32,000 bases of DNA from Candidatus Bathyarchaeia archaeon (GTDB lineage Archaea; Thermoproteota; Bathyarchaeia; 40CM-2-53-6): contig JBEKVV010000002.1 in NCBI GenBank assembly GCA_049513715.1, positions 165,548-197,547 of the forward strand. Reading direction: 5' to 3'. The translations under genes were made by a program, and so were the position numbers. The notes under the pieces are model-generated. The model was not told the origin of the DNA. It was given only the letters and a program-made list of their open reading frames with translations, and searched no databases. Below are positions 1 through 32,000 of this stretch, piece after piece (position 1 is the first letter of the stretch; the number at the start of each line of letters is the position of its first letter).

Positions 1-803
1 GGATCAAAAGCGCGGTGGACGGAGTGGACTTGGTTTTCATTCTTGCAGGCATGGGTGGCGGAACCGGAGGAGGGGCAGCCCCAGTGGCTGCGGAACTTGC
101 CCGTGAAAGCGGTGCCCTTGTTGTAGGATTGGTGACGAAACCGTTCTTCCCTGAAAGAGTCGACTTGGCCGTGGATAGCCTTAGAGCTCTGCTGAGAACA
201 TGTGACACTGTAGTTCTAGTTGACAATCACGGCGCGGGGGCAGCATCGCATGCGCTACCCTTCCCGTTTGATCTGGATACTGCTGGGCAAACGACTTGTT
301 CACTAGTATCATCGATTACCCGCAGCTTTCACAATCCGAGCAGCTTAAGCTCCGACATTAGCGATCTTCGAGAAATGCTGAGGCAAGGCGGACTAGCGAA
401 GGCTGGTGTGAGCGACTGGTGCTCCTGCGGCGGCGTCGAAGAAGCGGCTCTGACAGCGATTAGGGATATTGTTCCTCACTGCGATCTTGCAAAGGTCGAT
501 GGTGTTTTCCTCGGCATATTGGGTGATGGTGGTCTTCACGAATCAGACCTCGCTCCAACTCTGGAATTGGTTTCTCGGAGGATTAATCCTGACGCTGACT
601 TTCTCTATGCGCATCATGTGGAACACGATGGGCTGGGGCTGACGAGAATCAGCCTTCTCGCCACGGGCGTTTCATTTCCGTACACTTGGGGTGGATACCG
701 GCGCGTTCCGGCTGAGATCTTTGAGATGGAGCCAGAATCTGGCAACGATGACCGCCTCAGCATTAAACTAGAAATGCCCCAGCTCGAGGCGTTATTAGAC
801 TAA
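1..803 (+). CDS. FtsZ/tubulin-family GTPase, divergent paralogue (5' end cut by window edge)
   Basis: The frame is open from base 3 ([33 protein letters not shown]...VTKPF). It carries the tubulin/FtsZ glycine signature GGGTGGG. The T7-loop region reads SSDISD rather than N-x-D-x-x-D, and the C-terminal half is poorly FtsZ-like. Confidence 0.75.
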
Positions 804-1426
804 GTGAACTTGAACTTCAGCTTACGCAACTTGTTAACTGCTGACGTTGCATGGCCTTCGGGACGCACTCGACCCATTCTAATCGCGCCAAGCACATCTT
901 TCACATCTCGACTTGTTGAATCCACGACCGTGTACGCGTCCCCAATTGATTGTGGTATGTGGGAATCGCTTCCACCCACTTGCGGGAGTCCTAACCTCCG
1001 CGCGTCCCTCTCAGCAAACCAGTTCGAAAGGTAAAACGAGAGCGCGTCCGCGTTCATGGTTTCAACCGCGTCCGGCATCACCTTCAATCGCGCCAGTTTA
1101 ACACACTCACATACGGGGTCGTATGGGTGAGGAACAATTGCGATGCCCCCAAGTTCATGGATCCTCGTAATGGTTTCATCCGCCGTAAGCCCCGGTGGAA
1201 CAGCTTCTCCAACCCCGAGTCCTATGACATGGCCGTCGCTGGTGCTCACTTCAATACCGGGTAGAATAAGGGCGTCAACTTTCGGCGGGTCAAAGTTATC
1301 GTGCTCAGTGACGGCTACGCCGTCCAATCCTTTTCGTCTGATTATGCCCGGCAAGTCCTCAATTTTCGTGTGCGCATCCTTTGAGCGAATCGTGTGAACG
1401 TGCATGTCAATCTTCAGAAGTGGCAT
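800..1426 (-). CDS. PHP-domain metal-dependent phosphoesterase
   Basis: The N-terminal motif IDMHVHTIRSKDA, followed by VAVTEHDN, VPHP and GGSDSH, matches the His/Asp ligand pattern of the PHP (polymerase/histidinol-phosphatase) fold. The stop codon overlaps the convergent FtsZ-like gene. Confidence 0.8.
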   Translation of the reverse strand: MPLLKIDMHVHTIRSKDAHTKIEDLPGIIRRKGLDGVAVTEHDNFDPPKVDALILPGIEVSTSDGHVIGLGVGEAVPPGLTADETITRIHELGGIAIVPHPYDPVCECVKLARLKVMPDAVETMNADALSFYLSNWFAERDARRLGLPQVGGSDSHIPQSIGDAYTVVDSTSRDVKDVLGAIRMGRVRPEGHATSAVNKLRKLKFKFT

Positions 1427-1435
1427 TATCCGACC

Positions 1436-3091
1436 TCACTTGACCGCGGGAACGGACACCTTATGGAAGAGTGGTTTGGCTTCACCGATCATGTGGCCCG
1501 GTTTCAGGTTCAGTTTTCCTGCGTTCCACCACTTCCCAGATTCTTCGTCTAGGTTGAGTTGTTTCGTGATTTGCTCTGCGGTTTCAGGCAAGAAAGGTGA
1601 AATTAGAATCCCTATTGTGTGGACTAATTGGATGGCAAGATAGAGGGTTGTGGCTGTCTTCGTTTGGTCTTTCTTTATCAGGTGCCACGGTTCGCGTTCG
1701 CTAAGATACTGATTCCCGGTTCTCGCCAGCCCGATTATCGCAGCCAAAGCCACCTTCAGTTGGAATTGGTCGAGGAGCGAGTTGACCTTTGTCGGCGTGG
1801 CCTCGATCTCTTTCTTGAGGGCTTCGTCCTTCTCGTCAAAGCCGTGAGGCTCGGGTACTTTCGATTCGAAGGATCTGTTGATGAATGTGAGAGTACGGTG
1901 TACGAAGTTCCCAAGCACATCATTCAGTTCGCTGTTCACATGTGCTTCAAAATCCCTCCACGTGAAGTTTGCGTCACGCGCTTCGGGTCTTATTGCCATA
2001 AGCACATACCTCCAATACTCTCCTGGCGCGACCTTCAATGCGTCATCTATCCATACGCCAATTTGCTTGCTCTTCGAGAACTTCTGCCCATCGAATAGTA
2101 TGAATTCCGTTGAGGATACTTGCCACGGAAGAACATAGTCCTCGTGCGTGGCGAGTAGAAGCGCGGGAAATATGATCACGTGGAAAGGAATGTTGTCCTT
2201 CCCGATGAAATGCACGTTCCTCGTTGCTTTGTCAAACCAAAAATCCTTCCACGCTTCTGGCTTACCTGATTTCTCAGCCCATTCAATTGAGGCGGAAACA
2301 TAGCCCAGAACCGCCTCGAGCCAAACGTAAATGGTCTTTCCTTCCGCGCCCGGAAACGGTGCGGGGATTCCCCATTTATTGTCGCGCGTTAGAGCCCGTG
2401 GTTTCAACCCTTCCTCAAGCCATCGAAGGGAGAAATTTCGAGCATTTTCGGGAAGTTGCTTGTTGTTTTGGACGCTGTCCAACAGTTTGTCCCGGAACTT
2501 TGGGAGGTCGAAGAACCAGTGAGTGGACGTCTTCACGGTTGGTGTTGTCCCGCAGAAAACGCACTTGGAAGTTTTCAACTCAAGGGGATCTAGCACGCGC
2601 CCGCAGGAGTCGCATTGGTCTCCTCGGGCTTGCTCGAAACCACAGAAGGGGCATGTGCCTTCAACGAACCTGTCCGGAAGAAACCTTTGGTCCTTCTCGC
2701 AGTACGGCAGATTCACGTTTTCAGTGTACACGTACCCGTTCTGGTAGGCCTTCTTGTAGAGGTCTTGAGTGAATCGAATATGGACGGGATTTTCTGTTCG
2801 CGTGTAGTTGTCGAACCGTATGTTGTAGGCTTCGAGTAGCCTGCATATCTCGCTATGAATCCCGTCCGTTAGTTGCTTCGGCGGTATGCCCCTTTTGATG
2901 GCTTCCACTTCAATTGGGGTTCCATGCTCATCGGAGCCTGTAACCGCTATAACCTGTTCCCCTTTCAAGCGGAGGTACCTGGAGTAGACATCGGCGCTGA
3001 CAAGATGCAGGAACGTGCCAAGGTGCGGAACAGAGTTAACGTAGGGCCAGGCAGCGTTTACAATCCATTTTCCCATCGAAGCTCCCTCCAA
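1436..3091 (-). CDS. metG: methionyl-tRNA synthetase
   Basis: Class I signatures are present: a HIGH-type motif (VPHLGT) and a KMSKS-type motif (KFSKSK). Zinc knuckles CPFCG/CDSCG and CVFCG are also present, and length and order are typical of archaeal MetRS. An alternative start is the ATG at 3076 (MGKWIV). Confidence 0.93.
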   Translation of the reverse strand: MEGASMGKWIVNAAWPYVNSVPHLGTFLHLVSADVYSRYLRLKGEQVIAVTGSDEHGTPIEVEAIKRGIPPKQLTDGIHSEICRLLEAYNIRFDNYTRTENPVHIRFTQDLYKKAYQNGYVYTENVNLPYCEKDQRFLPDRFVEGTCPFCGFEQARGDQCDSCGRVLDPLELKTSKCVFCGTTPTVKTSTHWFFDLPKFRDKLLDSVQNNKQLPENARNFSLRWLEEGLKPRALTRDNKWGIPAPFPGAEGKTIYVWLEAVLGYVSASIEWAEKSGKPEAWKDFWFDKATRNVHFIGKDNIPFHVIIFPALLLATHEDYVLPWQVSSTEFILFDGQKFSKSKQIGVWIDDALKVAPGEYWRYVLMAIRPEARDANFTWRDFEAHVNSELNDVLGNFVHRTLTFINRSFESKVPEPHGFDEKDEALKKEIEATPTKVNSLLDQFQLKVALAAIIGLARTGNQYLSEREPWHLIKKDQTKTATTLYLAIQLVHTIGILISPFLPETAEQITKQLNLDEESGKWWNAGKLNLKPGHMIGEAKPLFHKVSVPAVK

Positions 3092-3223
3092 GAGGCTGAA
3101 TCCATAGGTGGAGCCTCCTTGGTTCTATAACGTTGTTCTTGGTTTCGATTGGTTTCTTCTTTCCAAGCGGAAAAAGGGAACTGACAAATAGGGCCCTGCA
3201 AATGCTGTTCTCGGAAATCAAAC

Positions 3224-3634
3224 TTGAGTGTAGATTACGCTAAGCTGCTGGACAGAGCATACGAGAAGTTGCCAGCCGTAGTGGGTACTGGGGAGAGATT
3301 TGAGATTCCGAAGGTAGTAGGGATCAGGATGGGTAGGCGAACTATCCTCCAAAATTTCGGTGAGATAAGCAGCAGAATAAACAGGGACCCACACCACTTG
3401 CTGAAATTCCTTTCAAAGGAGCTGGCCACAGCAGCATCATTAGACGGTGCTAGGGCGATCTTCCAAGGAAGATTCGATGTTCAAACAGTAACACGCCTTT
3501 TGGGCATCTACGCGCAACGGTACGTCATATGCCCCATTTGTAGGCGGCCGGACACCAAGATTGAGAAGGAGGGCCGCTATCTGTTTCTTAGATGCGAAGC
3601 CTGCGGCGCTAGGTCGTCAATACTCCAAACCTGA
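3224..3634 (+). CDS. translation initiation factor aIF2 beta subunit
   Basis: YAKLLDRAYEKLP, RFEIPK, NRDPHHLLKFLSKELAT and a C-terminal zinc ribbon CPICRRPDT...CEACG. The start is TTG; the next in-frame Met would remove the conserved N-terminus. Confidence 0.9.
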   Translation: MSVDYAKLLDRAYEKLPAVVGTGERFEIPKVVGIRMGRRTILQNFGEISSRINRDPHHLLKFLSKELATAASLDGARAIFQGRFDVQTVTRLLGIYAQRYVICPICRRPDTKIEKEGRYLFLRCEACGARSSILQT

Positions 3635-3648
3635 GAAAGTGCAGCCTC

Positions 3649-3948
3649 GTGAGCGGAGTCTTTCTCCGAGTCTTCAATGGCCCAGACCACACACTCGTTG
3701 CAGCATGCGACGCAGAACTGCTGGGGGAGACATTCAAAGAGGGAAAGCTCAAGCTCGAAGTGAAAGAGGGCTTCTACAAAGGCATCCAGACCAGCATCCC
3801 AGACGCTCTTCGCGCCATCGACGAAGCAGACATCGCCAACCTCGTAGGGAAGGCAATCATTGAAGCTGCCGTAAGGGAGAGACTGGTTGACCCATCCGCA
3901 GTTGCCCATATCGGCGGCGTTCCACACGTGCAGATCGTTCGAATGTGA
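3649..3948 (+). CDS. DUF424-like small conserved archaeal protein
   Basis: The pattern LVAACDAELLGETFKEGKLKLEV...FYKG...GGVPHVQIV matches my memory of the DUF424 family, which commonly follows aIF2-beta. Function is unknown. Confidence 0.65.
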   Translation: MSGVFLRVFNGPDHTLVAACDAELLGETFKEGKLKLEVKEGFYKGIQTSIPDALRAIDEADIANLVGKAIIEAAVRERLVDPSAVAHIGGVPHVQIVRM

Positions 3949-4023
3949 CCAGATGCCGTATCCAATCTACTACGCTTATTTACTCTAACCCAATATTCAG
4001 CGTAACTTAACGTCGGTGAAAGA

Positions 4024-4329
4024 TTGGGGAAGAAGAAGGTTCTGAGTGAGGGCGACCTCCGAGAGATGGTTATGCCTGGCGAGGGGCAGATGCTGGGGAT
4101 TGTAACTCAAATGCTCGGATACGACCGGCTCATGGTCAAATGTGGCGACGGTCACGAAAGGGTTTGCCGGATCAGGGGTAAGATGAAACGTCGGGTCTGG
4201 ATCAAGATTGGGGATGTTGTTTTGATGGCTCCATGGGACTTCCAAACAGACAGCAGAGGAGATATTCTTTGGCGATATACGGAAAGCCAGGCAAACTGGC
4301 TTCGCAGCAAAGGGCAACTCGCGGTCTAG
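4024..4329 (+). CDS. eif1a: translation initiation factor aIF1A
   Basis: S1-like OB core: PGEGQMLGIVTQMLGYDRLMVKCGDGHERVCRIRGKMKRRVWIKIGDVVLMAPWDFQ...GDILWRY. TTG start. Confidence 0.9.
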   Translation: MGKKKVLSEGDLREMVMPGEGQMLGIVTQMLGYDRLMVKCGDGHERVCRIRGKMKRRVWIKIGDVVLMAPWDFQTDSRGDILWRYTESQANWLRSKGQLAV

Positions 4330-4352
4330 CAATCTGTCAATGACTTCGAGGG

Positions 4353-5159
4353 TTGGTTAAAGTGGAGTCCACAGCTGAGCGGAAGCTACGTAGAAAGGTA
4401 GTTCACTACGAAGTCAAACGATTGATGAGGGAAAAACGCAGCGAGGAAATGGAATCCCTTGAGGAAGTCTTCGACCGGTCAACCTTGATGATTGTCTACC
4501 GTCTCCTAAACCGTGGCTACATCAAGAACATCAATGGAGTCGTGCGGTCGGGGAAAGAGGCTAGGATATACTGGGGAATGGGCCGTCGACACAAACTAGT
4601 AGCGATAAAGATTTTCTTAACTACGTCCCACCAGTTCAAGAAGGGCAGAATGATGTACATTCAGGGAGACCAAAGGTTCAGGAGCACAAGGAAGGATACG
4701 CGGTCCCTTGTGAACCTCTGGGCATTGAAAGAATTCAGGAATCTTCAACAGGCTCAGTATGCGAAGGTTAACGTGCCGGTTCCCCTGAAGGTCGAAGGAA
4801 ACGTTCTGTTGATGGGGTTCATTGGTAGAAATGGAGTTCCCGCCCCGCTCTTGAGGGAATCCCCACTGGACCATCCGGGTAGGGTTTATGACAAGATTGC
4901 CGAATCTATCAAGAAACTCTATCAGAAGGCACACCTAGTCCACGGTGACCTAAGTGAGTACAACATCATGATGGTTGATTCGGACCCACTCTTCTTCGAC
5001 TTCGCGCAAGCTGTTCCCCCAGAGCATCCCATGGCACGGCAGTTCCTCGAAAGAGACCTCATCCGAATGAACGAGTATTTCACGAAAATTGGTGTGACGG
5101 TTGTTCCGATGGAGAGACTGGTTCCTTGGGTGACTGGTGAAGATGGAAACGAAAGTTAG
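4353..5159 (+). CDS. rio1: RIO-type serine protein kinase (Rio1-like)
   Basis: EEVFDRSTLMIVYRLLNRGYI...GVVRSGKEARIY (the ATP-binding STGKEA-type motif) and a catalytic-loop LVHGDLSEYNIM. It lacks the N-terminal wHTH of Rio2. It sits in the conserved aIF1A-Rio-KH gene order. Confidence 0.88.
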   Translation: MVKVESTAERKLRRKVVHYEVKRLMREKRSEEMESLEEVFDRSTLMIVYRLLNRGYIKNINGVVRSGKEARIYWGMGRRHKLVAIKIFLTTSHQFKKGRMMYIQGDQRFRSTRKDTRSLVNLWALKEFRNLQQAQYAKVNVPVPLKVEGNVLLMGFIGRNGVPAPLLRESPLDHPGRVYDKIAESIKKLYQKAHLVHGDLSEYNIMMVDSDPLFFDFAQAVPPEHPMARQFLERDLIRMNEYFTKIGVTVVPMERLVPWVTGEDGNES

Positions 5160-5715
5160 CGCCATGATCCCCCTTGAACGACTAGGGGTACTGATCGGAA
5201 AGGAAGGTTCAACGAAAAGCAAAATCGAGCACGCCTTCAACTCACATCTCCAAGTCCAGAGCGAGAGCGGCGTCGTAGACATAGTCCCGAAAGAGAATTC
5301 CGAAGACCCAACCACAGTCCTACGAGCAAGAGACGTGGTGCTCGCAATCGCACGCGGTTTCTCACCTGAACGAGCGTTGAAACTCGTGGACGACGACATC
5401 GTTCTGGACATCATCGACCTTCGGGAAACGTTTGGGAGAAACGAACGCGACATCGCTCGCCTGAAGGGTCGAGTGATTGGGCGCGAAGGAAAGATTCGCA
5501 GGTTAATAGAAGAGATGACTAGTGCGCGGGTCTCGGTTTATGGCCACACGATCTCAATGATCGGCGTCTATGAGGACGTCACTGCCGCGAGGGAAGCAAT
5601 AGAAATGTTGCTCAAGGGCAAACAACATTCCACCGTGTACAAACTCCTTAGAAAGATAAAAAGCGAAAGCAAAAAGCGAGAAACCCTTGAACTCTGGCAG
5701 AAACCACCAACATGA
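5137..5715 (+). CDS. KH-domain RNA-binding protein (Dim2/Pno1-like)
   Basis: Two KH-like GxxG segments (LIGKEGSTKSKIE and VIGREGKIRRLIEE). Its position directly after the RIO kinase is typical of archaea. The start is uncertain; it overlaps the RIO gene's 3' end by 23 nt. Confidence 0.75.
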   Translation: MKMETKVSAMIPLERLGVLIGKEGSTKSKIEHAFNSHLQVQSESGVVDIVPKENSEDPTTVLRARDVVLAIARGFSPERALKLVDDDIVLDIIDLRETFGRNERDIARLKGRVIGREGKIRRLIEEMTSARVSVYGHTISMIGVYEDVTAAREAIEMLLKGKQHSTVYKLLRKIKSESKKRETLELWQKPPT

Positions 5716-5772
5716 CAGTCAGCAACCACCATCAGCTTTATTCCAGATGCCCGAGAATGTAGGCGAACCCTG

Positions 5773-7323
5773 ATGTCCCTTCAAGAAGTATTCCAAGAAA
5801 TATCCGCGGCAGACTTCTTCTACCGAAACAGGGACATTGCCGGATTCACAAACCCATCCAGAGCGATTTACTCCACCATTCGTGAACTCGTTGAGAATTC
5901 TTTAGACGCCTGCGAACTTCGACAGATACCCCCGGACATCTACCTGCGCGTCGCCCATGAAGCTGGTCCAACGGACGGCCCGGGAACTTACAGAATTCAC
6001 ATCGAGGACAATGGGATAGGAATCCCACACGATATCATACCCTCAGCATTCGGCCAAGTCCTTTTCGGCTCGAAGTACAAACTCCGTCAGACCCGAGGGA
6101 CATTCGGCTTGGGCGGAAAGATGGCCATCCTCTATGGTCAGATTACAACTCATGGAATTGCAACAATAATGTCCAGCACAGGGCACACAAAGATCCACCA
6201 ATACGACTTGACAATCGACATTCAGAAGAACAAACCCGACATAATCAGACACAAAACACACCCGAACGAAAACCGCTGGCACGGAACTGTCATTGAATTC
6301 TCCACTGAGGCCGATTACACGCGGGCGATGTCCAAGATTCTCGATTACTTGATGGAAACCGCGATCGTGGCTCCTTATGCAACAATAACCTACGTTGACC
6401 CCAGGGGTAGGTTGTACAGGTTCGAGCGGGCCACGACCCAAATGCCGAAACCACCGCATGAAACCCTGCCCCACCCGTATGGGGTAGATGTTGAAACAAT
6501 GAAACGGCTCATCGACCTAACGCAAGAGCGCACCATGGTCGGGTTCATGAAAACACACTTTCACCGGGTTGGAAGAACGATTGCCACCGCTTTCCTGCAA
6601 CAGGTCGAAGTTGCCGGCAAGAAGAACCCGAAGAAGCTAGAACCGGAAGAAATCGTCCGCATCGTAAACGCGATGAAAAGCTACAAGTTTCTGGCTCCAG
6701 ACGCGAGCTGTCTATCACCGCTCGGTGAGGAATTGCTTGAGGCTGGGATAAAGAAAGAACTCTCACCGGAATTCGTGGCTGTTTATCAAAGGAAACCATC
6801 TGCCTACGCGGGTTTTCCGTTCATTGTGGAGGTGGGAGTAGCCTACGGAGGACAAATCCAGGCCGGAACAGGCATTAAGCTCTATAGGTTCGCGAACAAA
6901 ATCCCGCTTCTCTTTGATGAGGCAAGTGATGTCTCATGGAAGGTTGTCAGCACTGAGATTGACTGGCGGCATTACAAGGCCAGCGCCGACATGCCAATCG
7001 CGGTCTTCGTTCACATTTGCTCTACGAAGGTTCCCTACAAGACTGTGGGGAAGGAGTTCATAGCCGACAGGCCAGACGTTGAGCGAGAGGTCCTTAACGC
7101 CGTTCGCGAGGTCGCGCGCCGCCTCTCACTTTTCCTATCCAAGAAAATTCACTTGGCGCACGACAAGCATAGGCTTGATGTTTTCCAGAAATACCTCCCG
7201 AAAATAGCCGAATTCTCCGCCAAACTCTCCAAGAAGGGTAAGCCGCCTGATGTGTCACCGTTACTGAGGAGTGTGTTAAGGTATGAAAAAGAAGAAGACG
7301 AAGACAAGCAAGACACAGAGTAG
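5773..7323 (+). CDS. top6B: DNA topoisomerase VI subunit B
   Basis: GHKL/Bergerat ATPase boxes are present: ELVENSLDA, DNGIGI and GTFGLGG. The N-terminus DFFYRNRDIAGF is typical of Top6B, and top6A follows. Confidence 0.93.
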   Translation: MSLQEVFQEISAADFFYRNRDIAGFTNPSRAIYSTIRELVENSLDACELRQIPPDIYLRVAHEAGPTDGPGTYRIHIEDNGIGIPHDIIPSAFGQVLFGSKYKLRQTRGTFGLGGKMAILYGQITTHGIATIMSSTGHTKIHQYDLTIDIQKNKPDIIRHKTHPNENRWHGTVIEFSTEADYTRAMSKILDYLMETAIVAPYATITYVDPRGRLYRFERATTQMPKPPHETLPHPYGVDVETMKRLIDLTQERTMVGFMKTHFHRVGRTIATAFLQQVEVAGKKNPKKLEPEEIVRIVNAMKSYKFLAPDASCLSPLGEELLEAGIKKELSPEFVAVYQRKPSAYAGFPFIVEVGVAYGGQIQAGTGIKLYRFANKIPLLFDEASDVSWKVVSTEIDWRHYKASADMPIAVFVHICSTKVPYKTVGKEFIADRPDVEREVLNAVREVARRLSLFLSKKIHLAHDKHRLDVFQKYLPKIAEFSAKLSKKGKPPDVSPLLRSVLRYEKEEDEDKQDTE

Positions 7324-8389
7324 AGTCAAGCAAAGACAGCAACTAGTGCTGTCTAGCCTAAGAAACCTCGGAGAGGAATGGTATTCCCAACTTACCCATA
7401 AGCAATGGCCCTGGGTACGTATGCCCAGCCGTTCGATAAACAACATCCGCTATGACCAGAAGGTTAGACAGTATGTACTCGGGGAGAACTACGTTCGACG
7501 GAGCGCCCGAAACATCAGGCACATACGCCCCTTGACGCAACTGGTCTGGACCGGGTCATTCGTGGACGAACTAACACAGCAGGGGAAGACTTCCACTCTG
7601 CGAGACGTGTTCTACTCAGCGCAGGCATATGACATGAGCTTCGCGGATCAGGCTGAGAGCGACGACATTATCACGGACTTGGAGACGGTGCTGGGTTATG
7701 CCCGAGAGGACTTCAATGTGTACCCGGAAGAGCGCAGTGCAATTTTCGGCGACTTAACGATCCAATACACGGTTCGAGGTTATGAAGGGAAAAGGCTCAA
7801 CCTCGCTTCCCACCCTGATGGCATGATGATTGGCCCCGCATTGACGAACTCGGAATTCGTGGATTGCAAAGCCGACAAGATCATTGCCATAGAGAAAGGC
7901 GGCCTGTTCACGCGTTTCATTGAGGAGGGGGTTCACGAGAAGTACAAGGCCCTACTGATTCACACTGCTGGCCAAGCGCCTCGTGCAACTAGGGCGTTGA
8001 TCAGAAGAATGAGCCAAGAGCTGAAAATACCCGTCTACATATTTTGCGACGCCGACCCATGGGGCATGCACATCGCAAACGTTATAATTTCCGGCTCAGC
8101 CAACGCGGCACACCTGCGAGAACTGAACACGCCCGACGCGAAATGGGCGGGGGTTTATGCATCGGACATCGTCGACTACAAACTCCCTAGCGACCCGCTG
8201 ACTGACCTTGACATAAAGAGACTCTATGAGCTCCAGAAGGATCCAAGGTACAATTCACAACTCTGGAAGGACGAGATTGACACATTCCTCAAAGTCAAAC
8301 GCAAATCCGAGCAAGAAGCTTTCAGCCGATACGGTCTCGCATTCATAGTGGACAAGTACTTGCCCGCAAGGTTGAAAGAGCTAGGCTGA
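7283..8389 (+). CDS. top6A: DNA topoisomerase VI subunit A (Spo11 homologue)
   Basis: The catalytic Tyr context is TLRDVFYSA. Toprim motifs are IAIEKGG and FCDADPWGMHI. The start is ambiguous: the ATG at 7283 overlaps top6B by 41 nt, and an alternative GTG lies at 7346. Confidence 0.92.
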   Translation: MKKKKTKTSKTQSRVKQRQQLVLSSLRNLGEEWYSQLTHKQWPWVRMPSRSINNIRYDQKVRQYVLGENYVRRSARNIRHIRPLTQLVWTGSFVDELTQQGKTSTLRDVFYSAQAYDMSFADQAESDDIITDLETVLGYAREDFNVYPEERSAIFGDLTIQYTVRGYEGKRLNLASHPDGMMIGPALTNSEFVDCKADKIIAIEKGGLFTRFIEEGVHEKYKALLIHTAGQAPRATRALIRRMSQELKIPVYIFCDADPWGMHIANVIISGSANAAHLRELNTPDAKWAGVYASDIVDYKLPSDPLTDLDIKRLYELQKDPRYNSQLWKDEIDTFLKVKRKSEQEAFSRYGLAFIVDKYLPARLKELG

Positions 8390-8410
8390 GACGAAACATC
8401 CCTCGTCTGG

Positions 8411-9448
8411 TCAAGGGTTGCCGTCCGGGCCCGTATCAATGAGGCTCCCATCATCAGAGACTTTGTAAGGCCTCCAAGTGCTGAGATGCTTCGCGCCAAC
8501 CATCTTAAGCACTCGTAGCGATCGCTCAGCGCCACTCTGAGTTTCTTCCATCTTCAGCTCAATCACCCCTTCAGCGACGTCTTGAGCCGACGCGACAACT
8601 GCTGGATGGAACGCCTTCCTGTTCATGGTCAGGAGGCTTAGGCACTTCGCTTGGCGGCTACGGGCGACGAGGACGCGGAGGAATTCAATAGCTGAGTGGC
8701 CACCCCTCTTCCGAATTAGAGTGTTGAAAGAGTCGATTACGATCATTGAGATTGCTCTCTTGCTCATTATGTCGGAGAGGGCGATGTTGATTCCCGTGAG
8801 GTTGTCGGGCTCAACTGCTTGCTCTTCCTCGCTTTCAACACCAACCGTCCTCGAGTAGCAGTCCACGAAGAATAACGATCCCCAACCTGGGGTGTCCTTA
8901 GACATATAGAATTGGAAAGATTGGCGAACGTTGGCTGGGAAATTATCTAGAGTAACGTACGCAATCGACTTCCCCGCTTCCATTTGTTGGGCTACGAAAT
9001 GCGCCAATAGATGTTCCTCCCCTGCCCCCGGGTCGCTAAGAATCAAGATCGTGTTCACAGATGGTAATCCGTCTGGAAGCACGTCGTCCAATATCTTAAG
9101 TCCAGTTGGCATCTTAGGAATTTGAACAGCCGATGCCTTTGAGGCCTCTGCTTGGATGCTCTCTGGAAGTTCTCCGAGTGCTAGTTGTTTTGATATGGCG
9201 TCTTGGATTTCCTTATCCCTGTCTACCCCGAAAGAAAAGACTTCGACTTTTCTCAGGATACCGAGTTCTACTAGGTCCTCTAGCTCTCGTTGGGCCTCGG
9301 TGGCGTTTCGCCCAATTCTCTTAGCAAGTCCCTCCGAGGTATCGGCCAGGTGCGCGTTATTATGGAATAGCGTCAACAGATCTGCTTTCACGTCTGAATC
9401 CAATAACCGCTCGAAGAGTTTCATTGAGCGCTTCATGTCAGGCAGCAC
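8411..9448 (-). CDS. wHTH + KaiC/RecA-like domain protein with degenerate Walker A
   Basis: The N-terminal ~75 aa look like a winged helix (LAKRIGRNATEAQRELEDLVELGILRK). The C-terminal domain has KaiC/RadA-like topology with a Walker B-like MIVIDSF. The P-loop position reads SDPGAGEEH, with no Lys-Thr/Ser. A likely alternative start is the ATG at 9436. Confidence 0.6.
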   Translation of the reverse strand: MLPDMKRSMKLFERLLDSDVKADLLTLFHNNAHLADTSEGLAKRIGRNATEAQRELEDLVELGILRKVEVFSFGVDRDKEIQDAISKQLALGELPESIQAEASKASAVQIPKMPTGLKILDDVLPDGLPSVNTILILSDPGAGEEHLLAHFVAQQMEAGKSIAYVTLDNFPANVRQSFQFYMSKDTPGWGSLFFVDCYSRTVGVESEEEQAVEPDNLTGINIALSDIMSKRAISMIVIDSFNTLIRKRGGHSAIEFLRVLVARSRQAKCLSLLTMNRKAFHPAVVASAQDVAEGVIELKMEETQSGAERSLRVLKMVGAKHLSTWRPYKVSDDGSLIDTGPDGNP

Positions 9449-9610
9449 CTAGCTTAAGATTGACAGGCTATCTATGGGAAGCAAGAGGCTCTTTTCGAGT
9501 TACTTTAATCTGATGGGCGACGTGAAGTCGCGGGTACGCGTTTGAGGCCAAACAGGCGGCCGCAACGTGCGGTTCTGAATATGTTCTGTTGCACCCGAAG
9601 CGGTTCTGGG

Positions 9611-10333
9611 CTAGAAACGGATCTGCCTCAGGGTTCTGTATATTCCGGCGGCTATAAATGTAGAAACTGCAACGATTGTAAATCGCTCCGTGGGGTAGAG
9701 CCAGAATATTACGCGCCAGACCTGTTGAAATGCATTTGGGTCAATTCCACCGACATACCCCGCCGCGATTTCGTACAGCAAGCCACCTGTGAGATGTTGG
9801 GCCATTGTGCCCACGAACGCGAGAAGGGCTATCGAAACTAGTTGATACGACTCAGTTCGCCTCAGCCAAATCGGAATCTTAGATGCAAGAGGGGAAATCA
9901 GAATGATGAATGCGAGAATATGCAGCCATGTGTACGGTATCCGGACGTAGGCAAAGAGTAAGCTGTAAGGGCTCAAAAGAAAGACAGCTAAAAGGATACC
10001 AAATATTGCCCGCGCTGTTTGCCGTTTGTTTGATAGAATGGACCCTAGGATTATTACGTCGACCGCCCCAGGTAGAAAATCCAGCCCGAAGAATGTCGGC
10101 GGTCTGACTCCATAAGCAAGAACCGTTCCAATGATCACGGAGAGGGCGCCGGCCCATGGCCCTGCGACAAGTGCTATGGCCGGGAGCATGAAGTCGCCCG
10201 CTGTGAACCGTGACGGAAAACCAACCATTTCGAATGTTGGGATGCTTCTCAAAACGAAGTAGACCGCGGCAAATACTGCGGCCATTGTGATTTGACGTGT
10301 TCTCGACTTGGGGGTCAGCATGACATCGGCCAA
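9611..10333 (-). CDS. polytopic membrane protein, possibly ECF-transporter S-component-like
   Basis: About 6 hydrophobic segments. The N-terminal pattern ITMAAVFAAVYFVLRSIP...LPAIALVAGPWAGALSVIIGTVL resembles substrate-capture (S) components. No ATPase or T component is adjacent. TTG start; an alternative ATG lies at 10324-10326. Confidence 0.4.
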   Translation of the reverse strand: MADVMLTPKSRTRQITMAAVFAAVYFVLRSIPTFEMVGFPSRFTAGDFMLPAIALVAGPWAGALSVIIGTVLAYGVRPPTFFGLDFLPGAVDVIILGSILSNKRQTARAIFGILLAVFLLSPYSLLFAYVRIPYTWLHILAFIILISPLASKIPIWLRRTESYQLVSIALLAFVGTMAQHLTGGLLYEIAAGYVGGIDPNAFQQVWRVIFWLYPTERFTIVAVSTFIAAGIYRTLRQIRF

Positions 10334-10343
10334 CGAGGCGGTC

Positions 10344-11207
10344 TTAATCCAAGCTTCCTACTGCGTCAGCAAACGCCTCATAACTCTTAGTATTCGCATT
10401 GGGCCCTAAAGAAGCAATGAAGTAAGCCGTCCGGGGATCGGTTTTGCCGGCCAGCTCCGCCCTAAACCTTTGAACAATGATCGGATAAGTCTCCTTGCTT
10501 TGAGGTGTTAGTGAACCAGTCCAAGAGTAGATGATTTCATTTTGATCCCTGCCGATTCGTCTGCATTGGTCGGACAAATAGTTGACCCGTTCCTTAGCCT
10601 CTGCTTGATTCAAATTCCAGTAATTCCACCCATCAGCTAACTCAGCGACTACATCGAGGATTCTCTGATGTTTTCCTCCGACCCAGACGGGTGGGCCAGG
10701 CTTTTGCAGTGGTTTGGGCAGATTGATTGCTCCGGATATCCTGTAGTACTCTCCCTCGTAGAATACTGGTTCCTGTGTCCACATGGCCTTCAACACCAAA
10801 ATAGTCTCTCTCAGACGCCCCACTCTTTCCTCGATGCCGTGGAATTTGTAGCCGTGCGAGGTCAGCTCGACTCGGCTTAGCCTGTCACCGGTGCCGAGAC
10901 CGACGATTAACCTGCCGTTGCTGATTCTATCCACCGTGCTGGTCATCTTGGCAAATAGTGCTGGGTTTCGAAGATTCACATTCGTGACAAGGCTGCCCAC
11001 CTTTATCTCCTCGGTGAGCTCCGCAATAGCTCCTAGAACCGTCCATCCTTCAAGACATTGTTTTGATTTGATCCAGAACGGAGCTAGGTGATCGTAAACC
11101 CAAACGCTGTCGAAACCGAGCTCCTCACAAGCCCTGGCAGTTTCGACTAACTGGTCGAAGTTGTCGGTTTCTTGCGGGAGTTGACAACCATACTTCAGTC
11201 TAGTCAA
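10344..11207 (-). CDS. luciferase-like (LLM-class) F420/flavin-dependent oxidoreductase
   Basis: FDSVWVYDHL, GRLIVGLGTGD and a TIM-barrel-length protein typical of the LLM family. TTG start. Confidence 0.8.
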   Translation of the reverse strand: MTRLKYGCQLPQETDNFDQLVETARACEELGFDSVWVYDHLAPFWIKSKQCLEGWTVLGAIAELTEEIKVGSLVTNVNLRNPALFAKMTSTVDRISNGRLIVGLGTGDRLSRVELTSHGYKFHGIEERVGRLRETILVLKAMWTQEPVFYEGEYYRISGAINLPKPLQKPGPPVWVGGKHQRILDVVAELADGWNYWNLNQAEAKERVNYLSDQCRRIGRDQNEIIYSWTGSLTPQSKETYPIIVQRFRAELAGKTDPRTAYFIASLGPNANTKSYEAFADAVGSLD

Positions 11208-11267
11208 CTAGCATAGCCCTGGAGAGCATTTCGCAACCTGTAGTTCTTGTTGCTATGGGGTTCTTGC

Positions 11268-12674
11268 CTATCTGCGTAAACCTCGCCTTCTTGGCGCGTA
11301 AATGGCGAAGACGCCCTTCCACATTGCATCATAAGCTCTGCTCATCGTTTCAATGAAGCGCTTACTGTTTGTCCAGAAGCCCACGTCCGCGCCAACATCG
11401 GCGCTATTGTCGTCTGGGAGGCGTTCGTAGAGCATCAATTCACGCTGGTCAGCTATGGCAATTCCTGCCGGCCCCAAGGCCTCTGAATAACGAAGCTCTG
11501 ACACCGGAACCAACTTGCGGGCTCCCTCAGTATTCTCACTGGTAATGGGTGCCAATATGCGAACTTTTGTGCCCCGTGCCTTCGTTTCCTTGAGTTGCTC
11601 GAAATGAAAGTCTGCCAGAGCTTGGATGCCCCTCATTGTAGTCCAGATTTCAACGCTTTCGTTGGACGAGGCAATCATCTCGTTCAACTTTCTGGAGACC
11701 TCGGTCCTACCTTTGAAGATCCTGAGGTCTTCAGACGGTATCCCTTTCCGAAGAACCTCTATTCGCCCATCGGATGGTGTGCCAGAATTCCACATTTCCT
11801 CGAAATATGCTTGGAGGTTTCTTACGAAAGCGTGGCTGTTTATCCACAGGGCAACCTCTTCGCCCCCGCGTTGGGCTTCGTCGGTTGTTGTTATTTCGAA
11901 CAGAGCTTCTTTGTCGTCTATTATTGAGACTCGCGGTATCGGTTTCGTCTTCAAGTCCAGATGCCTGATTTCGATGCCTTCACGAAGGCGTGCGACAATG
12001 TTTAGGTTTGATTGGTTGATTTCGGTGATTACTCGGACGCGTAGGCCACCTTTGGCGGCTTTGGTTAGCATATCAAGAAGTCCCGACGTGTCTGCACGCA
12101 CGATTTCCGAGGGCGATAGAACCGTCATTACGGATTTTTGGCCTTGGGCGTACATGCTTTGGAGTCGCTGCTCAATTCGAATTCGGCCTTCAACCACCTG
12201 AAAGCGGTCAACTTCCTGCGTGACCCGCTCCACTCGTATGCCCTCGAATAGGTGGCGCAGGTTTTCGCCGCGCTGTTCGAGTATTCGAAGCCTCGCCTTC
12301 CTCTCATCAATTAGAACCTGCAAGCACTTGTCGAACGGCACCGACTGAAACCGAATCGGTCTTTCCAGAGTCGCTTCCACCAGACCACGACGTTGGAGGT
12401 TTCTGATGGTCCGGTAGGTTTCGGTTCTGTTGATCTGAACCGCGCGTGCAACTTCGCTTGCTTTCGAGGGCCCTGTCTTGGCGAGGAAGACGAGTACGCG
12501 TCCCTCGTTTCCTGTCAGGCCGTATTCCTGCAGCTCCGCGACAATGTCGCCTACGGTTTCGCCCTGAAGTGAGCTCGTGGATTGCGCCCCTAAATCATTG
12601 TCTGGTACGGAGGCGACACGGCCAAATATAAACAGAAACTGGAACAAAGTGACGTCAGTAATATCAGAAAGCAA
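11268..12674 (-). CDS. TrmB-family transcriptional regulator (long form with C-terminal sensor domains)
   Basis: LQEYGLTGNEGRVLVFLAKTGPSKASEVARAVQINRTETYRTIRNLQRRGLVE...RPIRFQSVP is the TrmB N-terminal wHTH. The start is uncertain (TTG at 12674 or TTG at 12647). A TTTATATTT string lies inside the putative first 20 codons. Confidence 0.8.
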   Translation of the reverse strand: MLSDITDVTLFQFLFIFGRVASVPDNDLGAQSTSSLQGETVGDIVAELQEYGLTGNEGRVLVFLAKTGPSKASEVARAVQINRTETYRTIRNLQRRGLVEATLERPIRFQSVPFDKCLQVLIDERKARLRILEQRGENLRHLFEGIRVERVTQEVDRFQVVEGRIRIEQRLQSMYAQGQKSVMTVLSPSEIVRADTSGLLDMLTKAAKGGLRVRVITEINQSNLNIVARLREGIEIRHLDLKTKPIPRVSIIDDKEALFEITTTDEAQRGGEEVALWINSHAFVRNLQAYFEEMWNSGTPSDGRIEVLRKGIPSEDLRIFKGRTEVSRKLNEMIASSNESVEIWTTMRGIQALADFHFEQLKETKARGTKVRILAPITSENTEGARKLVPVSELRYSEALGPAGIAIADQRELMLYERLPDDNSADVGADVGFWTNSKRFIETMSRAYDAMWKGVFAIYAPRRRGLRR

Positions 12675-12949
12675 GCCGAGGGCGCGAAACCTGTCGAAAC
12701 AGGAAGTGTGGGTCTCAGAGATGTGAGCTCAGAGAGTGGCATGCAAGGGGCCATGAAGGCTACGGAGTATCTTGCTGTTGAGTTTTTGGCTGCGTGGTGT
12801 CCACGGCGTGATAGGCGAATTGGTGGGCTACATGCTCGGCCCAGGTTGAAGGCTGAACTCGACCGAGCCCTGCAAAACCTGAGAGAACGCCTAAGCAACG
12901 GCTCCTCGGTTCAACTCTGATTTCGCGGCAAGTGCTTTGTGGGGCTTTG

Positions 12950-14968
12950 TTATGCGATGCCGGTCCGAACACGCGTGTAGACTCTTTCTGCGCCGTATGG
13001 TTTGAAGGCAGTTCCGCTCCCTGAGTAGAACTTGAGGAACCACTCTACCCAGTGAAGTCGAAGCGACTGCATGAAAACAAACGCCGTTTCTAGGATGAAT
13101 ATGAGCACGATGCTCAGGGCTGCGAAGAGTGCATACCCAATTGCGTCGCCGGCAATTGATCCCCATGCCACGAAGAACACTAGAACGCCTAGGAAGAGCC
13201 GGTAGAATACGTCCTCGATAAGTTTCATGGCCAGAATTCGCACGTAGGATATTGTGTGTGATAGCGACGCTAGAAGCGATTCGAAAGCGCTCATTCCGCC
13301 CATGGGGCCCTCAGCCCATATTTTCAACGCCACCATCGCAATCAGGGGGATACCCATCCTAAGGAATATGTCAACCGTGTTGGCGGAGTTGAAGAGGTAG
13401 TTGGGGAATCTCAAGCCGTACTGTAGTAGCGTGATGCCGAAAGCGCCGTAGAACCAGAGCCACACAACTGGTCCAGATATTAGCTCACGGTATTCGCGCA
13501 CGTAGACCTTATTGATTATGTCGAGCACGAGGCCGGACATTATGTGAATCACTCCAATTGTGATGGATAGCCGGAGCATGAGTCGAATGTTGTCGAATGG
13601 TTCAAACCACAAAGGCCCGGGCAGGCCTGTTAATTGCTTGAACCATTCAATGTTTCCGAAAACCGTTCCGTATAGGAAACCGATGACCATTGCGGCGGCG
13701 CCACTGAATATCAGTAATCCTGAACCTTGAACGACCATGTTAAAGACGCTGCCCATTCCGCCATACGCCGTGTCTGATATGACGAGCCCTCGGCGTTTGT
13801 AATAGTAGATGATTGATGAGATTATCATAACTACGATGCCATTACCTACGTCCCCGAACATGAAACCGAAGAAAAGTGGGTAAGTGATAACCCAAAGAAC
13901 TGTGGGGTCGATTTCGTCACTCTTCGGAATCCCAAAACCAACAGTGAGTTTTTGGAAGATGGAGACACGTTTCGGGTTATTCATCTGAGTCGGCCCATTC
14001 TTACCCGCCCAGTCCCTCATGATCACCTCGCCCTCGCACATCGTTTGAAGGTTCGAGCCGATCATTTTGACTTTGGATGTGGGCATCCATCCCTCAATCA
14101 TGTAGGTTGATTCTGTTTTCCCGCAGTACCCTTTTGCCTGTTCAAACGCACGCTCGGCTGCAACAACCTCTCGATTGACTAAGAGGAATTCACTGTCTTT
14201 CTGGCTGATGTCGGCGAGTTTCGCCTTCAATAGCTCTAGGCGTCTCTTAGATTCCTCGATTCGGCTGGTCGGCTCATAGGAAAAGTGCTTGCTTTTCGAA
14301 ATGGCCTTCAGTTTCAGGTTCAGGGTTTGTGTGATGGTGTCGGCGATGGCTGCTTCGTCGCGTTTCGTAGCCATGATTTTGACAACGTTATCCGCGATGT
14401 CATTCACGACCGCGTCTTCCAATGCCTTCGCTTGAATGATCTCATTCAGGACTCCGGCGGGCTTGATTTCGGAGGGTTTCAGAGTCTGGAAGATGCCTGA
14501 TAGAATCTCTTCCAGCTTATGCCTCCCCTCAGGAGAATTTACGTCCTCGATTTCGGAGATTTCCTCAATGTTGATCTTGAGCTGTCGCTCGGCGTAAGTG
14601 ATTAAAGATTCAAGTGCCTGCACCTCATTCGTCGCAGAGGCTACCTGCTGTTCGATCTCTGTCACTTTCTTCTCTACCGACGCGATCTCATCATCAGACA
14701 TCCGGGCATTGACTTGAACTGGCTCGGCGTGAATCGGATCAATTCCCAATGATGCGATTACTGAGCTGATCTTTGACTCGAGTGTGGTAAGGCGATAGAG
14801 TCTGTCCGAGACGTTGGCGGAGGTTACTCCTCCTCCATAACCCTTGATCATTTCTTTTACGTCGAGGAGCTCGAGGGTGTTTTGTTCACGGAGGTAGAGC
14901 ATTGTGTCTTCGTATTTTCTTTGGGGGATGATTATTTCGACTCGTCTCATTCTTGTCGGTAGAAGCAA
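12950..14968 (-). CDS. atpI: A/V-type ATP synthase subunit I (membrane a-subunit)
   Basis: The N-terminus MRRVEIIIPQRKYEDTMLYLREQNTLELLDV, a long coiled-coil cytoplasmic domain and a C-terminal multi-TM domain with SYVRILAMKL (the essential Arg context). No other ATPase subunits are in the window. Confidence 0.88.
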   Translation of the reverse strand: MLLPTRMRRVEIIIPQRKYEDTMLYLREQNTLELLDVKEMIKGYGGGVTSANVSDRLYRLTTLESKISSVIASLGIDPIHAEPVQVNARMSDDEIASVEKKVTEIEQQVASATNEVQALESLITYAERQLKINIEEISEIEDVNSPEGRHKLEEILSGIFQTLKPSEIKPAGVLNEIIQAKALEDAVVNDIADNVVKIMATKRDEAAIADTITQTLNLKLKAISKSKHFSYEPTSRIEESKRRLELLKAKLADISQKDSEFLLVNREVVAAERAFEQAKGYCGKTESTYMIEGWMPTSKVKMIGSNLQTMCEGEVIMRDWAGKNGPTQMNNPKRVSIFQKLTVGFGIPKSDEIDPTVLWVITYPLFFGFMFGDVGNGIVVMIISSIIYYYKRRGLVISDTAYGGMGSVFNMVVQGSGLLIFSGAAAMVIGFLYGTVFGNIEWFKQLTGLPGPLWFEPFDNIRLMLRLSITIGVIHIMSGLVLDIINKVYVREYRELISGPVVWLWFYGAFGITLLQYGLRFPNYLFNSANTVDIFLRMGIPLIAMVALKIWAEGPMGGMSAFESLLASLSHTISYVRILAMKLIEDVFYRLFLGVLVFFVAWGSIAGDAIGYALFAALSIVLIFILETAFVFMQSLRLHWVEWFLKFYSGSGTAFKPYGAERVYTRVRTGIA

Positions 14969-14998
14969 TTTGGTGAATCTCCTGAGTTCTTTGAGAGA

Positions 14999-16174
14999 CT
15001 ATTCGGTTGTTTCGGGTGCTTCCCTCTCACGGTCTCTGCGGCGGCTTTGTTTTTGGGTCATTAATCGTTTAAGCCTGTCCGTTATTAAATCGTACACCGC
15101 GGGAAGATCCCAGCCTTCTTCTGAATAGGTGTACGAATCCGTTGATGTCCTAATGTGCACGTTCACCTCGTATCTTCCCCGTTCCTTTCCAGGCTTTGTG
15201 AACTTGGATTTTATCACCGATCTTGCTTCGAGAATGTCCGGAAAGATTCGGTGCAAATGATTAATTGTTCGTTTGAATTTGGCCTTGGTCGCTTCTGCTT
15301 CAAACGGGTCATCGGGTAGCCCCACCATGAAAACTGGAACCTCTGTATTGGGCTCCGGCTCCGCGAGCAGAGTCATGAAGTCCCGGTGGGTTGCGATTTC
15401 CTGTATCTCCTCCCACTGGGTGACCAGAATATACGTTCTTGCGCTCTTCAGCATGCTCTCTAGAGCCTGTTCTACGCTCGTTTCTGGGGTGCATGTCAAT
15501 GGAGTCAAGTCCATAGCATTGCCGACGGGAAAGTCCAAGGGTCCCCGTGTTTCGGGCCTTATCGATTTGGGCCCCATCCTCTTTGACTGGGCCATTCGCA
15601 TTACAACGTCTGTCGAGGTCAGCATCCCCGCCAACCGTCCAGTTCGTGTCACGGGGAGGTGGTCGACGCGTTTTCGAACCATCAGGTCCCTAGCCTTGGC
15701 GGCCGATGCTTCCGCATCTATGGTGAACGGCTTCTTGGTCGCAATGGATGTGACCCGCAAATCCTGCCCGAGCTTTCCCTTCAATTGCTGAAGCAGCTCT
15801 ATGCTGTTCACTTGGCCGATGATTTTGTGTTCGTCCGAAACGGGAACTGCCCTGATTCGGTAGTCTGACATCAACCTCGCGGCCTCTCCGATGACAGCTT
15901 CCTTTCTCAGAACCGGCACGTATGACATTAAGTCTGGCAGTTTTGTGGTCTCAATACTCGTCCGCAGAACGTTTCGGGCTGAGATCACTCCGCACCTGTT
16001 GCTTTCAGGAAAGAATACCTCGTAATTGCCCCGTTCAGATAGTAAACCGATGACCTTGGAGAGGTGGCTGTCCGGGCGGGTCTGTATGAGCTCTGAAACG
16101 AAGGGCTCAATTGGTTGCTCTCGTAAAGCCTCCACGTACTTCGGCAACCTTGTGACAGGCAAAGCAGACCTCAT
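14999..16174 (-). CDS. four-CBS-domain protein with C-terminal HPF/RaiA (ribosome hibernation factor)-like domain
   Basis: Four CBS-like repeats form two Bateman modules (e.g. ...AVPVSDEHKIIGQVNSIELL, ...HLPVTRTGRLAGMLTSTDVV). The C-terminal ~100 aa (FEAEATKAKFKRTINHLHRIF...RYEVNVHIRTSTDSYTYSEEGWDLPAVYDLITDRLKRLMTQKQSRR) follow the beta-alpha-beta-beta-beta-alpha pattern and end motif of HPF/YfiA proteins. The domain call is by eye only. Confidence 0.6.
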   Translation of the reverse strand: MRSALPVTRLPKYVEALREQPIEPFVSELIQTRPDSHLSKVIGLLSERGNYEVFFPESNRCGVISARNVLRTSIETTKLPDLMSYVPVLRKEAVIGEAARLMSDYRIRAVPVSDEHKIIGQVNSIELLQQLKGKLGQDLRVTSIATKKPFTIDAEASAAKARDLMVRKRVDHLPVTRTGRLAGMLTSTDVVMRMAQSKRMGPKSIRPETRGPLDFPVGNAMDLTPLTCTPETSVEQALESMLKSARTYILVTQWEEIQEIATHRDFMTLLAEPEPNTEVPVFMVGLPDDPFEAEATKAKFKRTINHLHRIFPDILEARSVIKSKFTKPGKERGRYEVNVHIRTSTDSYTYSEEGWDLPAVYDLITDRLKRLMTQKQSRRRDREREAPETTE

Positions 16175-16192
16175 TCCATGCTATTGATTCGC

Positions 16193-17560
16193 TCAGCTTC
16201 CTCCTGAAAGACCGTGTTCCCTCAAATATGTTCCGTAGTAGATCAGCGCCCAGAGGGCCCGGGAGGCCCTTTCGGGGACCGAGTACGATGGTACTCCTCG
16301 CTTCTCGAAGGCGGATCGCATAGCTTCAGCCATCTCGGTTCCACCCATGTCACAGACCGTGACTGGTTTCTTGTATCTTGGCAGCGTTTCCGCTATAACC
16401 CCAACCGCATCATCCAGAATCGTTGGGGCGTGATGAAGTGCGATTACTACGGCCCCCCCGATTTCAGGATCCTCCAAAATCGTAGACAACGCCAACGAAA
16501 ACATTTCACTTGAAGCTTCAGCGGACAAGTCCATCGGATTGAAACCTGAAAGTACGGGTAGGAGAAGATTCTTGGCCTTGTAATCGGCGAATTTAGACAG
16601 GATGCGTTCCGGGAACTTGTCCACCCTGAGGCCTGAGCTTTCTAGAGCGTCTGCAGCTATGATTCCCGGCCCTCCGGCGTTGGTCAAAACTGCCACGGAT
16701 TTCGAGTAGCCTGGTGGCTGTAACGTTAGGGCCCGCCCGAAATCAAAGAGTTCCTCAACGTCATGGACCCTGATTATGCCTGCCTGCCTGAATGCACCAT
16801 CGTAAATCGCATCCATTCCAGCTAAGGCGGCTGTGTGCGAAGTGGCTGCTCTGGTTCCGGCAGTTGTTTTGCCTGACTTCAAAGCCACAACAGGTTTTTT
16901 CGCTGAGGTGGTCTTTGCTTTCTCGATGAATTCCCTGGCTTTCGCCAAGCCTTCCACATACATTAGAATGACAGCAGTCTTATCGTCCTGCCCGAAATAC
17001 TCGAGCAATTCGTCCTCGGTTACGTCGCATCGGTTTCCGTAGCTCACGAAACCTCGTATTCCCATCCCGTGGCCTGCCATGTAGTCAAGTGCGGCTGCGC
17101 CGAACGCGCCGCTCTGCGTGAGAAATGAAACCGACCCTGGCCTTGGCCTTGGGGTTGCTACCACTTCGCGTCCATCTGAGAGGAACTTCGTTTCTGGCAG
17201 AAACAGAGTATCTATTCCCGTGTAAGCGTCGTAGATTCCTAGGCAATTCGGCCCGATTATTCTCACATCGTACTTTCTAGCTATGTCTACTATTTGGTGT
17301 TCGAGTTCGTGGTTTCCGATCTCTGCGAAGCCGGAAGAGATTACGATCGCTGCCTTGGCCCCCGCTTTCCCAGCGTCATCAATGACGCCCGGGACTAGGT
17401 GTGCAGCGACAGCCACAAGAACTGTCTCAACGGGTTTTGAGATCGCTGAAACGGTAGGATAGCATTTGTCACCGAGGATTTCGGTGTGGTTGGGGTTTAC
17501 TAGGTAGACTTGGCCTTTGAAGAGACCTCTATTCCTGTTCGTAACCATGTTTTGGGCCAT
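16193..17560 (-). CDS. acetyl-CoA synthetase (ADP-forming) alpha subunit / NDP-forming acyl-CoA synthetase CoA-binding subunit
   Basis: GPNCLGI, SQSGA and the phosphohistidine loop TRAATSHTAALAG. Coordinates are for the canonical ATG ORF. The conserved N-terminus (LDSFFEPKSLAIVGASSTPSRIGYV) continues in frame upstream to about 17656 without an ATG, GTG or TTG (see findings). No beta (ATP-grasp) subunit is in the window. Confidence 0.85.
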   Translation of the reverse strand: MAQNMVTNRNRGLFKGQVYLVNPNHTEILGDKCYPTVSAISKPVETVLVAVAAHLVPGVIDDAGKAGAKAAIVISSGFAEIGNHELEHQIVDIARKYDVRIIGPNCLGIYDAYTGIDTLFLPETKFLSDGREVVATPRPRPGSVSFLTQSGAFGAAALDYMAGHGMGIRGFVSYGNRCDVTEDELLEYFGQDDKTAVILMYVEGLAKAREFIEKAKTTSAKKPVVALKSGKTTAGTRAATSHTAALAGMDAIYDGAFRQAGIIRVHDVEELFDFGRALTLQPPGYSKSVAVLTNAGGPGIIAADALESSGLRVDKFPERILSKFADYKAKNLLLPVLSGFNPMDLSAEASSEMFSLALSTILEDPEIGGAVVIALHHAPTILDDAVGVIAETLPRYKKPVTVCDMGGTEMAEAMRSAFEKRGVPSYSVPERASRALWALIYYGTYLREHGLSGGS

Positions 17561-17631
17561 TACGTAGCCGATTCGGCTCGGCGTAGATGAAGCCCCAACT
17601 ATTGCCAGGGATTTTGGTTCGAAGAACGAGT

Positions 17632-18726
17632 CTAGGCGACTACCTTCTTTAGGTATTGAATGTCTCCCCCGCTTTTCCGCTCTTTCCAGAATTGACAGAC
17701 TGCGTTGTTGCTTTCAAGATAGCGGTTCATGGCGACCTCGGAGACCATTTGAGCAGAGCGGGAGATTTCCGCGAGATTCCACACGACCCCCCTGAGGGCT
17801 AGTGCGACTTTGCGGTCCTGAACATTCACGACGACTTCCTCTGTGAGGGTCTTTTCCATCTCCTCAATGTGTCTGGTTCGTTCAATGACCCGATTTGCGA
17901 GGTCGACGTCGAGCACGCTTAGGGCATCCATGGCGCCTTTGGCGATTGCTAGGGATTCGACGCCGAACTTGCAGACGTCATCGATCGTTGCGGAGAATTG
18001 TGTGTACTTTTCGTCTGCCAGGGACAGTATGAGATTTGCAATAGACTCGCTGCAATCCGCCATCTCTTCTAGGTATTTCGAGACAGCTCTGTAACCGATA
18101 GCATGCGTCGCAGATTCTATCCCAACGTGTCGTGACAACGGGATCTTTGAGACGGCGCGGAATATTTGCCGCAGAATAAGCCAATAGAGCCTATCTGCTT
18201 CATTCTCGAGTTCCAAGACCTCTAGGGCCAGTGAGAACTTCCTATCCGTCAGGGCCTGCATCGCTGTCTCTAGCATTGAGACTGCGACTTTGTGCAGCCG
18301 TCCAAGGAGTCCCGTGATCGGGAATTTTGTGGGGTCCAAGAAGCATTGAATCACTGCTTCCTTCGGAGTCTGCTCTACTATTCCCAGCCCGCTCAGCCTT
18401 CGAGTGGAATCGCGGATTTCCGCGAGTTGTTCGGGGGTAAGTTCGTTGGAGGAAGAGATTATGATTGTGTCGCGGCCGAGGATGTAATTCCCTGTAATCA
18501 TTCTCTCTAGGAGTTCGCGGTCTTTGCATGCGTCTGCGTTGATCTTGCAGACAGTCATCTCCTCGGATTCCATTTCGCTGCCAGGGGTTACGACTAGCTC
18601 GCCGAATTCGGAGAGGCGAAGTGTGACTACGCCTCCTTGCTTTAACCCCACTTGCCTAACCCAATCTCTTGGTAGTGATACGGTTAATGTCGAGTGGCCG
18701 ACTCTCTGGACCTTTCTAATCTCCAA
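17632..18726 (-). CDS. AbrB/SpoVT-domain + PhoU-domain regulator (paralogue 1)
   Basis: The N-terminal swapped-hairpin motif MEIRKVQRVGHSTLTVSLPRDWVRQVGLKQGGVV, followed by two PhoU-like helical repeats (EADRLYWLILRQ..., ...WNLAEISRSAQMVSEVA). TTG start. Confidence 0.8.
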   Translation of the reverse strand: MEIRKVQRVGHSTLTVSLPRDWVRQVGLKQGGVVTLRLSEFGELVVTPGSEMESEEMTVCKINADACKDRELLERMITGNYILGRDTIIISSSNELTPEQLAEIRDSTRRLSGLGIVEQTPKEAVIQCFLDPTKFPITGLLGRLHKVAVSMLETAMQALTDRKFSLALEVLELENEADRLYWLILRQIFRAVSKIPLSRHVGIESATHAIGYRAVSKYLEEMADCSESIANLILSLADEKYTQFSATIDDVCKFGVESLAIAKGAMDALSVLDVDLANRVIERTRHIEEMEKTLTEEVVVNVQDRKVALALRGVVWNLAEISRSAQMVSEVAMNRYLESNNAVCQFWKERKSGGDIQYLKKVVA

Positions 18727-18814
18727 TATTTTTTCACTTTGACGTGAGGCCTAGTAGATGTCTAGTGCCGAACTAGGCTGGGGTGGGTAGTGCTGTTATA
18801 TATTTCGACGGCAT

Positions 18815-18828
18815 TCTATATAGAGAAA
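18815..18828. promoter_or_regulatory. palindrome TCTATATAGA overlapping TATAGAGAAA, upstream of AbrB-PhoU paralogue 1
   Basis: A 10-bp perfect palindrome. The 10-mer TATAGAGAAA (18819-18828) is identical to 27730-27739. In gene orientation, TCTCTATA lies about 93-100 nt upstream of the start. It is a TATA-box/operator candidate. Confidence 0.4.
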
Positions 18829-18880
18829 GCACGACACGAATCACGCAACCAAACAAGCATGAACTTTTGGTACCTCTAAA

Positions 18881-19279
18881 TCATTGAACTTCCGCTTTAG
18901 CCTCTGAAGGAAGCACCATCCGAACCTTTGTTATTACGCACTCATCACCCCCTTCGATAGCGAGGGGGTTTCCGCACTTTGGGCACTCCAATCGCGGCAG
19001 CCCGTAGTGGAACAGCGGTGGATCCTCAGGATTGAACTCCTCTCGGTAATTGCAGGTTGAACAGTGAACAGTGCCATTGGTTTCCTCCGTAATCAGCCTC
19101 GAGCCCTCCAACACTGTTCCTTTCGCAAGGATCTCGTAGGAGAACTTCACCTGCTCGACCGATAGTGCTCTGAGCTTCCCGACTTTCAGGTGGACTTCCA
19201 GCACCTGCTTCGGGCCCTGCTGCTTAACCAAGTCTAGTAGTGCTTCGACCAGGTATGTTGTGATTGTGAATTCATGCAT
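18881..19279 (-). CDS. hypA: hydrogenase nickel-insertion protein HypA
   Basis: MHEFTIT at the N-terminus (the conserved MHE Ni site) and zinc motifs CSTCN...CPKCG. The ORF track begins 4 codons earlier (19291); I prefer the MHEF start. Confidence 0.88.
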   Translation of the reverse strand: MHEFTITTYLVEALLDLVKQQGPKQVLEVHLKVGKLRALSVEQVKFSYEILAKGTVLEGSRLITEETNGTVHCSTCNYREEFNPEDPPLFHYGLPRLECPKCGNPLAIEGGDECVITKVRMVLPSEAKAEVQ

Positions 19280-19297
19280 GCGATGCGCCATCTATGC

Positions 19298-20044
19298 CTA
19301 GCTCAGGCCGAGATGCTTGATGACCTCGTCCACCCCTAGCCCGGTTTTGCAGCTCGTCGGAACTGCTTTTGCTTTAGGGTTGAGTCTTGCAATGTCATCC
19401 ATCAACTTCTCAGGTTTCACATCCATGGCCTCTGCAAGGTCGACCTTGTTTATTGCAACTACGTTTGCGCCCAAAAAAATCATGGGGTGCTTGAGTACCA
19501 TGTACGGCCCCTCGGTTACGCTGATGACGACTAGGCGTTTGTCAGCTCCTAACGGGAATTCGGAGGGGCAGATGAGGTTTCCAACGTTTTCGATGAAGAT
19601 AAGATCGAGCTTGTCCAATGGGATCTTGTCCAGTGCTTTCTTGATGAGGTTTGCGTCCAAGTGGCACTCTTTGCCCGTGTTTACTTGAACTGTGGGCACG
19701 CCCTCCTCAGCGATGATGTCGGCGTCTATGGTGGTTGTGACGTCCCCTTCAATCACTGCCAACCGATGCTTCTTCTTCAACCGAGAAACAACCGCTTTGA
19801 TTAGCGAGGTTTTTCCAGAACCCACTGACCCCATTACATCGATGGCGTGAACCCCGTGGGATTCGAGGCGTTCTTTGTTCTCGTTTGCCAAGCGTTGATT
19901 CTCTCTTAGAATATTGATTTCGAGCTCGACATCGTATACTTCGCCTTCGGAGGCGGTGATGACGTCAGTTAGTTTGGTCAATGTGATCACGATTCGGAAG
20001 TCCGTCGTCCTCGTTATGAACGTGATTGCTGGTTTCCTCAGCAA
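19298..20044 (-). CDS. hypB: hydrogenase nickel-incorporation GTPase HypB
   Basis: P-loop GSVGSGKTSLI, ENVGNLICP and NKVDL (G4). The start is uncertain: TTG at 20044, with in-frame GTG at 19990 and TTG at 19981. A TATA-like string at 20056-20066 argues for a downstream start. Confidence 0.88.
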   Translation of the reverse strand: MLRKPAITFITRTTDFRIVITLTKLTDVITASEGEVYDVELEINILRENQRLANENKERLESHGVHAIDVMGSVGSGKTSLIKAVVSRLKKKHRLAVIEGDVTTTIDADIIAEEGVPTVQVNTGKECHLDANLIKKALDKIPLDKLDLIFIENVGNLICPSEFPLGADKRLVVISVTEGPYMVLKHPMIFLGANVVAINKVDLAEAMDVKPEKLMDDIARLNPKAKAVPTSCKTGLGVDEVIKHLGLS

Positions 20045-20154
20045 TGGGGCATCGAGGATATATTGGTCGAGGAGTTGGCTTCATCCCATTTGTGGGTATG
20101 GCGTCACAAACATATAGCTATGACATATGAAATGTTTTGTGGGATGCAGTCGAC

Positions 20155-20394
20155 GTGTGCCTCAGCTTTCCAGGAAAAATAATGGAAATCAACGGGGAAC
20201 TGGCCACGGTCGACTATGGTGAAGACGGCGTTAGGAAAAACGTTAACGTATCTCTCGTGGAAGCTCAGCTCGGAAGCTACGTTCTCGTTCAAGGAGGATT
20301 CGCCATTAGAGTCCTTCCCGAAAAGGAAGCCCTAGAGACGCTTGAGACTTGGAAGATGGTTCGAGAACTGCAAAACTCGCCGGAGGTGCCTTAG
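20155..20394 (+). CDS. hypC: hydrogenase assembly chaperone HypC/HupF
   Basis: A GTG start gives the N-terminus M-CLSFPGKIMEI with the essential Cys2. The C-terminal motif GSYVLVQGGFAIRVL has Gln where HypC normally has His. Confidence 0.85.
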   Translation: MCLSFPGKIMEINGELATVDYGEDGVRKNVNVSLVEAQLGSYVLVQGGFAIRVLPEKEALETLETWKMVRELQNSPEVP

Positions 20395-20396
20395 AA

Positions 20397-21173
20397 TTGC
20401 CGTCTCGAACGGACGGAGCGATTCTAGCCGCACGTCACAGTTTCATGCCCAACCGCCTCGGCTATTGCGGCCCGGATGAGAATGATGTCTTGCTCGATGC
20501 CTGCGTAAACAACCGCAGCAGCAAACCGCTAATCGAGGCCCTGAAGGGGTTCCAGGCTGCGTTTCCTTACCTGAAATTCATCGCCCAATCTCTGGGCATA
20601 GATGATCCATTCAACTACCGGGTAGTTGAGGCGTACTGGATTGGCAATGATGCCCTGCAAAGGATACCGCTGGACGGGTTCTATGATCACTTGAGGGAGC
20701 GATTGAAGGCCAAGTTCACGAAGGAGCAGGTCAAGAAACTCTTCGAAGCACAACCATACGCACCGTTCCCCCATCACGCATTGCACGTCTTCAACGCATT
20801 CTCCACAATGGGTACGGTTCCGGACTCGTTTGCAACTGGGACTGGACCCGACGACACAGTTGGGAAGATGATGGATAAGTGCAAAATCTCTTGGGGAAGA
20901 ATTATCGGCCCCGATGATAAGGGCAATTTGATCGTAGAATACGAACCCGTAGAACGACATGACGGGAAGCTGTCATTGGGTCAGCCCGCTAAAGCGAAAG
21001 TCGCATTCGAGGCCCAAGGCCGAAGCTTCGTCAACGGCGCGAAGCCTGGTGATTGGATTTCATTCCACTGGGGCTTTGCTTGCACAACTCTTACCCCGTT
21101 GCAAGTAGCTAATTTGAGGAAATACACTTTAGCCGACATGGCTCTATCAAACAGAGTTCCCATCCATCAGTAA
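20397..21173 (+). CDS. uncharacterised conserved protein with NRLGYCGP motif and HypC-like C-terminal segment
   Basis: An in-frame TTG lies 3 nt after the hypC stop (an alternative ATG is at 20445). The N-terminal region has PNRLGYCGP. The C-terminal ~70 aa end in GDWISFHWGFACTTLTPLQVANL, which resembles the HypC core motif. I have a vague recollection of a DUF family with this N-terminal motif but cannot confirm it. Confidence 0.55.
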   Translation: MPSRTDGAILAARHSFMPNRLGYCGPDENDVLLDACVNNRSSKPLIEALKGFQAAFPYLKFIAQSLGIDDPFNYRVVEAYWIGNDALQRIPLDGFYDHLRERLKAKFTKEQVKKLFEAQPYAPFPHHALHVFNAFSTMGTVPDSFATGTGPDDTVGKMMDKCKISWGRIIGPDDKGNLIVEYEPVERHDGKLSLGQPAKAKVAFEAQGRSFVNGAKPGDWISFHWGFACTTLTPLQVANLRKYTLADMALSNRVPIHQ

Positions 21174-21197
21174 ACCGAATTCGGTGGGTTTCGAAAA

Positions 21198-22421
21198 ATG
21201 TCTTTGCGTAACCGTTGGGCAATTGCCACGTTGACCAGTGCTGGCGTCTTCGTTACCTACATGCTTCGCTTCAATATTTCACCGATTGGGCAGCTAATCT
21301 CAACGGACCTTCATCTTTCTGATTTTGAGCTGGGACTAGTTCTGTCTGGGTCGCTTTGGATTTACACTCTCATGCAGCCTGTTGCAGGCCTGATTACGGA
21401 TCGGTATGGAGCGAAGCTGAGTCTCCTCTTCGGAGGGATGGCCACGTCGGTTCTAACGGTAGCTTCCGGTTTTGCAGGTTCATTTTACGCGCTCCTCGGT
21501 ATGCGAGTTATCATTGGGGCGACGCAGGCCCCGAATTTTGTCACTGGTGCGAGCGTAACCTCTTCCGAATGGTTCAATAAGAGTCAGAAAGCTCGTGCTA
21601 CTTCAATTTGGATTTCTGGCGGACGATTCGGCCAGGTGTTGACGCTACCTTTCGCAGCTTGGTTAGGGGTGGTCTATGGTTGGCAGTGGGCTTTCTTTGT
21701 GACGGGGTTGTTCGGAATCGCTTGGTGCACTGCCTGGTACATTGGGTTCCAAAACAACCCTCCAGAGTCGTCACGAAGAAAAGAAGGGCCCGCGAGGAAG
21801 AGCCTAAGCATTCGCCAAAGTCTTCTCGCTGTACTTACCCCGTTAGGGTTTGGGTTCGCGTTGGCTAGCTTCGGCCAGGGCTACGTGGCATATTATCTGA
21901 ACCTGTGGTTGCCCACGTACTTGGTAAGGCAGCAGAAGTTCACGATACTTAATGCTGGAATCTTCTCGACCCTGCCATTCATTGCGCTTGTGGTCACGTT
22001 ACTTCTCATAGGTGGGGTTGCTTCCGATTATGTTGTGAAACGCGGTGCCTCACCCGTGGGGTTTCGGCGGAATCTTTTCTCAGTCGGCATGGTATTGACG
22101 GCGATCATGCTTTTCGCCTCTGCCTACGCTCCGGACCCGTACACTGCTGTGGCCGCAATCAGCGTAGCAGGCGCGTGTTTGGGTTTCTCGACGCCATCTT
22201 TGTGGGTGGCGATGGTTGAGTCAACTCCGAGGGAAGTGACCGGGGCGATGGGAGGGATTCAGAACCTTGGTGGTAATCTTGCCGGGATTGTGGTTTCTAT
22301 TTTGACGGGATATCTTTTGCAAGTTACGAAGAGTTTCTTCTTGGCCTTGCTCGCGGGTGCGGGCGTGGCGTTGCTTGGCGCGGTGGCGGCATTTGTGCTG
22401 ATCAGGCCGAGGAAGAAATGA
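21198..22421 (+). CDS. MFS transporter (anion:cation symporter-like)
   Basis: About 12 TM segments. The loop 2-3 motif GLITDRYGAK and the overall pattern are typical of MFS_1/ACS-family organic-anion permeases. It starts 24 nt after the preceding gene. Confidence 0.8.
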   Translation: MSLRNRWAIATLTSAGVFVTYMLRFNISPIGQLISTDLHLSDFELGLVLSGSLWIYTLMQPVAGLITDRYGAKLSLLFGGMATSVLTVASGFAGSFYALLGMRVIIGATQAPNFVTGASVTSSEWFNKSQKARATSIWISGGRFGQVLTLPFAAWLGVVYGWQWAFFVTGLFGIAWCTAWYIGFQNNPPESSRRKEGPARKSLSIRQSLLAVLTPLGFGFALASFGQGYVAYYLNLWLPTYLVRQQKFTILNAGIFSTLPFIALVVTLLLIGGVASDYVVKRGASPVGFRRNLFSVGMVLTAIMLFASAYAPDPYTAVAAISVAGACLGFSTPSLWVAMVESTPREVTGAMGGIQNLGGNLAGIVVSILTGYLLQVTKSFFLALLAGAGVALLGAVAAFVLIRPRKK

Positions 22422-22521
22422 GCCTTCAAGTGAACATCCAAGCGGTTTGCTGCGAAATCGTTGATTTGACTGACCGAATGTAGATGTCACGTTGTCGGCA
22501 GATGTAGTAGATCGGTAGCTA

Positions 22522-22537
22522 TTTTATATAGAATACC
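22522..22537 (+). promoter_or_regulatory. TATA-box-like element (TTTTATATAGAATACC) for the ferritin-like/OFOR operon
   Basis: It matches the archaeal TATA consensus TTTAWATA and lies about 58-66 nt upstream of the ATG at 22588. Confidence 0.45.
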
Positions 22538-22587
22538 AACAGAACTCCTAAGAGTAATTACATTCGGTTCTCTCGGATGGCGAGCGT

Positions 22588-23007
22588 ATGCGAAACCAGC
22601 AGTTAATGGCACTTTTAAAAGACCAGCTCGACCACGAAGAGCAAGAAACCGAGGTCTACGCGCGCAAAATCCGAGAAACCAAGCACTCAGTCGCAAAACT
22701 AGTCTTCGCTAAGCTAATGAGAGATTCAATGCAACACGCTGACGTCTTGAACGGCGCAATCTTGTACTTGGCTAGGGATCAGTGGGAGGCACTGGCCCCC
22801 GTCAAAGAAACGCGCGAGGAGATGCTTCGGCTTATGGAAATGGGGGAGAAAGCCCTTAGACTATTCACATCAGCAACCACGCAGGTGAGTGATCCACATT
22901 TGAAGTCGCTGCTGACAATGCTCGCTTTGGACGAGGAGGAACACTACGGATTGCTCCGGTATGTGCTAGAGAATTTCGTTGAAAAGAAAGAGGCAGTAAA
23001 AGCATGA
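22588..23007 (+). CDS. ferritin-like/rubrerythrin-like four-helix-bundle protein
   Basis: Four predicted helices with acidic/His pairs (LDHEEQETEVY, RDSMQHADVL, MEMGEKAL, LALDEEEHYGLL). Only the second half has a clean ExxH. Its stop overlaps the next start (ATGA). Confidence 0.45.
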   Translation: MRNQQLMALLKDQLDHEEQETEVYARKIRETKHSVAKLVFAKLMRDSMQHADVLNGAILYLARDQWEALAPVKETREEMLRLMEMGEKALRLFTSATTQVSDPHLKSLLTMLALDEEEHYGLLRYVLENFVEKKEAVKA

Positions 23008-23252
23008 GTCAAACGACTGTTTTTCACCCACGAGCTAACGTCAAGATTCTAGATGAAAGTTGCAAGGCTTGCGAGCTTTGCGTTGTAACGTGTCCGCAAG
23101 GCAACTTGAAGTTATCAACAAGACTGAACCACGCGGGCTTTCACCCCGCAGAATTCACGTACCAAGGAACCAAAGGGCAATGCACGGGGTGCGCAATTTG
23201 CTACTGGGTTTGCCCAGATTTCGCGATCCATGAAGTACAGGTTGCTGTATGA
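23004..23252 (+). CDS. 2-oxoacid:ferredoxin oxidoreductase delta subunit (2x[4Fe-4S] ferredoxin)
   Basis: Two CxxCxxCxxxCP motifs (CKACELCVVTCP, CTGCAICYWVCP) in about 82 aa, directly upstream of the alpha subunit. Confidence 0.88.
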   Translation: MSQTTVFHPRANVKILDESCKACELCVVTCPQGNLKLSTRLNHAGFHPAEFTYQGTKGQCTGCAICYWVCPDFAIHEVQVAV

Positions 23253-23253
23253 T

Positions 23254-24330
23254 ATGGCCAAAGAACGAGTCTATTTGAAAGGTAACGAGGCTCTAGCGTA
23301 CGGTGCGTTGGAAGCAGGCCTGAACGCATACTTTGCTTACCCGATCACCCCGTCCAGCGAAATCCCAGAAACATTAGCAAAGGAATTCGGGAGCAAGAAA
23401 TACCCAGAGTTCAAGTTCTTTCTTCAAGCCGCCAGCGAGCTTGAAGCGATAAATATGGTCTTGGGAGCCGCCTCCGGTGGGGTGCTAACAATGACCGCCA
23501 CATCAAGCCCCGGCTACAGCTTGAAACAGGAAGGCCTTTCCTACGCTGTGGGAATGGAGTTGCCGTTCCTGATTACTGATATTTGCCGAGCTGGGCCAGG
23601 TTTGGGCAACCTCGGACCAGAGCAAAGTGATTACTTCCAAGCGACTAAGGGCGGTGGCCACGGCAACCATCGATTGTTCGTGTTGGCGCCAGCCTCTGTT
23701 CAAGAGATGGCCCTGTTTCCACGAATTGGATTTGACTTGGCGTTCAAGTACAGGAACCCCACACTGATTCTAGGTGACGCCTTCACAGGGCAATTGAAAG
23801 AAGACGTAGAGTTTCCAGACTTCAAACCCCCAGAATACGATGTTTCGTCATGGGCAACAACAGGAGCAGATGGGAGAGCGCCCCATATCTTGAACTCACT
23901 AGAACTCGACCTCCAGAAACACTACAAACACATTGAGAAGATCTTCGAGAAATACAAGCAAGCCGAAGCGAACGAGGTTCGATTTGAAGATTACATGACT
24001 GAAGATGCTGAGACGGTGATTGTGGCGTTTGGAATAGTGTCCCGCATCGCCAAAGGTGTCGTTAACAAGCTTCGAAAGAAGGGCGTCAAGGTTGGGTTGT
24101 TTAGGCCGATAACCCTTTGGCCGTTCCCGCATGTTGCCCTCCGGAAGCTCGCTTCGCAAGGTAAACGGTTCTTGGACGTAGAGTTGACAACGGGGCAGAT
24201 GATTGAGGATGTGAAGCTCGCTGTGGGTGATGGTGTTACTGTGGATTTCTTGGGAAAATGGGGCGGCCTCGTTCCAACGGAAGCGGAGATTGAAAGTAAG
24301 ATTCGGCGCTTGGAGGTGGTTGCAGCATGA
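23254..24330 (+). CDS. 2-oxoacid:ferredoxin oxidoreductase alpha subunit
   Basis: GNEALAYGALEAGLNAYFAYPITPSSEI is the canonical OFOR alpha N-terminus. The ATG at 23254, just after the delta stop, is preferred over the ORF-track start at 23230. Confidence 0.9.
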   Translation: MAKERVYLKGNEALAYGALEAGLNAYFAYPITPSSEIPETLAKEFGSKKYPEFKFFLQAASELEAINMVLGAASGGVLTMTATSSPGYSLKQEGLSYAVGMELPFLITDICRAGPGLGNLGPEQSDYFQATKGGGHGNHRLFVLAPASVQEMALFPRIGFDLAFKYRNPTLILGDAFTGQLKEDVEFPDFKPPEYDVSSWATTGADGRAPHILNSLELDLQKHYKHIEKIFEKYKQAEANEVRFEDYMTEDAETVIVAFGIVSRIAKGVVNKLRKKGVKVGLFRPITLWPFPHVALRKLASQGKRFLDVELTTGQMIEDVKLAVGDGVTVDFLGKWGGLVPTEAEIESKIRRLEVVAA

Positions 24331-25127
24331 GCCAACTAACCCTCAAAGTAAAGGCAGGTAAGCTCGAATCACTGACAGACAACCCTACGCACTACTGCGC
24401 AGGATGCGAACACGGAACACTAACCCGACTCATCGCCTCAGCAATGAACGAGCTGGGAATACGAGAAAAAACCGTCATGATTGACTCGGTCGGCTGCAGC
24501 GTACTAGCCTACAACTACTTCAACTGCGACCACATAATCGCGGCCCACGGTAGGGCCCCCGCCGTCGCCACAGGCCTCAAACGCGTCCGACCCGATTTGA
24601 TGGTCTATACGGTTCAGGGTGATGGAGACGCGGCCTCGATAGGCCTATTGGAACTCATCTATGCGGCGAAGAGAAATACACCGATAACTGTCTTCATGGT
24701 CAACAACGCAATCTACGGAATGACAGGCGGCCAAATGGCCCCAACCACCCTCGAAGGGCAGATTACAACAACGACACCATACGGCCGGGACCCAGCACTA
24801 ACTGGAACCGAGCTCGACGCCTCTAAGCTCGTAGCAGGTCTTGATGGACCTGCATACGTAAAGCGCGCCAGCCTAGTTGTCACAGAGCTCTCAACGTCAA
24901 GAGGAAAAGTGTACACCATCAAGAACCTGTTGGACGCAAAGAAATCAGTGGTCAACGCATTCAAAGTACAACAGATGGGGGGCTTCGCCTTCGTGGAATT
25001 CCTGAGCACTTGTTCAGTAAACTGGAAGATGTCGGTCCTGGACTCGAAGCGGTACGTGCAGGAGCACCTCATGAAGAAGTATCCGTTGGGTCTTTACAAG
25101 GACACTTTTGGAGTTGAGAAACAATGA
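24327..25127 (+). CDS. 2-oxoacid:ferredoxin oxidoreductase beta subunit (TPP-binding)
   Basis: YCAGCEHGT, the TPP motif VQGDGDA...NNAIYGMTGGQ, and an ATGA overlap with alpha. Confidence 0.9.
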   Translation: MSQLTLKVKAGKLESLTDNPTHYCAGCEHGTLTRLIASAMNELGIREKTVMIDSVGCSVLAYNYFNCDHIIAAHGRAPAVATGLKRVRPDLMVYTVQGDGDAASIGLLELIYAAKRNTPITVFMVNNAIYGMTGGQMAPTTLEGQITTTTPYGRDPALTGTELDASKLVAGLDGPAYVKRASLVVTELSTSRGKVYTIKNLLDAKKSVVNAFKVQQMGGFAFVEFLSTCSVNWKMSVLDSKRYVQEHLMKKYPLGLYKDTFGVEKQ

Positions 25128-25759
25128 GCAAGACTATGCTTCTGATCGCAGGCCACGGCGGACAGGGAGTGATGTTGCTTGGCGACTACATCGCATACGC
25201 CGCCATGCTCGAAGGAAAACACGTAGCATACACGCCATCATACGGCCCCGAAACGAGAGGGGGCAAAGCAAAGTGCTACGTCATAATCTCTGAAGAGGAA
25301 GTGGACAACCCAATAGCCGAGGAACCAGACATCGAACTCATCATGAACGAACCATCCATGGACTTCCTGAACTACCTTCGCAAGGACGGGATGATCGTAT
25401 ACAACACTTCCCTGGTAAGCACAGGTGTTGACCGAGATGACGTCAAGAAACTGGGTATTCCAGTCACAGAGATCGCTGAGGCCCTTAAGAAGGAATTGCC
25501 CTCTGAGGAGGTTCATGATACGAAGATGTTCGCTAACTCGGTGATGTTCGGTGCATTCATGGAGCTCTGCGCCCCCCAAATCAGCGACGACCGAATCAAG
25601 GAATCCCTCAAACACTTCCTAGCAGGCAAAAAAGAGAGCTTGCTTCCAATTAACCACTTAGCGATCATGAAAGGAAAGGAGTACGTTCGCGCACACCCAG
25701 TACCTGAAGTGAAGTCTGAGTGGCCGTTTCACTGCGTTCCTAGCTGGGCAGCGCAGTAG
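25124..25759 (+). CDS. 2-oxoacid:ferredoxin oxidoreductase gamma subunit
   Basis: IAGHGGQGVMLLGDYIAYAAMLEGKHVAYTPSYGPETRGGKA is the typical gamma-subunit motif. ATGA overlap with beta. Confidence 0.9.
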   Translation: MSKTMLLIAGHGGQGVMLLGDYIAYAAMLEGKHVAYTPSYGPETRGGKAKCYVIISEEEVDNPIAEEPDIELIMNEPSMDFLNYLRKDGMIVYNTSLVSTGVDRDDVKKLGIPVTEIAEALKKELPSEEVHDTKMFANSVMFGAFMELCAPQISDDRIKESLKHFLAGKKESLLPINHLAIMKGKEYVRAHPVPEVKSEWPFHCVPSWAAQ

Positions 25760-25768
25760 TAAATTGAT

Positions 25769-26269
25769 TCAACCGCACCAGTAGTGCAGAACGCCCAGTC
25801 TGTTCCCTACAACTTCATCATCCTTCTTGTCGATGCAATCGGGGCACAAGTAACTATGGCCGGTTCTTGCGAGGCCAAGGTCTTCATCGTGTTTGCTGGT
25901 CCAAAACAGTTTGCCGCACCGAATGCACTCATGCCTGGTCGTTTCAATTTTCGTTCCTAGCTCGCATGCTTTTCTCTCTGCAATCTGCTCTGCGAGAGCT
26001 CGATTGACGCCTAGAGCTAGGCATTGCTTTGGTTCATCTGAAGGGAATCCCATGTCACTGATGAGAACAGTGTCGTCCTGGTTCAGCCAGACGTCAAATC
26101 GCCCGTGCAGCTCACAACGCCCGTCCTCATTCCGCGCCGAAGAGCCATTCAGCCCAAGTATGCAACAGCCTCCAAGGACACTGCATCCTCCGCCCTGAAC
26201 GAAATTAAGGCACATTGCATGCATCTTCTCCGAACTGGGCCTTCGGCTTTGGAATCTTGGTCTGCTCAT
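25769..26269 (-). CDS. hypothetical Cys-rich protein with C-terminal zinc ribbon
   Basis: It fills the gap between the OFOR gamma gene and the aminotransferase. The C-terminal part reads CIRCG...(24 aa)...CPDC, and the N-terminal part is Cys/Gly-rich (MCLNFVQGGGCSVLGGCC). The start is uncertain (26269, 26224 or 26215). Coding status is not proven. Confidence 0.4.
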   Translation of the reverse strand: MSRPRFQSRRPSSEKMHAMCLNFVQGGGCSVLGGCCILGLNGSSARNEDGRCELHGRFDVWLNQDDTVLISDMGFPSDEPKQCLALGVNRALAEQIAERKACELGTKIETTRHECIRCGKLFWTSKHDEDLGLARTGHSYLCPDCIDKKDDEVVGNRLGVLHYWCG

Positions 26270-26404
26270 TGCTACAAAGGTTTCGCGGTGGATTACTCAC
26301 CCTGGATGATAGGCAGGTTGCGCTATGTACTACGAAACTCGGCTCGGTATTACGTTATGTGCGAGGGCATGGCCCGTCACAAAATGGTATTTACACTAAA
26401 TTGG

Positions 26405-26414
26405 AAATATTATA
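26405..26414 (+). promoter_or_regulatory. TATA-box-like element upstream of the aminotransferase
   Basis: AAATATTATA lies 39-48 nt upstream of the proposed TTG start at 26453. Confidence 0.35.
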
Positions 26415-26452
26415 GCCGTTGCAATGGAATCGGGCCTCAGGAAGCAGGAAAG

Positions 26453-27676
26453 TTGGTAACGCTATCTGACCGTGTTACCTCGCTCCATATCTCACCCATC
26501 CGCAAGGTCGCAGCCCTCGTCGCAGAAGCAACAACAAGAAAGGAACTGATCTCCTTCGGAGGCGGCGCACCTAGTCTACCACCACCAAAGGAGGTTTCCG
26601 AAGAAATCGCAAAACGAATGACACAAGATCCGCAAGGGACCTGCGTGTACACGGGAACCCGAGGCTACTTGAAGCTGAGAAAACTCGTCGCAGACGACTG
26701 GGTTAAGCATCAGGGTGAAGTGTACGACCCGGAGAAAGAGGTGATCATGACGGATGGTGCAACTGAAGGGATCTTCAGCGCCTTCATGTCGATCTTCAAT
26801 AAGAACGACGAAATCATCGTGACAGACCCCACATACCTCGGCTACATTGAAGCCGCTCAACTGGCCGGGGCTAGAGTGACCAAGTTCTCGGTTGACGTAG
26901 CGGACGGTTACCAGCCAAACCTCGAAGCCCTAAAGTCCCTCATAACCAGGCGAACAAAAGCCATAATCCTACTCAGCCCCGACAACCCCACAGGAAGGAT
27001 AGTGCATTCGGATTTCGCGAAAGGCCTAATTGACCTCGCCGTCGACCATGAGTTCTGGATTGTCAACGATGCCACTTACCGTGACATAATTTACGGCAGT
27101 GACATTCAACCCAAGATTACGTCTCTGCCTGCGGCCCATGAGAGAGTAATATCGGTGGGAAGTTTTTCGAAGGAAGCCTCCGTTCCCGGATTGAGATTAG
27201 GTTACGCTCTTGGGCCTGCGGAGGTTGTTGATGGTATGGAGAAGGTGAAACAGTACACGAGCCTAGCTCCTAACACAATCGCCCAACATGCAATGGTAAG
27301 GTTCCTGTCTGGAGGGGTCAAGGAAAGCTACTTGCGCGACTTCGTCATACCAACTTACCAGAAGCGCAGGGACTTCATGGAGAAAGCCATCAAGGAATAC
27401 CTGCCCGAGGCCAAGACAGTAAGGCCTGATGGGGCCTTCTACTTCTTTCTCGATGTCAAGCGATACTTGGCTGTTATGAACCGGGACGAACAGGAGTTCT
27501 GCAATCGCCTATTATATCATAAAGGCGTGATCGCCGTGCCGGGGTCGTATTTCGGGGAGAAAGGGGCGGGCCATGTGAGGCTTACATTCGTGAGCGAACC
27601 TGAACAACGAATTCAGCAGGGAATGAGACGGATGGGAGAGTACGTGTTTTCGTTTGCTTTCACCATGGCTGCCTAG
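26453..27676 (+). CDS. class I/II pyridoxal-phosphate-dependent aminotransferase (AspC-like)
   Basis: LSDRVTSLHISPIRKV at the N-terminus, DPTY, NPTG and the PLP-lysine motif SFSKEASVPGLRLGY. A TTG at 26453 is preceded by GCAGGAAAG and a TATA-like AAATATTATA. The ORF-track start at 26105 adds about 115 aa that do not look like an aminotransferase. Confidence 0.85.
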   Translation: MVTLSDRVTSLHISPIRKVAALVAEATTRKELISFGGGAPSLPPPKEVSEEIAKRMTQDPQGTCVYTGTRGYLKLRKLVADDWVKHQGEVYDPEKEVIMTDGATEGIFSAFMSIFNKNDEIIVTDPTYLGYIEAAQLAGARVTKFSVDVADGYQPNLEALKSLITRRTKAIILLSPDNPTGRIVHSDFAKGLIDLAVDHEFWIVNDATYRDIIYGSDIQPKITSLPAAHERVISVGSFSKEASVPGLRLGYALGPAEVVDGMEKVKQYTSLAPNTIAQHAMVRFLSGGVKESYLRDFVIPTYQKRRDFMEKAIKEYLPEAKTVRPDGAFYFFLDVKRYLAVMNRDEQEFCNRLLYHKGVIAVPGSYFGEKGAGHVRLTFVSEPEQRIQQGMRRMGEYVFSFAFTMAA

Positions 27677-27728
27677 CCTGAATAAGAGTAAAGCCGTCTA
27701 AACTGCACTATATGGTACATAGTTACAT

Positions 27729-27761
27729 GTATAGAGAAAAAAACGTAAAAAATCTCTATAC
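27729..27761. promoter_or_regulatory. perfect 9-bp inverted repeat GTATAGAGA-N15-TCTCTATAC upstream of AbrB-PhoU paralogue 2
   Basis: Read directly from the sequence. The spacer is the mirror-symmetric AAAAAACGTAAAAAA. The repeat lies 85-117 nt upstream of the TTG start at 27846, in an AT-rich 169-nt intergenic region. Confidence 0.5.
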
Positions 27762-27845
27762 GAAAAGTATGTTAGTTTAGACTCTGGGAAACAGTACGGA
27801 AGTCTATATTCTAGTCGTTACCTTATATTCGATTCGTGCACGTGG

Positions 27846-28910
27846 TTGGAAGCTAGAAAAGTTCAGAGGGTTGGATACTCAACCCTGACCGTGTCCCTGC
27901 CAAGGGATTGGGTCGAGGATGTTAAACTGAAAGCCGGCGACATTGTCTCAATCAAACGGGAAGATGACGGGACCCTAAAACTGATCCCAGGAACGGAGCA
28001 TAAGCGGGACGAGGTCAAGAACTGCATCGTCAATGCGGACATGTGTAACTCCGATCACCTTCTCACCCGAGTCATAACCGCCAATTACATTCTCGGGCAC
28101 GACACAATTCAAGTCCTCGCCAAGGACGAATTGAAGAAACATCATCTGGAAGAAGTGCGAACGACGACGCAACGTTTGACGGGGTTAAGCATTGTCGAGC
28201 AAACCCTCAAATCGGTGACCCTTCAGAGTTTTGTTGACCCGACTCGTTTTCCGATTTATGGACTCATGCGCCGCCTACACATTATCATCACATCCATGCT
28301 AGATGCGTCAATGAAGGCATTACTTGAGAGGCGTCCTGAACTTGCCGGCGAAGTCGCTCATATGGAGGAGGAGTCTGATAGGATTTATTGGTTGATTGTT
28401 CGGCAGCTACTTCTCGCAATACGCGACCGCAGCGTAGGATCTAAGATTGGCATCGAATCGCCAATCCACATACCCGGTAACAGGGTCGTGGCGAAGACGC
28501 TGGAGGAGATGGCGGATTCAGCCGAGAGCATTGCTAACGAGGTCTTGGTACTGAAGGACAAGGAAATTGTGAGCGAGGCCATTATACATGATGTTACAAG
28601 GTTCTGTGCGCAGGTCGTCAAGATTTCTGAACAGAGCATGAAAGCGCTACTAACCTCGGACATTATTCTTTCGAACGAGGCTGTTGAGTTGGTGGAGACT
28701 GCGGAGAACGATGAAAGGAAACTCACGCAGAAGATTCTCACTTTGAAGGATGTTGGCGTGGCCACCAGCTTACGAATAATAGTCTGGAACCTCGGCCAGA
28801 TCAGCAAGTACTGCAGAATAATCGGTGAGATCACTATAAACAGGATAATGGAGAGGCCCTCACAAATCTGCGAATACCTCCCAATCCCAGAAGGCAGAGC
28901 AGCAAGCTAG
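27846..28910 (+). CDS. AbrB/SpoVT-domain + PhoU-domain regulator (paralogue 2)
   Basis: MEARKVQRVGYSTLTVSLPRDWVEDVKLKAGDIV plus PhoU-like repeats (ESDRIYWLIVRQ, VWNLGQISKYCRIIGEI). It is collinear with the 17632-18726 protein, roughly 40% identical by eye. TTG start. Confidence 0.8.
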   Translation: MEARKVQRVGYSTLTVSLPRDWVEDVKLKAGDIVSIKREDDGTLKLIPGTEHKRDEVKNCIVNADMCNSDHLLTRVITANYILGHDTIQVLAKDELKKHHLEEVRTTTQRLTGLSIVEQTLKSVTLQSFVDPTRFPIYGLMRRLHIIITSMLDASMKALLERRPELAGEVAHMEEESDRIYWLIVRQLLLAIRDRSVGSKIGIESPIHIPGNRVVAKTLEEMADSAESIANEVLVLKDKEIVSEAIIHDVTRFCAQVVKISEQSMKALLTSDIILSNEAVELVETAENDERKLTQKILTLKDVGVATSLRIIVWNLGQISKYCRIIGEITINRIMERPSQICEYLPIPEGRAAS

Positions 28911-28951
28911 CCACGTACAGACGCGCCTAACAGAGAAGTAAGAGCCTACTA

Positions 28952-29371
28952 CTACTCGCGTGGCAGAATTTTACCAATCATGATGAGGTCTGCGTGGACC
29001 TCGTAGCCAACCGCCTTGAAGAACTCGATTGACTTAGTGTTCGACTTGTAGATCTGCGCATTCACTTTCTTTGCTCCTTTCTTCTTCAGCCGTATCTCCA
29101 GTTCTGCAATCAGGAGCTTGCCGATTCCTTTTCGTTGATGTTCGGGTTTTACGGCTAGGTGGTTGATCCAGCCGCGGCGGCCGTCCCAAGCACCCATAAC
29201 AACTCCTATGATCTCCTCATGATCTGTCGCCACAATGAATAAGTCAGGGTCGCGCCGAAGTTTCAGCTCGACTCCTTCTAGTTCGTCGCCGGGCCTGATG
29301 ATTAGCCCAGCATTTTTCCACAGTCGGGTCACCCTCTCGTGGTCACTGATCTTGAATTCTCGGATACGCAT
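28952..29371 (-). CDS. GNAT-family N-acetyltransferase
   Basis: The acetyl-CoA-binding motif is LAVKPEHQRKGIGKLL (Q/RxxGxG/A). The size of about 140 aa is typical. Confidence 0.85.
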   Translation of the reverse strand: MRIREFKISDHERVTRLWKNAGLIIRPGDELEGVELKLRRDPDLFIVATDHEEIIGVVMGAWDGRRGWINHLAVKPEHQRKGIGKLLIAELEIRLKKKGAKKVNAQIYKSNTKSIEFFKAVGYEVHADLIMIGKILPRE

Positions 29372-29529
29372 TGCAGGAACGCCCTTTGTTACGGCATAAG
29401 GGAAAAGCAGAAAGATGGACGTTTCGGCACAGATTCTCGAAGAGGGGTTTGGAGCTTCCTAGAGCGCCCCGGTCAAAGAGGCGTGAATGTTGGCGCCGCC
29501 GGCAGGGTTCGAACCTGCGACCAACGGGT

Positions 29530-29553
29530 CACTGTGTTCTGGCAGCTTAACAG
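29530..29553 (-). other. tRNA-Phe intron 3 (24 nt, canonical 37/38 position)
   Basis: CUGUUAAGCUGCCAGAACACAGUG. C32-U33-G34 can pair with the intron's CAG, and the intron forms a UGUU/AACA helix. This gives an approximate bulge-helix-bulge with both junctions in bulges. Confidence 0.75.
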
Positions 29554-29560
29554 CTTCAGC

Positions 29561-29580
29561 CCCCACTGGCTTGGTAGGGT
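29561..29580 (-). other. tRNA-Phe intron 2 (20 nt, inside the 5' strand of the anticodon stem, 28/29-30/31)
   Basis: ACCCUACCAAGCCAGUGGGG. It contains the internal hairpin CCCUAC / GUGGGG (6 bp including one G-U). The boundary is ambiguous within a G-run. Confidence 0.7.
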
Positions 29581-29601
29581 CCGCTGCTCTAACCACTGAG
29601 C

Positions 29602-29622
29602 TGGCGTCTACGCGGTTGCGTA
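29602..29622 (-). other. tRNA-Phe intron 1 (21 nt, between positions 9/10 or 8/9)
   Basis: UACGCAACCGCGUAGACGCCA separates the acceptor/U8A9 from the D stem. It contains the internal hairpin UACGC-AACC-GCGUA. The boundary is ambiguous by 1 nt. Confidence 0.7.
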
Positions 29623-29673
29623 TACGGCGGCTCGTGCCTTTCGGCGGCGTTCGAGCCATTTCCCTTTCAGCGC

Positions 29674-29682
29674 TTTATTAAT
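29674..29682 (-). promoter_or_regulatory. TATA-box-like element upstream of tRNA-Phe
   Basis: The minus strand reads ATTAATAAA, 43-51 nt upstream of tRNA position 1. Confidence 0.35.
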
Positions 29683-29714
29683 GATTGGTCAACTTCCCGA
29701 ATCAAACATTCCGT

Positions 29715-29924
29715 TCATTCCTTCTTTTGGGCAGCTCCACAGAAAGCACACTTGCGAACGCCCTCGGGAATCAGCGAACTGCATGACTTGCAATTTACAA
29801 GCTTCTCAAGCTCAATAAATGGCTCCGCTGAGCTCAACTGTCTGCTCCTCCTGAGCCAGAGAGACAGAAGGATTAGAACCAGCACAGCGGCAGCCGCAGT
29901 GACTGCAACAATCGTCTCGTCCAT
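29715..29924 (-). CDS. small single-pass membrane protein with C-terminal zinc ribbon
   Basis: MDETIVAVTAAAAVLVLILLSLWLRR (one TM) followed by CKSC...CAFC. I start it at the internal ATG (29924), because the longer ORF (to 30035) would overlap the moeA start. Confidence 0.4.
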   Translation of the reverse strand: MDETIVAVTAAAAVLVLILLSLWLRRSRQLSSAEPFIELEKLVNCKSCSSLIPEGVRKCAFCGAAQKKE

Positions 29925-30005
29925 GAAGGCCACCAGTGAAGGTTGAATTGTAGGTCTACATATCTCTTGCAAACGCAAGAACGAAGCAGGCCTGAGTGGA
30001 AACTG

Positions 30006-31271
30006 ATGGGTCATCTTGAAACCGAGGGCTTCCAAAGGGTAAGCACCGTCGACGAGGGACTCCGAGTCTTCCTTGATGCAGTGGGCAACCCAAGAATTAG
30101 GGTCGAGACTGTTGCACTGGCTCGAGCTATTGGGCGGGTTCTGGGTGAAGATGTTATCTCAGACCGGTATCTGCCTGGAGTCGATCGCTCAGTTGTCGAC
30201 GGATACGCGGTGCGTTCAGCGGACCTTCAAAACACTTCGAAGGAAAAACCCGCTACACTGAAGGTAGTCGGTGAAAGCCGACTCGGCAAGCCATGCAAAC
30301 TCGCCTTGATTTCGGGAGAGGCTGTAGCGATGGCTACGGGCAGCATGATGCCATCTGGGGCCGACTCAGTTGTCATGGTCGAAGAAACCACTGCCTTGCC
30401 AGATCACCGAATAAAAGTTCGGGCTTCCGCATTGCCAGGTCAGCATATTTCCCGGAAAGGCGAAGACGCCGAACCAGGAAAGCAAATCCTACGGAAAGGT
30501 AGGCGCCTTCGGCCACAGGACATCGGCATCATGAAGGCTTTAGGCCACACAAAATCGCGGGTTGCGAAGAAACCGAGAATCGGCATCATCTCGACCGGTG
30601 ATGAGCTGGTAGACTCCCCTGCCAGGTTGAGACTGGGAAAGATAGTGGATCTGAATCGTCCCATCCTTTCAGGCCTCGCTGAAGAATTGGGGGCTGTGCC
30701 AGTTGACATAGGAATTGCAAAGGACAACGAAGGAGAAATCATGAATGCTCTTCGGAGGGCGTTGAAGGTTTCTGATGCGGTCTTGATCAGCGCTGGGTCG
30801 TCGGTAGGGAAGAGGGATTTGATCCCGAAATGCATCAATCAGCTCGGAAAGCCGGGAATCCTCATCCACGGGGTGGCAATGCGTCCAGCTCTGCCAACAG
30901 GCCTTGCAGTAGTCAAAGGCAAGCCCGTAGTATCGCTGCCAGGCTTCCCAGTGTCAGCAATGATCGCCTTCCGCGCCTTCTGCCGACCACTAATCGAACG
31001 GCTCTCTGGAGGTCAAATGCAGAATGAGCTCACTGTCAAAGCCGTACTGAAAGGTTCGATTAACGGAATCCAGGGCAACAGAACCTACGTCAGGGTCTCG
31101 CTCAGTCATTCACCGGACGGGCTACTGGCAGAGCCATTGAAGATCCAACGCTCTTCAGCGTTAATGAGTATGGTCGACGCGAACGGAATCGTCACAATCC
31201 CAGAAGGCGTTGCCTCAGTTGAGGCAGGGCAGGTGGTTGATGTGGCAGTAATTGGGGAAATACAAATGTAG
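30006..31271 (+). CDS. moeA: molybdopterin molybdenumtransferase MoeA
   Basis: VDGYAV, ISTGDELV and SAGSSVGKRDL, with the four-domain length typical of MoeA. The ATG at 30006 (MGHLETEGFQRVSTVDEGL) is preferred over the ORF-track start at 29943. Confidence 0.88.
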   Translation: MGHLETEGFQRVSTVDEGLRVFLDAVGNPRIRVETVALARAIGRVLGEDVISDRYLPGVDRSVVDGYAVRSADLQNTSKEKPATLKVVGESRLGKPCKLALISGEAVAMATGSMMPSGADSVVMVEETTALPDHRIKVRASALPGQHISRKGEDAEPGKQILRKGRRLRPQDIGIMKALGHTKSRVAKKPRIGIISTGDELVDSPARLRLGKIVDLNRPILSGLAEELGAVPVDIGIAKDNEGEIMNALRRALKVSDAVLISAGSSVGKRDLIPKCINQLGKPGILIHGVAMRPALPTGLAVVKGKPVVSLPGFPVSAMIAFRAFCRPLIERLSGGQMQNELTVKAVLKGSINGIQGNRTYVRVSLSHSPDGLLAEPLKIQRSSALMSMVDANGIVTIPEGVASVEAGQVVDVAVIGEIQM

Positions 31272-31280
31272 AAAAGCAGA

Positions 31281-31586
31281 TTACTTCTCATGCTCACTTT
31301 TCTGGCTTCGAACCTTCCTCACTTCGTTAGCCAGCGCTCGTAGGAGTTGAGTCTTTGTCTTTCCTTTCGGAAGAATGAGGTAGCCGCCTCTTTCCCACCA
31401 CGTGCGCGGCCGTGACTTCGCCGGCACCACTTCAGCTTCTAGGGATAGCCTTTTCGCGGCTTCATTCATCTCATCAAGTCGAGGGGTTTGCACCGACGAA
31501 CTCTTAGTGAGTTTGCGGCCTTCTTTTCGTGATTTCGTAGAATCGAAATTCGCGGGCCAAATGACGCGCTTTCCATGAAGCTTCAA
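31281..31586 (-). CDS. srp19: signal recognition particle protein SRP19
   Basis: VIWPANFDSTKSRKEGRKL...SRPRTWWERGGYLIL matches the SRP19 pattern (iwPayfD..sr.eGRr ... yPr.ww..G). About 100 aa. Confidence 0.85.
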   Translation of the reverse strand: MKLHGKRVIWPANFDSTKSRKEGRKLTKSSSVQTPRLDEMNEAAKRLSLEAEVVPAKSRPRTWWERGGYLILPKGKTKTQLLRALANEVRKVRSQKSEHEK

Positions 31587-31639
31587 TTCACAATTCCCTC
31601 TCCGCTGGGTACGCTCCTAGCGGACACCCGTGCAGCGCG

Positions 31640-32000
31640 TCACTTTGCGGTTCCTTGAACTAGAACCGCATTTACAACGCCATGCTGTCCAGGTCGGGAG
31701 GTGACTACTGCCTGTCCCAATGGCGTTTCAAGAATGGCGCCTTTCGTTATGACGCCCCGTCTTTGGTAGTCAACATTGGCAGGATTCTTCACTACTGAAC
31801 GGATTTCAGTTTTTTGGCTCTTTCCGGTTGCTGGGTCGGTGACGTTCGCATAATTCATGGCCAAAGTGCGCAGCTTCGGCGTTCCTCCGCGGCCACGGTT
31901 CTTCGTAACCCTAGGCTCTCCAACAATAGTTTCAGCAGGGTCGCTGCCCATTTCGAAGGCGCGTTTACCTCTGAAAATGTGCTTCTTACCGCCGGTCTTC
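31640..32000 (-). CDS. rps8e: 30S ribosomal protein S8e (5' end beyond window)
   Basis: The frame stays open upstream of the listed Met to the window edge (..KTGGKKHIFRGKRAFEMGSDPAET..). The C-terminal part reads NPANVDYQRRGVITKGAILET..G.AVVTSRPGQHGVVNAVLV, which is typical of S8e. Confidence 0.85.
   Translation of the reverse strand, partial: KTGGKKHIFRGKRAFEMGSDPAETIVGEPRVTKNRGRGGTPKLRTLAMNYANVTDPATGKSQKTEIRSVVKNPANVDYQRRGVITKGAILETPLGQAVVTSRPGQHGVVNAVLVQGTAK

What the first reader, a model, noticed from the sequence alone, without database searches (positions are those of the whole stretch)
14999..16174. Four CBS domains fused to an HPF/RaiA-like ribosome-hibernation domain
The 391-aa protein has two Bateman modules (4 CBS repeats, classical adenine-nucleotide sensors). 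Its C-terminal segment spans residues ~283-375, nt ~15050-15328.

The sequence there is PFEAEATKAKFKRTINHLHRIFPDILEARSVIKSKF...RYEVNVHIRTSTDSYTYSEEGWDLPAVYDLITDRLKRLMTQKQSRR. It tracks the beta-alpha-beta-beta-beta-alpha layout of bacterial HPF/YfiA. It also tracks the terminal motif (compare ...atlhvnGgeihAsaegqDmYaAiDglidKLarQl.KhK).

A nucleotide-sensing module fused to a ribosome-silencing fold would be a direct energy-charge-to-translation switch. Archaeal hibernation factors are poorly charted. I am not aware of a characterised archaeal protein with this architecture, though I cannot search for one.
Basis: inference. Interest (0 to 1): 0.7.

Follow-up and report, generated by a model that had tools for sequence, protein, structure and literature searches.

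The report
Known archaeal ribosome hibernation factor HibA

Summary
ORF 14999-16174 (-) encodes 391 aa. [quoted passage not shown]

The tail alone is just below Pfam's PF02482 cut-off (21.2 vs 23.7 bits). Three other tests support the HPF/RaiA assignment:
- A profile of 53 related tails hits solved bacterial HPFs (4e-5).
- 14 of those 53 tails hit PF02482.
- The 29 best PDB matches of a tail-only model are all HPF/RaiA/YfiA-type factors (TM up to 0.85).

The best solved relative is Pyrococcus abyssi HibA (9SR9 chain H, 392 aa; 4e-14 alone, 3e-47 with the family profile, aligned end to end). HibA (Nat Commun 2026) and Haloferax AHA (bioRxiv 2026) are shown to block the mRNA/tRNA channel, insert a CBS3 loop into the peptidyl-transferase centre, bind AMP and preserve 70S ribosomes. 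HibA is reported in 47% of archaeal genomes, and IMG already labels this exact protein 'CBS.../RaiA'.

Whether nucleotides actually switch binding is unresolved even for HibA.

Local oddities are a G259E change in CBS4 and conserved placement between acyl-CoA synthetase and ATPase subunit I genes.

The parts
14999..16174 (-). hibA/AHA-type gene, 391 aa including stop codon at 14999-15001. An alternative TTG start at 16162 would give 387 aa.
   Evidence: ORF list. The exact protein is on 22 metagenome contigs, with both 391- and 387-aa gene calls. DNA read.
15959..16114 (-). CBS repeat 1 (about residues 21-72)
   Evidence: Model secondary structure H38-47 E52-57 E60-65 H66-70. G62-x-x-S65-x-R67-N68 motif.
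15785..15940 (-). CBS repeat 2 (about residues 79-130)
   Evidence: Model H95-104 E109-113 E118-123 H124-129. Pfam CBS.
15587..15760 (-). CBS repeat 3 (about residues 139-196), with G183-x-x-T186-x-x-D189 ribose-site motif
   Evidence: Best Pfam CBS stretch 141-194. Model H158-167 E172-177 E180-186 H187-196. Motif conservation.
15530..15586 (-). [quoted passage not shown]
   Evidence: No secondary structure, pLDDT about 54-73. Aligns with P. abyssi HibA 190-207; E201->E208 and K192->R199 kept. Loop role described in the papers.
15371..15529 (-). CBS repeat 4 (about residues 216-268). T262-x-R264-D265 kept; E259 where 65 of 69 relatives have G.
   Evidence: Model H234-243 E248-253 E256-262 H263-267. 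Column counts.
15056..15340 (-). [quoted passage not shown] Expected to sit in the 30S mRNA/tRNA channel.
   Evidence: Models. Foldseek top 29 hits all HPF/RaiA-type. Profile vs PDB. PF02482 in 14 of 53 relatives. hhalign vs E. coli HPF. K299 invariant in 69/69 and aligned to HibA R292, which contacts h44/H69.
15002..15055 (-). Basic C-terminal tail (residues 374-391, QKQSRRRDREREAPETTE), counterpart of the HibA tail that reaches h23/h24/uS7/uS11 at the mRNA exit channel
   Evidence: Low pLDDT in the whole-protein model; the helix is prolonged to tail-model residue 115 (= protein residue 384) in the tail-only model. R376->R380 and R383->R384 mapping. HibA description.

Best explanation
The gene encodes a Bathyarchaeia member of the HibA/AHA family of archaeal ribosome hibernation factors.

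By homology to the solved P. abyssi and Haloferax complexes, the expected mechanism is as follows:
- The C-terminal HPF/RaiA-like domain (279-373) and its basic tail lodge in the 30S decoding centre and mRNA channel. There they overlap the mRNA and the A- and P-site tRNA anticodon stems.
- The N-terminal CBS tetrad docks on the 50S subunit.
- The long loop after CBS3 (197-215) reaches the peptidyl-transferase centre.
- Because one polypeptide holds both subunits, idle 70S ribosomes are kept assembled, translationally silent and protected from degradation during starvation or stress.
- The CBS3/CBS4 interface most likely binds AMP, ADP or ATP.

Shown here: the domain architecture, the fold, family membership by sequence and structure, and conservation of some rRNA-contact residues.

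Inferred from the literature, not shown for this protein: ribosome binding, translation inhibition, nucleotide binding, and any nucleotide control of binding.
For: Closest solved relatives:
- The end-to-end phmmer hit to P. abyssi HibA, 9sr9_H (392 aa), is the best of all PDB sequences: E=4.2e-14, residues 36-381 vs 21-377.
- The family profile raises it to 2.7e-47. It also hits a second ribosome-style 406-aa chain, 9l96_a, at 4.8e-44. Both alignments run through the tail.
- 9SR9 is identified as HibA-ATP in the paper's data availability section.

Structure:
- The tail-only model has pLDDT 84.9, and its 29 best PDB matches are all HPF/RaiA/YfiA/pY/RafH/MPY. The best is V. cholerae HPF, TM 0.85, 2.0 A.
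- The tail profile hits S. aureus, Listeria and E. coli HPFs (the 4v8h chain is most likely T. thermophilus HPF, by my recollection of that entry).
- 14 of 53 family tails hit PF02482.

Family shape: the tail family in 1.84 billion representatives comprises 137 clusters, mostly 365-410 aa with the tail at the C-terminus.

Residue mapping onto HibA's published contact table:
- R292 (h44/H69) -> K299, invariant in 69/69.
- R290->K297, D306->D313, R366->R370, R376->R380, R383->R384.

Published function of the family:
- Cryo-EM positions.
- Translation inhibition that needs the C-terminal domain, a 60% loss of 70S and delayed regrowth in a knock-out.
- Ribosomal-protein depletion in the AHA knock-out.

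IMG already names this exact sequence 'CBS domain-containing protein/ribosome-associated translation inhibitor RaiA'.
Against: - Identity to P. abyssi HibA is only about 19% over 366 aligned positions.
- The tail-only profile did not retrieve the HibA or 9l96 tails at E<=1, so the tails have diverged strongly.
- Many HibA contact residues are not conserved: R299->H306, R347->S351, H358->D362, R362->D366.
- The A-site insertion that touches G496/A1461/uS12 in HibA is 3 residues shorter and different in sequence.
- The tail alone misses Pfam's and NCBIfam's curated cut-offs.
- I could not superpose the model on the HibA coordinates, because the Foldseek PDB copy ends on 2026-04-08, before their release.
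- No experiment exists for any Bathyarchaeia member.
- E259 replaces a near-invariant glycine in the CBS4 nucleotide-site motif.
Confidence: 0.9

Rival explanations
1. Energy-charge switch. AMP/ADP/ATP occupancy of the CBS tetrad directly decides whether the protein binds or leaves the ribosome: AMP-bound means engaged, ATP-bound means released. This is a sub-hypothesis on top of the HibA assignment, not an alternative to it.
For: - The ribose/phosphate-site motifs of CBS3 (T186, D189) and CBS4 (T262, R264, D265) are present.
- P. abyssi HibA binds AMP at 12 uM, ADP at 65 uM and ATP at 113 uM at the CBS3/4 interface.
- AHA carries two AMP molecules on the ribosome next to the PTC-inserting loop.
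- The unrelated CBS-tetrad ARC factors are reported to be released by ATP.
- The CBS tetrad resembles AMPK-gamma.
Against: - In reconstituted P. abyssi complexes, 5 mM AMP or ATP left the binding and the distribution of the conformations largely unchanged. The authors state there was no clear effect.
- Native HibA-ribosome complexes carried no nucleotide.
- The window protein has E259 instead of the family's glycine in the CBS4 motif, which may alter that site.
- Nothing has been measured for this protein.
Confidence: 0.4
2. The protein is a CBS-tetrad regulator of something other than the ribosome, for example a transcription regulator like HhpR or a partner of replication/recombination proteins. 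In that case the HPF-like tail would be a degenerate or repurposed RNA/protein-binding module.
For: - CBS tetrads serve many roles. The CM-3/HhpR family is a transcription factor, and CM-6/AMPK-gamma-like proteins are not thought to be ribosomal.
- HibA was pulled down with replication/recombination proteins in Thermococcales.
- Many HibA-ribosome contact residues are not conserved here.
Against: - The tail is the most conserved part of the protein among relatives: the invariant columns cluster in 280-375.
- It keeps the complete HPF fold and the invariant K299 at an rRNA-contact position.
- The best PDB relative is HibA, well ahead of Sri, Dri and AMPK-gamma.
- The CBS3 loop used for PTC insertion is retained at the same length.
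- Translation inhibition by HibA depends on this C-terminal domain.
Confidence: 0.05
3. The HPF-like signal is a chance resemblance of a small alpha/beta domain, so the protein is simply a CBS protein with an unrelated C-terminal extension.
For: - Single-sequence scores are below the curated cut-offs: PF02482 18-21 bits vs 23.7, TIGR00741 21 vs 40.9.
- hhalign probability against a single E. coli HPF sequence is only 61%.
- The top profile hit in the PDB was a spurious 28-residue match to Q-beta coat protein.
Against: Four independent lines agree:
- Profile hits to many solved HPFs over about 90 residues.
- PF02482 hits in 14 of 53 relatives.
- The correct order of all six secondary-structure elements in a confident model.
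- Only HPF/RaiA-type factors among the 29 best structural matches.

The solved homologue HibA also has this fold on the ribosome.
Confidence: 0.02

Closest known systems
HibA (Pyrococcus abyssi Q9UYR4 / PAB0961; Thermococcus barophilus F0LKU5), Madru et al., Nat Commun 2026, PDB 9SR9-9SRF, 9T7H
   Same: - Same length (391 vs 392 aa).
- Same order of four CBS repeats, a long loop after CBS3 and a C-terminal HPF/RaiA domain with a basic tail.
- Best PDB sequence match, aligned end to end.
- Several rRNA-contacting basic residues conserved.
   Different: - About 19% identity.
- The A-site insertion in the beta2-beta3 loop is 3 residues shorter.
- Many contact residues are replaced.
- E259 replaces G in the CBS4 motif.
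- The organism is a mesophilic, uncultured Bathyarchaeia from peat/soil rather than a hyperthermophile.
- No experimental data.
AHA (Haloferax volcanii HVO_2384), Souza et al., bioRxiv 2026
   Same: - Same CBS-tetrad + HPF architecture, described as present in 2,723 archaeal species of 17 phyla.
- CBS3 'loop 3' goes into the PTC.
- Terminal helix longer than in E. coli HPF. In the tail-only model the last helix spans tail-model residues 88-115, i.e. protein residues 357-384.
   Different: I could not compare sequences directly because the coordinates had not been deposited when the preprint appeared. The two-AMP occupancy seen in AHA is untested here.
Bacterial HPF / RaiA (YfiA, pY), Pfam PF02482, TIGR00741
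   Same: [quoted passage not shown] The same expected binding site in the 30S mRNA/tRNA channel, by analogy with HibA/AHA.
   Different: - Fused to an N-terminal CBS tetrad.
- Longer beta2-beta3 loop and terminal helix.
- No long-HPF C-terminal dimerisation domain.
- Below Pfam and NCBIfam cut-offs as a single sequence.
CBS-tetrad-only archaeal hibernation factors: Dri (Pyrobaculum, 9E6Q/9E7F), SriA-D (Methanosarcina, 9ZNF-9ZNI), ARC-A/P (Methanolobus)
   Same: The CBS tetrad is structurally and sequence-related. [quoted passage not shown]
   Different: These factors lack the HPF domain. Published surveys find them largely mutually exclusive with HibA/AHA across lineages.
AMPK gamma subunit and archaeal CBS tetrads MJ1225 / Sso3205
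   Same: Four-CBS disc with adenine-nucleotide sites. Foldseek E about 1e-14 to 1e-18, TM normalised to the target 0.7-0.8.
   Different: No kinase partners and no ribosome-binding tail in those proteins. Only the sensor module is shared.

Membership tests
HibA / AHA archaeal hibernation factors | N-terminal module of four tandem CBS domains (two Bateman modules) | tested here: met
   Pfam CBS E=4.5e-26. Four CBS units in the model. Superposition on CBS tetrads.
HibA / AHA archaeal hibernation factors | [quoted passage not shown] | tested here: met
   Models. Foldseek top 29 hits all HPF/RaiA-type. Profile hits.
HibA / AHA archaeal hibernation factors | Extended loop in/after CBS3 (PTC loop, P. 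abyssi 190-207; AHA loop 3) | tested here: met
   Residues 197-215 are an unstructured, low-pLDDT loop of the same length at the aligned position. Sequence only partly conserved: E208 and R199 kept, and the aromatic Y195 of P. abyssi is not.
HibA / AHA archaeal hibernation factors | Full-length sequence homology to an experimentally characterised member | tested here: met
   9sr9_H E=4.2e-14 (single sequence) and 2.7e-47 (family profile). It is the top PDB hit both times.
HibA / AHA archaeal hibernation factors | Archaeal-specific insertions in the HPF domain, and a long terminal helix / basic tail | tested here: inconclusive
   The long last helix and basic tail are present. The beta2-beta3 loop is longer than in bacterial HPF (gap in the E. 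coli HPF alignment) but 3 residues shorter than in HibA. The second insertion could not be located without the HibA coordinates.
HibA / AHA archaeal hibernation factors | Conservation of residues that contact 16S rRNA and r-proteins in the HibA-70S structure | tested here: inconclusive
   About 10 of 53 listed C-domain contact positions keep the same or an equivalent residue, including the invariant K299 (= R292). Many are replaced (contact table).
HibA / AHA archaeal hibernation factors | Binds 30S/70S ribosomes and inhibits translation; preserves 70S in stationary phase | not testable with these tools
   Shown only for P. abyssi / T. barophilus HibA and H. volcanii AHA.
HibA / AHA archaeal hibernation factors | Adenine-nucleotide binding at the CBS3/CBS4 interface | not testable with these tools
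   T186/D189 and T262/R264/D265 are present, but there is E259 where 65 of 69 relatives have G. Binding itself is unmeasured.
Bacterial HPF/RaiA family as defined by Pfam PF02482 / TIGR00741 | Score at or above the curated cut-off | tested here: not met
   18.3 bits (whole protein) and 21.2 bits (tail) vs 23.7. TIGR00741 scores 18.0 and 21.2 vs 40.9. Homology is nevertheless supported at profile and fold level.
Long HPF (lHPF) of bacteria | C-terminal dimerisation domain that drives 100S formation | tested here: not met
   The protein ends 18 residues after the HPF domain. No second C-terminal domain appears in the Pfam scan at E<=10.
Dri / Sri / ARC CBS-only hibernation factors | One or two CBS tetrads without an HPF domain | tested here: not met
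   An HPF domain is present. These chains score lower than HibA with the family profile, 1e-27 to 1e-40 vs 3e-47.

The most novel reading that the evidence does not exclude
In Bathyarchaeia the hibernation-factor gene may be wired into energy metabolism at the operon level. It sits 18 nt after the stop of an ADP-forming acyl-CoA synthetase alpha gene and 30-48 nt before an A-type ATPase subunit I gene. This order is kept in MAGs of about a dozen other Bathyarchaeia species whose HibA has diverged to 54-71% identity.

Combined with the lineage-specific G259E change in the CBS4 nucleotide-site motif, this could mean two things: a variant whose expression is coupled to ATP-generating enzymes, and whose nucleotide sensing differs from that of HibA/AHA. 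Neither was reported in the papers I read.
Probability: 0.1. Interest if true: 0.35.

Novelty: already known. Interest (0 to 1): 0.15.

Why it matters
The finding adds nothing categorically new. The CBS-tetrad + HPF fusion has been structurally and genetically characterised, and surveys report it in about half of archaeal genomes.

Its value is confirmatory:
- It shows that a sequence-only reader can recover a real, recently discovered architecture.
- It supplies an annotation for a gene that NCBI labels only 'CBS domain-containing protein' in Bathyarchaeia, an abundant, uncultured, slow-growing sediment and peat lineage in which ribosome dormancy is ecologically relevant.

Two details could guide work on the still-open question of whether adenine nucleotides control these factors: the conserved neighbourhood with ATP-generating genes, and the unusual CBS4 residue. 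Both are minor leads.

Tried and rejected
- The search for related loci with the diverse alignment A3 failed because no stretch was conserved enough. I used the closer alignment A1 instead.
- The Foldseek PDB copy ends on 2026-04-08, so the HibA entries are absent. The whole-protein model therefore matched only CBS tetrads, and I could not superpose it on HibA.
- The tail-only profile A2 did not retrieve the tails of P. abyssi HibA or 9l96_a at E<=1. Only the full-length profile linked them.
- The best A2 hit, the Q-beta minor capsid A1 fusion (8feh_D, 1.9e-5), is two copies of a 28-residue beta-hairpin match (12.7 bits each). I rejected it as spurious.
- I looked for a paper describing PDB 9L96 and found none. 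P0185, a 406-aa Nitrosocosmicus protein, is not that chain.
- I looked for explicit presence/absence of HibA in Bathyarchaeia. The main texts do not mention the class. The source-data sheet held here lists at least 149 Bathyarchaeia genomes in the survey database, but only taxonomy columns are readable.
- The bacterial-type promoter/terminator scan around the gene was at background level and does not apply to an archaeon.
- Conserved synteny as evidence of functional linkage: I rejected this as strong evidence. The whole block of about 11 genes is collinear across these Bathyarchaeia, and the Nitrososphaerales homologues lack it.
Full report
**What is there**

The quoted tail sequence and the nt range 15050-15328 for residues 283-375 are correct.

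The exact protein is encoded on 22 contigs of JGI metagenomes, some of them up to 585 kb long. NCBI holds a 387-aa version from a 'Candidatus Bathyarchaeia archaeon' MAG. The nearest species-level genomes are all Bathyarchaeia MAGs, several of them from peatland projects, at 54-71% identity. A more distant set at about 28-37% identity is in Nitrososphaerales.

The rest of the window is ordinary archaeal chromosome. It encodes MetRS, aIF2-beta, Rio kinase, a KH protein, topoisomerase VI A/B, KaiC-like ATPase, pyruvate:ferredoxin oxidoreductase, HypA/HypB and MoeA.

**Checking the observation**

The CBS signal is strong: PF00571 scores E=4.5e-26.

The HPF signal is weak for the single sequence. 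PF02482 scores 18.3 bits in the whole protein and 21.2 bits for the tail alone, against a gathering score of 23.7. TIGR00741 scores 21.2 against 40.9. On that basis alone the claim would be only suggestive, so I tested it in four further ways.

1. A phmmer search of the tail alone against 1.84 billion cluster representatives found 137 clusters. Most are 365-410 aa with the match at the C-terminus, and about 23 are standalone proteins of 100-145 aa.
2. A profile of 53 diverse tails hits solved bacterial HPFs over about 90 residues. These include S. aureus at 4.2e-5, plus Listeria and E. coli HPFs and the 4v8h chain (most likely T. thermophilus HPF, by my recollection of that entry). Of the 53 tails, 14 individually hit PF02482, best 1.3e-6.
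3. AlphaFold2 with a 69-sequence alignment gives a confident model (pLDDT 86.9, pTM 0.75). It has four CBS units, a disordered loop at 197-215, and then beta 281-284, alpha 290-310, beta 314-324, beta 334-343, beta 347-354, alpha 357-373.
4. A tail-only model (pLDDT 84.9) searched with Foldseek against the PDB returns only HPF/RaiA/YfiA/pY/RafH/MPY chains in the first 29 places. The best superposition is V. cholerae HPF (TM 0.85 normalised to the target, rmsd 2.0 A).

The whole-protein model matches CBS tetrads: Sso3205, MJ1225, AMPK-gamma, SriA/SriD and Dri.

**What it is**

The best match among all PDB sequences is chain H of 9SR9 and seven sister entries. This is a 392-aa protein deposited as 'Dehydrogenase', aligned over residues 36-381 of the query at E=4.2e-14. 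The data-availability section of Madru et al. (Nat Commun 2026, PMC13324472) identifies these entries as Pyrococcus abyssi 70S-HibA complexes.

With the family profile the match rises to 2.7e-47 and runs through the tail. A second ribosome-style chain of 406 aa (9l96_a) scores 4.8e-44 over its whole length. The CBS-only factors Sri and Dri score lower.

HibA is defined in that paper by the following features:
- four CBS domains (residues 1-269);
- a 'PTC loop' at 190-207.

The same protein family was independently described in Haloferax volcanii as AHA (PMC12934967). There, 'loop 3' of CBS3 sits in the peptidyl-transferase centre and two AMP molecules are bound at the CBS3/CBS4 junction.

The window protein has each architectural feature at the corresponding position. 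IMG's automatic annotation already calls this exact sequence 'CBS domain-containing protein/ribosome-associated translation inhibitor RaiA'.

**Residue-level comparison**

I rebuilt P. abyssi HibA residues 3-377 from the printed alignments. All 81 residue names in the published contact table agree with the reconstruction.

Aligned through the family alignment, identity to the window protein is only 18.6% over 366 positions.

Contact positions that are kept:
- R292 (h44 G1463 / H69 A2154) -> K299, which is lysine in all 69 family members and is the only invariant residue of the tail alignment;
- R290->K297, D306->D313, L307->I314, T339->T343, R366->R370, Q370->Q374, R376->R380, R383->R384.

Contact positions that are not kept:
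- R299->H306, R347->S351, H358->D362, R362->D366;
- the beta2-beta3 insertion that contacts G496, A1461 and uS12 in HibA, which is three residues shorter here.

This is a divergent orthologue rather than a close copy.

**How it most likely works**

This is inferred by homology with the solved complexes. The HPF domain and basic tail occupy the 30S mRNA/tRNA channel. The CBS tetrad binds the 50S subunit, and its loop reaches the PTC. The covalent link holds the 70S together, silent and protected.

The experimental basis is in the literature and does not come from this protein:
- HibA inhibits translation only when its C-domain is present.
- A T. barophilus knock-out has about 60% fewer 70S ribosomes in stationary phase and a doubled lag.
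- An AHA knock-out loses ribosomal proteins in stationary phase and recovers slowly.

**The energy-switch idea**

HibA's CBS module binds AMP (12 uM) more tightly than ADP (65 uM) and ATP (113 uM), with one site. Yet AMP or ATP at 5 mM did not change ribosome binding or the conformational distribution, and native complexes carried no nucleotide.

In the window protein the ribose-site motifs of CBS3 and CBS4 are present. Residue 259 is glutamate, where 65 of 69 relatives have glycine and some close relatives have alanine. I rate the switch sub-hypothesis at about 0.4.

**Context**

The gene begins 18 nt after the stop of an ADP-forming acyl-CoA synthetase alpha-type gene (16193-17560). It ends 30-48 nt before an A/V-ATPase subunit I gene (12950-14968), all on the same strand.

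The order HypB-HypA-PhoU-ACS-HibA-AtpI-TrmB-luciferase-like-ECF S is kept in MAGs of about a dozen other Bathyarchaeia species. In most of these loci HibA is less conserved (54-71%) than its direct neighbours: ACS 71-81%, and AtpI 71-74% apart from 56% in L016.

Because the whole block is collinear, and the Nitrososphaerales homologues lack it, this is weak evidence for functional coupling. I keep it only as the 'novel case'.

**Novelty and verdict**

The statement that no such archaeal protein has been characterised is no longer true. The family is published with structures, genetics and surveys:
- HibA is reported in 47% of 4,026 archaeal genomes, from a database that includes Bathyarchaeia.
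- AHA is reported in 2,723 species of 17 phyla.

I therefore classify the finding as already known. The window gene is an ordinary, divergent member, and interest is low (0.15).

Noticed in passing
window 16162-16174 (-): The start codon is ambiguous. ATG at 16174 gives 391 aa, and TTG at 16162 (residue 5) gives 387 aa. Most homologues and the NCBI call are 387 aa, and both calls exist in public data.
   Followed up: partly
window 15398-15400 (-), residue E259: There is a glutamate where 65 of 69 family members have glycine (10 of the 43 sequences in the close-relative alignment A1 have alanine), in the G-h-h-T-x-x-D nucleotide-site motif of CBS4. Only this protein and its 97% twin carry E. 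The effect on AMP/ATP binding is unknown.
   Followed up: partly
window 12950-17560 (-); loci L005-L016: hibA is tightly packed between an ADP-forming acyl-CoA synthetase alpha-type gene (18-nt gap) and an A/V-ATPase subunit I gene (30-48-nt gap). The gene order HypB-HypA-PhoU-ACS-HibA-AtpI-TrmB-luciferase-like-ECF S is conserved across Bathyarchaeia MAGs. In most of these loci HibA diverges faster (54-71% identity) than its direct neighbours (ACS 71-81%; AtpI 71-74% apart from 56% in L016). Nitrososphaerales homologues lack this context.
   Followed up: partly
window 11268-14968 (-): The ATPase subunit I gene is followed by a TrmB-like regulator, not by other A-ATPase subunit genes. No c-subunit-sized ORF with a plausible sequence lies in the 276-nt gap. 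Subunit I appears detached from the rest of an ATP synthase operon, or is a paralogue.
   Followed up: no
window 17632-18726 (-) and 27846-28910 (+): There are two paralogous proteins combining an N-terminal AbrB/MazE-type (SpoVT-like) DNA-binding domain with PhoU domains, about 10 kb apart on opposite strands.
   Followed up: no
locus L012 (DATIYC010000034.1): A contig labelled 'Candidatus Acidiferrales bacterium' carries a 59%-identical HibA with the full Bathyarchaeia gene order. It is most likely an archaeal contig mis-binned into a bacterial MAG.
   Followed up: no
loci L018 and L019 (both on CBDAOC010000013.1): One Nitrososphaerales contig carries two HibA-like genes about 50 kb apart. 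This is consistent with the paralogy noted in the AHA preprint.
   Followed up: no
PDB chain 9l96_a (also 9l98, 9l9c, 9l9v): A 406-aa 'CBS domain-containing protein' matches the family profile end to end, including the HPF tail, at 4.8e-44. It has a much longer Gly/Ser-rich CBS3 loop. No paper citing 9L96 is in the searchable library, and it is not the 406-aa Nitrosocosmicus protein P0185.
   Followed up: partly
window 3224-5715 (+): A small cluster of translation and ribosome-biogenesis genes (aIF2-beta, Rio-type kinase, KH-domain Pno1/Krr1-like protein) lies about 10 kb from hibA on the other strand. MetRS is nearby at 1436-3091. There is no evidence of a link to the finding.
   Followed up: no

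Follow-up and report, generated by a model that had tools for sequence, protein, structure and literature searches.

The gene that directly follows hypC in the window (the whole 32,000-nucleotide stretch of DNA analysed here) encodes a 258-residue protein of the Pfam family DUF6390, the last ~97 residues of which are homologous to the hydrogenase maturation protein HypC. Maturation of [NiFe]-hydrogenases involves six Hyp proteins and a few lineage-specific helpers. The HypC-type tail, together with the place of the gene after a usually His-less HypC in hydrogenase clusters, makes DUF6390 probably a helper of hydrogenase assembly or of metal supply. More specifically, with the homology, domain architecture, conservation, synteny and fusions observed for the family, it is on balance probable that DUF6390 is an accessory factor of [NiFe]-hydrogenase biogenesis, which would bind a metal or cofactor as the dedicated partner of a HypC paralogue. 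The gene and its surroundings comprise the following features:

17632-18726, minus strand: gene for a protein with AbrB/MazE-like and PhoU domains (PF01895, PF04014), next to hypA
18881-19291, minus strand: hypA, nickel metallochaperone (PF01155, E 1.8e-23)
19298-20044, minus strand: hypB, CobW/HypB-type NTPase (PF02492, E 5e-24), divergent from hypC
20045-20154, no strand: divergent hypB/hypC intergenic region
20155-20394, plus strand: hypC paralogue, 79 aa, GTG start
20382-20388, plus strand: Shine-Dalgarno-like GGAGGTG, read from the sequence, within the end of hypC and 8 nt before the TTG start
20397-21173, plus strand: DUF6390-family gene, 258 aa, TTG start (PF19927)
20397-20873, plus strand: its N-terminal helical domain (aa 1-159), from conservation and AF2 models
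20874-21170, plus strand: its C-terminal HypC-like OB domain and helix (aa 160-258), from hhalign, Foldseek and HMMER
21198-22421, plus strand: MFS transporter gene (PF07690, E 7e-49), 24 nt downstream of the DUF6390 stop

The open reading frame at 20397-21173 is a real gene and a member of DUF6390. Its product matches PF19927 with 187.1 bits (E 4.8e-55; gathering score 25), residues 5-254 covering positions 3-240 of 244, which is the full-length match that membership requires. A first-pass annotation, made from the sequence alone, had the TTG start, the PNRLGYCGP motif (20448-20474) in the N-terminal part, the start of the HypC-type core at 21048 and the distance to the MFS gene all correct, as reading the sequence confirmed. 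It had also called the protein uncharacterised, which holds for its function, and no paper mentioning the family was found (searches included HypC with EamA, HypC with His51, and hypC in Patescibacteria or Bathyarchaeia); Pfam, however, already catalogues the family as one of unknown function. The Pfam entry goes no further than that, and the HypC-like domain, the linkage to hypC and the fusions come from the present analysis. One search returned 948 homologues and another 2713, and clustering at 50% identity gave 1308 clusters; the entry P0001 is 99% identical to the window protein and equal in length. Carriers comprise at least 584 species, from Bathyarchaeia, Chloroflexota, Patescibacteria and other groups. 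Among the Chloroflexota are abundant soil forms that scavenge atmospheric H2, and the Patescibacteria are organisms of reduced genome.

Homology of the C-terminal domain to HypC is found by both profile and structure. Profile alignment with hhalign gives a probability of 95.4% (E 1.7e-8 over 70 columns), the N-terminal domain as control giving 0.1%, and places Cys162 on HypC Cys2 and His224 at the position of E. coli His51. A profile search of the PDB with HMMER reached T. kodakarensis HypC at E 0.02. The AF2 model (pLDDT 82) contains strands over residues 165-232 and a helix at 234-252, that is, the OB barrel and C-terminal helix typical of HypC, and the best PDB matches of the AlphaFold model in Foldseek are the HypC structures 3vyr_A and 2z1c_B (probability 0.98-1.0, TM 0.50-0.62 on target). 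Single-sequence searches of Pfam, NCBIfam and the PDB returned sub-threshold matches only (13.8 bits, E 0.068, for the domain alone against PF01455, cut-off 28.5; 16 bits against TIGR00074, cut-off 48, for a Nitrolancea-like relative from locus L088), so that profiles and structure were needed to detect the relationship. The first-pass annotation had thus recognized the tail rightly but made it too short, at about 70 residues; the domain measures about 97, from Cys162 to the end.

In an alignment of 80 archaeal and bacterial sequences, the latter from at least 6 phyla, Cys24, His127, Cys162, His224 and Trp225 are 100% invariant, and His126, His130 and Cys229 are conserved in at least 97%. The C-terminal domain thus has Cys162 (20880-20882), His224-Trp225 (21066-21071), within the core GDWISFHWGFA, and Cys229 (21081-21083) as its fixed residues. 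HypC Cys2 is essential and becomes a free N-terminal cysteine once the methionine is removed. Cys162, which sits in 'MDKC-R-I-S-W-G-R-V' with a helix before it, is internal rather than residue 2, so that, unlike HypC Cys2, it has no free N-terminus to make use of. That the protein keeps the HypC histidine and has no N-terminal cysteine had been noted at first pass; the internal cysteine that aligns with Cys2 had been overlooked. Like the HypC/HybG/HupF/HoxL family (PF01455, TIGR00074), DUF6390 has a 'C-x-x-x-[PW]-G-x-V' start and a 'GDW/Y-V-x-x-H-x-G-F/W-A' core with the equivalent Cys and His, and is encoded in hyp/hydrogenase clusters. It differs from that family in carrying its cysteine behind a conserved N-terminal domain of 160 aa, in the extra invariant Trp225 and Cys229, in scoring under the curated cut-offs, and in being present alongside a true HypC, which it does not replace.

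The true HypC of the window is a member of its family by score (PF01455, 78 bits; TIGR00074, 60 bits) with an atypical key residue. It begins MCLSFPGK and retains Cys2 (20158-20160), and it has Gln46 (CAA, 20290-20292) at the His51 position, as the first-pass annotation had said. His51 lies at the HypC-HypD interface, where it contributes to the binding of HypD and to the choice of client (PMC9002611). The glutamine is kept in about 58 clusters related to the window HypC. Among HypCs adjacent to DUF6390, only about 10 of 66 have the histidine and about 85% lack it, whereas it is kept in 60 of 60 HypCs of a comparison sample, none with DUF6390 nearby; this sample is HypC-anchored, was drawn from a metagenome scan and favours relatives of a single His-type HypC. 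The co-occurrence check proposed at first pass thus has a positive outcome, as a strong tendency and not as a strict rule, since the histidine persists in some of the adjacent HypCs. The nearest His-bearing relatives of the window HypC are found in hypF-hypC-hypD-hypE clusters: the gene after the Gln-type HypC is DUF6390, and that after the His-type HypC is HypD. Pairing with DUF6390 would explain the otherwise puzzling absence of a 'highly conserved' histidine from many HypCs.

The association with hypC extends across phyla. A hypC gene lies within 1.5 kb of DUF6390 in 61 of 74 loci (directly adjacent in 38, with only an EamA gene between in 21), mostly as part of a [NiFe]-hydrogenase operon, and in about 11 loci no hypC could be detected. 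In the window the TAG stop of hypC (20392-20394) is closely followed, at 20397, by the TTG start of DUF6390, in relatives the two genes abut or overlap, and the position of GGAGGTG inside the end of hypC suggests that they are co-translated. A [NiFe] large subunit, with motifs resembling several hydrogenase subgroups, is encoded in 28 of the 41 loci in which both flanks extend for 5 kb or more; locus L088 contains a full hydrogenase operon, and neighbours confirmed by Pfam include NiFeSe_Hases, HycI protease, HypA, HypB, NifU-Rieske, small subunits and CbiM. By conserved linkage across lineages, DUF6390 belongs to the operational class of [NiFe]-hydrogenase accessory genes, in keeping with the phylogenomic tie to hyp and hydrogenase genes expected at first pass. 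As had also been stated there, the window itself contains no hydrogenase structural genes and no hypD, hypE or hypF; it does have hypA and hypB, divergent from hypC in a synteny conserved in Bathyarchaeia loci. A search of 82 DUF6390 loci found HypD, HypE or HypF motifs in none, so the placement of DUF6390 in a hypCDEF module was rejected, and the gene groups instead with hypA, hypB and the protease, the late or nickel module.

These data bear on the possibility, close to the scaffold idea of the first-pass annotation, that DUF6390 is half of a split Fe(CN)2CO scaffold, its HypC-like domain docking on HypD and supplying the His (and Cys) missing in the adjacent HypC, so that a HypC/DUF6390/HypD complex would serve to build or hold the unit. 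Cys162 and His224 do align with the HypC pair that has been implicated in holding Fe(CN)2CO and touching HypD, histidine is strongly depleted among the adjacent HypCs, and DUF6390 fills the position after hypC that hypD holds in canonical clusters. A T. roseum protein, trd_1868, is annotated as 'HypC homolog' and is encoded between hypC and hypD, but it is only a candidate member of DUF6390. Published data show its gene to be transcribed together with the hyp operon and to be raised about 2-fold in stationary phase. DUF6390 resembles HypD in that slot, in the abutting or overlapping start and stop, and in having conserved Cys/His motifs; it differs in being about 100 aa shorter and in lacking a PF01924 match and the GPGCPVC, GFETT and four-Cys cluster motifs. 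The window protein in particular has no Pfam or NCBIfam HypD match, and GPGCPVC and GFETT are absent from it by inspection. Against a split scaffold, the 82 loci never place DUF6390 beside hypD, hypE or hypF, and the HypD cleft, which takes up the N-terminus of HypC, may not accommodate the 160-aa domain ahead of the internal cysteine. Moreover, His224 does not vary, not even beside a HypC that has the histidine too, so there is no complementary pattern, and the HTH and transporter fusions are left unexplained. The scaffold idea of the first-pass annotation is thus supported in part, by the likeness to HypC, the hyp linkage and the histidine pattern, and a split Fe(CN)2CO scaffold on HypD we consider unlikely.

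Transporters recur in the DUF6390 neighbourhood. A gene for EamA lies directly upstream in 29 loci, and some loci contain CbiM, SBP5 (Nik/Opp-type) ABC systems, the SBP5 proteins of which score under the NikA cut-offs, or an MFS transporter (the window and L087). Some members (L089, L090) are accompanied by transporters only, and L089 retains DUF6390 and two ABC systems although its hydrogenase genes are reduced to a fragment. The protein of ~400 aa encoded after DUF6390 in ABC-type loci has no match in NCBIfam or the PDB. DUF6390 is also fused to EamA and to five kinds of HTH domain, XRE, PadR, GntR, ArsR and MarR (HTH-fused relatives P0190, P0198, P0199, P0205, P0228 and P0309); the fused forms retain the invariant Cys/His residues, and two of them still adjoin hypC. 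An apparent tandem duplication of DUF6390 was rejected, since the second ORF is an EamA transporter that had been clustered in via one fused ORF.

Transporter coupling and the HTH/EamA fusions point to metal or ligand binding and sensing at least as strongly as to a scaffold role. DUF6390 might be mainly a regulatory module, responding to nickel, iron or a chelate and acting on transporters or promoters, the stand-alone copies regulating supply with no part in cofactor insertion. Fused forms precede ABC uptake systems or are flanked by them, and the retention of DUF6390 in L089 fits such a role. Yet most members, including that of the window, have no DNA-binding domain (the window protein carries no HTH and so does not qualify as a one-component regulator), and no known sensor family resembles DUF6390. 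Pairing with HypC is nearly constant, apparently extends to translational coupling and is seen even in HTH-fused forms, which implies that DUF6390 works with a protein of the maturation pathway; a mainly sensing role therefore seems rather improbable. In common with nickel metallochaperones and regulators (HypA, HypB, SlyD; NikR, RcnR/InrS, NmtR), DUF6390 adjoins hypA, hypB, CbiM and Nik/Opp-type ABC genes, has invariant Cys/His residues and in some relatives includes an HTH upstream of uptake systems, but it has no sequence or fold similarity to these proteins, its nickel binding is putative, and the window protein lacks the DNA-binding domain of the nickel-responsive regulators.

The N-terminal domain is the novel part of the protein. 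It contains the invariant Cys24 (20466-20468), EAYWxGN (aa 78-84) and His126/His127/His130 (20772-20786), and AF2 models of it are helical, with low confidence over aa 121-140. Modelled alone, it matches no fold in the PDB (best E 1.7), and in Pfam it matches nothing besides DUF6390. Its many invariant polar and aromatic residues (PN, EAYWxGN, PHHxxHV) could belong to an enzyme for the synthesis or modification of a small molecule, such as a ligand precursor or a metal chelator, the substrate or product being moved by the neighbouring EamA, MFS or ABC transporter. Three transporter classes are associated with DUF6390, and the sources of iron and, in anaerobes, of the CO ligand are still listed as open, as is the transfer step between HypC and the large subunit (2025 review, PMC12134894). 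DUF6390 nevertheless resembles no enzyme family or fold and has no cofactor- or nucleotide-binding motif, and being fused to many kinds of HTH is more usual for a sensor domain, all of which makes an enzymatic role highly improbable. The already disfavoured view that a generic OB fold and a fortuitous neighbourhood have misled us, DUF6390 being unrelated to hydrogenases, can draw on the sub-threshold PF01455 score, the many ribosomal S17 OB folds also in the Foldseek list and the window's lack of a hydrogenase, but is hardly credible against a profile alignment that matches both hallmark residues, HypC structures as the top Foldseek matches, and adjacency to hypC, with hydrogenase structural genes alongside, in archaea and several bacterial phyla.

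If DUF6390 is an accessory factor of hydrogenase biogenesis, as we favour, it would be co-translated with HypC and would bind a metal species, whether nickel, iron or the Fe(CN)2CO unit, at a Cys/His site built from both of its domains. DUF6390 and HypC may then cooperate late in maturation of the large subunit, when HypA, HypB and the protease act, and not in HypD/HypE/HypF chemistry. The occurrence of DUF6390 beside or fused to EamA, beside MFS, CbiM and ABC genes, and fused to HTH domains suggests that the ligand-bound state might also serve to tie metal transport or gene expression to the assembly of hydrogenase. A precedent in organization is found in the HoxL-HoxV and HupF-HupK pairs of aerobic uptake hydrogenases, in which an operon-encoded HypC paralogue and a larger Cys-bearing accessory protein act beyond the general HypCDEF set (PMC12134894). 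HoxV and HupK, however, resemble the hydrogenase large subunit, whereas DUF6390 consists of a HypC-like and a novel helical domain, and no sequence relation between them was found.

A bolder version of the accessory-factor reading, which we regard as possible but doubtful, makes DUF6390 and the His-less HypC a two-protein metal/cofactor unit. DUF6390 would supply HypC-fold Cys/His chemistry, and the unit would serve both as an extra step of [NiFe]-hydrogenase maturation and as the sensing part in regulators and transporter partners of a new class; if so, it would adjust the uptake of nickel or iron to the current state of hydrogenase assembly. With its HypC fold, its neighbouring variant HypC and no previous study, DUF6390 is a concrete new candidate for testing. 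Through its HTH and transporter fusions it also gives access to the question of how cells coordinate metal supply with the assembly of hydrogenase, and DUF6390 may be required in heterologous production of hydrogenases from such clusters.

The hypB/hypC intergenic region contains CACAAACATATAGC (20105-20118), partly conserved in an alignment of five related archaeal intergenic regions and probably a TATA/BRE promoter element. An inverted repeat suspected by eye in the same region was unsupported by a repeat finder. Downstream, the MFS gene is probably in the same operon as DUF6390, and the order hypC-DUF6390-MFS recurs in L087; the best NCBIfam likeness of its product is to the anion:cation symporter subfamily, below the cut-off. 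On the other side of hypA and hypB, the AbrB/MazE-like and PhoU-domain protein may be a regulator, and its gene is syntenic in Bathyarchaeia (L001/L002, L083 and L087).

The open reading frame (ORF) directly downstream of hypC encodes a two-domain member of the DUF6390 family (PF19927) with a HypC-derived C-terminal domain. DUF6390 belongs to the accessory genes of [NiFe]-hydrogenase clusters and is the near-constant neighbor of a HypC paralog that usually lacks the conserved histidine (His51 in E. coli HypC numbering). The genes concerned are as follows:

20155-20394, forward strand: hypC, from GTG at 20155 to TAG at 20392-20394; the product begins MCLSFPGK and matches PF01455 (78 bits) and TIGR00074 (60 bits)
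20397-21173, forward strand: DUF6390 gene, a 258-codon ORF with a TTG start
from 24 nt past the end of the DUF6390 ORF, forward strand: MFS transporter gene (Pfam)

Two bases separate the hypC stop codon from the TTG at 20397, which is preceded by GGAGGTG (20382-20388). The full-length Pfam match (E-value 4.8e-55), the homologs (948 and 2713 in two separate searches), and the 1308 clusters into which the family falls at 50% identity within a library of 1.84 billion proteins demonstrate that this ORF is a real gene, for whose product NCBIfam has no model. The first-pass annotation, made from sequence alone, had correctly located the gene, its PNRLGYCGP motif (20448-20474), its C-terminal core (GDWISFHWGFA, from 21048), and the MFS gap. 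It had also described a window HypC with Cys2 but with Gln for the conserved His, and this residue is indeed Gln46 (CAA, 20290-20292); likewise, a search of the whole window agrees that it carries no hydrogenase genes, hypD, hypE, or hypF.

The AlphaFold2 model of the window protein (pLDDT 82, pTM 0.84) comprises a helical N-terminal part (a.a. 7-162), a beta barrel (165-232), and a terminal helix (234-252). Its top Foldseek matches in the PDB are HypC structures (3vyr_A and 2z1c_B, probability 0.98-1.0), followed by generic S17-type OB folds. A PDB search with the single sequence weakly matched Thermococcus kodakarensis HypC (E-value 0.85), a match that improved to 0.02 with a profile of 33 members. 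When the C-terminal domains of 80 archaeal and bacterial members were compared with a HypC protein alignment, hhalign returned a 95.4% probability (E-value 1.7e-8, 70 columns), with the same score against bacterial HypCs only; the N-terminal domain control gave 0.1%, and a chance resemblance of the tail to HypC is effectively excluded. The alignment starts by pairing Cys162 (MDKC-R-I-S-W-G-R-V) with HypC Cys2 (MC-L-x-x-P-G-K-V) and places His224 at the position of His51. Cys162, His224, and Trp225 are invariant in 80 of 80 DUF6390 sequences, and Cys229 is conserved at 97%. The HypC-like tail proposed earlier is thus upheld, although it is longer than had been thought; the accompanying remark that the protein keeps the His and has no N-terminal Cys was right on both counts but overlooked Cys162, which gives DUF6390 an internal equivalent of the HypC N-terminal Cys. 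By curated cut-offs DUF6390 is nevertheless not classed in the HypC family, as its C-terminal domain scores 13.8 bits against the 28.5 bits of PF01455.

In the 80-sequence alignment, the family is most conserved at positions within residues 1-159: G7, P18-N19, C24-G25, E78-A-Y-W-x-G-N84, and H126/H127/H130. A Pfam search with this N-terminal domain found no relative besides DUF6390 itself, and a PDB structure search with a model of the domain alone gave no match (best E-value 1.7). Both the full-length and the N-terminal models predict only one segment poorly, the invariant PHHxLHVFNxFS stretch, which would fit a region that is ordered only with a ligand or partner.

Cys2 is present in every HypC adjacent to a DUF6390 gene, whereas about 85% of these HypCs have Tyr, Asn, Gln, Asp, or Ser in place of the His and about 10 retain it. 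The replacement varies with the type of the neighboring hydrogenase, and close relatives of the window HypC nearly all have Gln; its two nearest His-bearing relatives are in hypF-hypC-hypD-hypE clusters without DUF6390. In a comparison sample of 80 HypC-anchored metagenomic loci, centered on relatives of one HypC, DUF6390 was found in none, and HypD follows HypC in at least 27 of the 57 with downstream room. The His is present in 60 of 60 comparison HypCs that do not match the His-containing search pattern (five scored by eye). The co-occurrence check proposed in the first-pass annotation is therefore positive (Fisher test, p about 1e-23, for loci that are phylogenetically non-independent and a comparison centered on one HypC's relatives). 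His51 is sited at the HypC-HypD interface, where it promotes HypD binding and client selectivity without being strictly essential (PMC9002611; PMC12134894).

With one genome scanned per species, DUF6390 occurs in at least 584 species, including Bathyarchaeia, many Chloroflexota, Patescibacteria (Saccharibacteria, Buchananbacteria), gammaproteobacterial and actinomycetotal MAGs, Dormibacterota, and Nitrolancea hollandica. A HypC gene lies within 1.5 kb in 61 of the 74 loci with sufficient upstream DNA; it directly adjoins DUF6390 in 38 and is separated from it by one EamA transporter gene in 21. A [NiFe] large subunit is encoded in 28 of 41 loci flanked by 5 kb or more in both directions, with active-site motifs that we take to resemble groups 1h, 2a, cytochrome-b-linked group 1, 3b, 3c, and 4. 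Pfam-confirmed neighbors are large and small subunits, HycI-type protease, HypA, HypB, NifU-Rieske, DUF5947/DUF6084, cytochrome b, and CbiM. The Nitrolancea-like locus reads small subunit, large subunit, NifU/Rieske, DUF5947, DUF6084, unknown, protease, DUF6893, HypA, HypB, HypC, DUF6390, unknown. Bathyarchaeia keep the window layout (hypA-hypB divergent from hypC-DUF6390, MFS often next), and in one relative Hdr/Mvh hydrogenase genes lie at a distance of about 8 kb. In Patescibacteria and in gammaproteobacterial MAGs, the group-3b-like large subunits (loci L016-L019, L026, L055, L067, L075-L078) stop exactly at the His of DPCxxCxxH, without a C-terminal extension, and no maturation protease gene is found around them in loci with visible gene order. 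The T. roseum operon trd_1873-1862 contains hupD, hypothetical, hypA, hypB, hypC, 'HypC homolog' (trd_1868), hypD, hypE, ..., hypF, and a dipeptide ABC transporter (PMC6776052 Table S1); trd_1868, between hypC and hypD, may be a DUF6390 member, and in published transcriptome tables it rises about 2-fold in stationary phase alongside the hyp operon (PMC6776052).

Transporter genes also accompany DUF6390. An EamA-family gene lies directly 5' in 29 bacterial loci (gap below 140 nt), an MFS gene 3' in the window and its relative L087, and CbiM 5' of hypC in Patescibacteria and gammaproteobacterial loci. In Thermomicrobiales-type loci, DUF6390 precedes a ~400-a.a. unknown protein and an SBP5-type ABC system, whose binding proteins are Nik/Opp-like but under the NikA cut-off. 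Longer members are fusions that keep the invariant Cys and His: EamA-DUF6390; XRE-, PadR-, GntR-, and ArsR-HTH-DUF6390; and DUF6390-MarR. The HTH-fused members (P0190, P0198, P0199, P0205, P0228, P0309; fused-gene loci L090-L097) are encoded before or between ABC uptake operons, two still with hypC directly 5'. Fusion of a single domain to a range of unrelated HTH families typically marks that domain as a sensor of a ligand or metal. In P0196 (563 a.a.) and L069:1-1272, EamA transporter and DUF6390 form one polypeptide (in L069 the two share a reading frame uninterrupted by a stop codon), a Rosetta-stone link to a DMT-family transporter. The ~400-a.a. protein (L088:10784-12022, the Nitrolancea-like locus; L089:10937-12142; L093:2466-3650) is conserved, has faint ThuA/DUF4159 similarity only, lies directly 3' of DUF6390 in all cases with an SBP5-type ABC transporter in the vicinity, and may form one functional unit with these genes. 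In L089 (JGI Ga0500083_000008, 104858-125616), both genes sit between two SBP5 ABC systems, and only a small-subunit fragment and a 39-a.a. ORF are left at the expected hypC place; the locus resembles a decayed hydrogenase cluster retaining DUF6390 and transporters.

Based on neighbors, fusions, and conservation, we prefer a mechanism in which Cys and His residues of both domains would let DUF6390 bind nickel, iron, or the Fe(CN)2CO unit, and DUF6390 would act together with HypC late in maturation, when nickel is inserted; binding of this metal species could, in some lineages, also serve to control transport or transcription. Its role may instead be purely regulatory, or enzymatic. The split Fe(CN)2CO scaffold of the first-pass annotation is possible but weakened, because a motif search detected no HypD, HypE, or HypF in any DUF6390 locus, Cys162 is internal, and His224 is invariant even beside HypCs keeping their own His.

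The family is already catalogued as a DUF, and a few automatic annotations name members 'hydrogenase maturation factor'. A literature search found no paper mentioning DUF6390; the domain structure, HypC pairing, and fusions are likewise undescribed there. On wholly computational grounds, DUF6390 places the HypC fold in a new architecture and a new partnership, which is of real interest for the hydrogenase field.

Elsewhere in the window, the divergent hypB/hypC intergenic region contains CACAAACATATAGC (20105-20118), a probable TATA/BRE promoter element that is partly kept in related Bathyarchaeia loci. Two paralogous AbrB/MazE-like plus PhoU-domain proteins (17632-18726 and 27846-28910), one adjoining hypA with synteny kept in relatives, may be regulators. 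Downstream (3') of the MFS gene, 22588-25759 holds a rubrerythrin-like gene, a small ferredoxin ORF, and a three-gene 2-oxoacid:ferredoxin oxidoreductase cluster, an arrangement syntenic in the relatives L083 and L087.

Follow-up and report, generated by a model that had tools for sequence, protein, structure and literature searches.

A probable tRNA-Asn(GUU) gene with three introns in Bathyarchaeia, and an intron tail that mimics the tRNA-Phe anticodon loop

On the minus strand of a 32,000-nt stretch of archaeal DNA (hereafter the window, meaning the whole stretch analysed), the parts of a tRNA are spread over 141 nt, which raises the question of what is removed from the transcript and which anticodon remains. 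At 29631..29491 lie the acceptor strands GCCGCCG/CGGCGGC, a D arm (GCTC-AGTGGTTA-GAGC), a T arm (GCAGG-TTCGAAC-CCTGC), G73 and an encoded CCA, all as described in a first-pass annotation of this DNA. That annotation assigned the locus to tRNA-Phe(GAA) with three introns and expected standard finders to miss it. They do: the raw window gave 0 tRNA calls by ARAGORN and 0 by Rfam at the gathering threshold. A permissive scan with the Rfam tRNA model matched 29602-29502 at 27.7 bits, just below the gathering score of 29; the alignment places 53 inserted nucleotides within the anticodon arm. This sub-threshold match indicates that a disrupted tRNA is really present at the locus. Judging from its DNA sequence and that of its orthologs, all from uncultured organisms, we are confident that the gene encodes tRNA-Asn(GUU), with introns at 8/9, 30/31 and 37/38. 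The features of the locus in this model are as follows.

29674..29681, minus strand: TATA-like box TTAATAAA, probably the promoter; its end lies 25 nt upstream of the leader copy
29642..29648, minus strand: leader copy, repeating the acceptor 5' strand as GCCGCCG with an invariant A after it; the tRNA 5' end lies 10 nt further downstream
29491..29631, minus strand: whole predicted tRNA-Asn(GUU) gene, 141 nt, four exons and three introns, encoded CCA
29624..29631, minus strand: exon 1, GCCGCCGT, positions 1-8; unchanged in 20/20 orthologs
29603..29623, minus strand: intron 1, ATACGCAACCGCGTAGACGCC, 21 nt, between positions 8 and 9; relaxed BHB
29581..29602, minus strand: exon 2, AGCTCAGTGGTTAGAGCAGCGG, positions 9-30 (D arm, A26, G27-G30)
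29555..29580, minus strand: intron 2, ACCCTACCAAGCCAGTGGGGGCTGAA, 26 nt, between positions 30 and 31; strict hBHBh'
29548..29554, minus strand: exon 3, GCTGTTA (G31, C32, U33, anticodon G34-U35-U36, A37); unchanged in 20/20 orthologs
29530..29547, minus strand: intron 3, AGCTGCCAGAACACAGTG, 18 nt, canonical 37/38 site; placed by BHB geometry and by the orthologs
29491..29529, minus strand: exon 4, with A38, CCCGT (3' strand of the anticodon stem), variable loop TGGTC, T arm, 3' acceptor strand CGGCGGC, G73 and CCA

Removal of the introns restores a canonical cloverleaf. The spliced product of the window gene is 76 nt long, and ARAGORN calls it tRNA-Asn(gtt), as it does the spliced products of 20/20 orthologs.

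The gene lies among open reading frames for a GNAT acetyltransferase, a PhoU/AbrB-like protein, MoeA, SRP19 and ribosomal protein S8e, and the remaining window content is that of an ordinary archaeal chromosome (FtsZ, MetRS, aIF2-beta, RIO kinase, topoisomerase VI and PFOR). The exact locus sequence was found on metagenome contigs of 336-410 kb; contigs that carry it include JGI Ga0427951_000021 and Ga0208688_1000004 and ENA ERZ27249777 k141_483681. Nearly all MoeA homologs, together with 80 related loci in genome assemblies, carry the label Bathyarchaeia or Bathyarchaeota, a TACK lineage and in keeping with the groups for which the first-pass annotation mentioned such introns. The gene order PhoU-(GNAT)-tRNA-MoeA-SRP19-S8e is kept down to ~42% MoeA identity. 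Neither a splicing endonuclease nor an RNA ligase is encoded within the window. The (alpha-beta)2 endonuclease is found mainly in TACK archaea, Bathyarchaeota among them (PMC7714728), and tolerates relaxed BHBs (PMC7714728; PMC3239211). The prevalence of this enzyme in TACK archaea suggests that a Bathyarchaeia lineage is consistent with a tRNA gene disrupted in this way.

Orthologs were collected from 24 loci upstream of MoeA in Bathyarchaeia genomes, representing 21 distinct sequences, 20 of which were scored. A single exon/intron model fits 20/20, with the two non-canonical sites (8/9 and 30/31) and the canonical 37/38 site, so that the first-pass count of three introns, two at unusual positions, holds. 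The order is GCCGCCGT, intron 1, exon AGCTCAGTGG..GAGCAGCGG, intron 2 (ending GCTGAA), exon GCTGTTA, intron 3, exon ACCCGTTGGTC, T arm, CGGCGGC, G and CCA. Exons are essentially invariant and the acceptor stem is identical in all orthologs; introns and flanks vary freely, with their helices kept by compensatory change. The MoeA proteins beside these genes are only 42-61% identical, and retention of the tRNA architecture in 21 distinct genes despite this divergence places the feature far beyond chance.

BHB (bulge-helix-bulge) motifs are cut after the second base of each bulge. For scoring, the six exon bases that precede a 5' splice site were taken as four central-helix and two bulge bases, and the final six bases of the intron were treated likewise. 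The strict archaeal motif is a 3-4-3 hBHBh', in which two 3-nt bulges are separated by a 4-bp helix (PMC3239211; PMC7714728). In the strict form the flanking helices, h on the exon side and h' on the intron side, each have 2 bp or more. Intron 2 has this strict form. Its central helix, C25AGC28 paired with GCTG, shows 4/4 pairs in 20/20 orthologs, its bulges are GG|A and AA|G, and it is flanked by an outer helix of two pairs (G24:C32 and A23:U33; h = 2) and an inner hairpin CCCTAC/GTGGGG (h' = 6). The inner helix begins one base inside the cut in 20/20 orthologs, averages 5.6 bp against 0.58 in shuffles, and contains compensatory CG<->TA swaps. Intron 1 is classed as relaxed because only 3/4 pairs form between C3GCC6 and GACG, the C.A mismatch being conserved in 20/20 orthologs. 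Its bulges in the window are GT|A and CC|A, its inner hairpin is TACGC/GCGTA (h' = 5), and its outer helix GAGC/GCTC (h = 4) draws on leader positions -2 and -1. Across orthologs the inner helix is anchored at the bulges, averaging 3.75 bp against 0.59 in shuffles, and four of its pairs are altered on both sides.

Intron 3 combines canonical and relaxed features. As in the canonical archaeal hBHBh' of the 37/38 site, the central helix joins positions 32-35 to intron positions -6 to -3, two 3-nt bulges (TA|A and TG|A in the window) flank it, and the anticodon stem serves as the outer helix (h = 7). The central helix, C32UGU35 with ACAG ((A/G)CAG in orthologs), has 4/4 pairs in 15 of 17. Unlike the canonical case, the intron-side helix is a single G:C pair (h' = 1), which covaries GC<->CG (8 versus 4), and the outer helix needs prior removal of intron 2. 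Intron 3 is thus hBH-like, a relaxed type accepted only by broad-specificity enzymes.

An unbiased, iterative BHB scan of 29700-29460 returned the same boundaries. Intron 2 (29580-29555) and intron 1 (29623-29603) took the top ranks in round 1, and intron 3 (29547-29530) gained its 7-bp outer helix only once intron 2 had been removed. In a formal pair count over the aligned precursors, 93.4% of cells were paired, versus 28-50% in slid controls; eight pairs were altered on both sides, and the observed covariation score was reached by 0/500 shuffles. The covariation comes solely from the inner hairpins and the T stem, the central helices being invariant and carrying no such signal, and RNAalifold prefers to place the invariant helices in other registers. 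Each of the three BHB conformers is stable yet lies above the local minimum-free-energy fold (-9.6 versus -16.3, -10.9 versus -16.1 and -5.9 versus -8.9 kcal/mol).

The loop left by BHB-defined splicing is CUGUUAA, 7 nt long, with U33, anticodon GUU and A37. An invariant segment, GCTGAA-GCTGTTA(A), runs through all orthologs and offers two candidate loops, CTGAAG(A) for Phe and CTGTTAA for Asn. Intron 3 is 11-18 nt long in the orthologs that carry it and is absent from three (L020, L023 and L027), which read ...GCTGAA|GCTGTTAACCCGT, with exon 3 joined directly to ACCCGT. Without the intron, the Asn loop of these three genes runs directly into the 3' side of the anticodon stem, and a Phe reading would need a 6-nt intron (CTGTTA). 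The isotype assignment follows from these orthologs, from a BHB geometry that matches the Asn boundaries with 4/4 central pairs, from the unbiased scan, which yields the Asn introns and never the Phe ones, and from G73 and A37, which suit Asn. G73 is present in all orthologs, and the A73 of tRNA-Phe is absent. The identity of tRNA-Asn is set by the anticodon and G73 and strengthened by t6A37, while G34, A35, A36 and A73 are strictly conserved in tRNA-Phe (PMC9976931). The first-pass annotation had itself remarked on G73 as odd for Phe, and that oddity is an identity element of Asn.

The GAA triplet that suggested Phe lies inside intron 2. GCTGAAG (29560-29554) consists of the last six nucleotides of that intron, namely the GCTG strand of the central helix and the AA bulge, followed by G31. 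The intron tail GCUG-AA plus G31 mimics a tRNA-Phe anticodon loop, as a by-product of strand pairing with C25-C28. A third isotype also surfaced: after deletion of the first two introns as originally drawn, ARAGORN in intron mode called tRNA-Ile(GAU) with a 35/36 intron. This call was ruled out, as G37 is wrong for Ile, the sites lack a BHB, and the correct intron-2 boundaries turn the ARAGORN call into Asn. The preference for Ile on a partly spliced construct had been an early sign that the anticodon region could be read in more than one way.

Upstream of the gene, a second copy of the acceptor 5' strand is 95-100% conserved, versus 38-76% for its flanks, across 21 distinct upstream regions, and lies 6-14 nt from the tRNA 5' end in the different orthologs. 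In 21/21 of them an AT-rich 8-mer ends 21-26 nt upstream of this leader copy. By standard archaeal promoter spacing, a box at that distance fits a transcription start at or just before the leader copy, and the TATA-like box is a probable promoter. In 20/20 orthologs the minimum-free-energy fold joins the leader copy to the 3' acceptor strand, in agreement with the RNAalifold consensus, and such folds are 3-13 kcal/mol better than folds forced to form the real acceptor stem. When the precursor was folded without the leader, the real stem formed and the exon-intron helices of the intron-1 motif did not. A separate BHB-like motif in the leader (29649-29629, CTCG/CGAG) was rejected, being unconserved in orthologs and having a cut that would truncate the acceptor strand. 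A metagenome scan for orthologs with contiguous exons 1 and 2 recovered unrelated tRNAs only, and none without intron 1; ~0.5 Mb of Bathyarchaeia loci, screened with an intron-blind T-arm/acceptor detector, yielded no further disrupted tRNA.

Several other readings of the locus have to be weighed against tRNA-Asn(GUU). The tRNA-Phe(GAA) model, with introns 29622-29602, 29580-29561 and 29553-29530, can draw on the same acceptor stem, D arm and T arm, and once its three segments are deleted a 76-nt cloverleaf remains, with G37 in the classic loop CUGAAGA, for which ARAGORN returns tRNA-Phe(gaa). Both sets of introns total 65 nt, which is why the arithmetic came to 76 all the same. The model misplaces two boundaries, each by 6 nt, namely where intron 2 ends and where intron 3 begins, and at those junctions the central helices have only 1-3/4 (intron 2) and 2-3/4 (intron 3) pairs in place of the 4/4 found at the Asn boundaries. 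The model also fails in the orthologs that lack intron 3, its G73 is at odds with Phe, and GCTGAA is fully accounted for as central-helix strand plus bulge. A better alternative folding with a different anticodon thus exists, which is one of the outcomes that the first-pass annotation had named as refuting it, and we consider the Phe model extremely improbable. Equally hard to credit is alternative splicing of one precursor into both tRNA-Asn(GUU) and tRNA-Phe(GAA). The invariance of GCUGAAG and GCUGUUA in all orthologs, and a cloverleaf that would serve both, are what one would expect of two products; the Phe junctions, however, have no BHB-like motif in any ortholog, the intron-2 BHB already demands the invariance of GCUGAA, and G73 and the 6-nt intron tell against this reading as they do against Phe alone.

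Whether the gene still yields a functional tRNA is a separate matter. A decaying pseudogene or tRNA-derived relic, no longer processed, would be in keeping with the failure of standard finders, the mismatched central helix of intron 1 and BHB conformers that are not minimum-free-energy folds. It is highly unlikely given near-invariant exons and compensated intron helices beside MoeA proteins of such divergence, and given that synteny, the promoter-like box and the encoded CCA are all conserved. The leader copy prompts a further alternative, in which the upstream GCCGCCG is the true 5' exon of a leaderless transcript and the stretch from the copy to 8/9 is one larger intron or includes an extra, fourth one. 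The two readings differ in the predicted mature 5' end, GCCGCCGAAG for the leaderless transcript and GCCGCCGUAG for our model, which uses the downstream strand and has U8. The copy does follow the TATA-like box by 21-26 nt, the distance at which transcription is expected to begin, all predicted precursor folds pair it with the 3' acceptor strand, and its CGCC-GA|A could offer GACG the same central helix and bulge as the real strand. The copy is followed by A, though, giving a product with A8, and U8 is near-universal in tRNAs. An intron ending at 7/8 would bring together two strands of identical sequence, between which no central helix, and hence no BHB, can form; moreover, it is the downstream and not the upstream copy that adjoins the inner helix of intron 1, and the downstream GCCGCCGT is itself invariant. 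We rejected this candidate as very unlikely.

For the tRNA-Asn(GUU) gene, a processing path can be proposed. The TATA-like promoter would probably give rise to a precursor of ~160 nt, which a splicing endonuclease would cut at three BHBs before the exons are ligated. The order of removal is constrained by nucleotides that two motifs share. In BHB2, G27 and C28 belong to the central helix and C32 and U33 to the outer one. BHB3 needs all four of these nucleotides too, for an outer and a central helix of its own, so the motifs exclude each other and intron 2 would have to leave first. Its removal would allow the anticodon stem and the intron-3 motif to form, and the final product would be the 76-nt tRNA with loop CUGUUAA, A37 and G73. 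The same sequential situation has been described for closely spaced archaeal introns elsewhere (PMC8450103).

The leader copy may have a part in this path. In the primary transcript it would hold the 3' acceptor strand, thereby freeing the real 5' strand (G1-C6, plus leader positions -1 and -2 with G10-C13) for the intron-1 BHB; once splicing is complete, the copy would give way to the real strand and the leader would be trimmed. If true, this idea would account for the formation of a splice motif in competition with the acceptor stem. To our knowledge, no leader copy of the acceptor strand has been described for Thermoproteales.

Multi-intron tRNA genes are known from the Thermoproteales Pyrobaculum, Thermofilum and Caldivirga (Sugahara et al. 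2007/2008, reviewed in PMC4033280 and PMC8450103). The window gene adds to these known multi-intron archaeal tRNAs from outside Thermoproteales, with a corrected isotype. It shares with them a set of up to three short introns, canonical as well as non-canonical in position, both strict and relaxed BHBs, motifs of adjacent introns that form only in succession, and a tendency to be missed by standard finders. It differs in its host, in the range of two to four introns within one orthologous gene and in the acceptor copy in the leader beside the 8/9 intron. A search of the papers available to us found no description of tRNA introns in Bathyarchaeia, and the locus extends heavily disrupted tRNA genes to this lineage. 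A counterpart outside the archaea is the nuclear tRNA-Ile(UAU) of the red alga Cyanidioschyzon merolae, which has three BHB introns whose ordered removal was shown experimentally (PMC3728597). Both genes have introns in the D region and at 37/38; that of C. merolae is eukaryotic and has its third intron in the T loop, and in the present gene the order would follow from the shared nucleotides.

These features bear on annotation. Genes of this kind are missed or mis-typed, and genomes of this lineage, which is widespread in sediment and soil, would then appear to be without tRNA-Asn or be credited with a spurious tRNA-Phe. An intron tail that mimics the anticodon loop of another tRNA sets a trap for automated callers and human annotators alike.

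A fourth intron, at 50/51, was observed in the orthologs of three related MAGs (L024, L026 and L030). It has a perfect BHB with central helix GGTC paired with GACT and a hairpin GCGC/GCGC. Reviews give a maximum of three introns per tRNA gene (PMC4033280; PMC8450103), our literature search found no report of an archaeal tRNA with four, and these three genes would stand above the published maximum. A bolder account, in which the leader GCCGCCG is a cis-acting 'acceptor decoy', a folding device not described before, and the four-intron relatives raise the known maximum, is tentative, and we lean against it. The sister ortholog L025 lacks the 50/51 intron. Intron number in this one gene thus ranges from two to four within Bathyarchaeia, making the ortholog set a natural intron gain/loss series for studying the origins of tRNA introns.

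The tRNA-Asn gene varies in intron number among the related loci retrieved from Bathyarchaeia, where its orthologs sit upstream of MoeA. In three of these loci (L024, L026 and L030), the gene contains a fourth intron of 19–21 nt (AGCG...GACTAG) at position 50/51. The bulge-helix-bulge (BHB) motif of this intron is perfect, with GGTC paired to GACT in the central helix and a GCGC/GCGC hairpin. Published reviews give three introns as the maximum per archaeal tRNA gene (PMC4033280; PMC8450103). An example is located as follows:

L024, about 3940–4105 in reverse-complement coordinates, minus strand: four-intron tRNA-Asn gene.

L025, a sister of the four-intron loci, has no 50/51 intron. Only two introns are present in L020, L023 and L027, which are missing the canonical 37/38 intron; the intron count of the same gene is therefore two, three or four across Bathyarchaeia. 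This one gene thus offers a natural series in which introns have been gained and lost. Splice motifs vary as well. The orthologs in L021 and L022 carry GCTGTA at the end of intron 3, leaving three of four pairs in the central helix, with a U·U mismatch, and one helix strand is overlapped by an internal hairpin. The predicted intron-3 motif of these two loci is more relaxed than that of the other orthologs.

The minus-strand ortholog in L016 lacks an encoded CCA, the sequence there reading ...CGGCGGCGCTATT. The ARAGORN call at this locus, c[2024,2131], is a tRNA-Trp(cca) containing an intron of 17 nt. This assignment is a mis-call of a tRNA-Asn ortholog, and it is a further case of tRNA mis-typing.

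Two elements overlap in the leader of the window tRNA:

Window 29642–29648, minus strand: leader copy, GCCGCCG plus an invariant A, exactly matching the acceptor 5′ strand, 10 nt 5′ of the tRNA.
Window 29629–29649, minus strand: BHB-like motif, CTCG/CGAG, with bulges AA|C and CC|G, taking in the leader copy and tRNA bases 1–3.

The leader copy is 95–100% conserved in 21 orthologs, with divergent flanks, and a TATA-like box ends 21–26 nt upstream of it. Structure prediction pairs it with the 3′ acceptor strand in all folds. The BHB-like motif was considered as a splice site and rejected: it is particular to the window, with no conservation in the orthologs, and a cut there would truncate the acceptor strand. 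For these reasons, the motif is probably fortuitous.

The surrounding genes include the following:

Window 29715–30035, minus strand: small conserved open reading frame (ORF), directly 5′ of the probable tRNA promoter.
Window 17632–18726 and 27846–28910: two PhoU/AbrB-domain paralogs.

The ORF product combines a hydrophobic segment with a CxxC...CxxC zinc-ribbon-like motif at its C terminus and has no match in Pfam; L005 and L007 carry the same ORF. Relatives such as L005 have V-ATPase subunit I, CBS and PhoU immediately beside the tRNA and MoeA, so about 10 kb of additional sequence separates them in the window, comprising hypA/hypB, DUF6390, an MFS transporter, PFOR subunits and an aminotransferase.

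Unrelated to the window, seven soil-metagenome contigs (L090, L092, L101, L104, L106, L107 and L110) contain a tRNA 3′ half (...GGTCGCAGGTTCGACTCCTGCCGGTGGCG), a TAA linker and then a 5′ half (GCCGCCGTAGCTCAGTGGATAGAGCAGCGG), for example:

L101, about 4230–4330: 3′ half–linker–5′ half unit.

They resemble tRNA genes that are circularly permuted or rearranged in some other way, and similar units are repeated close by.
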